The notes beneath the pieces are model-generated. The model was not told the origin of the DNA. It did no database searches and worked only from the letters and a program-made list of their open reading frames with translations. 64,000 nt of DNA from Thermoprotei archaeon (GTDB lineage: Archaea; Thermoproteota; Thermoprotei_A; Marsarchaeales; Marsarchaeaceae), in contig JAVZLA010000002.1 of NCBI GenBank assembly GCA_038883995.1, positions 5,261 through 69,260 of the forward strand, read 5' to 3'. Shown here in pieces: positions 1 to 64,000 of the stretch (the stretch's first letter is position 1; the number at the start of each line of letters is the position of its first letter). The translations under genes were made by a program, and so were the position numbers.

Positions 1-917
1 TGGGAGACGCGGTCCTCGCCTCCTAATTCGAGGGAATACTGGTAAGGACTTCCAGCGAGCGGCGTGCCCATCAGCACAGACCAAGTTTTTACAAGCAGAT
101 AGCTCTCTGAAGGGAAAAGCTTAGAGAAATACTGGACATAGGGTCGCCCAAATGTCAGAAGCCGTTTGGCACCCGCCTGACGCTCTAGAAGCGCTACGGA
201 CGCCCGTAACGCGTCAATACGCTGGTATGCTGCCTCAAGGCAGTGCCATCCTTTAGCGGATGCCTCGACTTTGACATATCCTATCGGATCCCCTTCAAAC
301 ATTATCTTCATCCAGCCTTTTCCATGCACTCTCCAAGGGACACCCATCCTGGAAAACCCTGTGCGGCCATCGAACCACTCTGAATGTACATGTCTGAAAA
401 AATCGGACTCAGAAGAATCGGACTTTACGAGAGTGTATCCGTCAAGTGGTTTTGCGGTGTACAGAGCCGACGGCCTACGCACAGCCCTGTAAAAATGTGC
501 AACATCCTTGTAGCCTATCGACTCGTAAAGTCTGTGCGCTCCCCAAGACATGTTGGTGTACAGAAGCGAGATCTCTGAGCCAGCCTCCTTCTCCTTTCTG
601 TGGGCTTCTGCGAACAGAGCTTTAACAGCTCCTTTCCTCGACTGATCGGGCAAGGATACGACGCCGCCTATTCCAGAGCCCTGAACGTCTCCGCTTGCGG
701 TCCTAAAGGGAAACCGATATACGTCGAGCCTCGCCGTGACAACGCCGTCTACTAATGCTGCCAGGCCCCCGTACTCTGCGCGCGCGGGATAGGCCCAAGG
801 CTTTTGTTTTGTAAGTTTGGTGGCGGGCGTCCAGTCTCCGAATCCGACTCCAAGCAGTGTACTATTCTCAAAGAAATTGTCTTGGTCGAGTTCGTCTAAT
901 GTAACAACCTTTATCAA
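1..917 (-). CDS. GNAT-family N-acetyltransferase (Eis-like architecture), partial; the C-terminus runs off the window
   Basis: My own reverse-strand translation is open from a TTG at 917-915 to position 1. It reads MIKVVTLDELDQDNFFEN...VQGSGIGGVVSLPDQSRKGAVKALFAEA...YESIGYKDV. The Q-x-x-G-x-G acetyl-CoA motif is present. The ORF is absent from the track because it has no stop inside the window. Confidence 0.55.
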   Translation of the reverse strand, partial: MIKVVTLDELDQDNFFENSTLLGVGFGDWTPATKLTKQKPWAYPARAEYGGLAALVDGVVTARLDVYRFPFRTASGDVQGSGIGGVVSLPDQSRKGAVKALFAEAHRKEKEAGSEISLLYTNMSWGAHRLYESIGYKDVAHFYRAVRRPSALYTAKPLDGYTLVKSDSSESDFFRHVHSEWFDGRTGFSRMGVPWRVHGKGWMKIMFEGDPIGYVKVEASAKGWHCLEAAYQRIDALRASVALLERQAGAKRLLTFGRPYVQYFSKLFPSESYLLVKTWSVLMGTPLAGSPYQYSLELGGEDRVS

Positions 918-1089
918 TTGTGGAGAGCAGTCTATGGGCCCAGATATAAGCCAAAGAATAAGGCTGGCTGAGTTCGCTTGCAGCACACCGCGAGTCTGCT
1001 GTGAGGGTCAGTCGAAGCCCAGAAGGCCCAGCGACGATCCTTTGGCCGATGGCGGCGCCAGAAATACCTCTTTGAACTATGGCTTGGCT

Positions 1090-1326
1090 TTAGATGTGTC
1101 CGCCTATCAAAGCGACCACTGCTCCCGCTAAACCCACCCCGCCCCCGACACCGCCCACGATGAAATCAAAAACAAGCGCTATCAGCGTCCACAAAAGGTC
1201 CGGAGCCTTTCGGAAACATACGGCCGACGAAATCACAGCGATCGCGTCAACGATCCATTGTACAGGAGCGAACCGCAAGGGGAACACGTGTGTCAGCGCG
1301 CCGACAACTATCAGCAAAGCACCCAA
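1090..1326 (-). CDS. small hydrophobic membrane protein (hypothetical)
   Basis: 78-aa ORF with two to three hydrophobic segments and a Gly-rich tail (VGGVGGGVGLAGAVVALIGG). The overlapping + strand ORF 1094..1408 looks less protein-like. Confidence 0.35.
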   Translation of the reverse strand: MGALLIVVGALTHVFPLRFAPVQWIVDAIAVISSAVCFRKAPDLLWTLIALVFDFIVGGVGGGVGLAGAVVALIGGHI

Positions 1327-1481
1327 CCCCAGTAGGATTCTTCCAACTTGTATGAGTTTCTGTTCGGGAATAGGTGTCCGCCTGTTAGAGAACAGTCTTC
1401 ACTCGTAAGCTTATAAGAGTTGCCTCTGGCCTCGGCTCTCTTCCTGGCCTCAAAAACAGACGAAATATTTTGTGAATGGAT

Positions 1482-1490
1482 AAGACTTAT
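1482..1490 (+). promoter_or_regulatory. BRE/TATA-like promoter core AAGACTTAT, ending 27 nt before the coxM-like ATG
   Basis: A/T-rich box at the archaeal TATA distance for a leaderless mRNA. The identical 9-mer sits at identical spacing upstream of the second hydroxylase operon (45197..45205, minus strand). It lies inside the palindrome GATAAGACTTATC (1479..1491). Confidence 0.4.
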
Positions 1491-1516
1491 CACTGGTCTC
1501 AGATTCCCTGAACCAT

Positions 1517-2383
1517 ATGTATTCGGCGCCATTTGAATATCTTTCACCAACAAGTCTCGAAGAGGCCTTGAAATTTATGAACGAACACGAAGATGAGTGC
1601 CGCGTTCTTGCAGGTGGTCACAGCCTTATCCCTCTTATGAAGCTTCGTGCAATACGACCCAAATACGTTGTGGACCTGGGACGCATAAAAGGTCTGAGCT
1701 ACATTAAACAGGAAGGAAACATTGTTTCAGTGGGGGCAGCAACCACATACAGGGAGATACAGAACTCTCAGCTGCTGCTCTCTAAACTTCCACTCCTACC
1801 TAGCTGCGTGTCTGTTGTCGGCGATGTGCAGGTAAGAAACTGGGGGACTGTCGGTGGGAGCCTGAGCCATTGTGACCCAGCGGGCGACTTCGGCTCGGCT
1901 GTCATCGCATCTCGAGCTCAAATGGTCGCACGCAGCGTTTCCGGTGAAAGAATCATAGAATCGGACCAGTGGTTTGTTGACAGCTTCCAATCGGCGCTGA
2001 AGCCCAACGAAATCCTTACGGAGATAAGATTCCCACTTCCACATGGAAGATCGTCGGGCGTATACCTTAAGCTTGAACGCAAATCCGGGGACTACGCTAC
2101 TGTGGGTGTTGCGGCGCAGATAGCTGTAGACTCGGACCTCAAGGTTTTGTACGCAGGTATAGGTCTGACAGCCGTGGCACCAACGAACATGCGTGCCCGC
2201 TCCGCCGAACAGAGTCTAAAAGGCGCGAAACTAACCGACGAGAATATTGAGGCAGCGGCCAGGGCAGCCGCCGAAGAATGCAGACCCACGGATGACCCTC
2301 TGAGGGGATCGGCCAGTTACAAGAAGGCGATGGTCCGAGTGTTTGTGCGCCGCGCCCTCAAGGAGGTAGCGGCTCATGTCTGA
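1517..2383 (+). CDS. molybdenum hydroxylase FAD-binding medium subunit (CoxM/CutB/XdhB-like)
   Basis: N-terminus [16 protein letters not shown]...[15 protein letters not shown] is typical of the FAD-binding domain of molybdopterin dehydrogenases. The gene overlaps the downstream 2Fe-2S subunit gene by 8 nt. Confidence 0.85.
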
Positions 2384-2897
2384 CGTACAGCAGAACAGTC
2401 AAGGTGTCAGGGGATCCAGGGCTGGAACTAGCCTTGTAACAATAACAATAAACGGGAAAAAGTACACTGGTGAGGTGGAACCGAGGACCCTGTTGGTTCA
2501 CTTCATTAGAGAAGTAGCTGGTCTGACGGGCACGCATATCGGATGCGACACATCGAACTGCGGGGCGTGCACCGTTATAGTTAACGGGAAATCCCTGAAG
2601 TCGTGCACGCGTTTCGCGGTTCAGGAAAACGGCTCTCAAATCCTTACAGTCGAAGGACTCTCCGACGGCGACACACTGCATCCGTTACAGCAGGCTTTCG
2701 CAGACAACCATGCTCTTCAGTGCGGATACTGCACGCCCGGATTTCTAATGCAGTCGTACTTCCTGTTAAAGGAAAAGCCTGACCCAACGGATCAGGAGAT
2801 ACGGGAATGGTTGGCCGGAAACTTGTGCAGGTGCACAGGTTACCAGAACATTGTTAAAGCAGTCGCCGATGCGGCCGTCAGACTTCGAACCAAGTAG
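2376..2897 (+). CDS. molybdenum hydroxylase [2Fe-2S] small subunit (CoxS/CutC/XdhC-iron-sulfur type)
   Basis: Both cluster motifs are present: [11 protein letters not shown]...SC and [10 protein letters not shown]...[15 protein letters not shown]. Confidence 0.9.
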
Positions 2898-3161
2898 CAG
2901 CGAACGGGGAGAAGCTGATTTCCTAGCCTCAAACTCAAGGCTGTACATATATATTGTTTCGGTTTCACTCAAAGAATCATCTGCAATTATTACGTCAAAC
3001 ATTTCATACCAATCGTCGACCGGTTAAAAGAGGATATCGTCTGTCCGAACTGGCTGGGAGATCGCGTAGTCTGAGCTTGCTCCCGAATATGCTTCTTGTC
3101 TCAACTCGGGGTTAACTTCAAAGCGTGCACAGTTCTTCTGCTGGCGCTAAGATGCTACAGG

Positions 3162-4451
3162 TCAAGCCCGTTTGGCGGCGTAAGGGTTGTCTATCCAGTT
3201 CAGGTACTTGGAGCCTTTGACGCTTGACACTAGCGCAGTGGGTATGCTACTCTCTTCTCCTCTGGCTAGCTCATCGCGGATAACCTTGAGTTGAGTTGAG
3301 CGAATGTTGTAGAAATGTGAAAAGCACTCCTTGTTCCATGATTCGAGGACGGTTTGCTCGGGGTGTACTCCTTGCTTGTGCTCACAGCAGGGCAAACTAC
3401 ACGGATACGCGTAGCCGTTACGCTCAAACAGGGAAACGCACGAATCAAACCCCACGAAGCCGAATACGTTTTCACTTCTGCCAGTCCAGAGATAGGGTCT
3501 TCTACCTTTCTGATCCGGGCGAGGCATTCTCTCTGAGAAGGCGTCTACGCCAGAACAGAGGAGAGGCAATCCGACTTCTCCGGCATCCACAAGGAATACT
3601 GCAAGCCTGTTCATCTTGCGCACCGTGTTCAGGGTCTTTATCAGGTCCTTTAGGCCGAACACTTCGTCCGGTGAGAGATGTTCCAGACCTAATATCTTTA
3701 CGAAGAGGACGTGCGGATTCTTCTCACTATCGGCCAGAGCCGACTGGTTCATGAACATGTAATCTTCAAGCGTGACCTTGAACAGGCTGTTTTTAAGAGC
3801 GGATCTGTCCAAAACGAAGTAGTAGGCGCAGCCATAGGGCTTCAGGGGCGACTGCTCGAACGATGAGGTAAACGTGCTGTTGACGTTGAAGGCTAGCTCC
3901 ATCACGGCCGCGCTGGAACCATCTACTACGGGGACCGGAGGCAAAACCAAGTCTACTCCCATAGATGCCTGCGCGAGAGTAATGGCCTCAAGAAACTTCC
4001 AGAACTGTTTGGACTCGCTTAACCTCATTATACCCTCGTTGTATCTTCTACCTCCGAGTGCAAGCACTTCTCTTTCAATCGTTCTATCGAAGCTAACTGT
4101 GGAAAGAGACCTCACTGCACGTATCCAAGACTCCACTCTCCCGTCGCTCTTACTGTAGAGTAGTTCCGGCTCAGGGTCAGCGAACACGTGGCTGGTGAGC
4201 GTTCTAAGAGAATTCCTTTTAACGGATTCCCTAACGTCGGCAAGAGTCTCCAAGCTTGTAAAGACGCCTACAGGCTCAGCTACCAACGGAGAGGCCGACA
4301 TCAGTTCGTTGAACTCAGCTGTGTCTGATACGTGACATATGTATGCAGGAAGATCCATTATGACCTGACCTGCACATGTAAGTCTCCTTAGAGACTGATA
4401 GCTGGTTGAGGAGTGCTCGTCTGAGCCCCTGACAGCCTGGAGTTCAATCAT
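3162..4451 (-). CDS. hypothetical protein with a TGT-superfamily-like C-terminus (divergent tRNA-guanine transglycosylase/DpdA-like TIM barrel?)
   Basis: 429 aa. [24 protein letters not shown] aligns by eye to archaeal TGT [34 protein letters not shown]...[22 protein letters not shown] aligns to FPCSCPVCS...ALHNLWVIKEEIKRVKQAIKEGE, the Zn site plus terminal helix. There is a 4-nt ATGA overlap with the upstream wHTH gene. Confidence 0.4.
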   Translation of the reverse strand: [429 protein letters not shown]

Positions 4452-4975
4452 TTATATTCTCCAGTAATAAACGTCATGTTATAAAATTGTTGCGCCGCCT
4501 GACCTAATTTCCCTAAAATTTCCGCCGCCTCACTGAGCGGGATTGCTATGGCTCCCTGGACCCGCGGAGAACCCGAAGAATCCCTAGAAATCTCCTGTAC
4601 AAGCACATAGTAGCCTGTGAGCGGATTGCTCAACGTTTGAAGCCTATAGGCCCTTCCGCTCTCGGTTGTAAACTCTTGGTCGCTTCCAGGATGATCAACC
4701 TTGTTGTTCGAATAATACACGCCAGTCCTATCCTCATAGTACACTTCTCTTATCGCGGTTAGCCAAGTCAGATGCCGTTTAACGACGTGATCGCTGAGCC
4801 CAGTCTTTTTAACAATATCCGAAATACGTGCCCCGGTTTTCAGTTCAGAAAGCGCCCGTTTAACAAGCTCCGCGTTCGCCCGAGTTTTCCTTCTCCTCGA
4901 AAAACTGTCTACGACCGCTCTCGGTGCGGTTTGGAGGTTTGCTCGGTCACTATCGACCGACCTTTCCGGGGTCAC
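4448..4975 (-). CDS. winged-helix DNA-binding protein (hypothetical), first gene of a two-gene operon
   Basis: ISDIVKKTGLSDHVVKRHLTWLTAIREVYYEDRTGVYY has an HTH-plus-wing pattern. GTG start; translationally coupled to 3162..4451. Confidence 0.5.
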   Translation of the reverse strand: MTPERSVDSDRANLQTAPRAVVDSFSRRRKTRANAELVKRALSELKTGARISDIVKKTGLSDHVVKRHLTWLTAIREVYYEDRTGVYYSNNKVDHPGSDQEFTTESGRAYRLQTLSNPLTGYYVLVQEISRDSSGSPRVQGAIAIPLSEAAEILGKLGQAAQQFYNMTFITGEYK

Positions 4976-5000
4976 CCTATCCAGTGACCGTAAAAAGGTA

Positions 5001-5012
5001 CTAATATTTAAA
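5001..5012 (-). promoter_or_regulatory. TATA box (TTTAAATATTAG on the minus strand) for the 4975..3162 operon
   Basis: A/T-rich box about 26-37 nt upstream of the GTG start at 4975, followed by the palindromic CTTATAAG element. Confidence 0.4.
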
Positions 5013-5247
5013 GCTTCTTATAAGCTTCGGATTTGCTCATATATTCGTAGTTGCCAGACGGCATCTCGAGCCAACCTGGCAGGCGAACCGTGCGGGTAAC
5101 CTGCGAGTTGACCTTCTCGCCAGCGAGCCAGTCGAGATCCGTACGGTGCCCATGCTTCGATTTCACTGAAAACCATCATGAGGAAATCTGGATACCGCCT
5201 GAATTAGCCGCGCACAGCTTATCGGCAGCCGCGCCTAATCCAAGATA

Positions 5248-5586
5248 ATGAACGAGTGCATATTCTGCAAAATAGTTCAAGGTGAAATTCCATCTAAACG
5301 TCTCTTTGAGTCCGCTGACTTCATAGCTGTAAACGACGTCTCACCGGTTGCACCCACACATGTGCTTTTGATATCAAAGCTACACGTTGCAAACATTCTT
5401 GAGGCTGCGGGCCTTCAACGCCGGCTCCCTTTCCTTGAAACAGTGTATTCCGTCGCAAAGCAGCTTAGCTTAGAAAAGCGCGGATTCAGACTTGTTGTTA
5501 ACACCGGAGAACAGGGTGGCCAGACTGTGAACCACTTCCACGCTCACATAATAGCCGGCAGGCAGATGGCCTGGCCGCCTGGCTGA
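5248..5586 (+). CDS. HIT-family (histidine triad) nucleotide hydrolase/transferase
   Basis: CIFCKIV N-terminus and the histidine triad NHFHAHIIAG. Confidence 0.9.
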   Translation: MNECIFCKIVQGEIPSKRLFESADFIAVNDVSPVAPTHVLLISKLHVANILEAAGLQRRLPFLETVYSVAKQLSLEKRGFRLVVNTGEQGGQTVNHFHAHIIAGRQMAWPPG

Positions 5587-5731
5587 CTTCGACAAAAGTG
5601 ACGGAGCCAGAGGCGTAGACTGGCTATCACATGAGGCACTTTCACGTTCCGGAAGATTTTTGTCCAGCTATACGGCGAGAGCAGTAATCGCATAAATCAG
5701 TTATGTTGCTCACGGGTAAAGCCATGTGAGT

Positions 5732-8116
5732 TCAAGGCTCGAAAGAGGATATGAGGCCCTTAGTTTCGCCCACGCCGTCGAAACGAAGTGATTTAACCTT
5801 GATTGCGCCAACTATTTCATCGGTGTAGGGCTCTATTTGCTCCCGGTACCGTGAGTGGATCACAACCATCCCGGCATTCTCGTTCAACGGTAGCTTGTTA
5901 TCGTGTTTTATTCTCCTTATTTCACGCACTGAGTCGGCGATCAGTTGCGCGGTTTGAGCTTCTTCGCTATACTTTTTCAGATTCTTCGGCCAAGCGGAGG
6001 TGTGAACCGAGATATCTTGGCTTACTCCAAGGTTTTGTAGTTCGCCCGTTTCAAAGTATACCTTCCTGTAAATGTAATCGGTTATGTAGGGGACATATGG
6101 TGCAAGCATCTTAACCACGTTCAACAGAACCCAGCTCATCACCCGTCTTGAACTTTGGTCTCCCGCGTATACCCGATTCTTAACGAACTCGAGATAGTCG
6201 TTGGCGAACTCCCAGAAGAATTCTTCAATCTTAACCCTAGCCTTGTAGTAGTCGTACCTTTCAAAAAACTGCGTTGCTGCTTCAGCGGTTTCTGCCAGCC
6301 TGTTCAGTATCCATTTATCAAGAATTGCCTGAGGCTCAGGCTGAGTGGAGCCCAGACAGTTGAGGCTAACGTACCTTGCTACATTCCAAAGTTTATTAAG
6401 GAGCCTTGACCCCGACACAACATCTTTTTCCTGGAAGGAGTTGTCTTCTCCGAGCGTAGAGGAACTCGCCCAGAACCTCAGCGCGTCGGCTCCATACTTT
6501 TCTATGTATGGCTCAGGGTAGATTATGTTCCCTTTGGATTTGTGCATGGGCTGCCCCTTCGGGTCCAAGCCGTGACCTGAAATCATTATGTCTTTCCACG
6601 GTATTGTCCCGGTGTGTAAGTATGATTTCACGATGGTTGTAAATGCCCAAAATGAGATTATGTCGTGCGCCTGAGTCCTAAGGCTCATCGGATAGATTTT
6701 GTTCATATACTTCGAATCAAGCCCCCACCTCCCGTTTATGAGAGGTGTCAGCGAAGAAGTGGCCCAAGTGTCCATGACATCATAGTCCGGAACAAACTTA
6801 GAGGACCCGCACCGACAAGCCTCACTCGGAGCCCGCGAAGTCGGGTCGACCGGAAGCTCTTCGAGTTTAGCGAACACGGGTTCACCGCATTCAACACAGT
6901 ACCAGACCGGGAAATAGACTCCGAAGAACCGCTGGCGCGAAATGTTCCAGTCCCATTGAAGGCCGTTTACCCAGTTGGTGTATCTTACTTTCATGTAGCC
7001 TGGATACCAGTTGATTTTGTCTCCCTGTTCCAGAAACTGCTGTTTGAGGTCCAGGTATCTGATGTACCACTGCTTTCGCACGGTGAACTCTATTTCGGTA
7101 TCACATCGTTCGTGGACGTTAACCGAGTGCTCGATCTCTTCTGTTTTGGCCACCAGACCCGCCTTCGTCAAATCTTCCACAATTTTTTCCCTGGCTTGCT
7201 TGACTCCAAGTTCTCCGTAGACGGGGTGGTTTATTTTGCCGTTTTCAAGGACTATCATTTTCAACGGAAGGTTATAGGCCTTGTACCACTCTATGTCGGT
7301 CTGGTCGCCGAACGTGCAACACATCACTGCGCCAGTACCGTATGAGGGGTCAACCCGCGAGTCGGCTATCACTTTGACTTTATACCCGAACAACGGAACA
7401 TCCACTTCTTTTCCCACTGACCCCGTATAGCGGGAGTCGGAAGGATTAACGAACACAGCCACGCAGGCTGGTAAAAGCTCGGGTCTCGTGGTTGCTATTG
7501 TCAGTGAATCCGAAAATTTCACGTAAACAAGCTTTGTCTTGATCTTCTTATCCTTCAGCTCCATCTGCGACACGGTCGTCTTACATTTGGGGCAGAAGAG
7601 GACCGGTGCCTCACGTCTAACTGCTCTTCCGGCCTTGACGAGCTCCAGAAAGGATGTTTGAGAAATCTTCTGAACTTCGTCGTTAACCGTTTCGTAGAGC
7701 AGAGTCCAGTCAACCGATAACCCTAACCGTGTGAAAAGTCTGACATACGCCTCGTTGTACTTCTTAATCGTTTTTCTAACCGCCTCAACGAACTGACTGC
7801 GGCCCATTTCCTCAGCCGTTTTTCCAAGTTCCTTTTCAACAAGGAGCTCCGTAGGTAACCCGTTATTATCCAAGCCGAATGGATAAAACACCTCGTAGCC
7901 AGCCATCCTCTTGAATCGAGCCATAAATTCCGCCTGCGAATAGGAGAAAACGTGGCCAAGATGCAGCCGGCCGGAAACAGTTGGAGGAGGTGTGTCTATT
8001 GAAAAGACGGGTTTAGACGACTCAGGATGGAACTTGTATGTCTGCTCCTTTTCCCAGAGTGCGGAGATCTCGGGTTCAACTTTTGAAGGGTCGTATCTTT
8101 GGTCCACTTCAGGCAA
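5732..8116 (-). CDS. valS: valine--tRNA ligase (archaeal type)
   Basis: Class I motifs PPPTVSGRLHLGH (HIGH) and MHKSKGN (KMSKS), plus FGLDNNGLPTE. The 794-aa length fits archaeal ValRS rather than LeuRS or IleRS. Confidence 0.85.
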   Translation of the reverse strand: MPEVDQRYDPSKVEPEISALWEKEQTYKFHPESSKPVFSIDTPPPTVSGRLHLGHVFSYSQAEFMARFKRMAGYEVFYPFGLDNNGLPTELLVEKELGKTAEEMGRSQFVEAVRKTIKKYNEAYVRLFTRLGLSVDWTLLYETVNDEVQKISQTSFLELVKAGRAVRREAPVLFCPKCKTTVSQMELKDKKIKTKLVYVKFSDSLTIATTRPELLPACVAVFVNPSDSRYTGSVGKEVDVPLFGYKVKVIADSRVDPSYGTGAVMCCTFGDQTDIEWYKAYNLPLKMIVLENGKINHPVYGELGVKQAREKIVEDLTKAGLVAKTEEIEHSVNVHERCDTEIEFTVRKQWYIRYLDLKQQFLEQGDKINWYPGYMKVRYTNWVNGLQWDWNISRQRFFGVYFPVWYCVECGEPVFAKLEELPVDPTSRAPSEACRCGSSKFVPDYDVMDTWATSSLTPLINGRWGLDSKYMNKIYPMSLRTQAHDIISFWAFTTIVKSYLHTGTIPWKDIMISGHGLDPKGQPMHKSKGNIIYPEPYIEKYGADALRFWASSSTLGEDNSFQEKDVVSGSRLLNKLWNVARYVSLNCLGSTQPEPQAILDKWILNRLAETAEAATQFFERYDYYKARVKIEEFFWEFANDYLEFVKNRVYAGDQSSRRVMSWVLLNVVKMLAPYVPYITDYIYRKVYFETGELQNLGVSQDISVHTSAWPKNLKKYSEEAQTAQLIADSVREIRRIKHDNKLPLNENAGMVVIHSRYREQIEPYTDEIVGAIKVKSLRFDGVGETKGLISSFEP

Positions 8117-8138
8117 GCCAAATCACAGTGGGAGGAAT

Positions 8139-8636
8139 TTAAACAGATGGCTTTCGCCGATGTAAAGTCTCTGCGCTGAGAAGAAACGGAGCCACATGCT
8201 TCCCATATCTTTCTCTTACTCTCTTGTCCGTTCTAAGGAAACTGGTGATCACCTTTCTGCAGTTACGGGAACCGCAAAGGCATTCCATTTCAAACCCGTC
8301 CCACCCCGTGTCAGTTGAATAGTCGAACGTCGCTTCTTCGCCTACATCAATAACCCTACACGACACAATTTTGGTTCTACCTTCTATTACGCAGTTCGGG
8401 TCACAGGAATGGTTGATATACCATCCAACCGAACCAGTGGGGGGAACAATGTATACGTCGTAATCCACTTGGAAACAGTATGGCAAAAGATCTGGAGGTA
8501 TGGATTTCACGTGCTGCTCTTCTCCAATGTAGTCCCAGATTACGGTCCCAGGCGGAATCCTTTCTTCTGCAAACACGCCCATTCCCTTTGGACCAGCTGG
8601 GCCGATTCTGAGCTTAGGATGTTTTCCACCGTCCAA
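8139..8636 (-). CDS. SET-domain protein lysine methyltransferase
   Basis: GMGVFAEERIPPGTVI, the NHSCDPNC motif, ATFDY, and a post-SET-like CLCGSRNCRK. Confidence 0.8.
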   Translation of the reverse strand: MDGGKHPKLRIGPAGPKGMGVFAEERIPPGTVIWDYIGEEQHVKSIPPDLLPYCFQVDYDVYIVPPTGSVGWYINHSCDPNCVIEGRTKIVSCRVIDVGEEATFDYSTDTGWDGFEMECLCGSRNCRKVITSFLRTDKRVRERYGKHVAPFLLSAETLHRRKPSV

Positions 8637-8698
8637 GACTCATCCCCTCAGACTGGACCTTAAAAGACGACCCTGAAAAACCGGCGGCCGACCCCTCA

Positions 8699-9463
8699 TC
8701 AGATTCTGAGACTTACTCCCGAGTTTGACGGAACCGCTTTCAGCACGCTTTGCATAAACTGCCATCTTGACGCGGATCTGACCCATGCTCTGCCTGGCCC
8801 GGTCACTGTTACAAAGAACAGCCCCTCGCCGCCGAACACCATCGTTTTCAGGCCGCCCACCCTTGAAACACCGTACTGCATGTTTGCATCAAAAGCGAGT
8901 AGGTGAGATGACTCTACCTGAATCTGTTGACCAGACTCCAACTGGAGTTCCTGAACGTTCCCCTCACCATGTAGGAATACTGAACCCGTGCCTTCAAATC
9001 TAGCTAGGAAAATTCCTTCGCCACCGAATATTCCAGCAGTAAGTCTACCCATCGACGCAGAATAATTGACGCCTTCTTCACATCCCAAGAACGATGTGCT
9101 TTCACCTAGTATTGCTCCCCCATTGAGGTCAACTTTAACAACTCGTCCAGGAAAGAAGGAGGCAAGCTTGACCTTCCCGGGTCCCTGTAGATCCAACAGA
9201 AAGAACGAGCCACCAGTAACCTCTCTTTTTAGCGCACCCAGCAGTCCCCCTTGCATCTTCGCTTGAATCTGAACCGTAGGATCCTTGAATATCAGATGCC
9301 CACCATCCGCTCTGAACAACTCATTCGAAGCGAGTTCCGCGCTCAGAAACTGCATATCGTATCCATCTATTTCATATTTCGGCATATCAGCCCCAACATC
9401 CAATCCCACATAAGTATTTCCCGTCTGTCCAAGAACGCGTACGTATGTGAATCTGTTTGACAC
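8699..9463 (-). CDS. AIM24/TIGR00266 (DUF124) family protein
   Basis: Repeated GGEGIFLARFEGTGSVFL and GGEGLFFVTVTGPGRAWV strands are characteristic of the AIM24 family. Confidence 0.7.
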   Translation of the reverse strand: MSNRFTYVRVLGQTGNTYVGLDVGADMPKYEIDGYDMQFLSAELASNELFRADGGHLIFKDPTVQIQAKMQGGLLGALKREVTGGSFFLLDLQGPGKVKLASFFPGRVVKVDLNGGAILGESTSFLGCEEGVNYSASMGRLTAGIFGGEGIFLARFEGTGSVFLHGEGNVQELQLESGQQIQVESSHLLAFDANMQYGVSRVGGLKTMVFGGEGLFFVTVTGPGRAWVRSASRWQFMQSVLKAVPSNSGVSLRI

Positions 9464-9586
9464 ATTTGAGATGAGGAACCATATAATCCAGTACAGAAAA
9501 ATAGAAGTATGTGTTCAAAGTAGTTCTGATCTTAAGGTTACAGTACACCTCCGCGCTGTACCAGTGTTTGGAGTGGAAGTTCCGAC

Positions 9587-9859
9587 TTGGCTACGACAAG
9601 AGTTAGAGCCCTGATTTCAGGAAGAGTTCAGGGTGTCGGATTCAGATCTTGGACTAGGAAAAAGGCTCTTCAACTCGGCCTGAAAGGCTGGGTCAGAAAT
9701 CTCGCTGATGGAAGAGTAGAATGCGTGCTGGAGGGAGAAAACTTAACTGTAAAGAAAATGTTGGCGCTTTGCTGGAAAGGACCCATGGGCTCCAGAGTGG
9801 ATGATGTGGAAACACTCTTTGAGAGGCCCAAGGGCGAAGCATCTTTCCGCATACTTTAG
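9587..9859 (+). CDS. acyP: acylphosphatase
   Basis: ISGRVQGVGFRSWTRKKALQLGLKGWVRNLADGRVE is the acylphosphatase signature. 90 aa, TTG start. Confidence 0.9.
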   Translation: MATTRVRALISGRVQGVGFRSWTRKKALQLGLKGWVRNLADGRVECVLEGENLTVKKMLALCWKGPMGSRVDDVETLFERPKGEASFRIL

Positions 9860-9952
9860 CCTCCGTAGAACAAAATATGAAAAAAGCACTAAGGGTCGTC
9901 GGAAATGTAGTAGCCCTTAGCAGAGGCTGAAGGCGCCCGCCCCCAGTAGCTT

Positions 9953-10162
9953 TCATGCAGGCTGAGACTTGGACTGGTCGGCTGCAGGCTTCTTCGAGGA
10001 GCCGGTAAACGCTCCCAGGAAGGCGAGGACTAAGACGAGGAACCAGTCTGCTGCCGCAAACATATCATACACGTTGTCACGGTCAAACACCACGTTTACC
10101 ACGAGGCCGATAAAAGCCAGTACACCCGCTAATACTACTAGGGTTTTGTTCATTGCTGACAC
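9953..10162 (-). CDS. small two-TM membrane protein (hypothetical)
   Basis: 69 aa with two hydrophobic helices. An A/T-rich box lies about 25-35 nt upstream of the ATG. Confidence 0.4.
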   Translation of the reverse strand: MSAMNKTLVVLAGVLAFIGLVVNVVFDRDNVYDMFAAADWFLVLVLAFLGAFTGSSKKPAADQSKSQPA

Positions 10163-10356
10163 AGACTCTTATATGGGGAGATATTTTAGGCGCATGCGCT
10201 CTCAGCAATGCGTGCGCCAGGTCAATCTTACGCACCTCATACATCAGGCTTCGCCCGTTTCCGACGGATCGATTCGACTTGTATACCAGCTTAACAAGTA
10301 CGTGACCCAAACCAGCCTCAGACGGCTTCTATCCTGCTATGCTCTCACGCGCTTGT

Positions 10357-11694
10357 CTATGCCTTTGGATTTCGGTTGAAATCTACCCACACGCTCTTGA
10401 TATTAGTGAATTCCAAAAGACCATACCTGGAAAGCTCTCTTCCGAAACCGCTCCTTTTCACTCCTCCAAATGGGAGCCGGGGATCCGACGTTACCTTGTG
10501 GTTTATGTAAACCATTCCAGCCTCTATATACGGCACAAGCTCTTCAGCCGATTTCGGGTCACCCCAGATCGAGGCAGCTAGACCATATGGCGTGTCATTA
10601 GCGAGCCGGATAGCCTCCTCGTTGGTATCGAAAGGTCTCAGAATCGCCACCGGGCCAAACACCTCTTCTTCAAAGTTGTGCTCTGTCTGAACTATAGTGG
10701 GAGGCACAAAGTTGCCTTCCAGACCCGTAGCGGTTTCTTCCACTTTCCCCAGAGAACGCAGGCGGTTCACCTGTGAACGGACGGTTTGTGCCTGATTTCT
10801 GCTGGAAAGGGGGCCGAGATAGGTGGATGTCTTCAACGGATCACCTATAACCACTTTGGAGAAATTCTCTTTCATCAGGTTGTAAAAATCGTCGTACACT
10901 TTTCGGCTCACAAGAAATCGCTTGGCACTAATGCAAACCTGTCCAGCATTCTGCAGACGTGAATCTGTTGCTACCTTGGCCGCTTCCTCCAGGTTTGACC
11001 CGTCAACCACGATAAAGGGATCGCTTCCTCCAAGCTCGAGCACACATTTCTTAATCTGTTTTCCCGCTTCAGCGGCCACAACACTTCCTGTCTGAGCCGA
11101 ACCAGTGAACGAAACGGTGTCCACGAACTTTATTGCCGATAGCGCAGTTTCGCCTGTAGTGATGATTGAGCTAAACACATCCAAGTCGAATATTTCTTCC
11201 AGAAGACGGCTCGTCCCAGACACGGTTGAACTATGCTTCAAGAGGACCGAGTTGCCCGCGATCAGGGCAGGAACCGCTGCGCGCATGACCTGCCAGACAG
11301 GATAATTCCAAGGCTCTATCAGCATGGTCACACCCATCGGGTCGAATCTCACATAGCTTTTCGCTGCCTCGGTTTTTACTTCTTCCGGGTCCAGAAACCT
11401 GTGGGCGTTCTCGGACATTACGTCAATGAGCCAGATTGATTTCTTCACCTCTGACAGGCTCTGGGAAATAGGCTTACCCATTTCCTTGCTGACCATTTCT
11501 GCGAGGCGGAATGTATTCGACTCGAAGCGTTTCTTTACTTCTTTTAGCTCGTTCAGCCTGGCGTCCAAGTTAGTGCCCCATGTTTTTTGGGCTGATCTAA
11601 GGCGAAGAATCTTTGCTTCGATTTGACTCAAGTTTTCCTCTTCATATTCCCCGAGGACCTGTCCGGAATAAGGGTTAGCTGTCTTTATTGTCAC
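10357..11694 (-). CDS. NAD(P)+-dependent aldehyde dehydrogenase (succinate-semialdehyde dehydrogenase-like)
   Basis: ALDH motifs FTGSAQTG, ELGGSDPFIV, a catalytic Cys context GQVCISAKR, and PFGGVKRSGFGRE. Confidence 0.85.
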   Translation of the reverse strand: MTIKTANPYSGQVLGEYEEENLSQIEAKILRLRSAQKTWGTNLDARLNELKEVKKRFESNTFRLAEMVSKEMGKPISQSLSEVKKSIWLIDVMSENAHRFLDPEEVKTEAAKSYVRFDPMGVTMLIEPWNYPVWQVMRAAVPALIAGNSVLLKHSSTVSGTSRLLEEIFDLDVFSSIITTGETALSAIKFVDTVSFTGSAQTGSVVAAEAGKQIKKCVLELGGSDPFIVVDGSNLEEAAKVATDSRLQNAGQVCISAKRFLVSRKVYDDFYNLMKENFSKVVIGDPLKTSTYLGPLSSRNQAQTVRSQVNRLRSLGKVEETATGLEGNFVPPTIVQTEHNFEEEVFGPVAILRPFDTNEEAIRLANDTPYGLAASIWGDPKSAEELVPYIEAGMVYINHKVTSDPRLPFGGVKRSGFGRELSRYGLLEFTNIKSVWVDFNRNPKA

Positions 11695-11748
11695 ATAAAA
11701 GTTTACGCCGAACAGTAATAAAATAGTTACTCGTTACGGCTTTCAAAT

Positions 11749-12189
11749 TTATCCCACAGTAAGCTCTATCTTCCCTGAGGGAGTTAGTATGAATACGACT
11801 TTGCGCGTTAGCCTTCCCGATTTTGCGCACGGAGGCGACGACCTCATGATCATTCTAACCAGATCCAAGAGCGTTGTCCTCACACGTATGCCTGCTCTAT
11901 CTGCAGCCGAAAACACCATTGAAGGTATATCAGAGATCCTCTGCGGCGGTTCTATAGACACCTTTACGGGATGACCAAGTACCGCAGCTACCTCAAGCGT
12001 TTCCCTGGCCTTCTTTACAGTGCGCATCGCACGCGATTCAATCATAGAAACTGCTGCCCTGCTCAGGCCGAGTGATGCCGCCGTCTGAGCCTGGGTTAAT
12101 CCCTCAGCCCTAAGCTTTAGCACGCTTAACTGCAGAGAAGTCAGGAAACCTGTTTCAGCGCGACCTGACCTATCAACCATGTGCATCAA
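11749..12189 (-). CDS. tfx: Tfx-family DNA-binding transcriptional regulator
   Basis: N-terminal FLTSLQLSVLKLRAEGLTQAQTAASLGLSRAAVSMIESRA (LuxR/sigma-70 r4-like HTH) plus a Tfx C-terminal domain. The first ATG is at 12186. It is divergent from wtpA. Confidence 0.75.
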   Translation of the reverse strand: MMHMVDRSGRAETGFLTSLQLSVLKLRAEGLTQAQTAASLGLSRAAVSMIESRAMRTVKKARETLEVAAVLGHPVKVSIEPPQRISDIPSMVFSAADRAGIRVRTTLLDLVRMIMRSSPPCAKSGRLTRKVVFILTPSGKIELTVG

Positions 12190-12210
12190 CGCATATGCAT
12201 TGCATCATAC

Positions 12211-12218
12211 TTATAAAG
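12211..12218. promoter_or_regulatory. shared, near-symmetric TATA box (TTATAAAG) between divergent tfx and wtpA
   Basis: The box lies 22 nt before the wtpA ATG (12240) and 25 nt before the tfx ATG (12186) within a 53-nt intergenic region. Confidence 0.4.
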
Positions 12219-12239
12219 CAACACGTATCCTCATAGAGT

Positions 12240-13268
12240 ATGCCAAGGTATGTAGCGCTCATCCTCGTTGCAATCATCATACTCGGAGTTGGCGTAGCGG
12301 TCTACGCTGGGACAAAAAATAAGTCTGAAACCCCCCCTTTACTTGTAGACACAGCGGACGCATATACCGCTGAGGTTTCAGATTTAATCTCCCTTTATCA
12401 CAACAGTACCGGTGAACCTGTCGCCCCGCCAAAAGGGGGAGGCTCCTTTACGTTAGCCCGGGAGATAGCCCAAGGCGAGCCCTCCGACGTCTTCTTCTCC
12501 GTGGCTTTGTCCGCGTATACCGGGAGTTACCTTGACAAGTACTCACCCGGCTGGGCCATCGCGGTCGCCGCAGACCAAATGGTGCTCGCCTACTCCAATT
12601 CAACGCTGTCTGACACCCAGGCATCCGCACTGATATCCTCTTTCAAAGAGGCGTACGACGAGAACTCTTCGTCCATGTTCAACCAGTCGTTCACAAAACT
12701 TACCTCAGGAGCATTCAAAGTGGGTATTTCTGACCCTAACAGCGACCCCGCGGGCTTCCGAGCCTGGCTTGTGCTTGAAATGGCTTCCACGCTTTATGCG
12801 CACAGAGGAGACGGATTCTTCGGAAACAGACTGACATCAGTTTCCTCCAATGTCACAGCGTCAAACGCCGCCCTGCTTGTAGCCCCTCTTGAAGACGGCC
12901 AGATCCAATTCCTGTTCACTTACAGGTCTTCCGCCATAGCGAAACACCTTGGATACCTTATGTTACCTTCTCAGATCAACTTGGGCTCCTCAAACGAGGC
13001 AGAATTTTATTCGAAATTCAGCTACAAGCTGGCCACGGGAAACGTCACAGGCTCACCCATTTACTTGTACGTGTCGATCCCGTTGAACGCGCCCAACCAA
13101 AACCAAGGCCTGAAGTTCGTCCAATTCTGCGTTAACCATGTTTCAGTGCTGGAGACTTTTGGTCTTCAACCGCTGGAACCAGCTCTCCTCTATAACTCAA
13201 CGACTCTTCCTTCCCAGCTAGCTTCCCTGCTTTTATCTGGTGAGATCACCTATTCGGGTCCTATTTGA
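12240..13268 (+). CDS. wtpA: tungstate/molybdate ABC transporter substrate-binding protein (WtpA-like)
   Basis: N-terminal membrane anchor, then GGGSFTLAREIAQGEPSDVFFSV...WAIAVAADQMVLAY and SDPNSDPAGFRA, resembling WtpA/ModA class periplasmic binding proteins. Confidence 0.7.
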   Translation: MPRYVALILVAIIILGVGVAVYAGTKNKSETPPLLVDTADAYTAEVSDLISLYHNSTGEPVAPPKGGGSFTLAREIAQGEPSDVFFSVALSAYTGSYLDKYSPGWAIAVAADQMVLAYSNSTLSDTQASALISSFKEAYDENSSSMFNQSFTKLTSGAFKVGISDPNSDPAGFRAWLVLEMASTLYAHRGDGFFGNRLTSVSSNVTASNAALLVAPLEDGQIQFLFTYRSSAIAKHLGYLMLPSQINLGSSNEAEFYSKFSYKLATGNVTGSPIYLYVSIPLNAPNQNQGLKFVQFCVNHVSVLETFGLQPLEPALLYNSTTLPSQLASLLLSGEITYSGPI

Positions 13269-13287
13269 ACAGAGGCTGATGTGACCT

Positions 13288-14061
13288 ATGGCACGAAGCC
13301 ACAGAGATAAATTGTGGGTGGCATCAGCGGCGGGTTCAGTCCTGATTGCGTTCCCTGTTGTGTTCGTTGTCTTCCTAGGTTTGGGGATTTACAGGTCTGC
13401 CCTCGGTTTTGGGCTTACTGTTTTTGATTCGATAGGACTTTCACTTGTCAGCGCTTCGGTAGCGTGCCTAGTCGACGTCGCTTTGTTCACGCCGCTCGCA
13501 TACGAGCTCTCCAGAAAGAGAAACAAAATTATGGAGTCGTTTACAGATATTCCCGCCTCAATACCTCACCCCATTGTAGGTATTGCCCTCCTCGCCTTGG
13601 ATAGTCCGGTAACTCCGGTGGGAAGGTTCCTGCTCTCATTGGGTATCAACTTCTTCGACACATTTCTCGGGCTGGTTACAGCACTGACAATTGTTTCCGC
13701 GCCAATCTACATAAGGTCGATACAATCCCACCTTTCAGCGAAAACCGTTGAACCAGAATGGTTCGCTTCCGGAATGGGTGCTTCCCGCCTCAGGATTCTC
13801 ATGTCAGTGGTTCTGCCTTCGAGTCTAAAAGAACTCGTCTCCTCTGCGCTTACTTCTATGAGCAGAGCGCTGAGTGAGTTTGGATCCATAGCTATTGTGG
13901 CATACTATGTCCTTCAAGCACCGTTCAAAGGCGTTGAGCCGGCTTCAGTGCTTGTGTACCAGTATTACGGTTACTACGGACCCCAAGTAGCGTTCACTGC
14001 CGCTGCAACAATGATACTGTTGTCGCTTCCAGTTATGCTGGTGGCTAGGCTCCTAGGATAG
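13288..14061 (+). CDS. wtpB: ABC transporter permease (WtpB/ModB-like)
   Basis: Six hydrophobic segments and an EAA-like loop (ASGMGASRLRILMSVVLPS). It sits immediately downstream of wtpA. Confidence 0.7.
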   Translation: MARSHRDKLWVASAAGSVLIAFPVVFVVFLGLGIYRSALGFGLTVFDSIGLSLVSASVACLVDVALFTPLAYELSRKRNKIMESFTDIPASIPHPIVGIALLALDSPVTPVGRFLLSLGINFFDTFLGLVTALTIVSAPIYIRSIQSHLSAKTVEPEWFASGMGASRLRILMSVVLPSSLKELVSSALTSMSRALSEFGSIAIVAYYVLQAPFKGVEPASVLVYQYYGYYGPQVAFTAAATMILLSLPVMLVARLLG

Positions 14062-14079
14062 TTCATGTCAGCCCGTTCG

Positions 14080-14742
14080 CTATATTCTTCCAGGTTTAAC
14101 AACGCCGTGATCGGCGGTGAAATATGCGTCGCAAAGCGGTAAAAGTTGCGTATCCTGAGAAACAAGCACCACATCTATTCGTTTTTCGGCGGCATACTCC
14201 TTTAGCGAGGCAGTGAAACCTTGAGGGTTGCTTATATTCGAAACAGCCTCATCGATGAGTACGGCTTCGGGCTCAGCCAGCATAGCTGTGGCTATCGCTA
14301 TTCTTTCCCTTTCTCCCAAGCTTTTCTCACCCACTTTACCCGTAACTTTTACTCCAAAAATTTCTTTAGCCCTGTTAACCAGTTGATCTGATGTGTCTTT
14401 CACACCGTTCAGACGCAGTCCCCATTTAAGATGGGACTCAACATCCATGTGCGCGAAGAAGGTGTTCTGGTCGATATACACTGTTCTACGACGGTTCGCC
14501 GGTTCATGTGTGATATCCCTCCCGTTCACTATTATTTGACCGCGGTCCACTTCCTCTATTCCCGCTATGCATCTCAGAAATGTGGTCTTCCCCGAACCGT
14601 TGGGCCCTGTCACCAGCAGCAGCCCTGACCCGCTCACCGAGCTGCTGAGGATGAAATTTCCCCGAGTCTTCTCGAAATCTGCCACTATCAAGGAGACCAT
14701 CTTACCTGTCGCGGGATTCTGGTCTAGGATTCGTGGATCCAC
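14080..14742 (-). CDS. ABC transporter ATP-binding protein, short and divergent (putative WtpC-like, no TOBE domain)
   Basis: Walker A GPNGSGKTT and Walker B AVLIDEA are present. The signature is degenerate (KSLGERER) and the H-loop position reads VSQD. An alternative start is M15 at 14700. Confidence 0.65.
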   Translation of the reverse strand: MDPRILDQNPATGKMVSLIVADFEKTRGNFILSSSVSGSGLLLVTGPNGSGKTTFLRCIAGIEEVDRGQIIVNGRDITHEPANRRRTVYIDQNTFFAHMDVESHLKWGLRLNGVKDTSDQLVNRAKEIFGVKVTGKVGEKSLGERERIAIATAMLAEPEAVLIDEAVSNISNPQGFTASLKEYAAEKRIDVVLVSQDTQLLPLCDAYFTADHGVVKPGRI

Positions 14743-15239
14743 TTCGAGGTTCCATCTTCATACACCTCTTTCTTCCAGATAGGAGGCTCGCTTTTGTAGC
14801 GGTCGACGGCTTCCTTAATGGCATCATACGCTTCGTAACGGCTTTTCGAGGCCACGGCAATAACGACAAGCGGCTCTCCAGGAAAGAATTCACCTACCAT
14901 GTGGTAAATGTGAACGCTATTCAGATGATATTTGCGGACCAATTCAGCGCATATGAGGTTGATCGCGTCCGTGGCCGCGTTATCATAAGCCTCCATTACA
15001 ACTGAATGAACCGGCTTACCTTCTATGGAAACAGCTTTAACCGTTCCAACAAACGTAACAACGGCTCCAGCTTCCCCGTTCTGCTCCGTAAGCGACGATA
15101 GGAGAGAGCCCATGTCAAGCACACCCTTCGCATAGACTCCGGACGGAGGGGGCCGATGTTGACCTGTTCTTCCCGAACCGGTTAACGACCCGTGGCTCGC
15201 GGTGTTTGACGTCTCAGTTTGACTTGGGTTGTGAACCAT
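14724..15239 (-). CDS. moaE: molybdopterin synthase catalytic subunit MoaE
   Basis: GAVVTFVGTVKA...GEPLVVIAVASKSRYEAYDAIKEAVDRYKSEPPIWKKE matches MoaE. It has a low-complexity N-terminal extension of about 35 aa. Confidence 0.8.
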   Translation of the reverse strand: MVHNPSQTETSNTASHGSLTGSGRTGQHRPPPSGVYAKGVLDMGSLLSSLTEQNGEAGAVVTFVGTVKAVSIEGKPVHSVVMEAYDNAATDAINLICAELVRKYHLNSVHIYHMVGEFFPGEPLVVIAVASKSRYEAYDAIKEAVDRYKSEPPIWKKEVYEDGTSKWIHES

Positions 15240-15678
15240 CTGTCTCCAGCTTCTGCTTTATGCATGCAAACAACTCTTTGAGCACTTTTTCGGCTGTTCC
15301 GTTCACGAACCTGGAGCCGAGGCCTGCAAGAGGACCCCCTATCGTCACATTGGAAGAATATGAGAGTATGGTTGACTGACCTTCAGGCCGAAGTGTGACC
15401 AAGGCTTCAGCGCTGAGGTTCGAGCCTCCTCCCTGACCGGTTATTCGTAGCCGCGCTTTCTCCGGAGGAGACTTCTCTACTGTGGAAACCGTGACCTTGT
15501 AGTTGTTTTTGATAAACCCCACAGCAACCGTGACATCTGCCTTAAACGTGTCTTGGTCAACCGGCTGAATGTTTTTTGCGCCAGGTATGCATTCACCGAC
15601 CTTCAGCGGATCGGACAACAGCTCCCATACCCGGTCCTGTGTGGCGGAAATCTTTTCTTCTCCCTTTAGCTCGGGCAT
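15214..15678 (-). CDS. coxG: CoxG/SRPBCC-family protein (carbon monoxide dehydrogenase subunit G-like)
   Basis: MPELKGEEKISATQDRVWELLSDPLKVGECIPG is a typical CoxG N-terminus. I chose M19 (15678) rather than the track start at 15732. Confidence 0.7.
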   Translation of the reverse strand: MPELKGEEKISATQDRVWELLSDPLKVGECIPGAKNIQPVDQDTFKADVTVAVGFIKNNYKVTVSTVEKSPPEKARLRITGQGGGSNLSAEALVTLRPEGQSTILSYSSNVTIGGPLAGLGSRFVNGTAEKVLKELFACIKQKLETDGSQPKSN

Positions 15679-15808
15679 ACACTTGAAATACGGAAAGCAG
15701 CCATATAAACGCAAGCCTGACTGATTGTCCACTGGAGCCGCAAATCAGAACAAGGGAGGCCACAGTTTTACATATTCGGTTGATTAGGAGCGTGTTCCAT
15801 CGATTCGG

Positions 15809-16537
15809 TTACACGGTGGCCGAGCGCTGGGTTCGCGCAGAACCTCGTTTCGTGCGCTTCTCACTGGTACCGGCATGGGTCTTCGAGTTCAGTTGTCTAC
15901 GACGCGCAGTCTTTCCTTCCCACACACAGTAGTCATAGACGGGGCAAATATTGCACTTTGGAACATGCTTCAGACACACTTTCTGGCCGAATGCCACGAA
16001 CAAATCGTTAAGATCCGCCAGCGTCCCCGGTGCGGCGACCTGCTGGAGCTTTTCCTGGATTTCATCATACTTTGCGTCGGGTGGAGCTACTCCGAGCCGC
16101 TTGGCCACTACTTCAACATGCGTGTCTACAGCCACAGTGTCTAAGCCGAAGCCGAAGCTCAGAACTATGTCAGCACACTTGGGACCTATCCCCGGGACCT
16201 TTAGTAATTCGACCCTGCCAGAAGGAACTTTCCCACCGTACTCATGTAAAATCCAAGTAGCGGCCTCTTTAACCCGCTTAGCCTTCGTTTTATAGAAGTT
16301 CACGGGCTTTATGAGGGCCGCAATCTGTTCGATGTCGGCGGCAGAAAGCTCTTCCACTGTGGGATAGACTGCAAACAGCGCACCGTAGGCTTTGTCCGTG
16401 AACTCGTCGCGGGTGCGCGTTGACAGGATGCAGCCTATGAGGACCCTGAAAGGGTCTTCGGAAACGTGGTCAGGAAGCTTCCTACCAAACTGTGGCAGAA
16501 GCTTCGTCACAATTTCCTGAAAGCGGCGCTTATTCAC
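15809..16537 (-). CDS. nth: endonuclease III (DNA glycosylase/AP lyase)
   Basis: HhH-GPD motif LLKVPGIGPKCADIVL and the C-terminal 4Fe-4S loop CLKHVPKCNICPVYDYC. Confidence 0.9.
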   Translation of the reverse strand: MNKRRFQEIVTKLLPQFGRKLPDHVSEDPFRVLIGCILSTRTRDEFTDKAYGALFAVYPTVEELSAADIEQIAALIKPVNFYKTKAKRVKEAATWILHEYGGKVPSGRVELLKVPGIGPKCADIVLSFGFGLDTVAVDTHVEVVAKRLGVAPPDAKYDEIQEKLQQVAAPGTLADLNDLFVAFGQKVCLKHVPKCNICPVYDYCVWEGKTARRRQLNSKTHAGTSEKRTKRGSARTQRSATV

Positions 16538-16623
16538 ACCAGACGTGTTTCACGAGCATGTAAAAGCGTGTCGAATAATCCTTCGATAGGATTAAATTAG
16601 TCTACTCTGCCTTCTTCAAAGAC

Positions 16624-17262
16624 TTGGCGAAAGTTTGTCCATCCTGTGGTGCCAAAAACGACGATAATGCGATCGCGTGCTCTTCTTGCGGTTCAATCCT
16701 AGTTGACGACGATTCTTCAAGCGGTTTCTCGAAGCCATCATGGGGCACAGAGAGTGTCACCCAACCTTCATCCACATCTTATACTGTATCCTCAAGCACT
16801 GCGTCTACATTAGGAGCGCCGATGGTTTCCATTAAGGCTCCGCTTATCCAGTCCAGCAGTTTGGTTTCCCTAGTGTTCCTGGCCTTTTTGTTCCTGGCGT
16901 ATTTGCAGAGTCTGATTACGGTTATCGCGATCGTCGTAATATTGGCGATAGAGCTATTGCTTTCCATGTACACCAGGAAGATTTACGCATTCTATGATAG
17001 CAACGTCAAGGTTGTCGGAAGACGTGGCACCCGCACCATAGACTACGCCGACATCTACTATGTTAGGTTACTTAGGGGCCGAATTATAATGGCTTTGAAA
17101 AACGCTCGACCACTCGTGGTTCCTAAGAACCCTCGAATAGGCCAGTCCGACCTATACTCCTGGCTCCAGAGCAAAGTGTCTATGAATAAGGCTGAAGGAA
17201 ATGAAACAAAGCCAGAAGGTGGAGAAGACACGGAATCCAGCTCAGACCAAGATACCCTGTAG
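16624..17262 (+). CDS. zinc-ribbon membrane protein (hypothetical)
   Basis: N-terminal CPSCGAKN...CSSCGS zinc ribbon, a Ser-rich linker, two TM helices, and a C-terminal PH-like soluble domain. Confidence 0.5.
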   Translation: MAKVCPSCGAKNDDNAIACSSCGSILVDDDSSSGFSKPSWGTESVTQPSSTSYTVSSSTASTLGAPMVSIKAPLIQSSSLVSLVFLAFLFLAYLQSLITVIAIVVILAIELLLSMYTRKIYAFYDSNVKVVGRRGTRTIDYADIYYVRLLRGRIIMALKNARPLVVPKNPRIGQSDLYSWLQSKVSMNKAEGNETKPEGGEDTESSSDQDTL

Positions 17263-17418
17263 TATTTTCACTCAACTCCAGTGAGACGATAAGGTATAGG
17301 CCTCCCGTTAGAAAACATCGCACACACCTGAGTAATTTACTGTCTGGAAAAGGCGAAACCGCGGATACTGGCCCGATAGAAGCGAACCGATTTAAGCAAC
17401 TTATGCTCAAGGTGAGCT

Positions 17419-18540
17419 ATGCAATGCGTCAAAGCATCACTCTTGTATGACGGAACATCGGTTCAAAAGGACGTATACGTCAGTTTCGACGACAAAATCA
17501 GAAACATTTCAAAACAAAAGCCCGCTTTGGACGTTATAGCAGAAGGAGTTGTTACGCCGGGTTTTGTGGACGCTCACAGTCACATAGGCATGGCACGGTA
17601 CGGTGAGCCGTCCAGGGAAGACGAAGCCAACGAGCAGATGGATGCGCTGCTGCCCTTGGTCAATGCTCTTCACAGCGTGTACATGGACGACCGAGGATTC
17701 CGTGAGTCGGTTGAAAACGGTGTTCTGTATTCAACAGTGCTTCCGGGCAGCGGGAACATAGTGGGTGGTAAGGCGGTGCTATTGCGTAACTGGGTGAACA
17801 ACGTGTCCGAAGCATACGTTCAGGATATAGGCATCAAAGCAGCTCTGGGATATAATCCCCGAAGCACCGTAGAATGGAAAGGGAAGAGACCGAGTACAAG
17901 AATGGGGGCGGTTGCGCTTTTACGTGAAAATCTCATAAAGGCCCAGAAGACGCAGGCACTTTTGAAGCGCAGAAAGAAGCTCGCCGAAGAAATAGAGCCT
18001 ATGACCGAGGTTTTCATCGATGTTCTGTCGGGCAAAACCAAGCTCATGGTTCACCTACACAAGGAAGACGACGCCATGATCCTGATCCAGCTGGTCAAGG
18101 AATTTGGTTTTAAAGCTGTCCTGAATCACGGCCTCGACATATACAGGGCCGACGTCTTTGCAACCGTGAAGAAGGCTGGCATACCTGTGGTTTACGGCCC
18201 GATGGATGCTTTCCCCTACAAAGTCGAGTTAAAACATGAAAGCTGGCGTAACGCGGAGGCGCTTTTGCAGTCTGGGGCAAAATTCTGCATGATGAGCGAC
18301 CACCCTGTTATACTTCAGCGTAATATGTTCTATACTCTCAGACATTTTCTGCGATTCGGGCTAAGTAAACCCGACGCCGTTTCCAAGGTAACTAGGGAGG
18401 CTGCTGAAATAATCGGCGCGGAAGGCATTGGTCAGATAAGGCCCGGGTACAAAGCGTCTTTCAGCGTGTGGAACGGAGACCCATTTGACCTTGCGTCATA
18501 CCCTGTGTGCGTGGTCGCAGAAGGCAAACAGGTGGTTTAG
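17419..18540 (+). CDS. metal-dependent amidohydrolase family protein
   Basis: GFVDAHSHIGM (HxH metal motif) and a later HLHKEDD; typical amidohydrolase length. Confidence 0.75.
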   Translation: MQCVKASLLYDGTSVQKDVYVSFDDKIRNISKQKPALDVIAEGVVTPGFVDAHSHIGMARYGEPSREDEANEQMDALLPLVNALHSVYMDDRGFRESVENGVLYSTVLPGSGNIVGGKAVLLRNWVNNVSEAYVQDIGIKAALGYNPRSTVEWKGKRPSTRMGAVALLRENLIKAQKTQALLKRRKKLAEEIEPMTEVFIDVLSGKTKLMVHLHKEDDAMILIQLVKEFGFKAVLNHGLDIYRADVFATVKKAGIPVVYGPMDAFPYKVELKHESWRNAEALLQSGAKFCMMSDHPVILQRNMFYTLRHFLRFGLSKPDAVSKVTREAAEIIGAEGIGQIRPGYKASFSVWNGDPFDLASYPVCVVAEGKQVV

Positions 18541-18568
18541 CCTTCTCTCCCCGTTTTTGAAGCACGGA

Positions 18569-19819
18569 TCATATGAAGCGTTTTTCGAACGGATCCTGCA
18601 AACGCTCGCTTTCAGAGCGGGGTGAGTCGCGTCCGACGTCAAGGATTCCACGCATATGATAGAGCAGACTTATGTCGTATGCTATTTTTATGAGGCCTCC
18701 GGCAACAAATGCCAGCGCCGGAAAAGATAGCTCAAACAGGCTTCCTGTCACAGGTGAACCTGCTATCTGCGAGATACTTCTGACTGACGTGGTGGCGCTT
18801 GCTGCAGCCGCCTTCTTTTCTTTCGAAACAATAAGCATTACCAACGCTTGCCTGGTGGGCACATCCATCTGGGACAGTGTCTGTCTGAGCCAGTACAAGG
18901 CTGTTGCTAACGCAAGGGAGCCCGAGAACGGTATCGCCAGGAGAATCACGTTGGATGGTAGATGCGAGTAAACCATCGTTTTGACAAGGCCTATTCTCTT
19001 AGCTATTAAGGGGGCGATCAAAAGGGACAGGGAGGAAACGGTGCTTGCTGCGAAAAATATTAGTCCTACTTCTCCCACTCCTATCTTAAATGTTGTTTGA
19101 AACCAGTATGACAGCCAGCTTGGAGCTACCAAGCTACCGGCGAATGCATCTACACCAAAAAGGCCTGTTAACGTGATCAAACGCTTCTCATGAGACAGGG
19201 TTCGAAACACGCCCGTGGGTTTTTCAAGGGCGGCTGTCAGCCGTCCCACGTCGAAGAAGGAATAGAGCACGAGCACCGCCAGTCCCGTGGCACAGTAGAA
19301 AAGAAGCACCGCCATTTGAGCCGAAGCTTCCGGTAAAAGGAAACCCGCAAGCGACACCAGGCCCGCTCCAACGGCGGAACCCGCGTATCCTGTGGCATTG
19401 TACACTGACAGCGCAGCTGTTACTCTTTTTTCGCCGGCGTATTCCGACGCTATGACCTGGTCCAGCGCCTGGAACACGCCTGATTCCGTCTGGGTTACGC
19501 TGATGAGCCCTGTAAACGACGCAACCAGGAACAATAAGAAGTTGTGCGCTAAAAGAAGTAGCAGGCCCGAGAACACTATGAGCAAGGGGAGTAATCTGAC
19601 GGCTCTGCTAAAGCCCAAGGCTCCCAGAATGGTGGGAAGAGCCAGGGTGACAGCCAGTCCCCCAGCTGTTGCCGCGGAGAACACCACTCCTACCTGAAGG
19701 GTTGAAAGACCTTTCAACACAAGATATGAGGCCAAAACTATGGCCACACCGGAGTATGATGTTGTGCGGACCAGCTTGGCCACGTAAAGTAGCTTCAGGT
19801 CTCTTACATGCTCCCACAT
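18569..19819 (-). CDS. MFS transporter
   Basis: About 12 hydrophobic segments across 416 aa. Confidence 0.7.
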   Translation of the reverse strand: MWEHVRDLKLLYVAKLVRTTSYSGVAIVLASYLVLKGLSTLQVGVVFSAATAGGLAVTLALPTILGALGFSRAVRLLPLLIVFSGLLLLLAHNFLLFLVASFTGLISVTQTESGVFQALDQVIASEYAGEKRVTAALSVYNATGYAGSAVGAGLVSLAGFLLPEASAQMAVLLFYCATGLAVLVLYSFFDVGRLTAALEKPTGVFRTLSHEKRLITLTGLFGVDAFAGSLVAPSWLSYWFQTTFKIGVGEVGLIFFAASTVSSLSLLIAPLIAKRIGLVKTMVYSHLPSNVILLAIPFSGSLALATALYWLRQTLSQMDVPTRQALVMLIVSKEKKAAAASATTSVRSISQIAGSPVTGSLFELSFPALAFVAGGLIKIAYDISLLYHMRGILDVGRDSPRSESERLQDPFEKRFI

Positions 19820-19844
19820 GCTGCACCAGCTCTTCGTTCAAACA

Positions 19845-21116
19845 TCAGAATCGACTGTGGGTTCCGGTCTCACGGCGTATCGGACCAACTTTGCTTTGCA
19901 AACTGCTGATGTCTTCTAATCGAAGTAAGCCGTCGAAATAGGAGTAAGTGGCGAGGACACTTTTTTCTAAGATCTGGTCTGTTAAAGCACCGTAATCGTA
20001 TTTGGTCCATGCTTCGGTTACCTCATCCAGCGGTGTTCTCACCTGAGGTCTACTGGACAGAATGGAGCAGCAGTCCCTGTATTCAGAGGGTTTAACCCAC
20101 TTCAGTTCATATAGCTGTGCCAGCGAAAGAATCTGGGCTTTGCTATACGTAAGAAGAGGTCTCAGTACAGGATAGCGTGAACCATAGTCGACGCAGGCTA
20201 TATTGTCTAAGGTTTGAGAGGCCACCTGCCCTATGCTGTCTCCAAAGGAAACCGCTTTGGCTCCAACGATTGTGCAAAGTCTTTCGGCTACGGCACGCAT
20301 GAACCTTCTGAAGAACACAGGCTCCAAATGGTCCACTTTCCCCAAACTGTAAACTTGGTACACTGAAAACGGAACCAATACCGCGCGCACAGTTCCCTCA
20401 AAACGTGAGAGTGACTCTAAGACCGGTTTGATGTTTTCAGCTACATATCCCTCAGGTTCAGGCGCTGAGTAAAAGTGGATGTAAAGAGGCTTACACCCTC
20501 TCCCCATGAGTAGAACAGCCGATAGACATGAGTCCACGCCACCAGAGAGCAGATGGATCACGCGGCCGCTTACACCCACAGGAAGACCCTGAAGCCCCCT
20601 CATTTTGGAAGTGTAGACCAGGAATTTGCCTTTAAGGACGTCCACGTACACCCTGACGGAGGGTGCATCAAGGTTGACGGAAAGACCGGTTAAGGAAACA
20701 CAATCCTCTCCTAACTTTCGAGCAAACTCAACCGAATTCATGGGCCCCGATTTTTCCGCTCTCCTTACGACCAGCGCGAAACTTTGTCCTCCGGTCTTTG
20801 CGTGTTCCACAAGTATCCCTGAAACAACCCTGAGAAGCGCACTATAGTCCGATTCTATAATTTCAGCGGGCGCATACCATGCTATTCCGAAGACCCTACT
20901 AAGAATGCTTACCGTTTTATCGACATCTTCCCGACTACACTCAACTATAAGGCGTCCCTGAAGCTTGGTTACTCTCGCCTCGACGTATGGTCTGCACATC
21001 TCGGAGATACTATGACCCAGCGAATCCACAAAGAAGCTGCGATTAGAGCCCTTCGTGGCTATTTCGCCGTAATGAACAACTATGTATGCCAAGGTGGACG
21101 CTGTCCCAGTATTCAT
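19845..21116 (-). CDS. thiI: tRNA 4-thiouridine synthase ThiI (THUMP + PP-loop, no rhodanese domain)
   Basis: HYGEIATKGSNRSFF (ThiI N-terminus/THUMP) and the PP-loop LLSGGVDS. Confidence 0.85.
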   Translation of the reverse strand: MNTGTASTLAYIVVHYGEIATKGSNRSFFVDSLGHSISEMCRPYVEARVTKLQGRLIVECSREDVDKTVSILSRVFGIAWYAPAEIIESDYSALLRVVSGILVEHAKTGGQSFALVVRRAEKSGPMNSVEFARKLGEDCVSLTGLSVNLDAPSVRVYVDVLKGKFLVYTSKMRGLQGLPVGVSGRVIHLLSGGVDSCLSAVLLMGRGCKPLYIHFYSAPEPEGYVAENIKPVLESLSRFEGTVRAVLVPFSVYQVYSLGKVDHLEPVFFRRFMRAVAERLCTIVGAKAVSFGDSIGQVASQTLDNIACVDYGSRYPVLRPLLTYSKAQILSLAQLYELKWVKPSEYRDCCSILSSRPQVRTPLDEVTEAWTKYDYGALTDQILEKSVLATYSYFDGLLRLEDISSLQSKVGPIRRETGTHSRF

Positions 21117-21159
21117 GCACAGTCGGGATGCACTTTAACCCTCGCCCCCTTACAGGCTT

Positions 21160-21840
21160 ATGAATGGGGAAGAGCAGAGTCTGACTATGAACAGGCTGGC
21201 AGTCGTCGTTCTTGCAGCAGGCTCCTCAAGGAGGATGGGTGATTTCAAACTCCTGAAGAAAATAGGAGACTCGACTGTGCTTGAAATGACGCTGAGAGCC
21301 GCCAGTAGTCTTGATGCTTACCCGAAGGTTGTTGTTCTTGGCCATCGGTTCAACGAAGTCGACTCTCAAATTCATTCGAAGGAATGGATTAAGGTCTTCA
21401 ATCCCGATTATATGAATGGAATTTCAACGTCTCTGAAGGCGGGGTTCCGGGCCCTTCCGGCGGAGACTGATGCAGTTATGGTGGCGCTCGCGGACCAGCC
21501 TCTCGTGGAGGTTTCAACGCTTCATACACTCGTAGAACGCCATTTCGAAGCCAACGCTCTCGCAACCATACCCGTCTACAAGTCGCGTAGAGGAAACCCC
21601 GTAATCTTATCCTACGCGTTGAAAACCAGGATTCTCACATTGGAGGGAGATGTGGGTGCGCGTAAAATACTGGAACAGGAATCAGACAAAGTTCAGCTGG
21701 TCAAAGTGGAGGACCCGGGAGTAGTAATGGACTTGGATACCCCCGAGGATTTCAGCAGAGCCCTGCAGTTACTCGAAAGCCGCAAACAACTTAAATGGTC
21801 TGGCGACTCTTGTAGAAGCCCAGGAGACCAGTCGCCGTGA
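21160..21840 (+). CDS. MobA/MocA-like molybdenum cofactor nucleotidyltransferase
   Basis: VVVLAAGSSRRMG...LADQPLV motifs of MobA-like NTP transferases. Its stop overlaps the moaC start. Confidence 0.75.
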   Translation: MNGEEQSLTMNRLAVVVLAAGSSRRMGDFKLLKKIGDSTVLEMTLRAASSLDAYPKVVVLGHRFNEVDSQIHSKEWIKVFNPDYMNGISTSLKAGFRALPAETDAVMVALADQPLVEVSTLHTLVERHFEANALATIPVYKSRRGNPVILSYALKTRILTLEGDVGARKILEQESDKVQLVKVEDPGVVMDLDTPEDFSRALQLLESRKQLKWSGDSCRSPGDQSP

Positions 21841-22280
21841 AAATGGTGGATGTATCGTCGAAGCCAGTCAGCTCAAGATCTGCTGTTGCATGTGGCTGGA
21901 TAAAACTAAAGCGGGAAACGATCCGACTGATACAGGCCCGGAAAGTCGAGAAGGGGGACCCTCTGGAGGCAGCGAAACTCGCGGGAATAATGGCTGCTAA
22001 GAACACTTGGAACACCCTCCCATTGTGTCACCAGATACCTCTCAAGTCGGTTGCCGTCGACGTGCAACTTACTTCGGGAAAAGTTGTTGTGACCTGTCGG
22101 GTTAAGGCTGACTACGTAACCGGGGTGGAAATGGAGGCAATCCACGCCACCATGGTCGCCCTTCTCACTGTATGGGATATGACAAAGCAGTACGAAAAGA
22201 ACGAAGCAGGGGAATATCCTTCCACGGAAATCGGAGGCGTCCGTGTACTTTCAAAGACAAAGACATCTATGGGTGACTAA
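21837..22280 (+). CDS. moaC: cyclic pyranopterin monophosphate synthase MoaC
   Basis: MVDVSSKPVSSRSAVA...KGDPLEAAKLAGIMAAKNTWNTLPLCHQIPL is the MoaC signature. Confidence 0.9.
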   Translation: MKMVDVSSKPVSSRSAVACGWIKLKRETIRLIQARKVEKGDPLEAAKLAGIMAAKNTWNTLPLCHQIPLKSVAVDVQLTSGKVVVTCRVKADYVTGVEMEAIHATMVALLTVWDMTKQYEKNEAGEYPSTEIGGVRVLSKTKTSMGD

Positions 22281-22453
22281 CACTGTCTGCAAAAAAGCAC
22301 GAGGAAAAGGCGGCTCGGGCGTTTCCAAAACTCAGATTTGTCATAGTAACGGTCAGTTCTTCAAGGTACCAAAACAAAAGTAGAGGAGAGCCCTACAAAG
22401 ATGAATCAGGGGACGTAGCGCAGTCTGAAATTACCTCTAAAGGCCACGATGTT

Positions 22454-22813
22454 GTGTGGAGAACTCTTGTAAGCGATGACGTTCTACAAATCAGGTATGC
22501 CGTTCTGAAATCTCTCGTGGAGAAAGACTGCGACGTATGTGTGACCCTAGGCGGGACAGGTATATCTCCAAGAGATGTAACCATCGAAGCGTTGTCCGCT
22601 ATAATCGAGAAGCAGCTCCCTGGATTCGGTGAACTCTTTAGAGCTGAAAGTATAAAAGAAATAGGCCCCCCTGCTCTGCTTACAAGAGCTATTGCGGGAG
22701 TAACTTCCGGCAGGCTGATAGTTGCCCTGCCTGGTTCACCGGACGCCGCCCTTTACGGAATACGCCTCCTGATCATTCAGGCAGCTCACATCATTTCAAT
22801 AGCCCGCCAGTAA
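22454..22813 (+). CDS. moaB: MoaB/MogA-family molybdenum cofactor biosynthesis protein; the track ORF lacks the conserved N-terminus, which is encoded in frame from 22277
   Basis: LGGTGISPRDVT and ALPGSP motifs. The upstream in-frame sequence KLRFVIVTVSSSRY...DESGDVAQSEITSKGHDVV matches the MoaB N-terminal strand and helix, but contains no ATG, GTG or TTG. Confidence 0.7.
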   Translation: MWRTLVSDDVLQIRYAVLKSLVEKDCDVCVTLGGTGISPRDVTIEALSAIIEKQLPGFGELFRAESIKEIGPPALLTRAIAGVTSGRLIVALPGSPDAALYGIRLLIIQAAHIISIARQ

Positions 22814-22872
22814 AGCCTGGTGAGTCGGCGACCAATCGGTGCACTTGCCTGTCGCTATGACATTTGCATGAA

Positions 22873-23562
22873 TCAGCGTTGATGCGCCTTCAAATTTTTC
22901 TTTGAGACGGATATTAGCCTCGTAAGAGCGTTCATGGTGGGCGCAATCTGGCCGCGTTCAACGACCAGCATCGTTTCCTGACCGCAGCTTATTGTGTCTT
23001 CGATATTTATCCCTCGTCTGGCGACCTCATTGTATATCATTATGATGCAGCCGGGCGTATTCGCAATCTCCGCGGGGCTATGAACGGACACCACCGAGCA
23101 TTCCTTAGGGTGGCCACCGCTTTGCTGCAGGAGAGGAGCCATCACACTCTTAGATTCTTCATCATAGAGCAGGGTAATGGAGTCCGAGCCGAGTACTATT
23201 TCATGGAATCCTCGAAGACCGTTCTCCAAAGCCTTTCCCAAAGCTTCGATAGAAGACGGAGTCCTATTGAACACAATTTTCGATATGTCAGCCCTGACTG
23301 CAATCGTGCTGCCCGCTATCACTTTAAGCGCCTTCAAGCCCAAAGTATGAGCGAGTTTAAGCCGTTTAAGCGTAGTAACAAGGCTGCTCAGCCGTACAGG
23401 GGAACCAACAAGCTCCTGCACCCCAGGTTTAATTATCCTAGCCACCGCCGCCAGATTCGCGTACTTTCTGTTTATAGAGTCTTGGATTGGGAGATCCACC
23501 GTGATTATCTCTCTGACAGCGTTTGCCAAAGTCATACGTCTAACAGTACGCCTTTTAACCAA
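22873..23562 (-). CDS. hypothetical protein, possible ACT-domain regulator
   Basis: The C-terminal segment VVSVHSPAEIANTPGCIIMIYNEVARRGINIEDTISCGQETMLVV resembles an ACT fold. The N-terminal half has no recognised motif. Confidence 0.35.
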   Translation of the reverse strand: MVKRRTVRRMTLANAVREIITVDLPIQDSINRKYANLAAVARIIKPGVQELVGSPVRLSSLVTTLKRLKLAHTLGLKALKVIAGSTIAVRADISKIVFNRTPSSIEALGKALENGLRGFHEIVLGSDSITLLYDEESKSVMAPLLQQSGGHPKECSVVSVHSPAEIANTPGCIIMIYNEVARRGINIEDTISCGQETMLVVERGQIAPTMNALTRLISVSKKNLKAHQR

Positions 23563-23681
23563 TTAACCAACGGGAGACCATCTTGCGAACAGAATTAAGC
23601 TTTCTTACTCGCTACGCATCGGCTATCTGGTCGTCTTACGTTCCATCGATATTCCCTTATTCGGGTTAACCCATTCATTCT

Positions 23682-23701
23682 GATTTCGAAGCGTCGAAAT
23701 C
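23682..23701. promoter_or_regulatory. perfect 8-bp inverted repeat GATTTCGA-AGCG-TCGAAATC in a divergent intergenic region
   Basis: Read directly from the sequence. It lies between divergent genes 22873..23562 (-) and 23838..25925 (+) and is flanked by GGGTTAACCC (23663..23672) and GTTAACC (23713..23719). Confidence 0.3.
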
Positions 23702-23837
23702 GGAAGCCACGTGTTAACCTGTTATAGGATGTTCCCGCCTGATGCGCGGAATTCTGATAGTTTACGCCTATGATACGCTTAAGTTTCTATCGCGCCACAT
23801 ATTAACGGACTCGATTGGATAGGGCGAGGGTTGAATA

Positions 23838-25925
23838 ATGGGTGTAAACAGCGGAACAGGCGGGAGGAAACCAAACAGGCTGATAAACGAAACAAGCCCC
23901 TACCTTCTTCAGCACGCGTTCAATCCCGTAGACTGGTTCCCCTGGGGTCAGGAAGCGTTCGACAAAGCGAAAAGAGAAGACAAGCCTGTTTTCCTTTCTA
24001 TAGGTTACTCGAGCTGCCACTGGTGTCATGTAATGGAAAGGGAATGCTTCGAAGACCCTGAAGTAGCAGAGCTGCTCAACGATGCCTTTGTATGTATAAA
24101 AGTTGACAGAGAAGAAAGACCGGATGTTGACAGAATGTACATGGCTTTCTGCCAGGCCACCACAGGCGGAGGTGGATGGCCGCTTACAGAGTTTCTCACA
24201 CCAGACGGAAAACCGTTCTACGCCGCCACGTATATTCCTAAATACAGTACCTCTCAGACTGTCGGCCTGATGGATCTTGTTCCGGCAGTTCAAAAAGCGT
24301 GGAAAGAAACCAGAGAGCAGATACTGCGTGGCGCTGGCGAAGCGGTCGCGGAGCTTATGCGCGCTAGAGCCCCGTACTCTGCAATCAACCCTGATTCAAT
24401 CTTTCAGCACGCCTTTAACAGGCTTGCAGCCGAGTTTGATCCGGAGTGGGGCGGGTTCGGCTACGCGCCAAAGTTCCCTGTTCCCCACAGGCTGATGTAT
24501 CTTTTGAGATACGGGAGACGCTCGGGCAACGGGGCCGCCAACCAGATTGTTGAACTAACGTTGGCCAAAATGGTGATGGGAGGCATCCACGATCAGATTG
24601 GTCACGGATTTCACCGATATTCTACTGACAGAAACTGGCTTGTTCCACACTTCGAGAAGATGGTCTACGACCAAGCTCTAATGGTTTCAGCGCTATGCGA
24701 AGCATATCAGTCATCAGGGATTAAGGGGTTCGCGTGGTGTGCATCCGAAACGGCTTCTTTCGTCTTAAGCGATATGACTGCCCCGGGGGGCGGGTTCTTC
24801 TCCGCGATGGATGCCGATTCTCCCGAAGGGGAAGGGTCATTCTACCTGTTGACCGATCAGGAACTGCGTTCTGTGCTCACCGACTCTGAACTTCAGGAGT
24901 TCCGAAAGTGGATGATATTAGAGTCAGTGGAACCTGGAGGCACCGGCACTGTGACAGAGCCACGTAAAATTGTTACCATGTCACAAAACCTTTGGGAATA
25001 CCTTAAACAGAACGATGCACCACCTGCAACCCTGAGCCAGGCGCTCACGAAGCTACGAGAAGCACGTTACACGAGGCCTAAGCCGGCGCTGGATGAGAAA
25101 ATACTTTGCGACGTGAACGGCCTGACAATAGCGGCGATGTCGATGGCTTCCAGAGTACTAGACGATGACAGGTTCCTTCATGCAGCGACCAAGAGCGCGG
25201 AATTCGTGTACCATAATATGGTTCGTTCAGGCACCCTGTTTCATTCATACACGAAAGGCAAGCTATCTGTAGAAGGGTTTGTGGACGACTACGCGTTTTA
25301 CTCTTACGGACTGTTCCAACTGTATCAGTCGACGTTTCAAACCCGATATCTTAAGCTGGCGGTTGAGTTCGCTGAAGAAATGATTTCACGCTTCTGGAGC
25401 AGTGAAAGAAACCTGTTCTGCGACGGAGGCCCTAAAGAAGTTTCTGCAAACTTCGCGGAACCGGAAACCTATGATGGCTCCGTCCCCTCGGGAAACTCTG
25501 TTGCGGCGTACACGTTGAGCAAACTGTTCAAGGCCACGGGCAACTCACGTTATGATGACTTTTCGCGGGCGGTGCTCAAGTCTTTTGGACACGTGTTTGA
25601 GAACTCTCCTGAGGCGGCATGCTTTGCTCTGTGCGCCCTCGATGAGATTGAATCGGTTTCAAGAGAAATAGCGTTAGCAGGAGCCAGAACCGACCCACGT
25701 GTCCGCAGAATGGTGCAGGCGGCAAGGAAGGGCTTTCATCCGGGCGACGTGATCCTAGTGGTCCCCGAATACGGCGACGAACGCTCAGAACTCGTAAATC
25801 TCGCCCCCTACACTTCTTCGATGACTTCTGAACAGGGTGCGCCAAGAGCCTATGTTTGCCAAAACCATTCGTGCAATTTCCCTGTAACTGACTTAGATGA
25901 TCTTGAACGATTGCTCAGCCATTAA
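23838..25925 (+). CDS. thioredoxin-domain protein of the YyaL/SSP411 (DUF255) family with a GH-like alpha/alpha toroid
   Basis: [57 protein letters not shown] is the hallmark N-terminus of this family. Confidence 0.85.
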
Positions 25926-26703
25926 GTTCTTTCCGCGCGTATACTGCATATGCCACTGCCATTGAGAAAAACAGGTAGCCCAACATTATGTACACTGACT
26001 CAAAGACGTAAGGCTGGTAGACGTACACTTTTCTCCCTAGTTCACTGGTTACCGTAACATGAGCAGGGTAACTTTGCAGAGCTAGGTTCGAAACAGCCGA
26101 AGAAGCATAGGTTATCAGAAACCATGGTTCTACATGGGACAGAAACATCAACACGCCTTGAACAAGGGGCATGGCCACAACTACGATCAGAATTGACACT
26201 ATTATCGAAAGACCCTGGCTTCTGAACATGGAGCTGAACATGATTATGAACATGGTCAAAGAGGCTCCGAAAAGAAATGTGAGACCCAGTATCTGGGGAA
26301 GAGTGGAAACAGTTGTGTGATAGAGGACATAGCTAAAGGCGACACCTATTACAAACGTTGAGACCATAATGGCCGAAACCGCCAGAAACGCTGATGTGAA
26401 TCTGGTTAGCATTATCTTCAGTCTGTGAACGGGTTGTGTCAACGTAAAGTATCCCTGTTGTGAGTAGTCTTGGGAAATCGCGTCTCCGGCCATAACTGCC
26501 GCTACTAATAGCACGTCGTCTGTTACTCCTCCAAGGGTCTGTGCAGTAAAAGCATTCACAGTTTGAGGCTGAGGAATAGTATTGGTGTACATTAGTAGAG
26601 GCGTCAGAAGACTGATGAACACATAGAGAGGTAGCATTACGAGGAATCTTCGCGTTCTGAAGTAGAACTTCAGATAGGTTTCAAGGAGGAGCCTCCAGCT
26701 CAT
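25915..26703 (-). CDS. ABC-2 type transporter permease
   Basis: Six TM segments. It overlaps the upstream ABC ATPase gene by 4 nt. Confidence 0.6.
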
Positions 26704-27572
26704 CCAATCACCTTTCTGTAGGCTTCTTCGAGGCCTAGCTCCGCATCTCCGAAGCTGCGGAGGCCAAGAGGATACAGTCTGTCCAATATTCTTCTTCTTT
26801 CCTGATCGGATCCGTCAAAGTATACCAGGTAAGTTGAGCCATTCTCTTTACGCATATCTAACCCAAGTTCCTTAAGGTCGACTTCGCCGAAGAATTCAAC
26901 TCTAAGAACTTTAGAAGTGTAACGCAACTGTATCTCTGAAAGCGTCCCCTGATCTGTAAGGCGGCCGTTGTATAGGAAGTAAACGTAGTCACAGACCTGG
27001 GAAACCTCATAAAGCAAATGTGACGAAAGAAGTATTATTTTATCGCCTTTTGCATCGCGTAAGAAATCTCTGATTACAATCGATTCCTTTGGATCAAGCC
27101 CGCTCGTAGGCTCGTCCAGAATCAGGATTTCTGATTCCTGTGCCGCCAGAGCCGCGAGATACACACGGCGCTTCTGGCCCTTCGAAAGCTTCGACACAGA
27201 CTTGTCCAAGTCTGGAAGATCCAGCCGGTCTTTGAGGTCTCCCAAATCAGGTTGCCCAACTCCTCTGATTTTGGCTGCGAATGAGACGAACTCGCGCACA
27301 GTCATAAAGTCGTATGGAAGAGGATCCTCGACAAGAGAGGAAACATTTTTGAGCGCATCCAGCGGTCTCCTGTTCACGTTTATGCCGTTTACAATTGCAG
27401 CACCCGAAGTCGGATGCAATAGGTTAGTGAACAGCTTCATGGTCGTTGTTTTACCCGCTCCGTTGGGTCCCAGATAGCCGTAACACCCATTCTTTTTGAT
27501 CGAAAACGATACATCTGAAAGAGCAGTAAAGTTCCCGTATCGCTTCGTCAGGCCCTGGGCCGTGAGCTCCAT
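26700..27572 (-). CDS. ABC transporter ATP-binding protein (ABC-2/DrrA-like exporter)
   Basis: Walker A GPNGAGKTT, signature LSKGQKRR, Walker B ILILDEPTSGLD, H-loop LSSH. Confidence 0.85.
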   Translation of the reverse strand: MELTAQGLTKRYGNFTALSDVSFSIKKNGCYGYLGPNGAGKTTTMKLFTNLLHPTSGAAIVNGINVNRRPLDALKNVSSLVEDPLPYDFMTVREFVSFAAKIRGVGQPDLGDLKDRLDLPDLDKSVSKLSKGQKRRVYLAALAAQESEILILDEPTSGLDPKESIVIRDFLRDAKGDKIILLSSHLLYEVSQVCDYVYFLYNGRLTDQGTLSEIQLRYTSKVLRVEFFGEVDLKELGLDMRKENGSTYLVYFDGSDQERRRILDRLYPLGLRSFGDAELGLEEAYRKVIG

Positions 27573-27820
27573 AAAAAACCTCCTTCAGCTCAGAAAATAA
27601 GAGTTGCGTGAAAAGAGCCCTCCGACGAAGACCCCCAAGCAATCACGCTTTCTGTTGCATGCAAACAGGTCCTCGAAGCCAAACAGTCTAATCGTCCTAG
27701 TATTCGCGCACAGGAAGCGTTTTGACCCAGTTGACAGTGAACCCTGCTTTTTGGCCTGTATTCCGGAAGATGGGTTGACGTCTTAGCGGTAACGTGTCAA
27801 GCATGCCCGTTGCAGGGCAT

Positions 27821-29056
27821 CTACGATACCGAAGTATCCAGAAGCTTGGTTGCGGGATTAATTTTTTTCGCGGGCCATATTTTCGCTTTGTTCAGTGCTG
27901 AATTGTCGCCGACAGAGACGTTGTTGCCTATCACACTGTCTTCTATAACACACTTCTGACCGATGATCGTGTGTCTACCGACGATGCTTCTTTTGATGAT
28001 GGTGCCTTTCCCAATCAGGCAGCGGTCCATTATAACGCTGTTCGACACGGAGGAACCCTTCTGCAGGATGGTATAGTTGTCTATGACGGAAGAGTCGATT
28101 TCTACTTCGGGCTCTAATGCTATGTGACGTCCAAGAAGAATGTCCCCTGTAAACTTGTACGCTCCCCTTTGAGCTCTATCTATAAGCTGCTTTTGCAGTT
28201 GAGCCGACTTGTCGCTTCTACCTTGAAATCTGACGCCCTCGAATTTTCCTGTGATACCAAGTTCATTGGCGTCCAAGCGTCTGAGAAGGCTAAACACAGC
28301 TTTAAGGTATCCTTCAGGAGTACCCAAATCGAACCAGAACCCTTTCAGGGGAAAGCCAACTATCCTGTACCCTTGGCTCACTAGAGATGGAATAACATCT
28401 TTGCCGAAGTCCATTCTGCGTTCCTGCTGCAGCTTCATACCTTCTGGACTTTCAAAGAAGTCGCGAAGTCCTTGGGAGAACAGGTAAATTCCTGTGTTTA
28501 CCTGTCTCGAAGGAGGATTCATACCCGATGGCTTTTCAACGAATCCGCGTAAAACGTTCCCTTCACCGACCTCTGCGACGCCAAATCTGCTTATGTCTTC
28601 ATCTGGTTCGAGTTCTTTGAGAGCGATCGTCATGAACGATTTGCTGGCTTGATGATGCTGCCACATATGAAACACGTCGAGATCAAAGATGAGGTCTCCC
28701 TGGACCACGAGGAACGGCTCGTCGAATCCATAGTAGTCCATGATTGTCTTAACAGAGTCTGCACTTCCTACACTTTCAACATTAGGCTGGTAGCGCACCC
28801 TGATCAGGTCAGGTGGAATGCCGAGCCTCGCGGCTATGCGGCCTCCTCCACCCAAGTAGTCGTACACTGACACATAGTTCGTGTAACCACTGAGGCCCAT
28901 GTAGAATTCTGTGAGGCCCTGTGACGCCATCTTAGTGAGCATAAGTTCTATGAGAGGCCTGTTAAGCACTCTAACCATTGCCTTAGAGGTGTCCACGGTT
29001 AGAGGATACAACCTAGTACCCATTCCTCCTAAAGGTATTACGACCTTCCTGAACAA
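27821..29056 (-). CDS. sugar-1-phosphate nucleotidyltransferase with a C-terminal left-handed beta-helix domain
   Basis: N-terminal PLGGMGTRLYPLT (G-x-G-T-R-L) and C-terminal hexapeptide repeats (IGKGTIIKRSIVGRHTIIGQKCVIEDSVIGNNVSVG). Confidence 0.8.
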   Translation of the reverse strand: MFRKVVIPLGGMGTRLYPLTVDTSKAMVRVLNRPLIELMLTKMASQGLTEFYMGLSGYTNYVSVYDYLGGGGRIAARLGIPPDLIRVRYQPNVESVGSADSVKTIMDYYGFDEPFLVVQGDLIFDLDVFHMWQHHQASKSFMTIALKELEPDEDISRFGVAEVGEGNVLRGFVEKPSGMNPPSRQVNTGIYLFSQGLRDFFESPEGMKLQQERRMDFGKDVIPSLVSQGYRIVGFPLKGFWFDLGTPEGYLKAVFSLLRRLDANELGITGKFEGVRFQGRSDKSAQLQKQLIDRAQRGAYKFTGDILLGRHIALEPEVEIDSSVIDNYTILQKGSSVSNSVIMDRCLIGKGTIIKRSIVGRHTIIGQKCVIEDSVIGNNVSVGDNSALNKAKIWPAKKINPATKLLDTSVS

Positions 29057-29347
29057 GACAAGATGATTTAAGAATACACCCTAATAAATTAGCAGCGTAC
29101 AGCTCTTCTGATCAGACTGGGTCAAAATTATCTGTCGCATGTGATAGCTGGTTCTGTAAAAAGCAAAGGCCGGCTGCCCCAACGGAAGTTACCGTAGCTA
29201 TGTTCAAACAGTTCTGCAGGCAGCTTGTCTCTTTAGGGAAAACATGAGGAGTCAAATCAAAAGCGCCCTTTAGTGGGAAAAGCAGACTCCCTATCCGGCT
29301 GGCTTTCCAGTAAACCAAAAATAGTCCGGTAAACATGTTCATTCGTA

Positions 29348-30163
29348 TTGAGTGGGACAGAATTCGACGCTAAGATGAGGGAGATGCTTTCAGGGGGTCA
29401 GGCCTTCTGCGTAGCCACAGTGGTCAAGACAGTGGGCTCAACGCTCGCCAAACAGGGATTCAAAATCCTGGTTGATTCACAGGGGAACATACTGGCTGGA
29501 ACTCTCGGAGGAGCGTGCCCGGAGGGAACCGTCGCAGAGCTGGCATCCCAGTGTATTTCCAGAAGATCACCGCGTCTCGTAAAAGTCTTTTTGGAAGATG
29601 CCGGTAGGGCGGTGGCTGCGGCTACTGTTGAAAAAGATGACGAAATACATGTAGAGACTAACTGCGGCGGAAATATGGAAATCTTTCTGGACCCATATGT
29701 AGGACCAGAGAGGCTGTTCGTGTTCACGGACGGCGGCAAAGACGACGTGGCTTCTGCGTTCATAAAGATGGCTAAGCTTGTAGGCTTTGAGGTAAATCTT
29801 GTGGACCCTACAGAAACCGTTGAAGGTGCAGACAAAAGAACACCGCGGCCTGAGCTCAGCGGCCTGGACATAGGTGAACACGACTATGCGATAGTCCTCA
29901 CACGTGGCAAAACCGATATCGAAGTTCTCACAGAGGTTTCCAAACACAAGTTCGGCTTTGTAGGGCTACTGGCCTCCAAAACTCGCTTCGGAGCTGATAT
30001 CGAGCAGCTGCGTTCGAGAGGCGTTTCCCAAGAGTTCCTCGCTTCCATACGCTCTCCGCTGGGAGTCGACATAGGCGCGCAGACGCCAGCAGAGATAGCC
30101 GTAAGCATACTGGCGGAGGTTGTTGCGAAAAAGAGGAACAAAAGCGTGCAAAGAAAGACGTGA
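29348..30163 (+). CDS. XdhC/CoxI-family molybdenum hydroxylase maturation (accessory) protein
   Basis: FCVATVVKTVGSTLAKQGFKILVDSQGNILAGTLGGACPEG N-terminal domain and a Rossmann-like C-terminal half. Confidence 0.8.
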   Translation: MSGTEFDAKMREMLSGGQAFCVATVVKTVGSTLAKQGFKILVDSQGNILAGTLGGACPEGTVAELASQCISRRSPRLVKVFLEDAGRAVAAATVEKDDEIHVETNCGGNMEIFLDPYVGPERLFVFTDGGKDDVASAFIKMAKLVGFEVNLVDPTETVEGADKRTPRPELSGLDIGEHDYAIVLTRGKTDIEVLTEVSKHKFGFVGLLASKTRFGADIEQLRSRGVSQEFLASIRSPLGVDIGAQTPAEIAVSILAEVVAKKRNKSVQRKT

Positions 30164-30212
30164 AATTTGAGCCGCTCATAGAGCTTTCCGCAGGAAGACT
30201 ACAAGGAGCAGT

Positions 30213-30542
30213 TTAGTCGTTTTGACCTTTGTGTGCCTCACTGTAGTGTTGCAGAAGGTCTTCCATGGAATTTACGGGCTTGCCAAGTTCTTCCGAAAAC
30301 TCTGAAAGAATTTCCCGAATAACGGTTTCCGATGAGCTGAGAAACAACGTGCGGACGCTTGATTCGAAAGCAAGCAGATAAGCTTCTTCGGGGTTCTTGT
30401 CCGCGTGAACCTCCTGTTTCACCAAGCCGTCAGTGTGCTCCAAAAGATGTCTTGCCATAATCGAACCCACCACCTTTCCAGCGACGCGTCTGAGGTCCTC
30501 TCTTAAGACACCGGTTAATCCCGTGTTCTTTCTGGAATTCAA
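30213..30542 (-). CDS. hypothetical protein
   Basis: 109-aa ORF of helical character with no recognised motif. Confidence 0.4.
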   Translation of the reverse strand: MNSRKNTGLTGVLREDLRRVAGKVVGSIMARHLLEHTDGLVKQEVHADKNPEEAYLLAFESSVRTLFLSSSETVIREILSEFSEELGKPVNSMEDLLQHYSEAHKGQND

Positions 30543-30729
30543 CTTGAATATAACTGCCTGGGTTCAGCACTGTGAACAAGGATAAGCATAAGTCTTTTGC
30601 AGGTATTTTTACAGAACAGGTAACTTCGCGTACTCGGGTCTTGTAAGTTGTGGAGGCTTCGACGTGGTCAAACGGACCATGTTTCTGGAAGAGTTGATAT
30701 TGTTCCGGTGAAAGATACAAGGACACAAG

Positions 30730-31950
30730 TTGATCCAAAAAACTGGACGCATGCATCCGGTTGGCTCCCTGACCGCTCTCGGTGACGCGGTAGCGCTGAT
30801 AGATGAACTGAAGGTAACGCCTCTTCCACCGGTGCGAACAGACCTTATTCACGCACTTGGAAAAGTCAGCTACTCGCAGTATGCTAATGCGAAGCCCGTT
30901 CCCCGCTTCCCAAGGGCTACGTTTGACGGCTACGCCTTAAGGTCGTCGGATACGGTTAACGCTTCGTCAATCAACCCCGTTTCTTTGAAGGTGATAGGAG
31001 TATCCAAGCCAGGCTCACCATTCCTAGGAAACGTGGGGCCGTTGGAGGCTGTGGAGATACTCACAGGTGGACTGGTTCCCAACGGCGCGGACGCTGTGGT
31101 GATGGTTGAGAAAACCCTGAAAAACCACAGGAAACTGCTTGTATCGGAACCCGTGAATCCAGGCGCCTGCATGGACCCTGTAGGCGCTGACATTGAAACC
31201 GATCACATAATTATTAGGGCCGGAGAACAGATTGGTTTGGGCCATGTGATGGCTCTCGCATCTCAGGGCGTCGTGTCCATTGCGATTGCACCTTCCCCCA
31301 AAGTGCTTTTGGTGCCTACGGGTGACGAGATTAAGGAGCCGGGTTCAAGGTTAAGCGGCTCTCAAATCTACGACTCCAACACGCCTGCACTCACCTCTCT
31401 ACTTGAAAAATGGGGGTGCCGTGTTTACTTGCACAAACCCCTTCGCGATCGGCCCGAACTATTTGAGGGGCTGCTCAGAAAGGCATCCAGATACGACCTC
31501 GTGGTTTTTACAGGGGGGTCATCGGCAGGCAGCGAGGATTACTTGGAAGAGTCGGTTGCAAAAGTGGGGAGAGTACTGGTGCACGGTGTCGCGATAAACC
31601 CCGGTAGACCGACGCTTGTGGGTATGGCGGCGGGAGTCCCAGTGGTGGGTGTGCCAGGGCATCCTTCTTCAAGTATGGCGGTTGGTTACATGGTTCTTAA
31701 GCCGGTCCTAGAAAGGATTATCGGCTTCCGTATTCCTGAAACAGTGCTGGAACTTTCACTCGGAGTAGATGTCGAGTTAGACAGACATATGACCTACTTC
31801 CGTCCGGCCAAACTCGTCGATGGCCATGTTTACCCGACGTACCGGGGTTCGAGCATGATTTCAAGTTTCCTGGGAGCGCAGGGGTATTTCCTTGCTGAGG
31901 GGCCCAGAGATTTCAGAGCCGGCGACACGGTTTTGTTTCATTTCTTCTGA
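30730..31950 (+). CDS. moeA: molybdopterin molybdenumtransferase MoeA
   Basis: FPRATFDGYALRS, SGSQIYDSNT and VVFTGGSSAGSEDY motifs. The first ATG is at 30751. Confidence 0.85.
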   Translation: MIQKTGRMHPVGSLTALGDAVALIDELKVTPLPPVRTDLIHALGKVSYSQYANAKPVPRFPRATFDGYALRSSDTVNASSINPVSLKVIGVSKPGSPFLGNVGPLEAVEILTGGLVPNGADAVVMVEKTLKNHRKLLVSEPVNPGACMDPVGADIETDHIIIRAGEQIGLGHVMALASQGVVSIAIAPSPKVLLVPTGDEIKEPGSRLSGSQIYDSNTPALTSLLEKWGCRVYLHKPLRDRPELFEGLLRKASRYDLVVFTGGSSAGSEDYLEESVAKVGRVLVHGVAINPGRPTLVGMAAGVPVVGVPGHPSSSMAVGYMVLKPVLERIIGFRIPETVLELSLGVDVELDRHMTYFRPAKLVDGHVYPTYRGSSMISSFLGAQGYFLAEGPRDFRAGDTVLFHFF

Positions 31951-31979
31951 ACCTTCAAAGCCTTTTGAAGCCGAAGGAT

Positions 31980-32681
31980 TCAGACTATTGCATCAGTGGG
32001 TTTCCCTGAAGTTTCTTCTCCAACAAGAAACATAGGATCGCTTAGTACGCCAACGTATATTGGCGTCTCCTGAACGATCCACTTCCGCGCCTGTGCTTCT
32101 CTTAGCTTTCCAGTCACCTTGGACCACGCGGAAAGCGAGTCCGTTTCGTAAAGCACTACGAATTCCTGGTCGCCGAGACCAAACGAGTACGTTGTATAGG
32201 ATCTTATCCCCTTTGCAAGCGGGTGAGACCGTGCCATTCCTATGTGTTCGGCCATAATTTTCTTCCTCTCATCGAACGAAACCTGATACCAGTCTGCGCT
32301 TTTACTCATAGGGTACACTATCATGTATTTCATAGGCGGATTCCTAAGTGTGTCCGCGAGGCTTCCTCCTGGCTTTAGATAAGGAGACTCATCGTAAAGG
32401 GACATGACTCCGTAGACTCGTTTCGCATAACCCAATGAGGCCGCGGACAGTGCTTGGAACAACTCCGGACCCCTTGTCGGGTTTTCGTACGCGGTCCATA
32501 CGATGAAGTCAGAGTCGTACCGCATCGACCTGTAAAACTTCAACGTGACAGATTCCTTCTCGAAATTTTTTAAGACCGCGGAAATACGGGAAGTCGTCCT
32601 CGCCCTAAAAAGGGGATCGGAAGACCACCAGCTGTCACCCATACTGTAGACTGAGACGTTCATGTATATTTCGTCAGCCAT
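31980..32681 (-). CDS. chlorite dismutase-family protein (Cld/ChdC/HemQ-like)
   Basis: The 233-aa length, SADWYQVSFDERKKIMAEHIGMAR and EFVVLYETDSLSAW resemble the Cld-like ferredoxin-fold family. Confidence 0.65.
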   Translation of the reverse strand: MADEIYMNVSVYSMGDSWWSSDPLFRARTTSRISAVLKNFEKESVTLKFYRSMRYDSDFIVWTAYENPTRGPELFQALSAASLGYAKRVYGVMSLYDESPYLKPGGSLADTLRNPPMKYMIVYPMSKSADWYQVSFDERKKIMAEHIGMARSHPLAKGIRSYTTYSFGLGDQEFVVLYETDSLSAWSKVTGKLREAQARKWIVQETPIYVGVLSDPMFLVGEETSGKPTDAIV

Positions 32682-32815
32682 TTCCCTTTGGTTTATGGTT
32701 GACCCAGCCTCCTATTTGGCTTGCGGAAGCCAACACCTTTACCCTCGAGTATCGTTAAACAAAGTATACAGGACTAGGTAAGCCTTAAATCCGCTCTTGA
32801 GGTGTTTTCCGTGCT

Positions 32816-33553
32816 ATGATGTTGATGGTGAGCGTTCAGAACCTGGAAGAAGCAAAGCAGGCTGTCTTGGGCGGAGCCGACATAGTAGACGTCAAAAACC
32901 TTCAGGAGGCAATGGTTGGATCTAATTTTCCGCCTGTGATAAAGCAGGTAAGGGAGGCTTTTCCTGCTAATATCCACGTAAGCGTAACTTTGGGAGTTGT
33001 TCCCAACCAGGTTGGCACTGTGGCGCTAGCGGTCTATGGTGCCGGCGCTCTGAACGCGACAAGTGTGAAGGTTGGGTTCGTCAACACGGATTACGAAACA
33101 GCTTTGGACATATTGAAGGAATCTAAGAGGGCGCTAGAAGGTACCCGCACAAAGCTTATCGCCGCGACCTTCGCGGACAGCAAGCTTTACAACGGTTTGG
33201 AGCCGGAAGCGGTACTTCCTCTGGCTAGGGAGAGCAAAAGCGATGGCATCCTGATAGATACTCTGACTAAAGACGGTAGAAACCTGTTTGACTTCATGTC
33301 TGAAGATAAGCTGAAGTCTATTGTCCTGAGTTCAAAGGAGGAAGGTTTGAGCACGGCTCTTTCGGGCGCGCTTCGAATCTCCAACTTCGACACTTTGACC
33401 CGGATTAACCCTGACATAGTGGGTGTAAGGGGAGCTGTGTGCACGGATAACGACAGATACGCCGGAAGGGTGACCGCTTCAGCCGTCAGGAAGGTTAAGG
33501 ATGAACTTGAACTACGGGTGAGCGGCAAACTTAATGTTTTCGCCAGAAGCTAA
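32816..33553 (+). CDS. mfnB: (5-formylfuran-3-yl)methyl phosphate synthase MfnB-like (DUF556)
   Basis: MLMVSVQNLEEAKQAVLGGADIVDVKN closely resembles the MfnB N-terminus. TIM-barrel length of about 240 aa. Confidence 0.65.
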   Translation: MMLMVSVQNLEEAKQAVLGGADIVDVKNLQEAMVGSNFPPVIKQVREAFPANIHVSVTLGVVPNQVGTVALAVYGAGALNATSVKVGFVNTDYETALDILKESKRALEGTRTKLIAATFADSKLYNGLEPEAVLPLARESKSDGILIDTLTKDGRNLFDFMSEDKLKSIVLSSKEEGLSTALSGALRISNFDTLTRINPDIVGVRGAVCTDNDRYAGRVTASAVRKVKDELELRVSGKLNVFARS

Positions 33554-33568
33554 CACGGGGCGTGCGGT

Positions 33569-33823
33569 TTGGCAGAGAGTCACACCGTTATAGATGGGAC
33601 ACGAAAAGAGTGTCGGGGAGTGCTTGCTATGCTAGAACAGGTGGCGAAAGCAGGTTCACCGGTGAATGTGGAAGCCGTGGTCGCGAATTTCGTTGATAGG
33701 AGGGAGGTTGAAGAATGGGCGGTGAGGAAGGGGCATTTGGTTAAAGGTGTCCGGTCACGTGGATCATCTTACGTGATTGAGGTGCTGGTAAACCCTCAGC
33801 ATGGTTCTATTGGTGTGACTTGA
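33569..33823 (+). CDS. small TusA/SirA-like fold protein (tentative)
   Basis: 84 aa with a Cys near the N-terminus (KECRGVLAML) and the pattern ...EEWAVRKGHLVKGV...YVIEVLV, like TusA topology. The canonical CPxP is absent. Confidence 0.3.
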   Translation: MAESHTVIDGTRKECRGVLAMLEQVAKAGSPVNVEAVVANFVDRREVEEWAVRKGHLVKGVRSRGSSYVIEVLVNPQHGSIGVT

Positions 33824-35693
33824 ACCAGTTTAGGACCCTAGTGTACGCGTCTACGAAGTGTGCTTCCTCCCTGAATCCATGCCCTTCTCTGGGGTAAACT
33901 ATTAGAGACGTTTCAATGCCGCGGTCTTTCAGAGCTCTATAGAACTCATACGATTGGCCCACTGGGACATAGGGGTCCTGTTCTCCGTGCAGCAGCAGAG
34001 TGGGTGTCTTCACCTTTTTGACGTTTCTGATCGGTGAAAACCTGTCGTAGAGGTCGAACTCGTAGGGAGATTGTGCGTAGTGGATCTCGTCCCAATCAGA
34101 CAGGCATGAAGTTCCATGGAAACTGACCCAGTTTGAAATGCCGAAAAGCGCCGCCGAAGCTCTGAAGATCTCCGTCTGAGTGACAGCCCACATGCTCATG
34201 AATCCACCGTAAGATCCACCTGTTATGTATATCCGAGCTTGGTCTATCGAATAACGGGTCTGAAGCTCTTTCACACCGGCAAGGATATCTTGAAGATCCT
34301 GACCGCCCATATCACCCCGGTTGGCTTCTGCGAATGCTCGGCCTCTTCCCGTGCTTCCAGTGTAATTGGGATAGAACACCAAGAAACCCTGTGAGGCGGC
34401 CACCGTTCCCGTATCCATGTATGTCCATGATACAGAAGACGTTGGTCCTCCGTGAACCTGGACTATGAGAGGCCACTTGGAATCAGAAGAATAGTTCTTG
34501 GGCACGCGAACAAAGCCTGTAAGCGTGACGCCTCTTTCGTTGCTCCACTCAAAAGCATTCATTCTGACCTCTTCTGCTTCCTTATGACGTAGATGCGAAT
34601 TGAACTCGCTCAGCTTCTCCAGTCGATGATCGGAAAGATTCATCGACCAGAGTTCGGGAGGACTGTCCGCGCGCTGAGCCGAAAAGTAGACCTTACCCTT
34701 TGTAATCGCAAACTTGGGAACCCACTGTGGAGCCACGTTGGCTTCAAGCTGTGCCCTCTCCTGTACGCCACCTGTGGCTTCGCCCCTAAAGAATACTTGA
34801 CTGAACTTGCGTTTAGCTAAGAACAGGAAGGAAGCATGATCCAGCCATTCCGCCCAGGAAACCGAATAGGGAGCGCCTTCGGTGAGGTTAACAGTTTTCT
34901 TTCCGTCCGCAGTGGAGAGCATGAGGTCTCCGTTCTGTGATCCCCTGTCACTCCAGAGTGAACACGTATACAAAATGTGACGCGAGTCTGGTGAAACCCG
35001 TGGTGAGCCTAGCTGTCTGAATGATGGGTCAAACAGTTTCCGAACCTCCTTCGAATCCGGATTTATGGCCACCAGTCTTGACCTGTACCAGAATCGCTCG
35101 TACGGTTGATCTGAAACAACCGCGGCGACAAATGATCCATCCGGGGAGCAGTCGAATTCCCATACCTGTAGATTCGAAGTAAGTTTCTCAGGCACCCCCG
35201 ACTGGAACGGTATCCTCCAAAGTGCGCTGTAGTTGGGTTTGGCCTCGAATTCAAGTTCGTCGTGTAACTGATCACCAGCCTGCCTTTCAGAGGTTTCAGA
35301 CGCGAGCACGATGAGCGAACCATCATCGAGCCAGCGATGATCTGAAACCTCTCCATTGAGGTTGATCCTCCAAGGTTCTCCGCCTTGAATGCCTACCACG
35401 TACACCGAACTCTTTGGAGCTGCCTTGTCTCCGGAGTTTCTGTCGGATAGAAACGACACATGTTGCCCATCCCGGGATAACCTGGGAAGCCTATCAAAAT
35501 GCTCTCCTGATGTGAGCTTTCTGAAGCCTTTTCCCTGTTCGTAAACCCATATTTCCCTCTTGAACTCTGAGCCGGATTTCTTGTAGTCTGATCCTACAGA
35601 AACGGCTACCGTGCCTGTTTCAGCGACCGCTGGGTCACTTATCGATTTCAGGTGGAGCAGTTCTTCCAGATCCAATGTTATGTAGGTCATCAC
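33807..35693 (-). CDS. S9-family serine peptidase (acylaminoacyl/prolyl oligopeptidase type) with an N-terminal beta-propeller
   Basis: Nucleophile elbow GGSYGG, later GEQDPYVP and EGHGF (the Asp and His of the triad). Confidence 0.85.
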   Translation of the reverse strand: MMTYITLDLEELLHLKSISDPAVAETGTVAVSVGSDYKKSGSEFKREIWVYEQGKGFRKLTSGEHFDRLPRLSRDGQHVSFLSDRNSGDKAAPKSSVYVVGIQGGEPWRINLNGEVSDHRWLDDGSLIVLASETSERQAGDQLHDELEFEAKPNYSALWRIPFQSGVPEKLTSNLQVWEFDCSPDGSFVAAVVSDQPYERFWYRSRLVAINPDSKEVRKLFDPSFRQLGSPRVSPDSRHILYTCSLWSDRGSQNGDLMLSTADGKKTVNLTEGAPYSVSWAEWLDHASFLFLAKRKFSQVFFRGEATGGVQERAQLEANVAPQWVPKFAITKGKVYFSAQRADSPPELWSMNLSDHRLEKLSEFNSHLRHKEAEEVRMNAFEWSNERGVTLTGFVRVPKNYSSDSKWPLIVQVHGGPTSSVSWTYMDTGTVAASQGFLVFYPNYTGSTGRGRAFAEANRGDMGGQDLQDILAGVKELQTRYSIDQARIYITGGSYGGFMSMWAVTQTEIFRASAALFGISNWVSFHGTSCLSDWDEIHYAQSPYEFDLYDRFSPIRNVKKVKTPTLLLHGEQDPYVPVGQSYEFYRALKDRGIETSLIVYPREGHGFREEAHFVDAYTRVLNWFKSHQ

Positions 35694-35737
35694 GTTGTGT
35701 GTATATAAGCATTCGAGATTAAAGGAACATGGTTTCG

Positions 35738-38700
35738 CTAGGTGGCCGTAGAGGGCTGCTCCTGAGCCTGAGGCTTCGGGGAGTCTGCTGCACCAGTTTC
35801 CCCGGTGCTTCCATCGGGTGTCCGACGACCGTATCTGGTGTTCAACAAAACTATGACAGCCAAGACCAGCACCACGCCGAGAACCGAAAGCTGGAACACC
35901 TGGCCAACTAGTTGATGAGCCTCGTTGATCACGGTTAGGCTGAAGGAATATGTGAGTCCGTCTGCAACGAGCAGCTTCACCGTATAAGCGCCATCCGGCT
36001 TTGTCAGCTGGTTAAAAGGTATCTTTACAGTATAAGTTCCGAAACCAGATCGGCGGACGCTCACTGGGGTTGCAACACCGTTGACCCAGGCCTCTATCTT
36101 TTGAGGCGGAGGCGACTTCAGGTTCACTGAGATTCCTCCGGCAAGATAGTTCACAGTATGAGTGAACGACGTTATCTGCGGCGGTTCAGTTGACGACACA
36201 TTTACCACGCCGATGAAGGTGTCAGAGGTGTTGTATATCACGCTGTTTTCAGCCTCGACTCCATACCCCAGACTTTGAAAGATTGTTTGACCAACCGTCA
36301 GGTTTGAATCGAACGCGTACAGGCCCACCTGGGAGTCCGCTACCTGGGAGTCCACTATGTAAGCGTTGGATCCGATAAACCGGACGTCGGAGAGCTTCGA
36401 CCCGTAAATGTATACGTTGCTAGCGTCGACTGTGACGTTAACCAAGTCTGAGCCTATAAGGTTCAGACTCATGTTCTGAATAGTGGTATCCTGCAAGGAA
36501 ACTCCCTGCATTTCGTACCCCGACTGAGTTTCAGTAAGTAGCGGTATGCTCGTGTTTGAAGGCGAGATAAGTGGGGTGTTGACCAGTGTGTACGGTTGCA
36601 CTGTAAAATAGCTGTAGTAGGGGGAATCTCCTACTGCACCCGTTGTTTCGCCAGCCACAGTTACGCTCCAAGAGCCGGCAAGCTGTGCTACTGAAGACGC
36701 GCCGAAGTAGTTGGAGCCAAGGACCGAGGGCACACTGTAAGATGCTTCCCATAACCCCAGCTGAGATAGGTATACCATGGGTACACCTATAGAGGAACCG
36801 ACAACAGCAACTGAAGGTTCACGCTGGGTGGGCAGAAACGTAGCTGTAAACTGACCGGATGTGACAGGCGTGCCGTTAGGATACTCTATTCTTACCGCCA
36901 GATTCGCAGTTCCCCCCTCGACAGGGTTGTTCAACGAAAGCACGGTGTACTTCAAGGCCGGTTCTGATACGTAAATCGAAGTGTTATAGAATCCATATTC
37001 TGCTGGTTTGCTGCCGTTGTAGACTGACCTGAAAGCAACCGTATAGAATCCTGGAGAAACGTTCTGTGGAATTGTTATGTTGGCTGTGTGTAAGCCGAAC
37101 AAATTGTAGATGCCCAGTTGAGTTGTGTCCGGCGCCAAGGGAAGAAAAGCTGTTAGAACAGTTTTTCCACTTTCGCTGATGAATGACGCGGTAATGTTGG
37201 ATGTGAATAGTCCGGACAAAGAAGATGTTTCGGCTCCTGCTATAAGCGTCACAGACTGGCCCTGGGCGACGGATTCAACACCGTCTTCTACAGGAGGAAA
37301 AACGGCTGCCTCTAGTATTTCCCCAAAATATTCATAGGTGGAAACTGATCCGTTTTGCCCTCCTACACCGCCGTAAACAGTCATCGTGTAAACCCCTTGC
37401 GGGTAACCTGAGGGAAGCTGTGCGAAGCCTATGAAGTCGCCACCGCCGTTCGGCTGCAGGGGAACAGAAAACGAGTTTCCTTGAGCGTTGGCGAAGACGG
37501 CTGTGAAAGAGGCGTTTTGCACTGGGGTCCCGTTAGGGTAGGCAGCCAAAATCTCTACGGGGAAAGTTTCTCCAGGCCCAAGTGGAGCCGCATACGGGTA
37601 GGGGACCGGTTGAACAATCGAGAGGCTTAGACCGACATCTATCATACTCATCCCCGCACCAGAGTATCCTTGAGAAGTGCCGTTTACGAGGATCTCCCAG
37701 GTGTTGGGGGTTGCACCTTCTGGCACTGTAAACGAGCCGGACCAGCCTGAGTCAGTGTATGCTAGGCTGAACTCCTCGACAAGTCCGGTCGTCGACAGCA
37801 CGTAGCCTTTGAAGTTTCCTGAACTCACCTGCAGGCCTTCCGGGTAACTGATCTCAGCCTTCACATGAACGGTTGAACCATACGGGTACTGTGGATAACC
37901 CGATGTGCCGCCAACCGAGACCTGGATGGAGAGGTGCGAGGGTAGGTGCCCCAAAGCATATGCGAGCCCGTTTATGTCCGGAGAGCCCAAGCCGGTTACC
38001 ATGCTGTAGCCTTTAGAAGCATAGTACTGTCCGTTGGTACCGAAATAAACTGTGTTAAACGCCTGAGAATAGAGTGGTTTGTCGGCGTAGATCTCATAGA
38101 GCAAAGGATTCAGTAAACCCAGTTTGGTGTTGAGGAACTGGTCTAAGAGGGCTGTAGCTCCAGCCCATGTAGGTGTAGCCAGGCTTGTCCCACCTACCGC
38201 ATAGTAGACTCCTTCAGCAACTATTACCAAGCCCGTGTAGGGATTGGCGTCCGCTGAAACGTCGGGCGTGGCCCGACCTGGGCCGCTGACGACTCCATCC
38301 TGATACCACGGTTTGGGGAAGAGTATGCTGGATCCGCCTCCGGATCCAACTGCTTGTCCGAAGTATTGCGGTGAGAGACTCCAGGCCGATTCGCCCATGT
38401 ATCCTGTTCCGTTCGACAGGTTGTATCCGTACGTATCGTTTGAGTAAAGAGTTGTCCCTCCCACAGATGTAACAAACGGCGATGAAGACGGGAAGGATGC
38501 TCCTCCGTAGGACGTTGGCGTTCCACCGTATGAACCGCCGTCTCCGGAAGCCGCGAAGAAAGAGATCCCCTCGTCGGACCCAAGCGCAAAGTACAGGTTG
38601 GGGTATGAATAGCCGTATGCTCCGAAGCTGTAAAACCCTGTTTCGCCCAGCAGACTTTCGGAAAGACCCCAGCTCATCGATGTTATGTTCGCAAGGTCGT

Positions 38701-39688
38701 TGCTAACCACGTAGTCTATCGCCTCGTAGAGGCCGTTAACAGCGTCTGAAGAAACAACCAGATCGATTTTGGCCAAAGGAGCCATCGAATGGACTGTTTC
38801 AACATCGAGCGCGGTCTCTATGTCCCATCCTGTGGATACACCCTGGGACGGTTCATATCTGCCTAAAGGTATTATCCGAACATCGGCAGCCGGGAGACCG
38901 AACTGGCTGTCGAATTTCGCCACATCCTGCTGTATTTCCGGGTCGCCGTAGAGTTCAACTACTGCTATGGTTTGACCCTGCCCCTTATACCCAGACGCGT
39001 AGAGGCGAGTCGCGTTGTACGCGTTCTGCAACGTTCCTGGACCATAGTAGGTCGCCGCAAACTTGTACCCTGTTAAAAAGCTAAGAGAGTGCGGGACATG
39101 TGCCTCCTGGATCCTGGTTCCATTGAGTTTCCCAAGAACCAAGTAGCTTGGAGTAAACGACGAAAGGTTTTCGAGCCCAGTAACCTGAAGGCCGGAAAGC
39201 TGAACCGGGAGACTGGGGGTTTCCGCCGGAAAATAGTATTTTACACCAAGGTTGGAAGCCATCCTGAGCGTCGTATGAAACACTCGGTCCACTACACTTG
39301 CATTCGCAGTCACATCAATCATGAATCGGTCAGAACTCACGTAGTTGACCACGAAGCCGTTTGAGGTCAGGTATGATTCAAGAGACATGAACCGCTGGGG
39401 CGCCGGTGAAAATTCTCTGCTAACTTGGGCCTGACTGAGAGGAGGAAGCGTGTGTTCGCTCACGCCGACACTGTAGCCGACCAGATTCGAAAAGTTAGAA
39501 GGTTGAAGGAAGATGGCCAAGTTAACGGGTGTATCGGGCGGTAAATTTGAATATGTTTTACCGTTTAGAGCAGGACCGGCGTATGTCGAATACGTGTACG
39601 CAGCGGCCTGACCACCGTATGCTAAGGTGGCACCCGTGGAGCACGCCAACAGTAACACGATCGCCATAGCCGATAAGAGCTTTAGCAT
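35738..39688 (-). CDS. large secreted, C-terminally membrane-anchored sedolisin (S53) protease with multiple beta-sandwich repeat domains
   Basis: Signal peptide, a pro-kumamolisin-like activation domain, GWDIETALDVE (Glu/Asp of the triad), SMSWG, GGTSLATPTWAG (catalytic Ser), about 700 aa of repeats rich in N-x-S/T sequons, then a C-terminal TM helix. Confidence 0.8.
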   Translation of the reverse strand: MLKLLSAMAIVLLLACSTGATLAYGGQAAAYTYSTYAGPALNGKTYSNLPPDTPVNLAIFLQPSNFSNLVGYSVGVSEHTLPPLSQAQVSREFSPAPQRFMSLESYLTSNGFVVNYVSSDRFMIDVTANASVVDRVFHTTLRMASNLGVKYYFPAETPSLPVQLSGLQVTGLENLSSFTPSYLVLGKLNGTRIQEAHVPHSLSFLTGYKFAATYYGPGTLQNAYNATRLYASGYKGQGQTIAVVELYGDPEIQQDVAKFDSQFGLPAADVRIIPLGRYEPSQGVSTGWDIETALDVETVHSMAPLAKIDLVVSSDAVNGLYEAIDYVVSNDLANITSMSWGLSESLLGETGFYSFGAYGYSYPNLYFALGSDEGISFFAASGDGGSYGGTPTSYGGASFPSSSPFVTSVGGTTLYSNDTYGYNLSNGTGYMGESAWSLSPQYFGQAVGSGGGSSILFPKPWYQDGVVSGPGRATPDVSADANPYTGLVIVAEGVYYAVGGTSLATPTWAGATALLDQFLNTKLGLLNPLLYEIYADKPLYSQAFNTVYFGTNGQYYASKGYSMVTGLGSPDINGLAYALGHLPSHLSIQVSVGGTSGYPQYPYGSTVHVKAEISYPEGLQVSSGNFKGYVLSTTGLVEEFSLAYTDSGWSGSFTVPEGATPNTWEILVNGTSQGYSGAGMSMIDVGLSLSIVQPVPYPYAAPLGPGETFPVEILAAYPNGTPVQNASFTAVFANAQGNSFSVPLQPNGGGDFIGFAQLPSGYPQGVYTMTVYGGVGGQNGSVSTYEYFGEILEAAVFPPVEDGVESVAQGQSVTLIAGAETSSLSGLFTSNITASFISESGKTVLTAFLPLAPDTTQLGIYNLFGLHTANITIPQNVSPGFYTVAFRSVYNGSKPAEYGFYNTSIYVSEPALKYTVLSLNNPVEGGTANLAVRIEYPNGTPVTSGQFTATFLPTQREPSVAVVGSSIGVPMVYLSQLGLWEASYSVPSVLGSNYFGASSVAQLAGSWSVTVAGETTGAVGDSPYYSYFTVQPYTLVNTPLISPSNTSIPLLTETQSGYEMQGVSLQDTTIQNMSLNLIGSDLVNVTVDASNVYIYGSKLSDVRFIGSNAYIVDSQVADSQVGLYAFDSNLTVGQTIFQSLGYGVEAENSVIYNTSDTFIGVVNVSSTEPPQITSFTHTVNYLAGGISVNLKSPPPQKIEAWVNGVATPVSVRRSGFGTYTVKIPFNQLTKPDGAYTVKLLVADGLTYSFSLTVINEAHQLVGQVFQLSVLGVVLVLAVIVLLNTRYGRRTPDGSTGETGAADSPKPQAQEQPSTAT

Positions 39689-39813
39689 TCGACTTTCCCG
39701 TCACCCGCACATATAAACGTTCTACGCCACTACGCTGAGACGGAGAAGCTCAGAACACGGTCGGCTAACTGTATCGAAACACTTTTACATCCATTCCGAA
39801 AAATCGACCGGAT

Positions 39814-40137
39814 ATGCCTGGTCAAACTGGGTTCGTGCAGCTCGCCAAGGCAGAAGAGCTTGAACAAAAGCATCTGAAGGCTGTTAGAGTTAACGGAAAA
39901 CACTACGTGATTGTAGAACACAAGGGTTCGATCTACTGTTTCGACGGCCTGTGCCCGCACGCCGAAGGGCTGCTCGGCTTCGGTCAAGTTCAGGGCAGAT
40001 ACCTGTACTGCACCTATCATCAGGCTGTGTTCGATGTGACAACAGGGAAGCCTCTGGCTGGTTCTCCTACTGATATACCGCTAAGATCCTATCCGGTGAA
40101 GGTTGAAAACGGATTTGTCTACGCCATGCTGGAATAG
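39814..40137 (+). CDS. Rieske [2Fe-2S] ferredoxin-like protein
   Basis: CPHAEGLL...CTYHQAVFDVTTG carries the Rieske C-x-H...C-x-x-H ligands. Confidence 0.85.
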   Translation: MPGQTGFVQLAKAEELEQKHLKAVRVNGKHYVIVEHKGSIYCFDGLCPHAEGLLGFGQVQGRYLYCTYHQAVFDVTTGKPLAGSPTDIPLRSYPVKVENGFVYAMLE

Positions 40138-40171
40138 GAAACCCGTGTCCTTTTTGCCCTCTTCTAGAGGG

Positions 40172-41083
40172 CTACGAAAGCCATTTTGTAAAGGCGTGTT
40201 TGAATCTTTCAGCGGACGCTGAAAACACGACCTCCGCGTTGGAGGGTTTTCCGGTTAGCCCGTAATGGTCGACAAGCATGCCTCCACGCGAGGCGCCGCA
40301 GGTTTCAACGTCGATTCTAAGCTTCTTAGACCGTTCAACGATTCTTCTATCGTAGGCTACGGCCACTGTCAGACTGTCTGGTTGCACACTGCCGGGCAAC
40401 CCCTTGGACCTCGAGTATTCAAAAAGAACCCTGTTTGACTTTACGAAGAATCTAGCTCCCTTGGCTCTGCTGTTAGCCATCTTCTCCCAGTCAGAGCCAT
40501 CTATTAGTGCAGCCTCTTCTGCAACCTCCCACGGCACAACTGTTAGATCGAACCCGGCGTTGAAAACTATGTTCGCTGCCTCTGGGTCAACCCAGAAATT
40601 GTATTCCGCCAGCTGAGTGGTGTTTCCTCTGGAGAAGGCGCCGCCCATAACCCATACCTTTTTGACCCTTTTGGCTATTTCGGGGTCTTTGAGATATGCG
40701 AGCGCGAGATTTGTCAGCGGAGAAACTGCCAGAATTTCTAGTTCACCCTCAAACTCTTTCGAAAGGCGTATGATTTCATCCGGAGCGTAGCCTCCCGCAG
40801 GCTTCTTCTTTGGGGTAGGGTATCGCCAGCCACCCATTCCGTTGTCGCCATGGACTTCTTCTACGGTTCTCCAAGCACCCATTATGGGTCTCCTGGCACC
40901 GCGAAAAACCGGCGCGTCCGACCCGAAATAGTCAAGTGTGAAGAGCGCGTTTTCAACCTGCCTTTCAAAACTGACGTTTCCTGCTACTATTGTTACAGCA
41001 AGTAGATCGAACGTCTTAAGGGTGCATGCCAACGCCACAGCATCGTCGCTCGCAGTGTCTGAGTCAAACACTACCTTTCTCAA
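40172..41083 (-). CDS. nucleoside hydrolase (IUNH family)
   Basis: N-terminal VVFDSDTASDDAVAL (the DxDxxxDD fingerprint). Confidence 0.85.
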   Translation of the reverse strand: MRKVVFDSDTASDDAVALACTLKTFDLLAVTIVAGNVSFERQVENALFTLDYFGSDAPVFRGARRPIMGAWRTVEEVHGDNGMGGWRYPTPKKKPAGGYAPDEIIRLSKEFEGELEILAVSPLTNLALAYLKDPEIAKRVKKVWVMGGAFSRGNTTQLAEYNFWVDPEAANIVFNAGFDLTVVPWEVAEEAALIDGSDWEKMANSRAKGARFFVKSNRVLFEYSRSKGLPGSVQPDSLTVAVAYDRRIVERSKKLRIDVETCGASRGGMLVDHYGLTGKPSNAEVVFSASAERFKHAFTKWLS

Positions 41084-41224
41084 AAGTGGGTCGAAATCTG
41101 TTGCCAGGCTTAAAACAATAAGCTTTCCGTGAGTTTTCGGCTGACCCGGCTTGTTTGAGGCAACAATGGCATATAAGAAGACTGTTCATGGTAAACATAT
41201 ATAGACCGGGAAAGTAGGCGCTGC

Positions 41225-42184
41225 GTGACCAATCTAATTTCCTTCGGAGCCGTCAACTGGGACACCACCCTGTTTGTTGACAGCTTCCCCAAGCCCGGTG
41301 AAGAAGTAAGAGTGATGAAGATGTCCTCTGTACCCGGAGGCACAGCCGGAAACATAGCTGTGGCTGCTGCCAGAATACTTGGAGGTGGAAAAGTTGGTAT
41401 ACTCGGCGCGGTTGGGTCGGATCAAATAGGACAAAGACAGATCGAACTGTTCGAGCGGGAAGGAGTTTTGGTCAATGGCCTACAAGTGGTGAATTCAAAT
41501 GAATCCGGTCAGGCGTTTGTCACCGTTAACAGCAAGGGAGAAAACACCGTCGAAACATTTTTCGGCGCAAACCATCTTTTGGACCCGGAAAAAGCGGTAG
41601 GGTACATCAGATCAGAAATGGAGAAAAACTCGGTGCTGGTGGTTACAGACCCACCTTTGACGTCAGTTGAACCAGTTCTGAAGGCCGCGCGGTCCATGGA
41701 CGCAAAAGTGATCTGGGACCCGGGTGTCTGGATCAGTGAATTGGCGGCTAAGGGGTGGCGTCTTGTTGAATTCGCAGACTACATGGTACTTAACAGCGTC
41801 GAATACAAGTCTGTTTTCGAAAGCGGCCGCCACCCACCTGAAAAGCTTCTTGCGGAAGTTGGAGCTAACTTGAAACTGGTGGTTAAGCGTGGCGCAGATG
41901 GTTGCGAAATCCACTCTGACGATGGCGTCAAAAAGATTCCAAGTGTCAGGCTGGAGGACCACGGCTACTCTGTAGTCAACACGACGGGCTGCGGAGACGC
42001 GTTTCTGGGGGCTCTCGGCGCGGCTCTGAGCCTAGGCTTGAGTGACGGACAGTCGCTTGAAATCGCAAACATCGCAGGAGCATTCAAGGCCACAAAATCT
42101 GAAACCAGGGGTTCTGGAACGGCGCGAGAACTGTCCGGCTTCTCGAAAACAGTAGGTCTTGAGTTTCCGCTTGAAGAAGTTTAG
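41225..42184 (+). CDS. PfkB-family carbohydrate kinase (ribokinase-like)
   Basis: GGTAGNIAVAAA N-terminal motif and the C-terminal DTTGCGDAFLGAL signature. Confidence 0.8.
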   Translation: MTNLISFGAVNWDTTLFVDSFPKPGEEVRVMKMSSVPGGTAGNIAVAAARILGGGKVGILGAVGSDQIGQRQIELFEREGVLVNGLQVVNSNESGQAFVTVNSKGENTVETFFGANHLLDPEKAVGYIRSEMEKNSVLVVTDPPLTSVEPVLKAARSMDAKVIWDPGVWISELAAKGWRLVEFADYMVLNSVEYKSVFESGRHPPEKLLAEVGANLKLVVKRGADGCEIHSDDGVKKIPSVRLEDHGYSVVNTTGCGDAFLGALGAALSLGLSDGQSLEIANIAGAFKATKSETRGSGTARELSGFSKTVGLEFPLEEV

Positions 42185-42348
42185 CGCATCCATCTATATG
42201 TTAGTGTCCGCATGCGGTCGGTCTCTTGTTTGCGGGCGATGCAAAGAGTAACGAAAACCACATGTTAGCTCCGGAAAACTCCAAATTTTTGGGGGTTTTC
42301 GTAGTGTAAACGCCACGTACAGAAGGCTGCAAACATGGTTGCGGTGCT

Positions 42349-44670
42349 TCAGTAGAAGCCTGTTTCAGCAAGCTCTTCTTCTTGGTCTCCGTTTATCAGT
42401 GAATACAGTCGCCCCGGGGTAAGCGGCAAAGCGTTCACCTTTTTGCCGATGGCTTCGGTTACAGCGTTAAGCACTGCCGCTGCCACCCCAATTATAGGCG
42501 GCTCCCCTATGCCTTTGGCGCCTATGGTGTTTGCGCGAGAATCGTCTGGCTCGACGAACTCCACAATCAGTTGAGACACGTCCGATGAGCGGGGAACAAT
42601 ATAGTCTGCGAGGTTGGGGTTGAGAACCACTCCGCTCTTCTTATTCATGATCCTGCCCTCGGAAAGAGCGTATCCAAGGCCTTGAACTATGCCTCCCTGA
42701 ACCTGACTTGAAGTAAGCTTTGGGTTGATTATTTTGCCGCTGTCATGCACCGAAACAAACTTTGTTATCTCCACTTCGCCGGACTCGAGGTCAACCTCTA
42801 CCTCGGCGAATTGAGCCGCGAAAGTGTTGACCAGATAGGAGTCATCGTTGGGTCCCCTTGAACCCTTGCCCATAACCGAAAAGTCGCCCAGTTTCTGGAG
42901 AAGTTCTGCCACACCTATTTGCACACCGTTGTCTACGCCTCTTATGACGCCGTCAGAAAGGCTGAGCTTCTCCTTAGCCACGTCAAGCATCTGTGAAGCC
43001 AGTTCAATCAACTGCTGTTTGGCGTCGTGGGCAGCTCCTCTTACAGCGGGGCCGACCGAAGCCAACGTGCCGCTTCCCCCGCTTCCAGGAGAATAAAGCT
43101 CCGTTGACGTGTCCCCTAGGGTCACGCTTACAGACGACACGTCCATACCCAATTCTTCTGCAGCAATCTGGGCCAGCGCCGTTCTTGTCCCGGTGCCTAT
43201 GTCCTGCGTGCCTGTAACCACTAGGACACTTCCATCGGGATTCACTTTCACCTGAGCGTACGCGGGAGGACCTCCGCCACCCCACCATATCACGCTTGCC
43301 ATCCCCTTCCCAACCGCCTTGGAGCCTTTTCTGTAGGAGCGGGGGCCTTTACGCCACCCCACTAGTTCAGCTCCTTTTTCATATGCTTCTCTGAGAGCTT
43401 TGGAGCTGTAGGGTAAGCCCATCGACTGATCTTTTTCCGCATAATTCCTAATTCTAAGTTCAAGCGGGTCCATGTTCAGCTTCCGGGCAAGTTCATCCAT
43501 GGCTCTTTCAAGGCTGAAGTGACCCTCCACGTATCCTGGAGCCCTGAAGGCTGTGCACGAGACGCTGTTGGTTCTGACCCCGTAAACCTCTGTGCGCACG
43601 TTGGCGCAGTTGTAAAGCATCTTGTATGGACCGCCCGGATCAGCTGCCCAGCCGTTTACACCAACGTTCACGGTTGCCTTAAGATAGATCGCGGTCAGTG
43701 TTCCGTCTCGTTTTGCACCGATCTTGACGTGTTGAACCGTCTGGCTTCTGTTACCTGTGGCCAAGTTTTCCTCTGTTCTGTCCAGTACGATTTTCACCGG
43801 TCTGTTTAACGTCTTGGCCGCGGCGGCTGCAAACACAGTGTATTTGCCGGGTCCAAACTTGCTTCCGAAGCCTCCGCCCATGTATGGTCCGATAACCCTT
43901 ATGTTTCTTTCAGGTACGCCAAGAGTCTTTGAAAGGGATTCTCTGACTCCGAACAGAGATTGAGTGGATGTATAAACAGTCAGGTTTTCTCCTTCCCACA
44001 CGGCCACGCTTCCGTGTGTTTCCATACAGTTGTGCAACGCCGCCTGGGTTCTGAACTCTTCTTCTATAACAATGTCTGCTTGCTTGAAGCCGTCTTCCAC
44101 ACTCCCTCGCTCATATATCTTCGGAGCGCCACCTGCCAGGTTCCCTTCCGGGAAAAGCTTGCGCTCAGAAGATAGAGAGTCCTTTGGGTCGACCACCGGT
44201 TCCAGCTCATCGTATTCTACTTCCACCAGTTCCAAGGCGTCTTCCGCGGTTTGCTCGTCCGAAGCGATAACGAGAAGCACTTCGTCACCGTTGTACATCA
44301 GTTCATCTTTCAGCAGCTTTTTGACGCCATCAAAGGGAAGTTCCGATAGGTTCTGATGTGAGTAGATTGCGACAACACCTGGAAGAGAACGTGCTTTAGA
44401 ATCATCTATTCGTTTGACCTTTGCATGCCCGTACGGGCAGCGCAGGAATTTCCCGTAAAGCATTCCGGGAAGCTGTACATCGTGCGTGTATCTGGCTGAA
44501 CCAGAGACTTTGGCTTCCGCATCCACTCTTGACACACCAGTCCCAATAGTCCTGTTCTTATCAGAGGAAACCCAAGGTTGTAGTTGCTCTCCTTCGACTA
44601 CAACATACTCGTCTCTGAACCTGCCTTCAAATTCCACTCTAGTCTTTACGACTTTGACCACGAAGTTCAC
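42349..44670 (-). CDS. molybdopterin-dependent hydroxylase large subunit (xanthine dehydrogenase/aldehyde oxidoreductase family; not a form-I CODH)
   Basis: 773 aa with a/b-hammerhead and Moco-binding domains. GGGFGSK, TAFRAPG and GIGEPPIIG motifs are present. The form-I CODH loop AYxCSFR is absent. Confidence 0.85.
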   Translation of the reverse strand: MNFVVKVVKTRVEFEGRFRDEYVVVEGEQLQPWVSSDKNRTIGTGVSRVDAEAKVSGSARYTHDVQLPGMLYGKFLRCPYGHAKVKRIDDSKARSLPGVVAIYSHQNLSELPFDGVKKLLKDELMYNGDEVLLVIASDEQTAEDALELVEVEYDELEPVVDPKDSLSSERKLFPEGNLAGGAPKIYERGSVEDGFKQADIVIEEEFRTQAALHNCMETHGSVAVWEGENLTVYTSTQSLFGVRESLSKTLGVPERNIRVIGPYMGGGFGSKFGPGKYTVFAAAAAKTLNRPVKIVLDRTEENLATGNRSQTVQHVKIGAKRDGTLTAIYLKATVNVGVNGWAADPGGPYKMLYNCANVRTEVYGVRTNSVSCTAFRAPGYVEGHFSLERAMDELARKLNMDPLELRIRNYAEKDQSMGLPYSSKALREAYEKGAELVGWRKGPRSYRKGSKAVGKGMASVIWWGGGGPPAYAQVKVNPDGSVLVVTGTQDIGTGTRTALAQIAAEELGMDVSSVSVTLGDTSTELYSPGSGGSGTLASVGPAVRGAAHDAKQQLIELASQMLDVAKEKLSLSDGVIRGVDNGVQIGVAELLQKLGDFSVMGKGSRGPNDDSYLVNTFAAQFAEVEVDLESGEVEITKFVSVHDSGKIINPKLTSSQVQGGIVQGLGYALSEGRIMNKKSGVVLNPNLADYIVPRSSDVSQLIVEFVEPDDSRANTIGAKGIGEPPIIGVAAAVLNAVTEAIGKKVNALPLTPGRLYSLINGDQEEELAETGFY

Positions 44671-45182
44671 CTGCTCCTTGAAGCCTCAAGTACCGCCTTA
44701 ACAATGTTGGAGTACGCGCCGCACCTGCAAATATTTCCAGCCATATACTGCTTTACCGTTTCTTCTGACGGGCTGGGGTGTTCGGAGATTAACGACTTCG
44801 CGAGCATAAGCTGGCCGGGTGTGCAAAAACCACACTGAAGCGCGTCGTTCCTTATGAAGGATTCCTGAAGCGGATCAAGCTTCCCGGAAGACGCGAGCCC
44901 TTCCACAGTGAGAACATCCATTCCGTCTACAGAAACCGCAAGAGTGAGACATGAAAGCCTTGCTTTACCGTTAACAATAACCGTGCACGCACCACAGTTC
45001 CCCATGTCGCATCCTTTTTTCGCTCCTGTTAAGCCGAGCCCTAGACGGAGGGCGTCGAGTAGAGTGGTACGAGGCTCAACTGACAAACCATATCTGGAGC
45101 CATTCACCGTGAGTTCTATCTTTTCCAGCGGAATCCTGTTTCGCGCTATGTTAGTCTCGGCGTCGGACATGGTTTCAGCCAA
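44667..45182 (-). CDS. molybdenum hydroxylase [2Fe-2S] small subunit (second copy)
   Basis: CDMGNCGACTV...SC and LQCGFCTPG...NICRCGAYSNIVKAV. Translationally coupled to the large subunit by a 4-nt overlap. The likely true start is the first ATG at 45170. Confidence 0.9.
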   Translation of the reverse strand: MAETMSDAETNIARNRIPLEKIELTVNGSRYGLSVEPRTTLLDALRLGLGLTGAKKGCDMGNCGACTVIVNGKARLSCLTLAVSVDGMDVLTVEGLASSGKLDPLQESFIRNDALQCGFCTPGQLMLAKSLISEHPSPSEETVKQYMAGNICRCGAYSNIVKAVLEASRSR

Positions 45183-45196
45183 TCATAAGAGTATCT

Positions 45197-45205
45197 ATAA
45201 GTCTT
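45197..45205 (-). promoter_or_regulatory. BRE/TATA-like promoter core AAGACTTAT (minus strand), ending 27 nt before ATG 45170
   Basis: Same 9-mer and same spacing as upstream of coxM-like 1517. The downstream GATTnnCTGAA(A)CC is also shared. Confidence 0.4.
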
Positions 45206-45323
45206 GATACAGTTAGCCCCACAGGGCTCAGTCACGATTCTGGCGATTAGGACTCCTTATATCTTGTCCCGACATGCTTGGAAAGTGCCTCCGACATAAA
45301 GGTTATCGGGGACAGATTTTGGT

Positions 45324-47729
45324 GTGAATGACTTGAAGTTTCGGGGAGACATATCTGCCTTCGGCTGGCCTGGAATAGACCCAACATGGAGCCGGGGAGA
45401 CAAGGATGGCGTTGGATCAGCGTACTCGGCGTCCAGCAAGGTATGGTTCACGATCTGGAGGGGGCTTGTGACCGAGGTGTACTATCCAACGATAGATCTG
45501 CCTCAGACGAGAGACTTCCAGTTCCTGCTAACAGACGGTCGTACTTTCTTTCACGATGAAAAGAGGGGTCCGCCAGCCAAGGTTAGAAGGCTTAGCCACC
45601 ATTCAACCGGATATTCCATGGAGACTGCTGATGCAGGCGGAAGGTACCGTTTAAAGAAGGAGGTCATAGCGGACCCCCATCTGCCGGTAGTCTTAGTGAA
45701 CGTCGAGTTCGAGCAGCTGACCGAAGGCTCTCCCATACGCCTTTATGCGCTTTGTGCGCCCCACATGTGCGGCGCAGGAAGACATAACAACGGATATGTC
45801 GTGGAGGCAGCAGGAAGAGAAATTCTCATAGCCGAAAGAAACGGCTTCTGGATGGCCATGGGAGCCACCGTGCCTTTCTCCGCGCTGTCATGCGGCTACG
45901 TCGGTTCGAGCGACGGATGGACCGACCTTGCGTCCAACATGCAGATGGATTGGAAGTTCGACAAGGCTTTGGACGGAAACATAGCACTGACCGGAGAACT
46001 TCCAGAAGGAGCATCACACTCGTTTACGCTTGGGTTGGCCTTCGGCAGAAGCCTCCACAGCGCCACCACGTCGTTGTTCCAGTCTCTTTCCTTCCCCTTC
46101 CAAGAGTCGAAGCAGAGGTTTCTGGAGCAGTGGGAGAGACCCTACGATAAGCTACTCGCCCTTGAGAATGACTCCTATGACGGTGGGAACCTGTACCATA
46201 GTAGTTACAGTCTGCTCAGAACTCACGAGGACAAGTCCTATCCAGGCGCATTCATAGCTTCCCTGTCTGTGCCTTGGGGCGAGTCAGCTGGCGACGACGA
46301 CATAGGAGGCTACCATCTGGTGTGGACCAGAGACATGGTGCATTCCGTAACCGCGTTGATGGCGGCCGGGGATACCGAGACGCCTTTACGCGCCTTAATA
46401 TATCTTGCAAACGTACAAAATCAGGACGGCGGCTTTTCACAGAACTTCTGGATCGACGGAGAGCACTACTGGAGCGGAATACAATTGGACGAGGTGTCCT
46501 TTCCCATCATGCTGGCGTGGAGACTCTGGAAGCTGGGAGCCCTAAAGGGCTTCGACCCTTATCCAATGGTCCTCGCCGCCGCAGCCTACATTGTAAAGCA
46601 GGGACCGGTGACCGAACAGGAACGATGGGAAGAAGTAAGCGGCTACTCTCCTTCAACATTAGCCGCAAACATAACCGCTCTGGTATGCGCATCCGAGTTC
46701 GCCAAAGACAGAGGCGACCATGCTTCGGCCCAGTATCTCCTAGACTATGCGGACTTCCTCGAATCGCATATCGAGTCGTGGACCGTAACACAGTGTGGCA
46801 CGCTTGTTCCAGATATCAGGAAACACTACATCAGAATACTTCCTGTAAAAATAGGTGACGACCAGCCACAAGAAGACCCGGACAGCGCAGTACTGGAACT
46901 GGCTAACGTCGCTCCGAACGAACCCAGATTCGTTCCTGCGAGGACAGTTGTCGACGCTGGCTTTCTCGAGTTGGTGCGATATGGTGTTCGCGACCCAACG
47001 GATCCCCTGATCGTTGACTCGCTCAAAGTGGTGGACTCTGTTCTTAAGGTTGAGACTCCGCAGGGTCCGTGCTGGCGCAGATACAACGGCGATGGTTACG
47101 GCCAAAGAGAAGACGGATCGCCTTACGCCGGATGGGGGAAGGGCAGGGCCTGGCCTCTTCTCACAGGAGAGCGGGGCCACTATGAGATAGCCGCGGGAAG
47201 AAGCGCTGAAAAATTCTTGAAGTCGCTTGAAGCCTTTTCGAGCTCGACTGGTCTTTTGCCCGAGCAGATCTGGGATTCGGATGATATTCCTGCCAAACAT
47301 CTTTATCTTGGTAAACCGACCGGCTCGGCTATGCCTTTGATGTGGGCTCATTCAGAGTACATCAAACTGTTGAGGTCTTCACATGATATGAGAGTGTTCG
47401 ACAAGTTTGATTCTGTTTACTTGCGATACGTTGAATCGAAAACCAGCATTAAAAGATTTGAAGTCTGGAGTTTTAACAGGAAGACAACAAGTGTTAAAAA
47501 AGGCTACATACTGAGGGTTCAGGCGCTCTCGGCTTTCAGACTGCACTGGTCTTCGGATAACTGGACCCACACTAAGGATACTGATTCTTCTACTAACACG
47601 CTGAGCGTCTACCATGTTGACATTGATACAGCGTCCTTAGATTGCAACCGGATAGTATTCACCTTTTACTGGGTTAAGGCGAAAAAATGGGAGGGAAAGG
47701 ACTTCTCGGTCACGGTTATTTCACCTTGA
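45324..47729 (+). CDS. GH15 glucoamylase-family glycoside hydrolase with an N-terminal beta-sandwich and an extra C-terminal domain
   Basis: GGYHLVWTRDM and EQERWEE (GH15 catalytic region), (alpha/alpha)6 length, and a C-terminal beta-rich domain of about 100 aa. Confidence 0.8.
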   Translation: MNDLKFRGDISAFGWPGIDPTWSRGDKDGVGSAYSASSKVWFTIWRGLVTEVYYPTIDLPQTRDFQFLLTDGRTFFHDEKRGPPAKVRRLSHHSTGYSMETADAGGRYRLKKEVIADPHLPVVLVNVEFEQLTEGSPIRLYALCAPHMCGAGRHNNGYVVEAAGREILIAERNGFWMAMGATVPFSALSCGYVGSSDGWTDLASNMQMDWKFDKALDGNIALTGELPEGASHSFTLGLAFGRSLHSATTSLFQSLSFPFQESKQRFLEQWERPYDKLLALENDSYDGGNLYHSSYSLLRTHEDKSYPGAFIASLSVPWGESAGDDDIGGYHLVWTRDMVHSVTALMAAGDTETPLRALIYLANVQNQDGGFSQNFWIDGEHYWSGIQLDEVSFPIMLAWRLWKLGALKGFDPYPMVLAAAAYIVKQGPVTEQERWEEVSGYSPSTLAANITALVCASEFAKDRGDHASAQYLLDYADFLESHIESWTVTQCGTLVPDIRKHYIRILPVKIGDDQPQEDPDSAVLELANVAPNEPRFVPARTVVDAGFLELVRYGVRDPTDPLIVDSLKVVDSVLKVETPQGPCWRRYNGDGYGQREDGSPYAGWGKGRAWPLLTGERGHYEIAAGRSAEKFLKSLEAFSSSTGLLPEQIWDSDDIPAKHLYLGKPTGSAMPLMWAHSEYIKLLRSSHDMRVFDKFDSVYLRYVESKTSIKRFEVWSFNRKTTSVKKGYILRVQALSAFRLHWSSDNWTHTKDTDSSTNTLSVYHVDIDTASLDCNRIVFTFYWVKAKKWEGKDFSVTVISP

Positions 47730-47959
47730 AGCCACAAATTTTTCCATGAAGGGTTTCTTGACTGCCGTACCACAGAATTTGGCGTGTATGGTGAATTTCT
47801 ATGTGTTCGGAGTTTGACACCGGTAACAACTGCCGCGTTCCACGTGCAAGCGCGTGCTTCTACTGAAAATCAGGAATCGTCGCATAGCAACAATTGGTTC
47901 GCTGGCGGTCTTTCCCCCGCTAAGCGTATAAACGGGTTGCGCGACTCCTTACCAATCAC

Positions 47960-48865
47960 GTGAAGGCCACTCGAACTGCATTTACTCAGAAACTTTTTCC
48001 TCCTGTTTTAGTCGTGGGACTGGGCTTTGGATTCTACTGGTTCGCCTACTTTCAGTTAGAAGCGGGTCAGCCAGCTAACGGCTTTCTCGCTGCATATTCG
48101 ACTCTGGTATTCTGGGTCGGCGTGATGTCTGTCCTAGCCTGGACGTGGTTGCGAGAGCCGATCGCCACGTTCATTCGACCGAAAACTCGGCGTAGAGCGA
48201 TAGCAGCTTTTTCCTCGTATCTTCCAGTTCACTTGGTTGTCTACGGCCTGCTGTTGGAAAGAGTCTTAGCGGGTCTCTTTGGGTACCCGGGCGGTATACA
48301 CTCTTACGAGTTGTACGTAACTTATTCGCCCGTTTATCCTGTGAACGTTCTGAACGCTTTTCTCGGGTTGGTCGTCACACCGAGTGTCTCGCTTGTTCTG
48401 CCTCCAACATACGGGCTGGACCTTGCCGCATACTCGTTTGCCATGGCGTTGATCATAGCGGTTCTTGTCGCCGGAAACGTAGCAGCCCTTAAGACGGTTG
48501 GCTCCTCTTGTTCGACGAAGCGAAGCAGTCTGACTTACCTGGGTCTTCCAGTTTTAGGGGTAGTGACCGGGGCGTCTTGCTGTCTTTCGGTTCCAATCTT
48601 ACTGGACATCGCCGTGCCGGCGGCCGGTTCGCTGCTGCTCACCACTCCAGTCGCATATCTGGCATACTTGGTCTTTCCGTCGGCAACAGCACTTGCTCTT
48701 AAACAGAACTTCAATTTACTTACAAGGATATCTACCCGGATGAACGGGTCACTTGCAGCAATTGGGGGTAAGATTCCCTTTGCGCAGGGGAAAACCGCTG
48801 AATCCACTTCCAGGCTTGAACGTTTAAAAGATCCCGAACACGCCGAAGAATTCGGGCGACAGTAG
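47960..48865 (+). CDS. polytopic membrane protein (hypothetical) with a paired-Cys motif
   Basis: About 8 hydrophobic segments. TGASCCLSVP lies in a predicted TM helix. GTG start with a TATA-like GTATAAAC about 30 nt upstream. Confidence 0.5.
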   Translation: MKATRTAFTQKLFPPVLVVGLGFGFYWFAYFQLEAGQPANGFLAAYSTLVFWVGVMSVLAWTWLREPIATFIRPKTRRRAIAAFSSYLPVHLVVYGLLLERVLAGLFGYPGGIHSYELYVTYSPVYPVNVLNAFLGLVVTPSVSLVLPPTYGLDLAAYSFAMALIIAVLVAGNVAALKTVGSSCSTKRSSLTYLGLPVLGVVTGASCCLSVPILLDIAVPAAGSLLLTTPVAYLAYLVFPSATALALKQNFNLLTRISTRMNGSLAAIGGKIPFAQGKTAESTSRLERLKDPEHAEEFGRQ

Positions 48866-49819
48866 TTGTCCTACTGGAGGAATATCGCACTGATCATAGT
48901 CTTGGCTCTTGTTCTGGCTGGATTCTGGTTTGTCGAAGACAAGCTGAACCCGACGTCAAACTCCCAAAATGGCTGCTCGCTTGGATCACTCGCGTTGCCG
49001 GATGTCACAGTTGAAACAAGCGTTCAGCCGGACGCTTCCAAGCTCGGACAATCCTCGGGCCCGTCGCTGCAACTTGTTGTTTCAGGCTACTACTCCAATT
49101 ACACATCCGTCGAAGCCAACATAGCCGGCTCCATCAAACGTTCTTCGGAGGTCTACTCGCAGGCTCTCAGAATCAACATCACAGGGCCAGCGAACCAATC
49201 GGTCAACCTAAGCCTCAAGGGTGAGCCTGCAGGCTCCTACGCAACATTTTCCCCTAACCCGGTTAAGACAGACAGCTCAGGGCATGCGACAGCGACGCTG
49301 TTCCTATACGGCATCGCCACGTCGACTACTGGCTCTCAAAAGAAGAGCCTGACTGTTGTGGCGTCGGAGCCAAATGGGTCTGCGTCCATAACACTGCAAG
49401 CTTCTGTAACTGAGCCATACGTATACGGTGTCTCGCATCCAGGTGCATTGCGCTTGGGGACAGCTGTGGAATCCGAGTGTTCGGGCGGGTTTCTGCTATA
49501 TGGACTGGTGTTTATACCCCCTGATAGTGTTGGTTCCTCGTCATCATTCATCCCGATGAGCCTGAAAGTAGTTGGCGTATACGACGGAACCAAAGTCGCC
49601 CCGCTTCCTTCCTGGCTAAACGTCTCCTTCCAGCCTAACGAAACCATTCTGAGGGCTTACACATTGAGCTTCATTACACTGCTGGAATCGAACAGGTTTC
49701 AGGCACCTAGCGGGTCAGCGAGCTACATTTCCACAGTCACGCTGGCAATAAACGAATCAATAGCTGGACATTCGTACATTGTGCCCGTAAACCTTTCACT
49801 TGTACCAGCCTTCGACTAG
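48866..49819 (+). CDS. secreted or anchored beta-rich protein (hypothetical, Ig-like domain)
   Basis: N-terminal signal anchor, then beta-strand-rich sequence with N-x-S/T sequons. It starts immediately after the stop of 47960..48865. Confidence 0.5.
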   Translation: MSYWRNIALIIVLALVLAGFWFVEDKLNPTSNSQNGCSLGSLALPDVTVETSVQPDASKLGQSSGPSLQLVVSGYYSNYTSVEANIAGSIKRSSEVYSQALRINITGPANQSVNLSLKGEPAGSYATFSPNPVKTDSSGHATATLFLYGIATSTTGSQKKSLTVVASEPNGSASITLQASVTEPYVYGVSHPGALRLGTAVESECSGGFLLYGLVFIPPDSVGSSSSFIPMSLKVVGVYDGTKVAPLPSWLNVSFQPNETILRAYTLSFITLLESNRFQAPSGSASYISTVTLAINESIAGHSYIVPVNLSLVPAFD

Positions 49820-50028
49820 ATGCAAGCTGCAGGTTACCGCAATCCACTGAACCTACACCTCCTCCGCGTGTCACGGTTTCAAGTGCACGAGAATGATAGA
49901 ACCGCCACCGAAGTTCAGATCCTTTTTGAGGAAAGAAGAGCCGCGCGAAAACTGCTGAACGCCGCCGCTGAGACCGCTTCTATTTCGAACTAAGTCTTGT
50001 CCGGCACTCGGCTCATGCCTAAGCGTAC

Positions 50029-50457
50029 TCAGCCGGCAACTTTGCCACCCTCAGAAGTTTCTGGTTTAACTCTGACGTAGACACCGTCCCTTCCTGTCAC
50101 AGTTACGGTTTCACCTTCTTTCAACTCCACTTCGCTGTACGCCGACCAAGTCTGGTACCCGATTTTTACGATTCCAGGTGAACCGGGCTTGATGAGTTTG
50201 ACAACGACAGCTGTCTTACCCACCAGCTGGTCGTCCATATACCTCATAGGCTGAATCTCTTCGGTAAGCTTTACAAACGCTATTGCACCAGCCGAAATAA
50301 AGAGAAGGAAGGCCAGAGCCGCCGCTTCTACTATATGATACCTTGACCACTCATACGCCGAAACCACGCCAGCCACGACCAAGATGCCTTCTAGCAGCGA
50401 GCCGCCCACCCCCCATCTGGCGAGCGATAAGAGTCCGACGCTATTGCTGCGGCTCAT
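50029..50457 (-). CDS. short NfeD-family membrane protein (OB-fold C-terminal domain)
   Basis: Two TM helices followed by GKTAVVVKLIKPGSPGIVKIGYQTWSAYSEVELKEGETVTVTGRDGVYVRV (NfeD C-terminal OB fold). I chose ATG 50457 rather than the Arg-rich track start at 50553. Confidence 0.6.
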   Translation of the reverse strand: MSRSNSVGLLSLARWGVGGSLLEGILVVAGVVSAYEWSRYHIVEAAALAFLLFISAGAIAFVKLTEEIQPMRYMDDQLVGKTAVVVKLIKPGSPGIVKIGYQTWSAYSEVELKEGETVTVTGRDGVYVRVKPETSEGGKVAG

Positions 50458-50623
50458 TCGACTCCTGCGCAGGTAAGGTTGATATCGCTTATAAGCGCCG
50501 CTGAAAACCTTGAACCGCCGCCGCAGCCAGCAAAATGAGGTGGAGGCTTTCAATCTTGTTTAAAACGCTTAAAAGGTAATAGAGTTTTGTCCATCTTTCC
50601 GGTATTAGGTTGGCGAAAACCAA

Positions 50624-50917
50624 ATGGTGTCACTAGCGGCTATTGCGGCCTTAGGTGCATCTATAGGTGTAGGAGCAGTTTCGGCGGTGCACGGGAACCC
50701 GGTTCTGGCCTCACATGCGGCGCCACCGGGACTTTCTGTTGCACTGTCAAGGGTACCTACATGGACTCACGCCCACGAGGTCCTGGCTCAGAACCTTTCG
50801 AAGTACGCGGCCGGAGCAACCGGAGGCGGAGGGGTCGCGAGCGGGCTCGGAGTTGGCCTAAAGAAGGCTGGGGCCAAAGCAGCAGCCTCTCATGCAAGGG
50901 CAGTAAAGGCTAGGTAA
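50624..50917 (+). CDS. small Ala/Gly-rich protein with a hydrophobic N-terminus (hypothetical)
   Basis: 97-aa ORF. The overlapping 50587..50913 frame is Arg/Cys-rich and less plausible. A T6 tract follows. Confidence 0.3.
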   Translation: MVSLAAIAALGASIGVGAVSAVHGNPVLASHAAPPGLSVALSRVPTWTHAHEVLAQNLSKYAAGATGGGGVASGLGVGLKKAGAKAAASHARAVKAR

Positions 50918-50944
50918 ACCCACTGCGCCTAACCTCCCCTTCAC

Positions 50945-50950
50945 TTTTTT
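50945..50950 (+). terminator. oligo-T tract (TTTTTT), archaeal-type terminator
   Basis: T6 lies 28 nt after the stop of 50624..50917. Confidence 0.3.
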
Positions 50951-51050
50951 ACAAACAAAAACAAGACCGCCCGACTCTCCTTCTTCTGGTTCAACTCTTT
51001 TATTTTACTCATGCAAACCTCAACCCACCGAACGGGGACTTGACGCCGAG

Positions 51051-52265
51051 ATGGAGATGTATCGCAGCGATTCGTCGAACAGTTTGATAACTACACTGTT
51101 CGTCATGCGTACCATAAACTCGCTGGGATGGTCTTCAACAATGCCTTTCTTCGCGGTGTACTTGGAGAACTCAAGGCACACTCCGCTTTCACTGATCGGA
51201 GTATCCTACCTTCTCTCGGGGGCTCTGACACTGGTCAGTCAGCTCGCTGGTGGAAGACTTACCGACTTGTATGGGTCCAAGCCGATAATGCTCTTCGGCT
51301 ACGTCTCCTCGATCGTTTCTTCCGCGTTTACAGGGTACCTCATATATGAGAACTCGAACGTGCTGCTCCTGCTCACCCTCTATCCGTTGTTTTCTCTTCT
51401 ACGGGGAGTATCTAACCCTGCTACCTCCGCGCTCCTCGCAGCCCAACCACGCAAATCTATGGTGCAGACAGGGTTCTCGCTCCAAACGATGGGTGGAAAC
51501 CTAGGCTTCGGGTTTGGGCCTGCGCTCGGAGGGTTTCTCGCAGACAGGTTGGGCTACGCGGCCGTGTTCGCTCTAAGTGCGTCAACAGCAGCGACGGCTA
51601 CGATTATAACACTGGTCAAAGTTCACGCTTCCTCAACGCCGGAACTTTCATCCGGCAGCCATGTTCCAAGAGCCCTTCCGGATAAGTGGACGGCGGTGCT
51701 ATTGCTCGAGGTTTTCGGATGCTATCTGGTCAACGGGTTCACGTATACTACACTTTCCCTTTTCGCTGCAGGATTCAGGCATACAAGCAACCAGGAACTT
51801 GGATACCTGTTTGCCACCAATGGTTTCACCATAGTTGCTCTGCAGCTGCCTCTTATGAGGCTGATAGATAGAGCGAACCTGACCAAGGTTTCCCCGGGGA
51901 TAGGTGTGGCACTAACGGGTCTAGCATATCTGCTGGTTGCTGGCGCTAAAGGGTTCTTCGGCCTCGAATACGCGATGCTTGTGTCAACGCTAGGCGAGAT
52001 CTTGATTTCTGTACCTTCGCAACTCCTCGTCACAGCCAAGTCTCAGGCAGGTAACAGAGGAGTATACCAGGGGTATTATGCGGCTTCCTCGACGTTGGGC
52101 AGATCGCTTTCCAACTTTATCGGGCCGTCCGTATTGGGAATCTACGAATCGCAGCCAGGACTGGCGTGGTACGCGGCCTTTGGAGCAGGTCTGTTCGTTG
52201 CGGCCTCTTATTTCGCATCCTATCGCCAAGTTGTCTCACAGTCCGCTCCGGCCACTTCCCTGTGA
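51051..52265 (+). CDS. MFS transporter
   Basis: 12 hydrophobic segments and a GGRLTDLYG loop between TM2 and TM3. Confidence 0.75.
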   Translation: MEMYRSDSSNSLITTLFVMRTINSLGWSSTMPFFAVYLENSRHTPLSLIGVSYLLSGALTLVSQLAGGRLTDLYGSKPIMLFGYVSSIVSSAFTGYLIYENSNVLLLLTLYPLFSLLRGVSNPATSALLAAQPRKSMVQTGFSLQTMGGNLGFGFGPALGGFLADRLGYAAVFALSASTAATATIITLVKVHASSTPELSSGSHVPRALPDKWTAVLLLEVFGCYLVNGFTYTTLSLFAAGFRHTSNQELGYLFATNGFTIVALQLPLMRLIDRANLTKVSPGIGVALTGLAYLLVAGAKGFFGLEYAMLVSTLGEILISVPSQLLVTAKSQAGNRGVYQGYYAASSTLGRSLSNFIGPSVLGIYESQPGLAWYAAFGAGLFVAASYFASYRQVVSQSAPATSL

Positions 52266-52343
52266 GGTTGATTGAAGCGGCCGCTACGAACCGTTGCAGA
52301 TGCAGTTGTTTTGAACCTGATATCTAAAGCGACAGCCCCAGCC

Positions 52344-54077
52344 TCAGAGTACAGGCAGGAATCTTGGTTCCGTGTTGCCTGGCTGCAAAGAGCCCTCAAT
52401 AGGTATCTGCGTAGAGCAGACCTGGCAGCGGTTATGGTTGTCTAGGTTCCAGGCGGTTATCGCATACCCGTGTCTTCCCACAACTAGGGCGCCGCATCCG
52501 TGGCAGTAAGTGTTTTCGTACCTGTGACCTGGAACGTTTCCGATGTAGACGTATTTCAGCCCAATCTTCTTCGCAACTGAGTAATGTTTTTCGAGGGTTT
52601 CTACTGGTGTTAAGGGGAAATCCATCATTTTGTAATCTGGGTGAAACCTGAGGAAGTGGACGGGAACAAATTCGCCCAAGTTGTCGTACACCCATCTGCA
52701 CAGTTTTTCACAGGCTTCAAGGCTGTCGCCCACCTGTGGCACAATCAGGTCAGTTACCTCAAGGTGAATGTTACTTTGTCTCTTACATTCGAGAAGTGTG
52801 CTGAAAACAGGCTCAGCGTCTGGGATACCTATGTATCTCTGAACAAACTTCTTTTCGCCGCTACCCTTGAAATCTACCGTCAGGCAGTCCAGGAATCTAC
52901 GCATCTCTCCCACTCCTTCGGGTGTGTCGTATCCGTTTGAAACAAATATGTTGAACAGGCCACGTTTCCTTGCCTCTAAGCCTATGTCGCGCGCGAACTC
53001 CATAAAAATGGATGGTTCGTTGTAAGTGTAGGCTATTCCCTGGCATCCCAGCTCAAACGCGTAAGAAGCGATACGGAGAGGAGTTGCCTCTGCGCCTTCG
53101 ACCTTACGCCACTGGCTGATGTCGCTGTTTTGGCAGTACCTGCAGTTATGCACGAGCAGGCCGTCGGCCACAAAATTGTGGTGCGGCGTGCATTCAATCG
53201 AGTAAACTGTAGTCACTTCGCCGGTCCTTTCAACGGCGCTCACCCGCTTCCACGTCAGCGGTGGGGAAACGATTTCAGCTTTCACGGATTCGTGCCGGCT
53301 CAAACGTTTTTCGGCACGCACTGTTATAGTGGCTGTGCGCAGCTTCTGCGTCTGGGTCTGTGATCCCGCGCTAGGTAATCTCTGCCGACCGGAAGCCTGC
53401 GGTGGTCTGCTTTCGATCTCCCACTGCTCTGAGCTCGACGCAGTTGAGGCTTCAGCGTGTCCGCTAACCCCTGAAAACCAAGAGACTGTCTCCTTTGGTC
53501 CACCAGTTTTGCCGACGCCTCCATACAGGTTGCCAGCAGAAGTCGAAAGAACATGCATGTTTGAAGTCAGCTTCGAAGCTTCAACCCATCCGTGCTCGGT
53601 GTACACAGGGTGGTCGCCTGTGAGAAACGCCGATTCGCAGCCATCCTCGCCGTACCTGAGTTCCCATAGTTCCGCGATCCTTTTTCCCAAGCCTGTTACC
53701 ACGCTAGCGCAAGGCTGGCCGGAACGGAGGTCAACTGACACCACAGAGTTCCCTGTGCTTATGTGGTCTATGCGCCTGAATGAGCCGGTTGAGAGAAGTA
53801 CCTTTGACCACGCTGGGTGGCAAAGCCAGTTGCATCCCGTTGTAGACAGAGAAAAAATCTTTGATCCAGGTTTGTAATGTAGTACGGGCTTCTTTTCAAT
53901 TGGGTCAACGTGTGCCGCCGAAACCCTTCCATATGCCAGCAGATACAGCCTGCCGTCCATGTTTTGGCGGATGCCGCACAAGCCTGTTTGCCCGTTGTCT
54001 AGGCGGCAAAGCCTGGCACAGGCCAAGCAGGTTACTTTGCCGTCAGATTGAACTCTGTACAGTTGGGCCTCTTGCAT
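52344..54077 (-). CDS. amrS: AmmeMemoRadiSam-system radical SAM enzyme (AmrS; PflA-like), interrupted by an in-frame intein
   Basis: Exteins: ...DGKVTCLACARLCRLDNGQTGLCGIRQN...VDPIEKKPVLHYKPGSKIFSLSTTGCNWL | CRYCQNSDISQWR... The spliced product restores GCNWLCRYCQN (CX3CX2C). Confidence 0.85.
   Translation of the reverse strand: MQEAQLYRVQSDGKVTCLACARLCRLDNGQTGLCGIRQNMDGRLYLLAYGRVSAAHVDPIEKKPVLHYKPGSKIFSLSTTGCNWLCHPAWSKVLLSTGSFRRIDHISTGNSVVSVDLRSGQPCASVVTGLGKRIAELWELRYGEDGCESAFLTGDHPVYTEHGWVEASKLTSNMHVLSTSAGNLYGGVGKTGGPKETVSWFSGVSGHAEASTASSSEQWEIESRPPQASGRQRLPSAGSQTQTQKLRTATITVRAEKRLSRHESVKAEIVSPPLTWKRVSAVERTGEVTTVYSIECTPHHNFVADGLLVHNCRYCQNSDISQWRKVEGAEATPLRIASYAFELGCQGIAYTYNEPSIFMEFARDIGLEARKRGLFNIFVSNGYDTPEGVGEMRRFLDCLTVDFKGSGEKKFVQRYIGIPDAEPVFSTLLECKRQSNIHLEVTDLIVPQVGDSLEACEKLCRWVYDNLGEFVPVHFLRFHPDYKMMDFPLTPVETLEKHYSVAKKIGLKYVYIGNVPGHRYENTYCHGCGALVVGRHGYAITAWNLDNHNRCQVCSTQIPIEGSLQPGNTEPRFLPVL
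53145..53822 (-). mobile_element. mini-intein (226 aa, no recognisable homing-endonuclease domain) inside amrS
   Basis: It starts with Cys (CHPAWSKVLLSTG...), has block B LTGDHPVY, and has terminal blocks VYSIECTPHHNFVADGLLVHN followed by a +1 Cys. The central 90 aa or so are low-complexity S/T/Q/G-rich. Confidence 0.8.
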
Positions 54078-54181
54078 CCACAGTCATATTGTATTAAGCC
54101 AGATTTATGGTTTCGGAGCATCGTCGAAAGCAGCGATTACCTACAAGCGCTCAAGACAGGAAAATCATTTTTTGCAAGTGT

Positions 54182-54742
54182 TTACTCAATTATAGTAGCT
54201 GTGAACCTGTAGACCTGAATGGGTTCACGCCGCCAGGCGCCGGGGCTAAGCCCCGCCTTGACGCACACGGCGTCCAAAAGTTCAGTTGCCCCCCACCCCA
54301 TTTCCGTAGCCACCTGCGGTAAAAGTATGGCGCTTCTACTTCCGCTCTTGACCTGAACACCGTGGACTCCTGGAACTATTACACGGTCTATGTTTTCTTT
54401 ATCTTCGAGACGCAGCGCTTCCATTCTGTCAAGCACTGTGACCTCGAATTCACATCTATCGACTTCTTGCGGTGAAAGAGGCGGAAACCTGGGGTCGAAG
54501 AAAGCGGCCTGTCTTGCGGCTTCCCAGACTGCTTGAAGTAGGGGAAGCTTACCGTTAAGAACACCCATGCACCCGCGAAGCTTCCCAGATTCCTTAATGG
54601 TGACGAACACTCCGGTCGGCACAACTGTACCGGCCGAACTCAGCTTGCTGCCGCCTAAGCCAAGATAACATAATACAGCGTTCCTCGCTGTCTCAAGAAT
54701 AAGTCGCCGTTCAAAGGAAGGCTTGGAGATTTCCGCGACCAT
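54182..54742 (-). CDS. amrA: AMMECR1-domain protein (AmmeMemoRadiSam system protein A)
   Basis: GVFVTIKESGKLRGCMG signature. It lies immediately upstream of amrS on the same strand. Confidence 0.85.
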   Translation of the reverse strand: MVAEISKPSFERRLILETARNAVLCYLGLGGSKLSSAGTVVPTGVFVTIKESGKLRGCMGVLNGKLPLLQAVWEAARQAAFFDPRFPPLSPQEVDRCEFEVTVLDRMEALRLEDKENIDRVIVPGVHGVQVKSGSRSAILLPQVATEMGWGATELLDAVCVKAGLSPGAWRREPIQVYRFTATIIE

Positions 54743-54836
54743 ATCTTACAGGACACCAATAACGCGGAGGCAGACTTAAACCTTAGACACCCTCAATCTA
54801 AGCCGATTAAGCAAGAATCGTGAACTGTCCACCCCA

Positions 54837-55058
54837 TTATATTTTTCTACGCACTCCGGGCTTAATGGCATACGCCGTGTAGTCCACTAACCGTATGTCG
54901 AATCCCAGGCCTCGAAGCTCATTCACCCTTTCAGTCCAGTGTGTTTTGTCGTCGAACTCCTCGATGAGTTCCGTTACAGGGCCCTCGACGGCTACGCCCA
55001 GCTCAAGCGTCTGAACTTCTCTTCGAACGTGAACGATTCTGTAACTCTTATCCGGCAT
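54837..55058 (-). CDS. small hypothetical protein
   Basis: 73-aa ORF with balanced composition and no recognised motif. Confidence 0.35.
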   Translation of the reverse strand: MPDKSYRIVHVRREVQTLELGVAVEGPVTELIEEFDDKTHWTERVNELRGLGFDIRLVDYTAYAIKPGVRRKI

Positions 55059-55160
55059 CAGAGGAGTTTACCTCAACAGTATACTAAGTTTTTTCGTCCA
55101 ATGGGATACGCCGTCATAGTTTAACTAGGCGCCGCACATAACGCGTCTGAGTGACAAGGT

Positions 55161-56240
55161 TTGAATGGTCGTCGTGCCCGTGAACTGGGTGTGCCGTTTC
55201 ATGGCGATACTGGCCCAAAGAATGGATTAACCGACGTTCCCGGGGTTGAGGTTGGGCAAACTACGCTTTGGTTCGACACGGAACGCGACGGAAAACCGGT
55301 TTCCGTGAGAACAGGGGTGACTGCTGTGCTTCCGAAAGGTAAACGAAGCAGGGGCTCAGGAGTGTTCGCAGGATGTTCTGTGCTTAACGGGTGCGGGGAG
55401 ATGACTGGAACCCATTGGCTGGAAGAGTCTGGCTTTCTCTATGGTCCGGTTGTAACGACCAACACATATAGCGTTGGCACTGCGAGGGACGCGGTGGTAC
55501 GCTGGGCTTCTACGCTTGATTTTGAAACAGGAGGGCTGCCCGTGGTCGCCGAAACATGGGATGGCTATCTTAACGACATCGAAGGCTTCCACGTTAAACA
55601 GGAACACATCTTTCATGCGCTTGACTCCGCTCATGGGGGCTTGGTCGAAGAGGGCTGCGTGGGTGGGGGGACAGGAATGATATGTTACGGGTTCAAAGCA
55701 GGAATAGGTACAAGCAGCAGGGTCGTAAAGGTCGAAGAAACGGACGTGAAAGAGTACACTGTGGGGGTGCTCGTACAGGCGAACCAGGGGCGAAGAGAGC
55801 AGCTTACTGTCGCCGGAGTCCCTGTAGGCAGGGAACTTTCGAGCGGATTGGTCCATTCAGATTCTGGTTCGATAATTGTCGTAGTGGCCACTGATGCGCC
55901 TCTGCTTCCGCATCAGCTGAAGCGGCTATCAAGAAGGGTGTCTCTGGGTCTGGCAAGGACCGGAAGCATTTCTGCCAATTCCTCAGGTGATATTTTCATC
56001 GCTTTTTCCACGGCCTTCGAGGAACCGGCGGCAAAAGGTCTGTACAGTAATGTTTCCTTCATTTCGAATTCTTCGATAAATCCTCTGTTTGAAGCTGTTG
56101 TGGACGCTACTGAAGAGGCAATCGTCAACTCACTTGTGGCTGCGAAGACAACTTCAGGAAACAAGGGCAGAACAGTTGAAGAGCTGCCGAAGGCCACGCT
56201 TGTCGAACTACTTAGGAAACACGGACGGCTGAACTCCTAG
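55161..56240 (+). CDS. DmpA/S58 (P1) family aminopeptidase
   Basis: GLTDVPGVEVGQTT, and GGGTGMICYGFKAGIGTSS covering the self-processing and nucleophile region. Confidence 0.8.
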   Translation: MNGRRARELGVPFHGDTGPKNGLTDVPGVEVGQTTLWFDTERDGKPVSVRTGVTAVLPKGKRSRGSGVFAGCSVLNGCGEMTGTHWLEESGFLYGPVVTTNTYSVGTARDAVVRWASTLDFETGGLPVVAETWDGYLNDIEGFHVKQEHIFHALDSAHGGLVEEGCVGGGTGMICYGFKAGIGTSSRVVKVEETDVKEYTVGVLVQANQGRREQLTVAGVPVGRELSSGLVHSDSGSIIVVVATDAPLLPHQLKRLSRRVSLGLARTGSISANSSGDIFIAFSTAFEEPAAKGLYSNVSFISNSSINPLFEAVVDATEEAIVNSLVAAKTTSGNKGRTVEELPKATLVELLRKHGRLNS

Positions 56241-56379
56241 CTTCTGCACAACAATGACCATCCTTGAACTGGCGCCGAAACGCGGTGAACCAGTTTACAT
56301 CTGTGCTAATCTTATACGTGGCACCGAGACGTTCGATGGAAGGGTTGTTGTAGCTGTATGCTTCAGATGCAGCTTGTAG

Positions 56380-57765
56380 ATGCAACTCGCCTTGCGATCT
56401 CAGGTCCAGACACGAATGGCACAGTGCTTGCTAGTCAAGTTTTTAAAGGCCAGAGACGAAAACGAACCAATGCATAGAGCGCAGAGAATGCTGCTTCTGA
56501 AAGGTGTTTCAGAAGTCTTTCTATCGATCATCCTTATCTCCGGATGTTTTGTCGTGTTGGCCGCGCAGGCCAGCACGCATAGCGGAGGAGTACTCGAAGT
56601 AGAATTCGACGTGCCCGTGGACGCGGGATCCTCCTCGATGATGACCAGAGCAGTAAGCATCGCGGTGTCAGGAGGGTACAAGGCCATCATAATAGTCATG
56701 AACACTCCTGGCGGCCTGTTGAGCGACATGCTTACGATAGTGCACGATATTGGAAACGCCAACGAGTCTGGCATACCCACGTACACGTATGTTGTTCCAG
56801 ACGGACTGGGCGCCTCCGCAGGAAGCTACATAGCTATGGCTACGAACAAAATCTTCATGGGCCCGGGTTCGGAACTTGGGCCTTCAACGCCGATTGTAGA
56901 GGGGGCTTCTAACACCTCACTGCAACAGAACCATACAGAAGACGCAATGATCAAGCTCATGGTAAGCCTGGCCCAACAGTGGGGCAGAAACTCCACAGCA
57001 GCCTACTCCATGGTTTACGGTGACAAAGCGTTTTCCGCAACCCAAGCGTACAGGGTCCATCTGATAACCGGGGTTGCGGACACCCTCAGCGAGGCTGTGT
57101 CGCAGCTCGGATTGGCCAACGAGCCGGTCACCACTGTTTCCGAAAACCCATACGAACAGTTTCTGAGCGCGCTAAGCAACTCTGTAGTCGACGGGCTACT
57201 GATCCTGATAGGTGAGCTGGCAATCGTTATCGACCTATACCATCCCACAATACTTCTGTCGGTTCTAGGAGCGTTCGCCATAATAGCCGGCCTTGTTGGC
57301 GCGGAAGTGATAGGGGCATCCATCCTCGGCTTCTTTGTTTTGGCCGTGGCCGCCGCGATAATTCTTCTGGAACTCAAAATGGGACACGGGTTGGCGATGA
57401 TTGGCGGCGGCTTGGTGGGGGTGGCCGGCATAGCCCTATTAGGCGAAGGACTGCAGTACTCTTCTAATGGATCCCAGATTTTGAGCCAGATCGAACTGGT
57501 TGGTGTTGCTGTCGTTGTAGTTGTGCTGGGACTTTACGTGAGATGGGTTGCAGGTCCCATAAGATCTCGCAAGCACGTAACTGGACCTGAATCGTATATT
57601 GGGGCTGAAGGAATCGTCCTCAAGGACCTTTCTCCGGAAGGGGAGGTCAGGGTTGGGGGAATAGTGTGGCATGCCAGAGCCGTCTCTGGAACCATATCCA
57701 GCGGTAGCCGCGTCAAAGTGGTTAAGGTTGAGGGACTAACGTTCTACGTAGAGCGAGCGGAGTGA
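56380..57765 (+). CDS. long NfeD-family membrane-bound ClpP-class serine protease (stomatin-operon-partner type)
   Basis: IIVMNTPGGLLSDM and GASAGSYIAMA (ClpP-like Ser region), four to five TM helices, and a C-terminal OB domain (GEVRVGGIVWHARA...VKVVKVEGLTFYV). The start is probably at M31 or M37. Confidence 0.75.
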   Translation: MQLALRSQVQTRMAQCLLVKFLKARDENEPMHRAQRMLLLKGVSEVFLSIILISGCFVVLAAQASTHSGGVLEVEFDVPVDAGSSSMMTRAVSIAVSGGYKAIIIVMNTPGGLLSDMLTIVHDIGNANESGIPTYTYVVPDGLGASAGSYIAMATNKIFMGPGSELGPSTPIVEGASNTSLQQNHTEDAMIKLMVSLAQQWGRNSTAAYSMVYGDKAFSATQAYRVHLITGVADTLSEAVSQLGLANEPVTTVSENPYEQFLSALSNSVVDGLLILIGELAIVIDLYHPTILLSVLGAFAIIAGLVGAEVIGASILGFFVLAVAAAIILLELKMGHGLAMIGGGLVGVAGIALLGEGLQYSSNGSQILSQIELVGVAVVVVVLGLYVRWVAGPIRSRKHVTGPESYIGAEGIVLKDLSPEGEVRVGGIVWHARAVSGTISSGSRVKVVKVEGLTFYVERAE

Positions 57766-58059
57766 TGGTAGTGTTGGTGGTGATGGCGGTGATGTTAGTC
57801 TGTTCTTTGGCTCAATGTACGCTGCGTTAGCCTGTCTACATTGTTGCACACAGCTGACTTCCTTTCGTGTAAGCCTCGTCGGGAAAACGCTCAGCGTGGG
57901 TATCAAAAGTCACTTGGCGTGTCACCCTGTGGATGAGTATACGCTGAACCGAGCGCAACTGGTGGCGCAGTATACGTGCAGCTACTAGTACCAGGTCAAC
58001 CGATGTTCTTTGACCTACGCGAAGTCTCTTGGGAATTGCGTTGCAAGTTCGCTTCGCAA

Positions 58060-59256
58060 TCAGGATTTGGGCTCAGCATAGATTATGTTGCCTAGTCCAA
58101 GTGCTCTCGCGACGTAGACAGCCTTATCTCCTAGAATTTTGAGCCTTTCTCTTATTTGGTCTGGGCCCAGGTTGTTTGAAAGGAGCCAACTTTCCAAGTC
58201 AGTGCTCATAGCGTCGCGGGAGTCCAGTGATTCCCTTATCAGTTGTGAAACAGAGTTGGAAGCTGTTATCAGTAGTTCGTAGCAGTTAAGCTTTGAAAGC
58301 ACGTCTGTGCCTTCGAGCTTAAGCTTCGAAAGTCTTACTCTTGCACCTTCAAGTGAAACTATTTCATTTGCTAGAGGCTCCAAGGCGGCTATAAGCGGGG
58401 CCTCTTCAAGCCTGTTGGATAGAGCTGGGTCGGAGGTTACTTCTACTTCTCCGAGCTCGTCCTTGTAAATCACAGTGATCGAGGAATGGTCTTCGCTTTT
58501 CGAATAAACAAACCTGACAGAGTATCCATCTTCGCGTTCGAAGCGAGCGATCAAATGACCCTGAGAAAGCTCGGCTTGTACGAGGACGTACTGGTCTAAT
58601 TTTTCGTAGTCAGGAACGGCTTCCTTCTTCAGCCAGTTTTTACCCAAGCGAACAGGAATACGCGCGCCCTTGACGAGTCTCGAAAAAGGCATATGGCCTC
58701 TGAACATCTCGGATTCCCTAGAGTCCAAGGTGAACTCGTATTCAATTGAGGGGTCGCAACGGTAGCTTGCTGAAGCCGCGTATCCGTTTTCTATTTTATC
58801 CAGTGTCAGAAGCCTATCCAGCAACGGTAGAGGATCGCCTATGAAGAAAGCCTCCAAGCTCTTCAACGCTTTGCTCTTCTCTGCTTCCAACGTCGCCATG
58901 TGCTGACGCAGCGTGTCTTGCAATTCCGTCTGGATTCTCTCCTTCATTTGAGAGAATACCGCTTCGGAAAATTCCACTATCTTGGAACCTGCCTCGGAAA
59001 ACACGTCATCCTCGGAGTAACGCTGAGCTACGCTTTGTATCTCATTCTTCATTTCTTCAATTTTTTCAATTCTTTCCTCTGACTCTTTTCTAGCTGCTTC
59101 GATGCTTTGCTTCTCCTCAGCGAAGAGTGTGGAGTGCTGCGTCGCCTCAACCAGGTTCGTAAGCAACTTTCGCAGAGACCGCGCCGGGTCGGCTGGCGGT
59201 ACAGGATCTATCCAGCGCATCGTACCCGCATAGCTGCACAAACTAATAAGGCTCAC
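58060..59256 (-). CDS. hypothetical protein with an N-terminal coiled coil
   Basis: 398 aa. Residues ~45-135 are heptad-like and charged (EEKQSIEAARKESEERIEKIEEMKNEIQ...). The C-terminal 250 aa are globular with no recognised motif. Confidence 0.5.
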   Translation of the reverse strand: MSLISLCSYAGTMRWIDPVPPADPARSLRKLLTNLVEATQHSTLFAEEKQSIEAARKESEERIEKIEEMKNEIQSVAQRYSEDDVFSEAGSKIVEFSEAVFSQMKERIQTELQDTLRQHMATLEAEKSKALKSLEAFFIGDPLPLLDRLLTLDKIENGYAASASYRCDPSIEYEFTLDSRESEMFRGHMPFSRLVKGARIPVRLGKNWLKKEAVPDYEKLDQYVLVQAELSQGHLIARFEREDGYSVRFVYSKSEDHSSITVIYKDELGEVEVTSDPALSNRLEEAPLIAALEPLANEIVSLEGARVRLSKLKLEGTDVLSKLNCYELLITASNSVSQLIRESLDSRDAMSTDLESWLLSNNLGPDQIRERLKILGDKAVYVARALGLGNIIYAEPKS

Positions 59257-59468
59257 ACGGCTGATTTTGATGAGTATCTATGAATACGTAGGGATAGCTT
59301 TGGAGCCCGGTAACATGAGCCACAGCTGTGAAAGCAGTAACGGCTCGAGATTCGCGTCGTGTGAATAAACCCACATGAAGCCAGTTGCAGGCGTAGACTG
59401 AGGTCCCCAGCATACGTAGGCGATAACCTCAGTATTTTAAACCCTATACTCCTTTATGGTACAAATCC

Positions 59469-61340
59469 CTATGTTTCTACAGGCTTCCTCAGGGGTGCGC
59501 TTCTGGTTCTGAAGTGTTCTTGAGACCTCGGCTTAAACGCAAAATCTATTCCCACGCTGAGAAGGAGTACAAAGACGCTGAGGGCCAAAATAGCCTCGAC
59601 GGCGGATGAATTCATCGAAAAGGTAAAGAACGTGAAGTTTAGCAGTTCCGCGTTAAACGCAGGAAACCCTATGCTAGGAACCGAAAGATACAGCAGCGTA
59701 AAGCAGGCGTCAAGTATCATGAGGAAAATTGTTGACCCGGTTGAGCCAAGCAAAAGAACATCGTATACCAGATACATGAGCAAAAGGGTGAGTGCTGCGA
59801 ACAGAGTCACTCTGGGATCTATGAAGTAGATTGCTCCCCCAGCCACAAAGCAGCTCAGTCCCACGCCCAGTGGAAGCGCTTTAGAGCCGCGTTCGGACAC
59901 CTTCCGTTTGAGCCAGATTGCTGAAAGAGAAATTATGCCTAGGCTCAACAGAACCATGACATTTGTTATGTTTACAAGGAAGTCTTCACCCCCCAACGCA
60001 AGAAACAGTATTGACCCGTATGTGAACACCCATGAGTAAGGCGCTAGGGACCTAGGCATGTACCCGTCTTCGCAGAGAGAAGACATGTGTCTGGACGCTG
60101 CGAGGAAAGCGGGGACGAAGGTTGTGAGCGTGGCCACCAGGAATACGACGGCCATGAGAAGTTCCTGATATGCCCCGAGGTAGGTCTTCGCCAGGTAGAG
60201 TGCAGGAATCTGAGATGAGAAGACCGTGGAAACATTGGGGTGTACCGCGTATACGGCTAGAGCGTACAGTATGTTTATCGCTGAAGCCATGACGACGCTG
60301 AGAATCATTGCGTAGCCCAGGTATTTTCCCTTGGAGACGGTGAATCCTTTCTTCACCCATGAAAGAAATGGAACAGAGGATTCGGCTTTGACGTCCTTCT
60401 CCAGTGACTGAATTTCTTGGAATCCGAAGAAGAGCAGATACAGGTATCCAGTATCTATTACGAGCGCCTCCACCCAGTTTCCGCTTAAATGCGCATTGAA
60501 AATTCCCCCTATGTTCCAGTTGCCGACGTTGCCCAGAAGTACACTATGGTAGACCAGCGCCAAAACCATGAACGATGTGAAAAGGATCTGCAAGGATCCT
60601 ACGGACCTCATCAGTCGGCGCTCAAGAATGGCGCTCGCCACAGACCATCCCACGAATACGGCTGCAATCGCGTATACCAGCAACGTGACAGGAAGACCAG
60701 TGTACCCAAAATGGGCCATGATACGTGGCAGAAATTCTACGTCAAAAATCACGAACACTATTTTTGAATAGGCTGCCAGTGCGGTATTAGCAACCCACAT
60801 TGAGACTCTTGCAATAAAATATCTCAGGCTTTTCACTCCGCAGGCCACCCTTGTAAACGAAGGGCCGCCGACAGCGCCCTTTCCTGCTTTCTGCGAAAAA
60901 ATGTACATATCGGCGTAAACCTTTGCCATAAGTGTTGAAAGCACGGTTGCCGCCAGAAGTGCGCCTATGGAGACTAGCTCATACTGTAATATGTTCTCAG
61001 GAATAAGCACGAACAGGGGCGAACCTATTGTTGCACCTAACCCGATCGCCAGAACCTGAGAGAACCCGTAGACCGGTTTTCCTGACATTTCAAACTTTGG
61101 AAGACGAAACCTTGTCCGCAGCGAGCTTGGTAGCAGTGAAACCATCAGGGAGCCTGTGACAAAAAGCAGGAACAGGCCTATTGCATATACTAGGTCCACG
61201 AAGTCGGGAGTGACGCCAGTTGAAAGATATGTGAGCTCTTGGGCCAATCCCAGAACGCCGTAGCATAGTGCTATGATTCCTGTTACTGCTGCAGCGAGCT
61301 TTACGACTAATCCAACTCGTCTTCTCAACTCGGAAACCAA
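59469..61340 (-). CDS. APC-superfamily permease-like membrane protein with extra C-terminal TM segments
   Basis: About 14-16 hydrophobic segments over 623 aa. The N-terminal 450 aa have an amino acid/polyamine permease-like layout. Confidence 0.55.
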   Translation of the reverse strand: MVSELRRRVGLVVKLAAAVTGIIALCYGVLGLAQELTYLSTGVTPDFVDLVYAIGLFLLFVTGSLMVSLLPSSLRTRFRLPKFEMSGKPVYGFSQVLAIGLGATIGSPLFVLIPENILQYELVSIGALLAATVLSTLMAKVYADMYIFSQKAGKGAVGGPSFTRVACGVKSLRYFIARVSMWVANTALAAYSKIVFVIFDVEFLPRIMAHFGYTGLPVTLLVYAIAAVFVGWSVASAILERRLMRSVGSLQILFTSFMVLALVYHSVLLGNVGNWNIGGIFNAHLSGNWVEALVIDTGYLYLLFFGFQEIQSLEKDVKAESSVPFLSWVKKGFTVSKGKYLGYAMILSVVMASAINILYALAVYAVHPNVSTVFSSQIPALYLAKTYLGAYQELLMAVVFLVATLTTFVPAFLAASRHMSSLCEDGYMPRSLAPYSWVFTYGSILFLALGGEDFLVNITNVMVLLSLGIISLSAIWLKRKVSERGSKALPLGVGLSCFVAGGAIYFIDPRVTLFAALTLLLMYLVYDVLLLGSTGSTIFLMILDACFTLLYLSVPSIGFPAFNAELLNFTFFTFSMNSSAVEAILALSVFVLLLSVGIDFAFKPRSQEHFRTRSAPLRKPVET

Positions 61341-61346
61341 TATCTG

Positions 61347-61841
61347 TCAGCCCGGTTGCCTAGAAGGCGTTAGACCCGAGTCGCTGAGCTTTTCTGCGGC
61401 TTTTCTAAGGGCTCCCAGTGCTCCCAGAATCAGGATAAGAGAAACTATGAGCGAAACCACTAGTTTGGGTAACCCTGGACTTGCAGTTGAAGTTAGGTCC
61501 AGAATTTCGCTATAATATTGTGTAAAAATATGCGCTGTGTTGAAGCCGATTACTGCGGGAGCCAGTATAATGAGGCCGGTGAGCACCATGAGCGCTGCAA
61601 GGCTCATTTCCCCTAAGGCGGAAAGAAAAGTGGAGCCTGTCTCTGTCTTCGATTCTTCTCTGAGAGCCTTCACAAACCTGATCACGTCGACATCTGAAGA
61701 ATCAATCACTTTGCTTTCAATAAATTTCTTAAACGACTCGTCAGAGTCAAATAGCAGGCTTACCGATTTTATGTTCACAAGGAGGTCTCCCGCAAGTTTC
61801 TCTGTTTTATCTCCTGGATTGTACAAAGGATGGCACCACAC
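61347..61841 (-). CDS. membrane protein (hypothetical), upstream partner of the permease
   Basis: 164 aa with a soluble N-terminal half and two C-terminal TM helices. It lies 6 nt from the downstream permease gene. A TATA-like GATAAAAG sits about 25 nt upstream. Confidence 0.45.
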   Translation of the reverse strand: MWCHPLYNPGDKTEKLAGDLLVNIKSVSLLFDSDESFKKFIESKVIDSSDVDVIRFVKALREESKTETGSTFLSALGEMSLAALMVLTGLIILAPAVIGFNTAHIFTQYYSEILDLTSTASPGLPKLVVSLIVSLILILGALGALRKAAEKLSDSGLTPSRQPG

Positions 61842-62233
61842 AGTCCTAGCGTATCAGTCTTTTATCATTGATGGATTAGTCTGTGTAACGGGCCATGTTT
61901 TCAGTTGCCTGACGTTTGGTGCTTGGCGTCGCTGGATGAGACGGAGTACTTCAGCGGACAGGAATCTTGCATTGGGTTAAGCCCACGTGGGAGCGGACGC
62001 GACGCCTCAAGTAGTCTGTCAAACACTCCGAAACGCATCCGGCTCAGGTGGCAAGCGATGCCGCGTGGATACACGGCTGGGAGCGTTCTGCAACCCTGGA
62101 TGAGTGAAGGGGTTCTCATTTCAGTGTGCCGATCCACTTGTCTCCCATGCTCCCTTCAGGTTTGGTTGAATCCACGCAGCCCCGCTCACCAAACACTGAA
62201 TAGCGGGCGCAGAGTCTCTCAGCGAGCTGCCGC

Positions 62234-62248
62234 TTAAAACATTTAAGA
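62234..62248 (+). promoter_or_regulatory. TATA-like element (TTAAAACATTTAAGA) for the HerA-like gene, bracketed by a direct repeat
   Basis: It lies 20-34 nt upstream of ATG 62268. GCGGGC(GC)AG(AG)TCT copies occur at 62203..62217 and 62255..62265. Confidence 0.4.
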
Positions 62249-62264
62249 GATAGAGCGGGCAGTC

Positions 62265-63917
62265 TTGATGGCCCAAATGCCTGAGCTGGTAATTGGTTCC
62301 AAAGACTTCGAATCCTTCGGCATAGACGCCGACCAGATAGTTACCGGCCGCACTTGTATAATAGGTTCGAGCGGCAGTGGAAAAAGCTATGCTGTAGGTG
62401 TAATATGTGAGGAGCTATGCAAAAATGGAATAGGCTTTGCTCTTGTTGATACGGAAGGAGAGCACGGTGGTCTGGCTGAAAAGTTTGACGTAGTTCAGAT
62501 TTCCGAAGACGAGGGCAGCCTTTTGACGTGGCAGGGTCTGAACCTCAATGCACTTGGCCAAGAGGCGCCAAACATGCCTCCCTTGGTCATGGATTTCTCA
62601 GAAGTAAGTAACCCGCAAGGTGCGCTACAGGCTTTTGGTTCGTCGCTTTACAAAACAATATCCGAAAGAAGGACACCATATCTCCTGATAGTTGAAGAAA
62701 TTGACAAGTTTGTCCCACAGGTTGGCAAGAGGGTCGAAATCATTCCAGAAATAGCCAGACGTGGGAGGAAACGCGGCCTGGGACTGATGATATGTACGCA
62801 GCGCCCATCCATAGTTGACAAGAACGTCCTGAGCCAGTGCAGCAACCAACTTATAGGTAGACTTGTACTGAAAAACGATCTGCAAGCCGTACAACAGTTT
62901 TTCCCTGGCCGTGGGCTTCCAGAGCAGCTGACCGCTCTTGAACCAGGCTCCTTCTTTGTGATGGGTAATGTCTCACCTGTACCGTCACAGATTAAGTTCA
63001 GAAAGAGGGAGACCAAGCACGGAGGGTTCACTCCGCGTCTAGAGGATAGGCCAAGACAGGTCAATATTCCAAACATAAAGGAACTTCTCGTGAAGCTGAC
63101 AGCACCTTATGAAGGTGAAGCCGAGGTGCAGCCTGTGTCACAGAAACAGGAAGCGTTAGGAAGAGGTTCGTCTGGCAGAGTAACCGCCGAACAGGCTCAG
63201 GGACAGTTCATCGCGGCGCTACCGGCTCTGATCTATGAGGAAAATGTACCAGATATTTTGAAGAAGAGCTTTGTCAACAGGTTGTTTGGATCAGATGAGA
63301 AAGTTGGCTCCGTGAATTTGAGCTACCGGCCAGTGTTCCGGGTTTCGGTCAAACGCAAGTCTGGAATACTGAAAAAACACTACACCACATCATTTCTGTT
63401 TGTCGACGGCGTGTCAGGCCACACTGTCGATTTCGAGCACGGATTCCGGCTGGGCGACGATCTTCGTAGATTTCTTGGACTCAAACTGAAGCACATAGCG
63501 GTGTACCGGGCGTTGAGCGACAAAGACTTCATGTCCGCTGTAGACGTGGCAAACCAAGCCGGGGAAACCAAAGACTCCGTCAAGCCACTCCTCAAGGAAC
63601 TTGAAGAAAGAAATCTTATCAGGTCAAGAATATACGGGAAAATACGGTTCTACAGGCGTGCACATGTCTCGCCCAAACTTGAGACAAGCGACAGAACGCC
63701 GAAACCCGAATCGGTGGAACCCGGGCACGCCATAGTAGAGGGGACGAAAATAGATGCGGATCAATTGCTGTATGCTATTCAGGGTTTGATTCAGGACTGC
63801 GAGGTTGATTCCTGTGAAACGATTTATTATCCACTGTTCAAAGTTGAACTGGTCTTCAGGAACCACGTTCGTGAAAGATGGATAGACGCGAGAACCGGTA
63901 AAACCTTGGAAATTTAG
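62265..63917 (+). CDS. HerA/FtsK-superfamily P-loop ATPase (DUF87-like) fused to a C-terminal winged-helix region
   Basis: Walker A IIGSSGSGKS, Walker B LLIVEEIDKF, MICTQRPS...NVLSQCSNQLIGRL (HerA-type motifs). There is no N-terminal HAS barrel. The C-terminus carries a wHTH-like MSAVDVANQAGETKDSVKPLLKELEERNLIRS. Confidence 0.7.
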   Translation: MMAQMPELVIGSKDFESFGIDADQIVTGRTCIIGSSGSGKSYAVGVICEELCKNGIGFALVDTEGEHGGLAEKFDVVQISEDEGSLLTWQGLNLNALGQEAPNMPPLVMDFSEVSNPQGALQAFGSSLYKTISERRTPYLLIVEEIDKFVPQVGKRVEIIPEIARRGRKRGLGLMICTQRPSIVDKNVLSQCSNQLIGRLVLKNDLQAVQQFFPGRGLPEQLTALEPGSFFVMGNVSPVPSQIKFRKRETKHGGFTPRLEDRPRQVNIPNIKELLVKLTAPYEGEAEVQPVSQKQEALGRGSSGRVTAEQAQGQFIAALPALIYEENVPDILKKSFVNRLFGSDEKVGSVNLSYRPVFRVSVKRKSGILKKHYTTSFLFVDGVSGHTVDFEHGFRLGDDLRRFLGLKLKHIAVYRALSDKDFMSAVDVANQAGETKDSVKPLLKELEERNLIRSRIYGKIRFYRRAHVSPKLETSDRTPKPESVEPGHAIVEGTKIDADQLLYAIQGLIQDCEVDSCETIYYPLFKVELVFRNHVRERWIDARTGKTLEI

Positions 63918-64000
63918 TCTTCATAGGATCGGATGCGCTTTCGCTAGTCGGGAGCAGACATTCGAATAAGATTAGGTAAAAGGCGAACCGATCTTCCTGT

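Follow-up and report, generated by a model that had tools for sequence, protein, structure and literature searches.

To our knowledge, all characterised proteins with the tRNA-guanine transglycosylase (TGT) fold, namely TGT, archaeal TGT (ArcTGT), DpdA and Cap10, handle 7-deazaguanines by means of the same three aspartates. One of these, the general acid/base, stands on β3 (D102/D95/D73), and a second, on β4, recognises the base (D156/D130/D122). The third is the nucleophile, which is D280 in the Z. mobilis enzyme, D249 in that of P. horikoshii, D256 in DpdA and D248 in Cap10. DpdA inserts preQ0 into DNA as part of the Dpd system (S. Montevideo, 7ui4; PMC10164549); its D130 and D256 correspond to D130 and D249 of ArcTGT and, according to published work, never vary in either TGT or DpdA (PMC10164549; PMC5699537). 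Cap10 of type IV CBASS (9ntn) shows the fold put to use in a conflict system and reshaped to work with a protein partner; it retains the catalytic D248 together with the deazaguanine-reading residues D73, S74 and D122 (bioRxiv 10.1101/2025.04.06.647259).

The locus described here lies in a 64,000-nucleotide stretch of DNA (the window) and pairs a 429-aa enzyme of this fold with a 175-aa winged helix-turn-helix (wHTH) protein (Table 1). Both genes and their ATGA overlap are as the original prediction described them, and the single TATA-preceded promoter that it assigned to the two ORFs has a counterpart in a TATA-like box, a putative promoter element. As this box stands only ~30 nt upstream of the partner's GTG start, a near-leaderless transcript would be implied. 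The GTG start is backed by homologues, whose ATG starts align to the identical position. In homologous loci the two genes are equally tightly coupled or lie 0–12 nt apart, and co-transcription and strict linkage of the pair are supported.

Table 1 Features of the two-gene locus, in window coordinates.
Feature	Position	Strand	Basis
429-aa TGT-fold protein gene	3162..4451	(-)	ORF, ATG start
175-aa wHTH partner gene	4448..4975	(-)	ORF, GTG start
ATGA stop/start overlap (translational coupling)	4448..4451	(-)	read in sequence
TATA-like box TTTAAATA	5005..5012	(-)	from sequence; putative promoter
D92-P93, end of β3, likely counterpart of TGT general acid/base Asp	4173..4178	(-)	strand order in model, spacing from TP motif
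K252 on β6	3696..3698	(-)	conservation; strand from model
β8 motif G301-V-D303-A-F-S306-E307, equivalent to GxDLFDS of TGT	3531..3551	(-)	hhalign
Predicted Zn-binding motif, residues 351–379: C351, C355/C356 ... H379	3315..3401	(-)	aligned to 1iq8 C279/C281/C284/H307, ArcTGT consensus PCNCPVC...H

The AF2 model of the 429-aa protein (pLDDT 87, pTM 0.89) predicts a (β/α)8 barrel flanked by an antiparallel sheet at the N terminus and a Zn-binding subdomain at the C terminus, as in ArcTGT (P. horikoshii, 1iq8) and the bacterial enzyme (Z. mobilis, 3unt/1q2r). Using VIA-align, we found that the model matches 1iq8 with Z 25.9 over 332 residues at 3.5 Å, followed by bacterial TGT (Z 24.8), QTRT2 (Z 21.1), Cap10 (Z 19.4) and DpdA (7ui4; Z 15.5). 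Generic TIM barrels reached Z ≤12 (best Z 11.9) and ranked below these five TGT-superfamily structures. The model-based fold search that the original prediction had proposed likewise recovered the TGT barrel, with all of the top 50 Foldseek matches (50/50) being TGTs.

The alignment of the C terminus to archaeal TGT, previously made by eye, proved statistically real at the level of the family. A family profile matched ArcTGT 1iq8 in the PDB at E 5.3e-9, and hhalign of the family against 29 ArcTGTs gave a probability of 98.1 (E 5.9e-13, global); with the same profile, canonical ArcTGTs of 63 other genomes were also matched at their Zn motif. Significant sequence similarity to TGT is confined to the C-terminal third, comprising β8 and the Zn subdomain, which on its own gave an hhalign probability of 97. 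Here, the stretch FLVDAGE..GVDAFSE and the segment PC..CC..H align to ArcTGT, the latter to PCxCxxC..H. Sub-region hhalign comparisons for the β1–β7 register remained below significance (E 0.2–0.9), and residue mapping from β3 to β7 therefore rests on strand order, spacing and weak alignments.

Single-sequence searches of Pfam, NCBIfam, PADLOC and the PDB with the 429-aa protein returned nothing significant, and the PF01702 and NCBIfam TGT models gave no match above threshold in this protein or in any of 27 family members. With the family outside every Pfam, NCBIfam and PADLOC model, current genome annotation misses it, and a literature search found no description of it.

The protein ends ~45 residues past the Zn motif, and the tRNA-binding C2 and C3 (PUA) domains of ArcTGT are absent. 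Consistent with the claim that it has no PUA domain, Pfam gave no PUA match and the fold match stops at residue 383 of 1iq8. A canonical 497-aa ArcTGT is encoded elsewhere in the genome (L013), in line with the view that the window protein is not the housekeeping archaeosine enzyme. These results support placing the 429-aa protein, which lacks a PUA domain and has a predicted Zn site, in the TGT fold superfamily, as a very divergent and hitherto unannotated branch that is orthologous to neither DpdA nor TGT.

We then compared its residues with those of the described enzymes. The three Cys and one His previously put forward as a Zn site are C351, C355 or C356, and H379. In the window's clade the second Zn Cys has moved from +2 to +4; the wider family retains CxCxxC...H. 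Replacement of the nucleophile Asp, also predicted earlier, was borne out by hhalign, which places S306 at that position; across the family this residue is variable (S/I/V/A). The adjacent E307 recurs in 25 of 27 sequences (27 of 36 in a larger set), with S or T in its place in one subclade, so that no nucleophile candidate is universal.

On β3, D92 is present in 35 of 36 sequences and P93 in all 36. D92 has the same spacing to the TP motif as D95 of 1iq8, and an invariant Pro follows it where the DS(G) motif of TGT has Ser; judged from the model, D92 is likely to be the equivalent of this general acid/base Asp (D95 in ArcTGT). The β4 region that carries the base-recognising Asp in TGT reads ADxIxPPxP in the family, where P174 or V173 aligns with the Asp in a weak alignment of low confidence; D177, three residues beyond this position, is conserved in just 18 of 36 sequences. 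As far as these alignments tell, two of the three catalytic residues characteristic of TGT have been lost in the family. K252 (Lys in 34 and Arg in 2 of 36 sequences) is without counterpart in TGT, which has a Gly-rich loop at that place, and is a candidate catalytic or substrate-binding residue. In all, the conserved polar residues at the catalytic face of the barrel are D92-P93, E96, K252, D/E289, D303 and E307, together with the Zn ligands.

Set against ArcTGT and bacterial TGT, the enzyme shares an alignable TP motif on β1, the GxD before β8, the CxCxxC...H motif and, probably, the Asp that ends β3. In contrast, S306 with E307 next to it replaces the nucleophile, while the base-reading Asp (D130/D156), a Gln and the Gly-rich loop have been lost, the near-invariant β6 Lys being found instead. 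Also unlike TGT, the enzyme carries a predicted helical insertion of ~65 residues between β3 and β4, lies below detection by PF01702 and has an obligate wHTH partner.

In the AF2 model of this 175-aa partner (pLDDT 77), a disordered N terminus precedes the wHTH (residues 29–93) and a C-terminal domain built of a β-sheet and a long helix (residues ~100–171). The earlier identification of the small protein as a wHTH is backed by fold comparison over residues 29–93 (Z 11.6). A partner homologue of 161–187 aa lies directly upstream of the enzyme gene in every checkable locus, some 20 in number, as scored in those with upstream DNA (the window, L001, L005, L009/L014/L057, L017/L052, L011, L012, L046, L047, L054-L056 and 12/12 of L067-L078). 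Within the close clade, the partner shows 63–66% identity and the enzyme 41–44%. Complex prediction from the enzyme and partner alignments gave a score of 0.00, which has no bearing either way on binding. The partner's wHTH also resembles Zα domains (PDB profile E 5e-4, Z 11.6). However, ordinary wHTH regulators score equally, and the Asn and Tyr that we take to be the Z-DNA contacts of Zα align to Lys and Thr/Asp in the partner; we therefore regard it as a generic wHTH.

The family is archaeal, sparse and patchy, being found in 3 of 61 relatives and, across the phylum, in 2 of 401 genomes sampled. The three chromosomal loci of the close clade all lie at differing positions, the site changing from genus to genus. 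Of 13 informative contexts, 9 have restriction-modification or other defence genes, transposases or recombinases, or both kinds, no more than 5 kb away; these contexts span at least five separate subclades, although the numbers are low and many of the contigs short. Adjacent transposases belong to the IS4/5-like, IS6/IS240, IS21 and serine resolvase groups. Since both the restriction-modification types and the transposase families vary, the pair is cargo rather than part of one system. No viral relatives were found in an IMG/VR profile scan.

The window copy and its three closest relatives, by comparison, sit among housekeeping genes with native GC content. Its neighbours encode cox-like dehydrogenase subunits, a HIT protein and ValRS, and the inverted and direct repeats around the pair are only short and chance-like. 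Insertion borders were sought by synteny with a genome of the same family (G002), which had the cox genes alone in common and was uninformative. In the window's clade the pair stands alone on the chromosome, where it has long resided, and because of its housekeeping surroundings and native GC, a defence role for the window copy is an extrapolation.

On the basis of these observations we consider it most likely, with moderate confidence, that the pair is a mobile, conflict-type two-gene module in which a divergent TGT-fold enzyme and its wHTH partner carry out remodelled glycosidic-bond chemistry on DNA or RNA. The loss of two of the three catalytic residues, together with the frequent restriction-modification and transposase company, suggests that the family is probably a new nucleic-acid-targeting module and not a DpdA-type 7-deazaguanine system. 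The barrel would excise or exchange a base through chemistry at the nucleotide's N-glycosidic bond, with DNA a likelier substrate than RNA. In the remodelled pocket the β3 acid D92 would be retained, and E307, or D/E289 with K252, may take over from the TGT nucleophile Asp. As the Asp that reads guanine or 7-deazaguanine has been lost, the substrate base is probably not preQ0 or guanine as in TGT, DpdA and Cap10. The wHTH partner may target the enzyme to nucleic acid, or it may autoregulate and restrain the enzyme. In most branches the pair travels as cargo next to restriction-modification systems, further defence genes and transposases of several unrelated types.

This family retains the TGT fold and Zn site with a rewired pocket, brings a wHTH partner of its own in every case and often keeps company with restriction-modification or transposase genes. 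It could hold new DNA or RNA chemistry; candidates are a tRNA-directed toxin, a glycosylase of restriction type and a base modification not seen before. A so far undescribed archaeal function in defence or in mobile elements might also come to light. Bifunctional DNA glycosylases use Schiff-base chemistry, and a more specific, rather unlikely proposal is that the family represents a new catalytic type on the TGT scaffold. The enzyme would then be a nucleic-acid glycosylase directed by sequence or by modification, or else would exchange a base other than 7-deazaguanine, with K252 and D92 in place of the Asp-Asp pair (for example through a Schiff base). Guided by the wHTH protein, it might serve as a mobile weapon of 'restriction-glycosylase'-like or anti-modification type beside archaeal restriction-modification cassettes.

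In AbiEi/AbiEii and HipB/HipA modules, which are mobile and patchy, an upstream DNA-binding protein is translationally coupled to a larger enzyme. Their enzyme folds are unrelated to that of the present pair, and the likeness is one of gene layout and distribution. By analogy, the pair could be a toxin–antitoxin or abortive-infection module, an unlikely reading in which the enzyme would damage tRNA or rRNA, for instance by excising a base and leaving the site empty, and the wHTH protein would be both antitoxin and autorepressor. The layout is classic (small DNA-binding gene first, a 4-nt overlap, a single promoter), the pairing is obligate, and the distribution is patchy and mobile, with solitary insertions among housekeeping genes and sites beside restriction-modification genes, MazE and transposases. 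Moreover, the fold is closest to that of the tRNA-acting TGTs, and the extra C-terminal domain predicted in the partner could bind the enzyme. Yet 429 aa is large for a toxin, and the higher conservation of the partner in the close clade is the reverse of the usual antitoxin pattern.

The original prediction had pointed to DpdA-like 7-deazaguanine modification. Spelt out, guanine in DNA would be swapped for preQ0 or another 7-deazaguanine from the archaeosine pathway and the wHTH protein would replace DpdB as the DNA-loading or targeting factor. This now appears distinctly unlikely. The two enzymes do have in common a PUA-less TGT fold with a Zn site, defence or mobile contexts, which in the present family often include restriction-modification systems, and a presumed separate partner for handling nucleic acid. 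DpdA is also among the five specific structural matches, and preQ0 is probably available, since the genome carries ArcTGT and QueD-like genes. The fold is nevertheless nearer to the tRNA TGTs (Z 25–26) than to DpdA, and phage DpdA-like models match it weakly (TM ≤0.42) in a BFVD fold search. In addition, a PPxP motif and S306 align to the D130 and D256 positions, so that two of the three invariant Asp (PMC10164549) are gone, and there is no match to PADLOC Dpd, Pfam TGT or NCBIfam models.

Genomic context argues in the same direction. The preQ0 genes expected beside the pair under the DpdA reading (queC/D/E and folE), as well as dpdB and dpdC, are absent near every member examined (0 of ~13 informative neighbourhoods). 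None of the Dpd components, which besides the ParB-like ATPase DpdB and DpdC include the helicase/nuclease set dpdD-K, appears in the neighbourhoods examined. QueC was not found in the window's own genome, which is only ~75% complete and hence uninformative on this point. Unlike Cap10, which is accompanied by the QueC-like Cap9 and a CD-NTase, the family has neither in any neighbourhood examined.

QTRT2 (6fv5), a non-catalytic eukaryotic TGT subunit, likewise combines the TGT fold and a Zn site with a replaced nucleophile, and ranks third among the structural matches. We therefore weighed whether the 429-aa protein might be an inert, QTRT2-like sensor of nucleobases or nucleic acids, or a scaffold, that acts as a regulator together with the wHTH protein. 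Loss of the nucleophile and base-reading Asp fits this very unlikely alternative, as does the occurrence in bacteria of kinase-fused TGT-fold proteins, which suggests that the fold can be used for sensing. However, D92-P93, E96, K252, D303 and D/E289, a different set of polar residues from that of QTRT2, are nearly invariant in a family otherwise 15–25% identical, as would fit an active site. QTRT2 also pairs with a catalytic TGT paralogue, QTRT1, whereas no such paralogue is linked here and the wHTH protein is the sole partner.

A plain paralogue for housekeeping tRNA modification, or else a TIM-barrel enzyme of metabolism accompanied by its transcription factor, would suit the surroundings and native GC of the window copy but is scarcely credible given the rarity of the family among relatives and across the phylum, its different locus in each genus, the canonical ArcTGT encoded elsewhere and the restriction-modification and transposase association in the rest of the family.

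This association had been overlooked in the first reading of the locus. MazE is among the genes that adjoin some family loci. At one further locus (G366), the neighbours include an Mrr nuclease and a SNF2 helicase whose best match is DrmD/BrxH and which also matches DpdE.

As a single sequence, the 429-aa large protein of the pair had no match in Pfam, NCBIfam, PADLOC or the PDB. An exhaustive phmmer search recovered 28 representatives of a ~430-aa family, in which the large protein has three to four close relatives (35–44% identity). Using an alignment of 27 family sequences as a profile against the PDB, we matched the archaeosine tRNA-guanine transglycosylase (ArcTGT) of P. horikoshii (1iq8, E = 5.3e-9). 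The alignment covered the zinc motif PCxCxxC...H in the C-terminal part, with weak pairing of the TP motif in the N-terminal part; the same profile found the zinc motif of canonical 500–570-aa ArcTGTs in 63 other genomes. With hhalign, the family aligned to 29 ArcTGTs of the same phylum with a probability of 98.1 (E = 5.9e-13), and strand β8 plus the zinc subdomain did so by itself with a probability of 97. An AF2 model (pLDDT 87, pTM 0.89) returned only TGTs in Foldseek. Against structure representatives, it ranked ArcTGT first (Z = 25.9; 332 residues, 3.5 Å), followed by bacterial TGT (24.8), QTRT2 (21.1), Cap10 (19.4) and DpdA (15.5), with a clear drop to generic TIM barrels (11.9 or less). 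Since profile, hhalign and fold evidence all place the family in the TGT superfamily, the by-eye alignment to ArcTGT in the original prediction was correct. By profile and model, the large protein is a PUA-less member of the TGT fold superfamily with a predicted zinc-binding site.

The ATGA overlap of the two ORFs was confirmed in the window sequence. The GTG start of the partner was accepted because aligned homologues carry ATG at the same position, and the TTTAAATA box fits a putative archaeal promoter giving a near-leaderless transcript. The surrounding genes are housekeeping (cox-type FAD and 2Fe-2S subunits, a HIT protein, ValRS, a SET-domain protein, AIM24 and aldehyde dehydrogenase), and the pair resembles its neighbours in GC content and GC3.

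Features of the gene pair, its window and the loci carrying homologous pairs
Feature	Position	Strand	Description
Partner ORF	4975-4448	minus	175 aa, GTG start
Partner wHTH	4697-4891	minus	residues 29-93
Large-protein ORF	4451-3162	minus	429 aa, ATG start
TTTAAATA box	5005-5012		~30 nt upstream of partner start; read from sequence
SET-domain gene	8139-8636	minus	165 aa (PF00856, E 9e-14); immediately downstream of ValRS
L054			adjoining pair: IS4/5-like transposase; XcyI-type restriction-modification system
L055			adjoining pair: EcoRII-type restriction-modification system; MazE; IS240 transposase
L056 and contig of family protein P0009			adjoining pair: type IIG restriction-modification enzymes
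Contig of family protein P0014			adjoining pair: IS240 transposase
L068			adjoining pair: serine resolvase
L072, L078	L072:2811-12369; L078:1179-8802		adjoining pair: IS5-like transposase, then NgoFVII-like PLD nuclease and two methylases
L052 (genome G366)	L052:11255-19269		adjoining pair: Mrr nuclease; DrmD/BrxH-like SNF2 helicase
L001, L005	L001:12048-14525; L005:8249-10601		three conserved Pfam-less genes downstream of pair
L074, L075, L076	L074:3516-5128; L075:1635-3247; L076:5715-7341		conserved divergent gene pair directly upstream of module

The model of the partner comprises a disordered N-terminus, the wHTH and a C-terminal four-strand sheet with a long helix. By fold, the best wHTH match (Z = 11.6, rmsd 1.1 Å) was tied between Z-alpha domains and ordinary wHTH regulators, and a profile of nine partners weakly matched the Z-alpha of fish PKZ (E = 5e-4). 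The Asn and Tyr with which Z-alpha domains contact Z-DNA are replaced in the partner. A partner homologue lies directly upstream, overlapping or a few bases away, at every family locus with upstream DNA: in the window's clade, in G366, in distant members and at all 12 loci of a metagenome scan (hmmsearch E = 1e-33 to 1e-44 for these 12).

Full-length members were found in 3 of 61 relatives, all from one taxonomic family; a sample of 401 genomes from across the phylum yielded 2 with such members. The pair occupies three different chromosomal loci in the close clade, with no conserved neighbours in common. On a maximum-likelihood tree, the window's clade forms a long, fully supported branch with chromosomal contexts throughout. 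Restriction-modification, defence or transposase/resolvase-type genes neighbour the pair in 9 of 13 informative contexts, spread over at least five separate subclades of the tree. Because the transposases and restriction-modification systems concerned belong to unrelated types, and the latter are complete without the pair, we regard it as independent cargo.

Several loci show further organization. The distant members at L072 and L078 have a larger layout in common, one that resembles a composite, mobile cassette for restriction-modification: the pair, the transposase (DDE_Tnp_1/DUF772), a ~150-aa ORF, the nuclease, an N6_N4 methylase and an Eco57I-like methylase. The defence-island-like run at L052 encodes an unknown protein of 594 aa, an adenylate/guanylate-cyclase-domain protein of 240 aa, the stand-alone Mrr-type nuclease, an unknown protein of 585 aa, the helicase (best PADLOC matches DrmD/BrxH; ZorD and DpdE also matched) and a DUF2130 protein. 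The genes at L001 and L005, from two related metagenomic lineages, encode a 119-aa protein with a weak Rpc34-like winged helix and, after it, a coupled 369-aa and 179-aa pair. Upstream of the module at L074–L076, the divergent genes (~400 and ~135 aa) recall TnpB/TnpA of IS200/IS605 in size; neither product has a Pfam match.

Three invariant Asp residues are common to TGT and DpdA (PMC10164549; PMC5699537): the general acid/base D95 and base-reading D130 (ArcTGT/DpdA numbering), and the nucleophile (D249 in ArcTGT, D256 in DpdA). Cap10 retains their equivalents (bioRxiv 10.1101/2025.04.06.647259). In hhalign and family alignments, the nucleophile position falls on S306, variable across the family, in line with the replacement noted in the original prediction. 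The adjacent E307 is conserved in 25 of 27 sequences (27 of 36 in a larger set) and absent from one subclade. Weak alignment and motif spacing place a Pro or variable residue of the β4 motif ADxIxPPxP at the D130 position. D92 (35/36) and P93 (36/36) close the third barrel strand, β3; the distance to the TP motif equals that of D95 in 1iq8. Profile alignment, model and conservation suggest that D92 is the retained β3 acid, counterpart of D95. K252 on β6 is K or R in all 36 sequences, and E96, D/E289 on β7, D303, W372, N373 and the zinc ligands are also near-invariant. The second zinc Cys is shifted in the window's clade (C351-x3-C355-C356 versus CxCxxC), and the model has ~65 residues of helices inserted between β3 and β4.

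On balance, we lean towards an undescribed TGT-superfamily enzyme and an obligate winged-helix partner forming a mobile, conflict-type two-gene module, in which the enzyme, through a remodelled pocket, would act on DNA or RNA at a nucleotide's glycosidic bond and the partner would target or restrain it. Gene layout and mobility also agree with a candidate toxin–antitoxin or Abi-like module, a reading we consider unlikely. DpdA-type 7-deazaguanine insertion, as originally proposed, appears improbable: the Asp residues are missing, the DpdA structural match is weaker and linked pathway genes are absent, with none of queC/D/E, folE, dpdB, dpdC, cap9 or CD-NTase seen near any family member examined. 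Loss of the guanine/deazaguanine-reading residues speaks against a substrate pocket of the TGT or DpdA type. The conserved set of polar residues favours an active enzyme; we give an inert sensor or scaffold little credence. A housekeeping role is very improbable, and a separate canonical ArcTGT (497 aa) encoded elsewhere in the same genome bears out the expectation that the large protein is not the housekeeping archaeosine enzyme.

Neither protein of the pair is covered by Pfam, NCBIfam or PADLOC models, no description of the family was found in the published literature searched, and a 2026 survey of archaeal immunity mentions neither TGT nor Dpd. Structural neighbours of the large protein in the ESM Atlas include 650–680-aa Bacillota proteins, in which a Ser/Thr kinase domain is fused to a TGT-fold region, and several Pfam-less bacterial families of 350–400 aa, suggesting that Pfam-invisible TGT-fold families are widespread.

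Follow-up and report, generated by a model that had tools for sequence, protein, structure and literature searches.

The amrS gene, which encodes the radical SAM enzyme of the AmmeMemoRadiSam system, very probably carries a canonical class-1 mini-intein that derives from a mobile 353-aa intein with an EDxHD homing endonuclease and has since lost this endonuclease. The gene lies on the reverse strand of the window, that is, of the whole 64,000-nt stretch of archaeal DNA that we analyzed. On the evidence of sequence profiles and a structural model, the 226-residue insert is a genuine class-1 mini-intein located between cysteines 1 and 2 of the CX3CX2C cluster motif. The features of the locus are as follows.

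52344..54077, (-) strand: amrS precursor gene, AmmeMemoRadiSam system radical SAM enzyme with predicted intein; ORF of 577 codons plus stop; TIGR04337
53823..54077, (-) strand: N-extein, residues 1-85, C-terminal end ...TTGCNWL; aligned with intein-bearing homologues
53145..53822, (-) strand: predicted mini-intein, 226 residues (protein residues 86-311); PF14890, TIGR01443, HINT fold
53544..53822, (-) strand: N-terminal splicing lobe, intein residues 1-93; same-site profile positions 1-94, 74.5 bits; pLDDT >90
53289..53543, (-) strand: central linker, intein residues 94-178, 85 aa, S/G/T/A-rich; predicted disordered; matches nothing; occupies the place of the homing endonuclease of relatives
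53145..53288, (-) strand: C-terminal splicing lobe, intein residues 179-226; same-site profile positions 306-353, 41.3 bits; TIGR01443; pLDDT >90
52347..53144, (-) strand: C-extein, residues 312-577, N-terminal end CRYCQN
54182..54742, (-) strand: amrA (AMMECR1 family), AmmeMemoRadiSam partner gene, directly upstream of amrS; PF01871, 154.6 bits

An in-frame insert divides the cluster motif of AmrS

The amrS ORF is uninterrupted over 577 codons (1,734 nt), with no stop or frameshift. Its product matched TIGR04337 (AmmeMemoRadiSam radical SAM enzyme, AmrS; cut-off 220) at 328.6 bits, but in two stretches. The original prediction had placed an extra segment of about 226 aa at nt 53145-53822 of this 577-aa ORF, and these boundaries proved correct to the base. 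It had also proposed that removal of residues 86-311 recreates GCNWLCRYCQN. This was borne out: the protein lacking these residues gave a single continuous TIGR04337 match of 346.3 bits, in which residues 5-348 were aligned with profile positions 2-345.

The insert is in frame, begins with CHPAWS and ends with GLLVHN, and its junctions, marked here with slashes, read GCNWL/CHP...TGDH...VHN/CRYCQN. The first cluster cysteine is Cys82 (nt 53832-53834), at position -4 relative to the intein. Cys312 (nt 53142-53144), which directly follows Asn311, is both the second cluster cysteine and the residue at the +1 splice nucleophile position, as had been predicted, and the third cluster cysteine is Cys315 (nt 53133-53135). 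Four cysteines thus surround the junctions, at -4, 1, +1 and +4; three more, Cys123, Cys147 and Cys296, lie in the interior of the intein. The complete motif, C82-NWL-C312-RY-C315, arises only once residues 86-311 have been removed. The proposal of the original prediction that no cluster can be bound until then is reasonable, and the precursor would be inactive before splicing.

The amrA product is identical to MEM3670237.1, named in NCBI as 'AmmeMemoRadiSam system protein A [Thermoprotei archaeon]'. Neither AmrA nor the precursor had an exact-sequence record in the contig index. Pfam scans of 20 of the ORFs in the window turned up no Memo-family (AmrB) protein, the contig covering only part of a genome. 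Within the 64-kb window, we found no second amrS copy, no further intein and no tRNA or Rfam features.

The insert has the residues and predicted fold of a class-1 intein

Several independent searches identified the insert as an intein. PF14890 (Intein_splicing) was matched at 39.1 bits (E 8.7e-10; gathering score 35.8), so that the Hint-domain profile check called for by the original prediction came out above the gathering score, and TIGR01443 (intein_Cterm) was matched at 21-24 bits (cut-off 15.6). The Pfam PT-HINT and Hint models gave sub-threshold matches. A profile built from inteins at the same site matched the window intein at E 4e-38 and 117 bits, only over positions 1-94 and 306-353. 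The C-terminal lobe of the window intein was read from hmmsearch and MAFFT, because hmmalign put it in the wrong place on the model of 353 positions. A sequence search of the PDB matched the Spl DnaX mini-intein (E 2.9e-9). When the intein alone was used to query 1.84 billion representatives, no match was obtained at E <= 1e-30 and 12 were obtained at E <= 1e-10.

The structure predicted by AlphaFold2 agrees with these matches. Both splicing lobes were modeled with pLDDT >90, and the top Foldseek matches of the model were all inteins or HINT domains, including 4o1r (target-normalised TM 0.85), 7cfv, 1mi8 and 3ifj. Intein residues 97-181 had pLDDT <50, and the translated segment nt 53289-53543 matched nothing, in keeping with the low-complexity center described in the original prediction.

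The set of residues for class-1 splicing is fully present, comprising Cys1, the block B Thr and His, the terminal His-Asn and Cys+1. The first intein residue, Cys86 (Cys1, nt 53820-53822), directly follows Leu85. Block B reads AFLTGDHPVYT (nt 53598-53630), in which T153-G-D-H156 contains intein Thr68 and His71. Blocks F and G form TVYSIECTPHHNFVADGLLVHN (nt 53145-53210), ending in His-Asn, and the C-terminal splice residues are complete, with the penultimate His310 and Asn311 preceding Cys312 (+1). Block F position 4 is Ser (VYSIEC), where Asp, a residue with a coordinating role in the splicing steps, is usual, and the consensus of the same-site family is the same here. This Ser is compatible with a class-1 intein, because many but not all active inteins have Asp at this position. 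Taken with the predicted fold, the residue set suggests that the window intein is self-splicing.

The window intein belongs to a sporadically distributed same-site family

The distribution of the intein at this site is sporadic. The 120 closest extein homologues listed (61-69% identity, 350-432 aa) all lack the insert, which answers the presence-or-absence survey of orthologues that had been suggested; these nearest intein-free homologues are from Marsarchaeota, Nitrososphaerales and Conexivisphaerales. Among the best 120 full-length matches, 103 have an intein inserted at exactly this junction (...CxW[L]/CHP...HN/CxxCxN), and in 79 of those 103 the intein is exactly 353 aa long. Of 80 GTDB loci retrieved, 60 contain the same-site intein, in at least four archaeal lineages; loci L062-L071 and L073-L080 are intein-free and read GCxWLCxYCQN. 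The GTDB loci were found with a junction alignment, which favors intein-bearing alleles, and therefore no intein frequency can be derived from these counts. Overall, the same-site intein occurs in at least 60 archaeal genomes that serve as GTDB species representatives, as well as in more than 100 protein clusters, with carriers in Thermoplasmata, Methanomassiliicoccales, Bathyarchaeia and Nitrososphaerota. Some relatives have a second intein three residues downstream, before the third cluster cysteine ('site b'; the site of the window intein is referred to as site a).

Members of this family, which we call amrS-a inteins (for example P0020, P0060 and L001-L061), have an identical insertion point, GC[NS]WL/CHP...HN/CxYCQN, and splicing lobes homologous to those of the window intein. 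The window intein shares C1, H2, P3, T68, H71, P72, W79, H225 and N226 with them. In the family, Cys1 and the block B Thr are invariant and the block B His is nearly so (H71 in at least 90% of the aligned inteins). However, the lobes of the window intein are only 30-43% identical to the family lobes, and the window intein departs from the family at non-catalytic positions that are at least 96% conserved (G5W, D25N, W28V, Y30V and P39A). The amrS-a inteins are mostly 353 aa long, with a Cys/His-rich segment and a DUF559/EDxHD nuclease, whereas the window intein has 226 aa and an unrelated disordered linker. Judged by sequence, then, it is a divergent copy, lacking the endonuclease, of an intein that uncultured archaea commonly carry at this site.

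In the original prediction, this insertion site was not known to be catalogued. We likewise found no name or description of the same-site amrS intein in the literature searched, and a large intein survey (PMC4760082) makes no mention of radical SAM, Fe-S or MoaA; the site itself, however, is occupied in many archaeal MAGs.

The lost domain is likely an EDxHD nuclease

The full-size same-site relatives match DUF559 above its gathering score. The model of their nuclease was matched to the catalytic domain of I-Bth0305I (3r3p) at E 9.7e-4, with a target-normalised TM of 0.78. The family thus offers full-size inteins with an EDxHD nuclease, partial deletions and mini-inteins at one site: deletion intermediates of 294, 262 and 215 aa retain nuclease fragments, and mini-inteins without endonuclease make up 22 of the 51 complete site-a inteins in the GTDB loci, spread over many lineages. 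Together, the amrS-site family forms a complete homing-cycle series at a single site.

In the window intein, neither Pfam nor NCBIfam gave a match to an endonuclease family at E <= 1. All six frames of nt 53000-53950 were free of endonuclease remnants when searched with a profile built from 91 same-site inteins of full size, and comparison of the window linker with the nuclease region of the relatives by hhalign gave a probability of 0.1%. The original statement that LAGLIDADG and HNH motifs are absent therefore stands, but the type found in the relatives, DUF559/EDxHD (Vsr-like), is neither of these two. Its suggestion that the linker is a decayed endonuclease fits the family, in which deletion intermediates are known, and finds no residual similarity in this copy in any reading frame. 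We consider it likely that the domain lost from the window intein was a DUF559/EDxHD Vsr-like nuclease. Its loss by deletion is deduced from the relatives, because the window linker shows no nuclease trace.

The nearest intein-bearing relative, P0001, shares the gene order AMMECR1-amrS-MFS with the window locus. Identity between the two is 66% in the exteins and 40% and 54% in the splicing lobes. The linkers are 24% identical, a value from a forced global alignment that represents no real similarity. The better conservation of the lobes than of the linker fits selection on splicing and not on the linker, which to judge from these alignments is unconstrained.

Proposed splicing mechanism and alternative explanations

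In the mechanism that we favor, translation would yield the 577-aa precursor, from which the HINT domain (intein residues 1-93 and 179-226) would excise itself. An N-S acyl shift by Cys86 at the Leu85-Cys86 bond, assisted by Thr153 and His156 of block B, would be followed by trans-thioesterification, moving the N-extein to Cys312 (+1). Cyclisation of Asn311, helped by His310, would then free the intein, and an S-N shift would link Leu85 to Cys312. The expected product is an enzyme of 351 aa in which the cluster motif, GCNWLCRYCQN, is whole. The ancestor would have been a mobile 353-aa intein with a DUF559/EDxHD (Vsr-like) homing endonuclease targeting the archaeal amrS site, and the endonuclease would have been lost in the window lineage, leaving the disordered linker of 85 aa. 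With the endonuclease lost and only an unconstrained linker left, the intein has probably ceased to be mobile and passes on by vertical descent; the gene order shared with P0001 and the pattern of lobe and linker identity were counted in favor of vertical inheritance.

As a separate observation, the GC content of the intein is 0.563, compared with 0.504 in the exteins, which places it at the 99.7th percentile for the window. This value sits slightly awkwardly with a long vertical residence, and may be due in part to the S/G/A-rich composition.

Three other explanations were weighed. One would add to the favored explanation and not replace it: the intein may have been domesticated as a switch that gates the maturation of the oxygen-labile AmrS. 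When conditions are oxidising or iron is scarce, splicing of the precursor would be held back by a disulfide (Cys86-Cys312, Cys82-Cys86 or the CXXC pair Cys312-Cys315) or by a metal or cluster bound to the four cysteines. The active site would be built only in a reducing environment, when a cluster can be loaded and protected. The cysteines at -4, 1, +1 and +4 are suggestive of such gating, as are the persistence of endonuclease-free mini-inteins at this site in many lineages, the fact that Radical_SAM is the commonest host domain among proteins with inteins most similar to the window intein, and the precedents of the disulfide-controlled Pyrococcus abyssi MoaA and Pab PolII inteins described below. 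However, selfish targeting alone would lead inteins to conserved motifs with Cys, Ser or Thr, the nearest relatives of the exteins manage without an intein, the linker is under no evident constraint, and the Cys82-Cys86 pair has CX3C spacing instead of the CX2C of the known redox trap. Redox-gated splicing of the amrS precursor is thus plausible by analogy, yet we think it rather unlikely. If it were true, the recurrence of inteins at all three CX3CX2C cysteines across radical-SAM families would reflect function as well as selfish targeting.

The amrS gene would instead be effectively a pseudogene, or encode a non-functional fusion protein, if the HINT domain were an inactive relic that no longer splices. 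The substitutions at several family-conserved positions and the loss of the endonuclease are in line with this, and in the cluster look-up the amrS ORF had no protein record, with both neighbors present under the consecutive NCBI accessions MEM3670236.1 and MEM3670237.1, suggesting that the depositor's annotation treated it as non-coding or as a pseudogene. A simpler reason for the missing record is that annotation pipelines handle inteins badly; other intein-bearing homologues are present in NCBI only as N-terminally truncated calls. Moreover, every residue known to be necessary for class-1 splicing is retained, the 1,734-nt ORF is open throughout, the exteins keep the three cluster cysteines and match TIGR04337 at 346 bits, and the lobes are better conserved than the linker relative to P0001. 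A dead relic is accordingly improbable, more so than the switch. Least credible of all, to the point of being very remote, is that the insert is a non-intein HINT module (a BIL domain or fixed insertion domain that cleaves or stays without ligation) or an assembly chimera. The BIL domains 6y75 and 2lwy were among the top Foldseek matches, and the sub-threshold PT-HINT and Hint matches point the same way, but a terminal Asn combined with a +1 nucleophile within a conserved motif of the host is typically absent from BIL domains. The insert has both, its removal restores the host motif exactly, and a BIL domain was rejected on these grounds. A chimera was rejected on account of the same junction occurring in more than 100 independent assemblies. 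We therefore retain the canonical mini-intein as the preferred explanation.

Comparison with known systems

Inteins, the HINT fold and intein-bearing radical-SAM proteins are all known, and the amrS-site family is present, undescribed as far as our searches extended, in public assemblies. The general picture of inteins is unchanged by this case. Known intein hosts are mostly replication and repair ATPases; amrS adds a metabolic iron-sulfur host with a very precise site, at which a cluster ligand doubles as the +1 nucleophile. At present, amrS genes with an intein go under the labels 'pyruvate formate lyase activating enzyme' or 'DUF559 domain-containing protein', are truncated, or seem to have no protein record, and recognition of the intein recovers a complete AmrS here and in many archaeal MAGs. 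A curated precedent is the NCBIfam model NF038136 ('intein-containing Rv2578c family radical SAM protein'), which matched the window intein weakly, at 20-22 bits against a 700-bit cut-off, and describes another host family. The scan of the precursor and the extein-only protein brought up no NCBIfam model dedicated to AmrS with an intein.

EDxHD enzymes have been reported from group I introns, from free-standing genes and from positions between the two parts of split inteins (PMC3239194). The nuclease of the amrS relatives matches the catalytic domain of the prototype from that work, I-Bth0305I, but is located inside a contiguous intein in the full-size relatives and is absent altogether from the window copy.

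The mini-inteins Npu DnaB (4o1r), Spl DnaX (7cfv), Ssp DnaB (1mi8) and Mtu RecA delta-I (3ifj) share the HINT fold with the window intein (target-normalised TM 0.79-0.85), as well as the class-1 residue set, the lack of an endonuclease and the arrangement of two lobes joined by a linker; Npu DnaB and Spl DnaX are the closest to the model. They differ in having replication or repair hosts and show only 12-19% identity to the window intein in structural alignments. In the window intein, the natural linker is unusually long, at about 85 aa, and F:4 is Ser where Asp would be usual.

MoaA is a radical-SAM enzyme, and the P. abyssi MoaA intein, like the window intein, is archaeal and has extein cysteines beside the splice junction. 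According to PMC3922620 and PMC10663303, a native Cys-3/Cys1 disulfide blocks splicing of that intein until it is reduced (work of Callahan et al. 2011), and the Pab PolII intein is controlled by a Cys1/Cys+1 disulfide. The MoaA case is the template for the redox-conditional splicing suggested in the original prediction. From the Cys-3/Cys1 pair, we infer that the MoaA intein is placed before the third cysteine of CX3CX2C, corresponding to 'site b' of the amrS relatives, whereas the window intein precedes the second cysteine. The MoaA host family also differs from AmrS, and the window intein offers the pairs Cys-4/Cys1, Cys1/Cys+1 and Cys+1/Cys+4, without the Cys-3/Cys1 CX2C geometry of MoaA. 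Naturally endonuclease-free and with cysteine-rich junctions, the window intein would lend itself well to testing whether splicing responds to redox state or metals in a radical-SAM context.

A mini-intein inside the cluster motif of amrS

The gene carrying the insert and its two neighbours lie in the window as follows.
51051–52265: MFS transporter gene (MEM3670236.1)
52344–54077, minus strand: amrS precursor ORF, encoding 577 residues
54182–54742, minus strand: AMMECR1 gene, directly upstream of amrS on the same strand

Translation and residue indexing of amrS showed that residue 85 ends the GCNWL motif and that residues 86–311 correspond exactly to nt 53145–53822. The insert starts with CHPAWS, ends with TVYSIECTPHHNFVADGLLVHN and is followed by CRYCQN; it contains AFLTGDHPVYT, with Thr153 and His156. 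Every item with which the original prediction had described the insert was found at its coordinates. As proposed, the insert lies between the first (Cys82) and second (Cys312) cysteines of CX3CX2C, with Cys312 as the +1 nucleophile; we call this insertion point site a. The residues for class-1 splicing are complete (Cys1, block B Thr/His, penultimate His, terminal Asn and Cys+1). Only block F position 4 deviates from the textbook set, with Ser in place of Asp, and it does so throughout the family of same-site inteins.

The Pfam model Intein_splicing matched the insert alone at 39.1 bits (gathering score 35.8; E 8.7e-10), bearing out the intein call; PT-HINT, Hint and Vint matched more weakly, and the NCBIfam C-terminal intein model TIGR01443 scored above cut-off in amrS. 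The best PDB sequence match was the Spirulina DnaX mini-intein (7cfv, E 2.9e-9), and PhoCDC21-1, a BIL domain, NrdJ-1 and Mtu RecA were also matched. An AlphaFold2 model, for which eleven same-site inteins were aligned, had pLDDT values >90 at intein residues 1–96 and 182–226 and <50 at residues 97–181. Its top Foldseek matches in the PDB were exclusively inteins and other HINT domains, with target-normalised TM scores of 0.85 for NpuDnaB (4o1r), 0.84 for 1mi8 and 0.81 for 7cfv. Between the splicing lobes (intein residues 1–93 and 179–226) lies an 85-residue linker rich in Ser, Gly, Thr and Ala, which AlphaFold2 predicted to be disordered. The observation of an insert is confirmed and its interpretation is supported with qualifications: the sequence and the model point to a real, probably active mini-intein.

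Host enzyme and neighbourhood

The AmmeMemoRadiSam radical SAM model TIGR04337 matched the precursor in two pieces (328.6 bits; cut-off 220). The 351-aa product lacking residues 86–311 matched it in one continuous piece at 346.3 bits, product residues 5–348 aligning with profile positions 2–345, which upheld the assignment of the host. The exact protein encoded at 54182–54742 is named "AmmeMemoRadiSam system protein A" (AmrA) by NCBI, from a "Thermoprotei archaeon" MAG. Its accession, MEM3670237.1, directly follows that of the MFS transporter, and no protein for the amrS ORF between them was present in a 15-billion-sequence collection. The deposited annotation therefore probably has no protein for amrS, and the consecutive accessions suggest that the gene was either treated as a pseudogene or not annotated.

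Of the 20 window ORFs scanned, none was recognised as a Memo (AmrB) gene. The window also encodes xanthine/CO-dehydrogenase-type molybdoenzyme subunits with XdhC, a glucoamylase, a sedolisin-type peptidase and a nucleoside hydrolase, and the rest of the neighbourhood looks like that of an aerobic heterotroph. Five ORFs (301, 317, 398, 623 and 262 aa), located in 47960–49819, 58060–61340 and 25915–26703, had no Pfam family at E ≤ 1e-5.

Distribution of the site-a intein

Presence and absence of the insertion among orthologues was surveyed with two queries and a genome scan. The best 120 matches to the exteins alone (61–69% identity, 350–432 aa; Marsarchaeota, Nitrososphaerales, Conexivisphaerales and related groups) all lacked the insert. 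Among the best 120 matches to the precursor, all but one carried Intein_splicing and/or nested-endonuclease (DUF559, REase-like) Pfam domains; the exception, P0117 (548 aa), has only Radical_SAM in its precomputed Pfam list. Both junctions could be placed at the identical site in 103 of these 120 (...C-x-W-[L]|CHP...HN|C-x-x-C-x-N), and the intein was exactly 353 aa long in 79 of the 103.

A scan of GTDB species-representative genomes with the junction peptide as pattern returned 80 loci; because the pattern is junction-specific, the counts measure breadth of distribution, not frequency. Sixty loci carried a site-a intein, 51 of them complete (27 full-size, 22 minis of 141–185 aa and 2 intermediates) and 9 truncated or unresolved. 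The taxa were Thermoplasmata, Methanomassiliicoccales, Bathyarchaeia/Bathyarchaeota, Nitrososphaerota/Thaumarchaeota and "Methanobacteriota". Such a sporadic spread over several phyla is what a mobile intein would be expected to show.

The insertion site is not known to be catalogued, and our literature search found no paper in which AmrS or "PFL-activating enzyme" homologues are said to contain an intein; a large survey of inteins (PMC4760082) makes no mention of radical SAM. The intein is not reflected in database names: JGI uses "pyruvate formate lyase activating enzyme", and NCBI uses "DUF559 domain-containing protein" or, on N-terminally truncated calls, "AmmeMemoRadiSam system radical SAM enzyme". 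Intein-bearing amrS genes of other MAGs have NCBI entries that are cut short at the N terminus (499, 636 and 640 aa versus 570 and 711 aa). Site a is thus abundant in public data, yet apparently undescribed.

Endonuclease of the full-size relatives and its loss

A profile of the 353-aa inteins matched the window intein at positions 1–94 (74.5 bits) and 306–353 (41.3 bits), with no match between positions 94 and 306. In the full-size relatives (examples among the homologues P0002–P0120), the consensus of this centre is a Cys/His-rich segment (F.C..CG...WNRHRG.CY) followed by YIADAA...LDIEVDGWWH...RD..L..NGW.VLRI. Pfam DUF559 was detected there at 30 bits (gathering score 20.6), and REase_MTES_1575 was sub-threshold. 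When HINT matches were set aside, a model of one such intein (P0020, residues 98–450) matched the catalytic domain of I-Bth0305I (3r3p; E 9.7e-4) with a target-normalised TM score of 0.78 and 24% identity. I-Bth0305I belongs to the Vsr-like EDxHD homing endonucleases, which have been described from group I introns, from free-standing genes and from between the two parts of split inteins (PMC3239194), and DUF559 has been equated with this family (PMC9403480). The same-site family differs from the settings described in PMC3239194 in that its EDxHD-like nuclease lies inside a contiguous intein.

Nuclease fragments (VWYQNT..., the CxxC segment or the ...NGW.VLRI... strand) were still recognisable in reduced same-site inteins of 294 aa (P0070), 262 aa (P0107) and 215 aa (P0071), and minis of 169–185 aa occupy site a in P0009, P0065, P0081, P0089, P0104 and P0117. 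With these reduced inteins the family displays successive stages of endonuclease loss and is a clear example of the decay path of the homing cycle. The suggestion that the window linker is possibly a decayed endonuclease fits this history; however, when the relatives' nuclease was sought in the linker in all frames, no similarity was found. The domain lost from the window intein would be of the EDxHD type.

Age and isolation of the window copy

When the window intein by itself was the query, 159 of 1.84 billion representative proteins matched at E ≤ 1e-3 and 12 at E ≤ 1e-10; no match reached E ≤ 1e-30. The nearest intein-bearing protein (P0001, from a 6.4-kb Logan contig) is 53% identical to the precursor overall, and its contig shares the AMMECR1-amrS-MFS gene order with the window. 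By segment, the exteins are the most similar to P0001 (66% identity in each), ahead of the C lobe (54%), the N lobe (40%) and the linker (24%). From these values and the shared gene order, we read the window intein as probably inherited vertically after it had become free of an endonuclease, the lobes being under selection and the linker not. Two findings count against this reading. The GC content of the intein DNA is 0.563, versus 0.504 in the exteins and a window mean of 0.510 (SD 0.021), placing it at the 99.7th percentile of 678-nt windows, and it is high in both lobes (0.556 and 0.562), not just in the S/G/A-rich linker. Moreover, the window copy carries G5W, D25N, W28V, Y30V and P39A at positions at least 96% conserved in the family, none of them, to our knowledge, a catalytic residue.

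A 182-aa ORF runs antisense over most of the intein (53329–53877, plus strand) and most likely arises because the opposite strand is GC-rich and poor in stops.

A second site and other radical-SAM inteins

Eighteen of the 80 GTDB loci carry an intein at a second point, site b, three residues downstream of site a. Sites a and b are both occupied in L002, L010, L013, L024, L032, L033, L036, L037, L040, L041, L043, L045, L048, L049, L052, L056 and L061, and L072 has site b only; the gene start lies near 4001 in most site-b loci. Site-b inteins also occur in the proteins P0048, P0077, P0098, P0102, P0108 and P0115. The junctions read ...VHN|C-[RQ]-Y|C[FI]xPG...[GS]N|CQN, the middle extein being just C-x-Y, and the third cluster cysteine is the +1 residue. 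Site-b inteins come in two sizes, minis of about 185–198 aa and LAGLIDADG_3-bearing forms of about 403–408 aa; their last two residues are Gly-Asn or Ser-Asn, not His-Asn.

Radical_SAM was the commonest host domain among 82 representative proteins with the inteins most similar to that of the window (13 proteins, 7 of which also have a B12-binding domain). In one B12-binding class-B enzyme (P0246), one intein precedes the first cysteine of CX3CX2C and another the third (RG|[intein]|CPYFCAF|[intein]|CDWG), with a third intein elsewhere, and HN|CxxC junctions occur in several others of P0253, P0278, P0286, P0340, P0364 and P0385. Together, site b, P0246 and the host counts indicate that the cluster motif is a general intein hot spot in the radical-SAM superfamily.

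Proposed splicing and its control

Established intein chemistry (PMC10663303) and the residue inventory make ordinary class-1 protein splicing the best-supported account of the amrS intein. An N-S acyl shift at Cys86 would be followed by trans-thioesterification by Cys312 and cyclisation of Asn311; an S-N shift would then link Leu85 to Cys312 and restore GCNWLCRYCQN. With the motif loop split by the insert and one of the ligands serving as splice nucleophile, the precursor can reasonably be expected to hold no proper cluster. This is not certain, since the HINT fold places its two ends side by side and cysteines −4, 1, +1 and +4 stay close. The same closeness makes redox or metal control conceivable, and Cys312 and Cys315 form a CXXC pair; we nevertheless consider a redox- or metal-gated intein unlikely.

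Taken by itself, the amrS intein is a case of ordinary intein biology. Inteins were already known from radical-SAM enzymes: MoaA carries one, and NCBIfam NF038136 covers an intein-containing Rv2578c-family radical SAM protein. A cluster ligand serving as splice nucleophile, together with the rich undescribed family around the site, is a modest but real addition. MoaA is also a radical-SAM enzyme, so its intein is the closest published precedent. PMC3922620 and PMC10663303 document a Cys1-Cys+1 disulfide in the Pab PolII intein and control of the Pyrococcus abyssi MoaA intein by a Cys-3/Cys1 disulfide. The latter spacing implies that the MoaA intein is probably inserted before the third cysteine of its motif. 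In the amrS family, this Cys-3/Cys1 arrangement, reported for the redox trap of Pab MoaA, occurs at site b.
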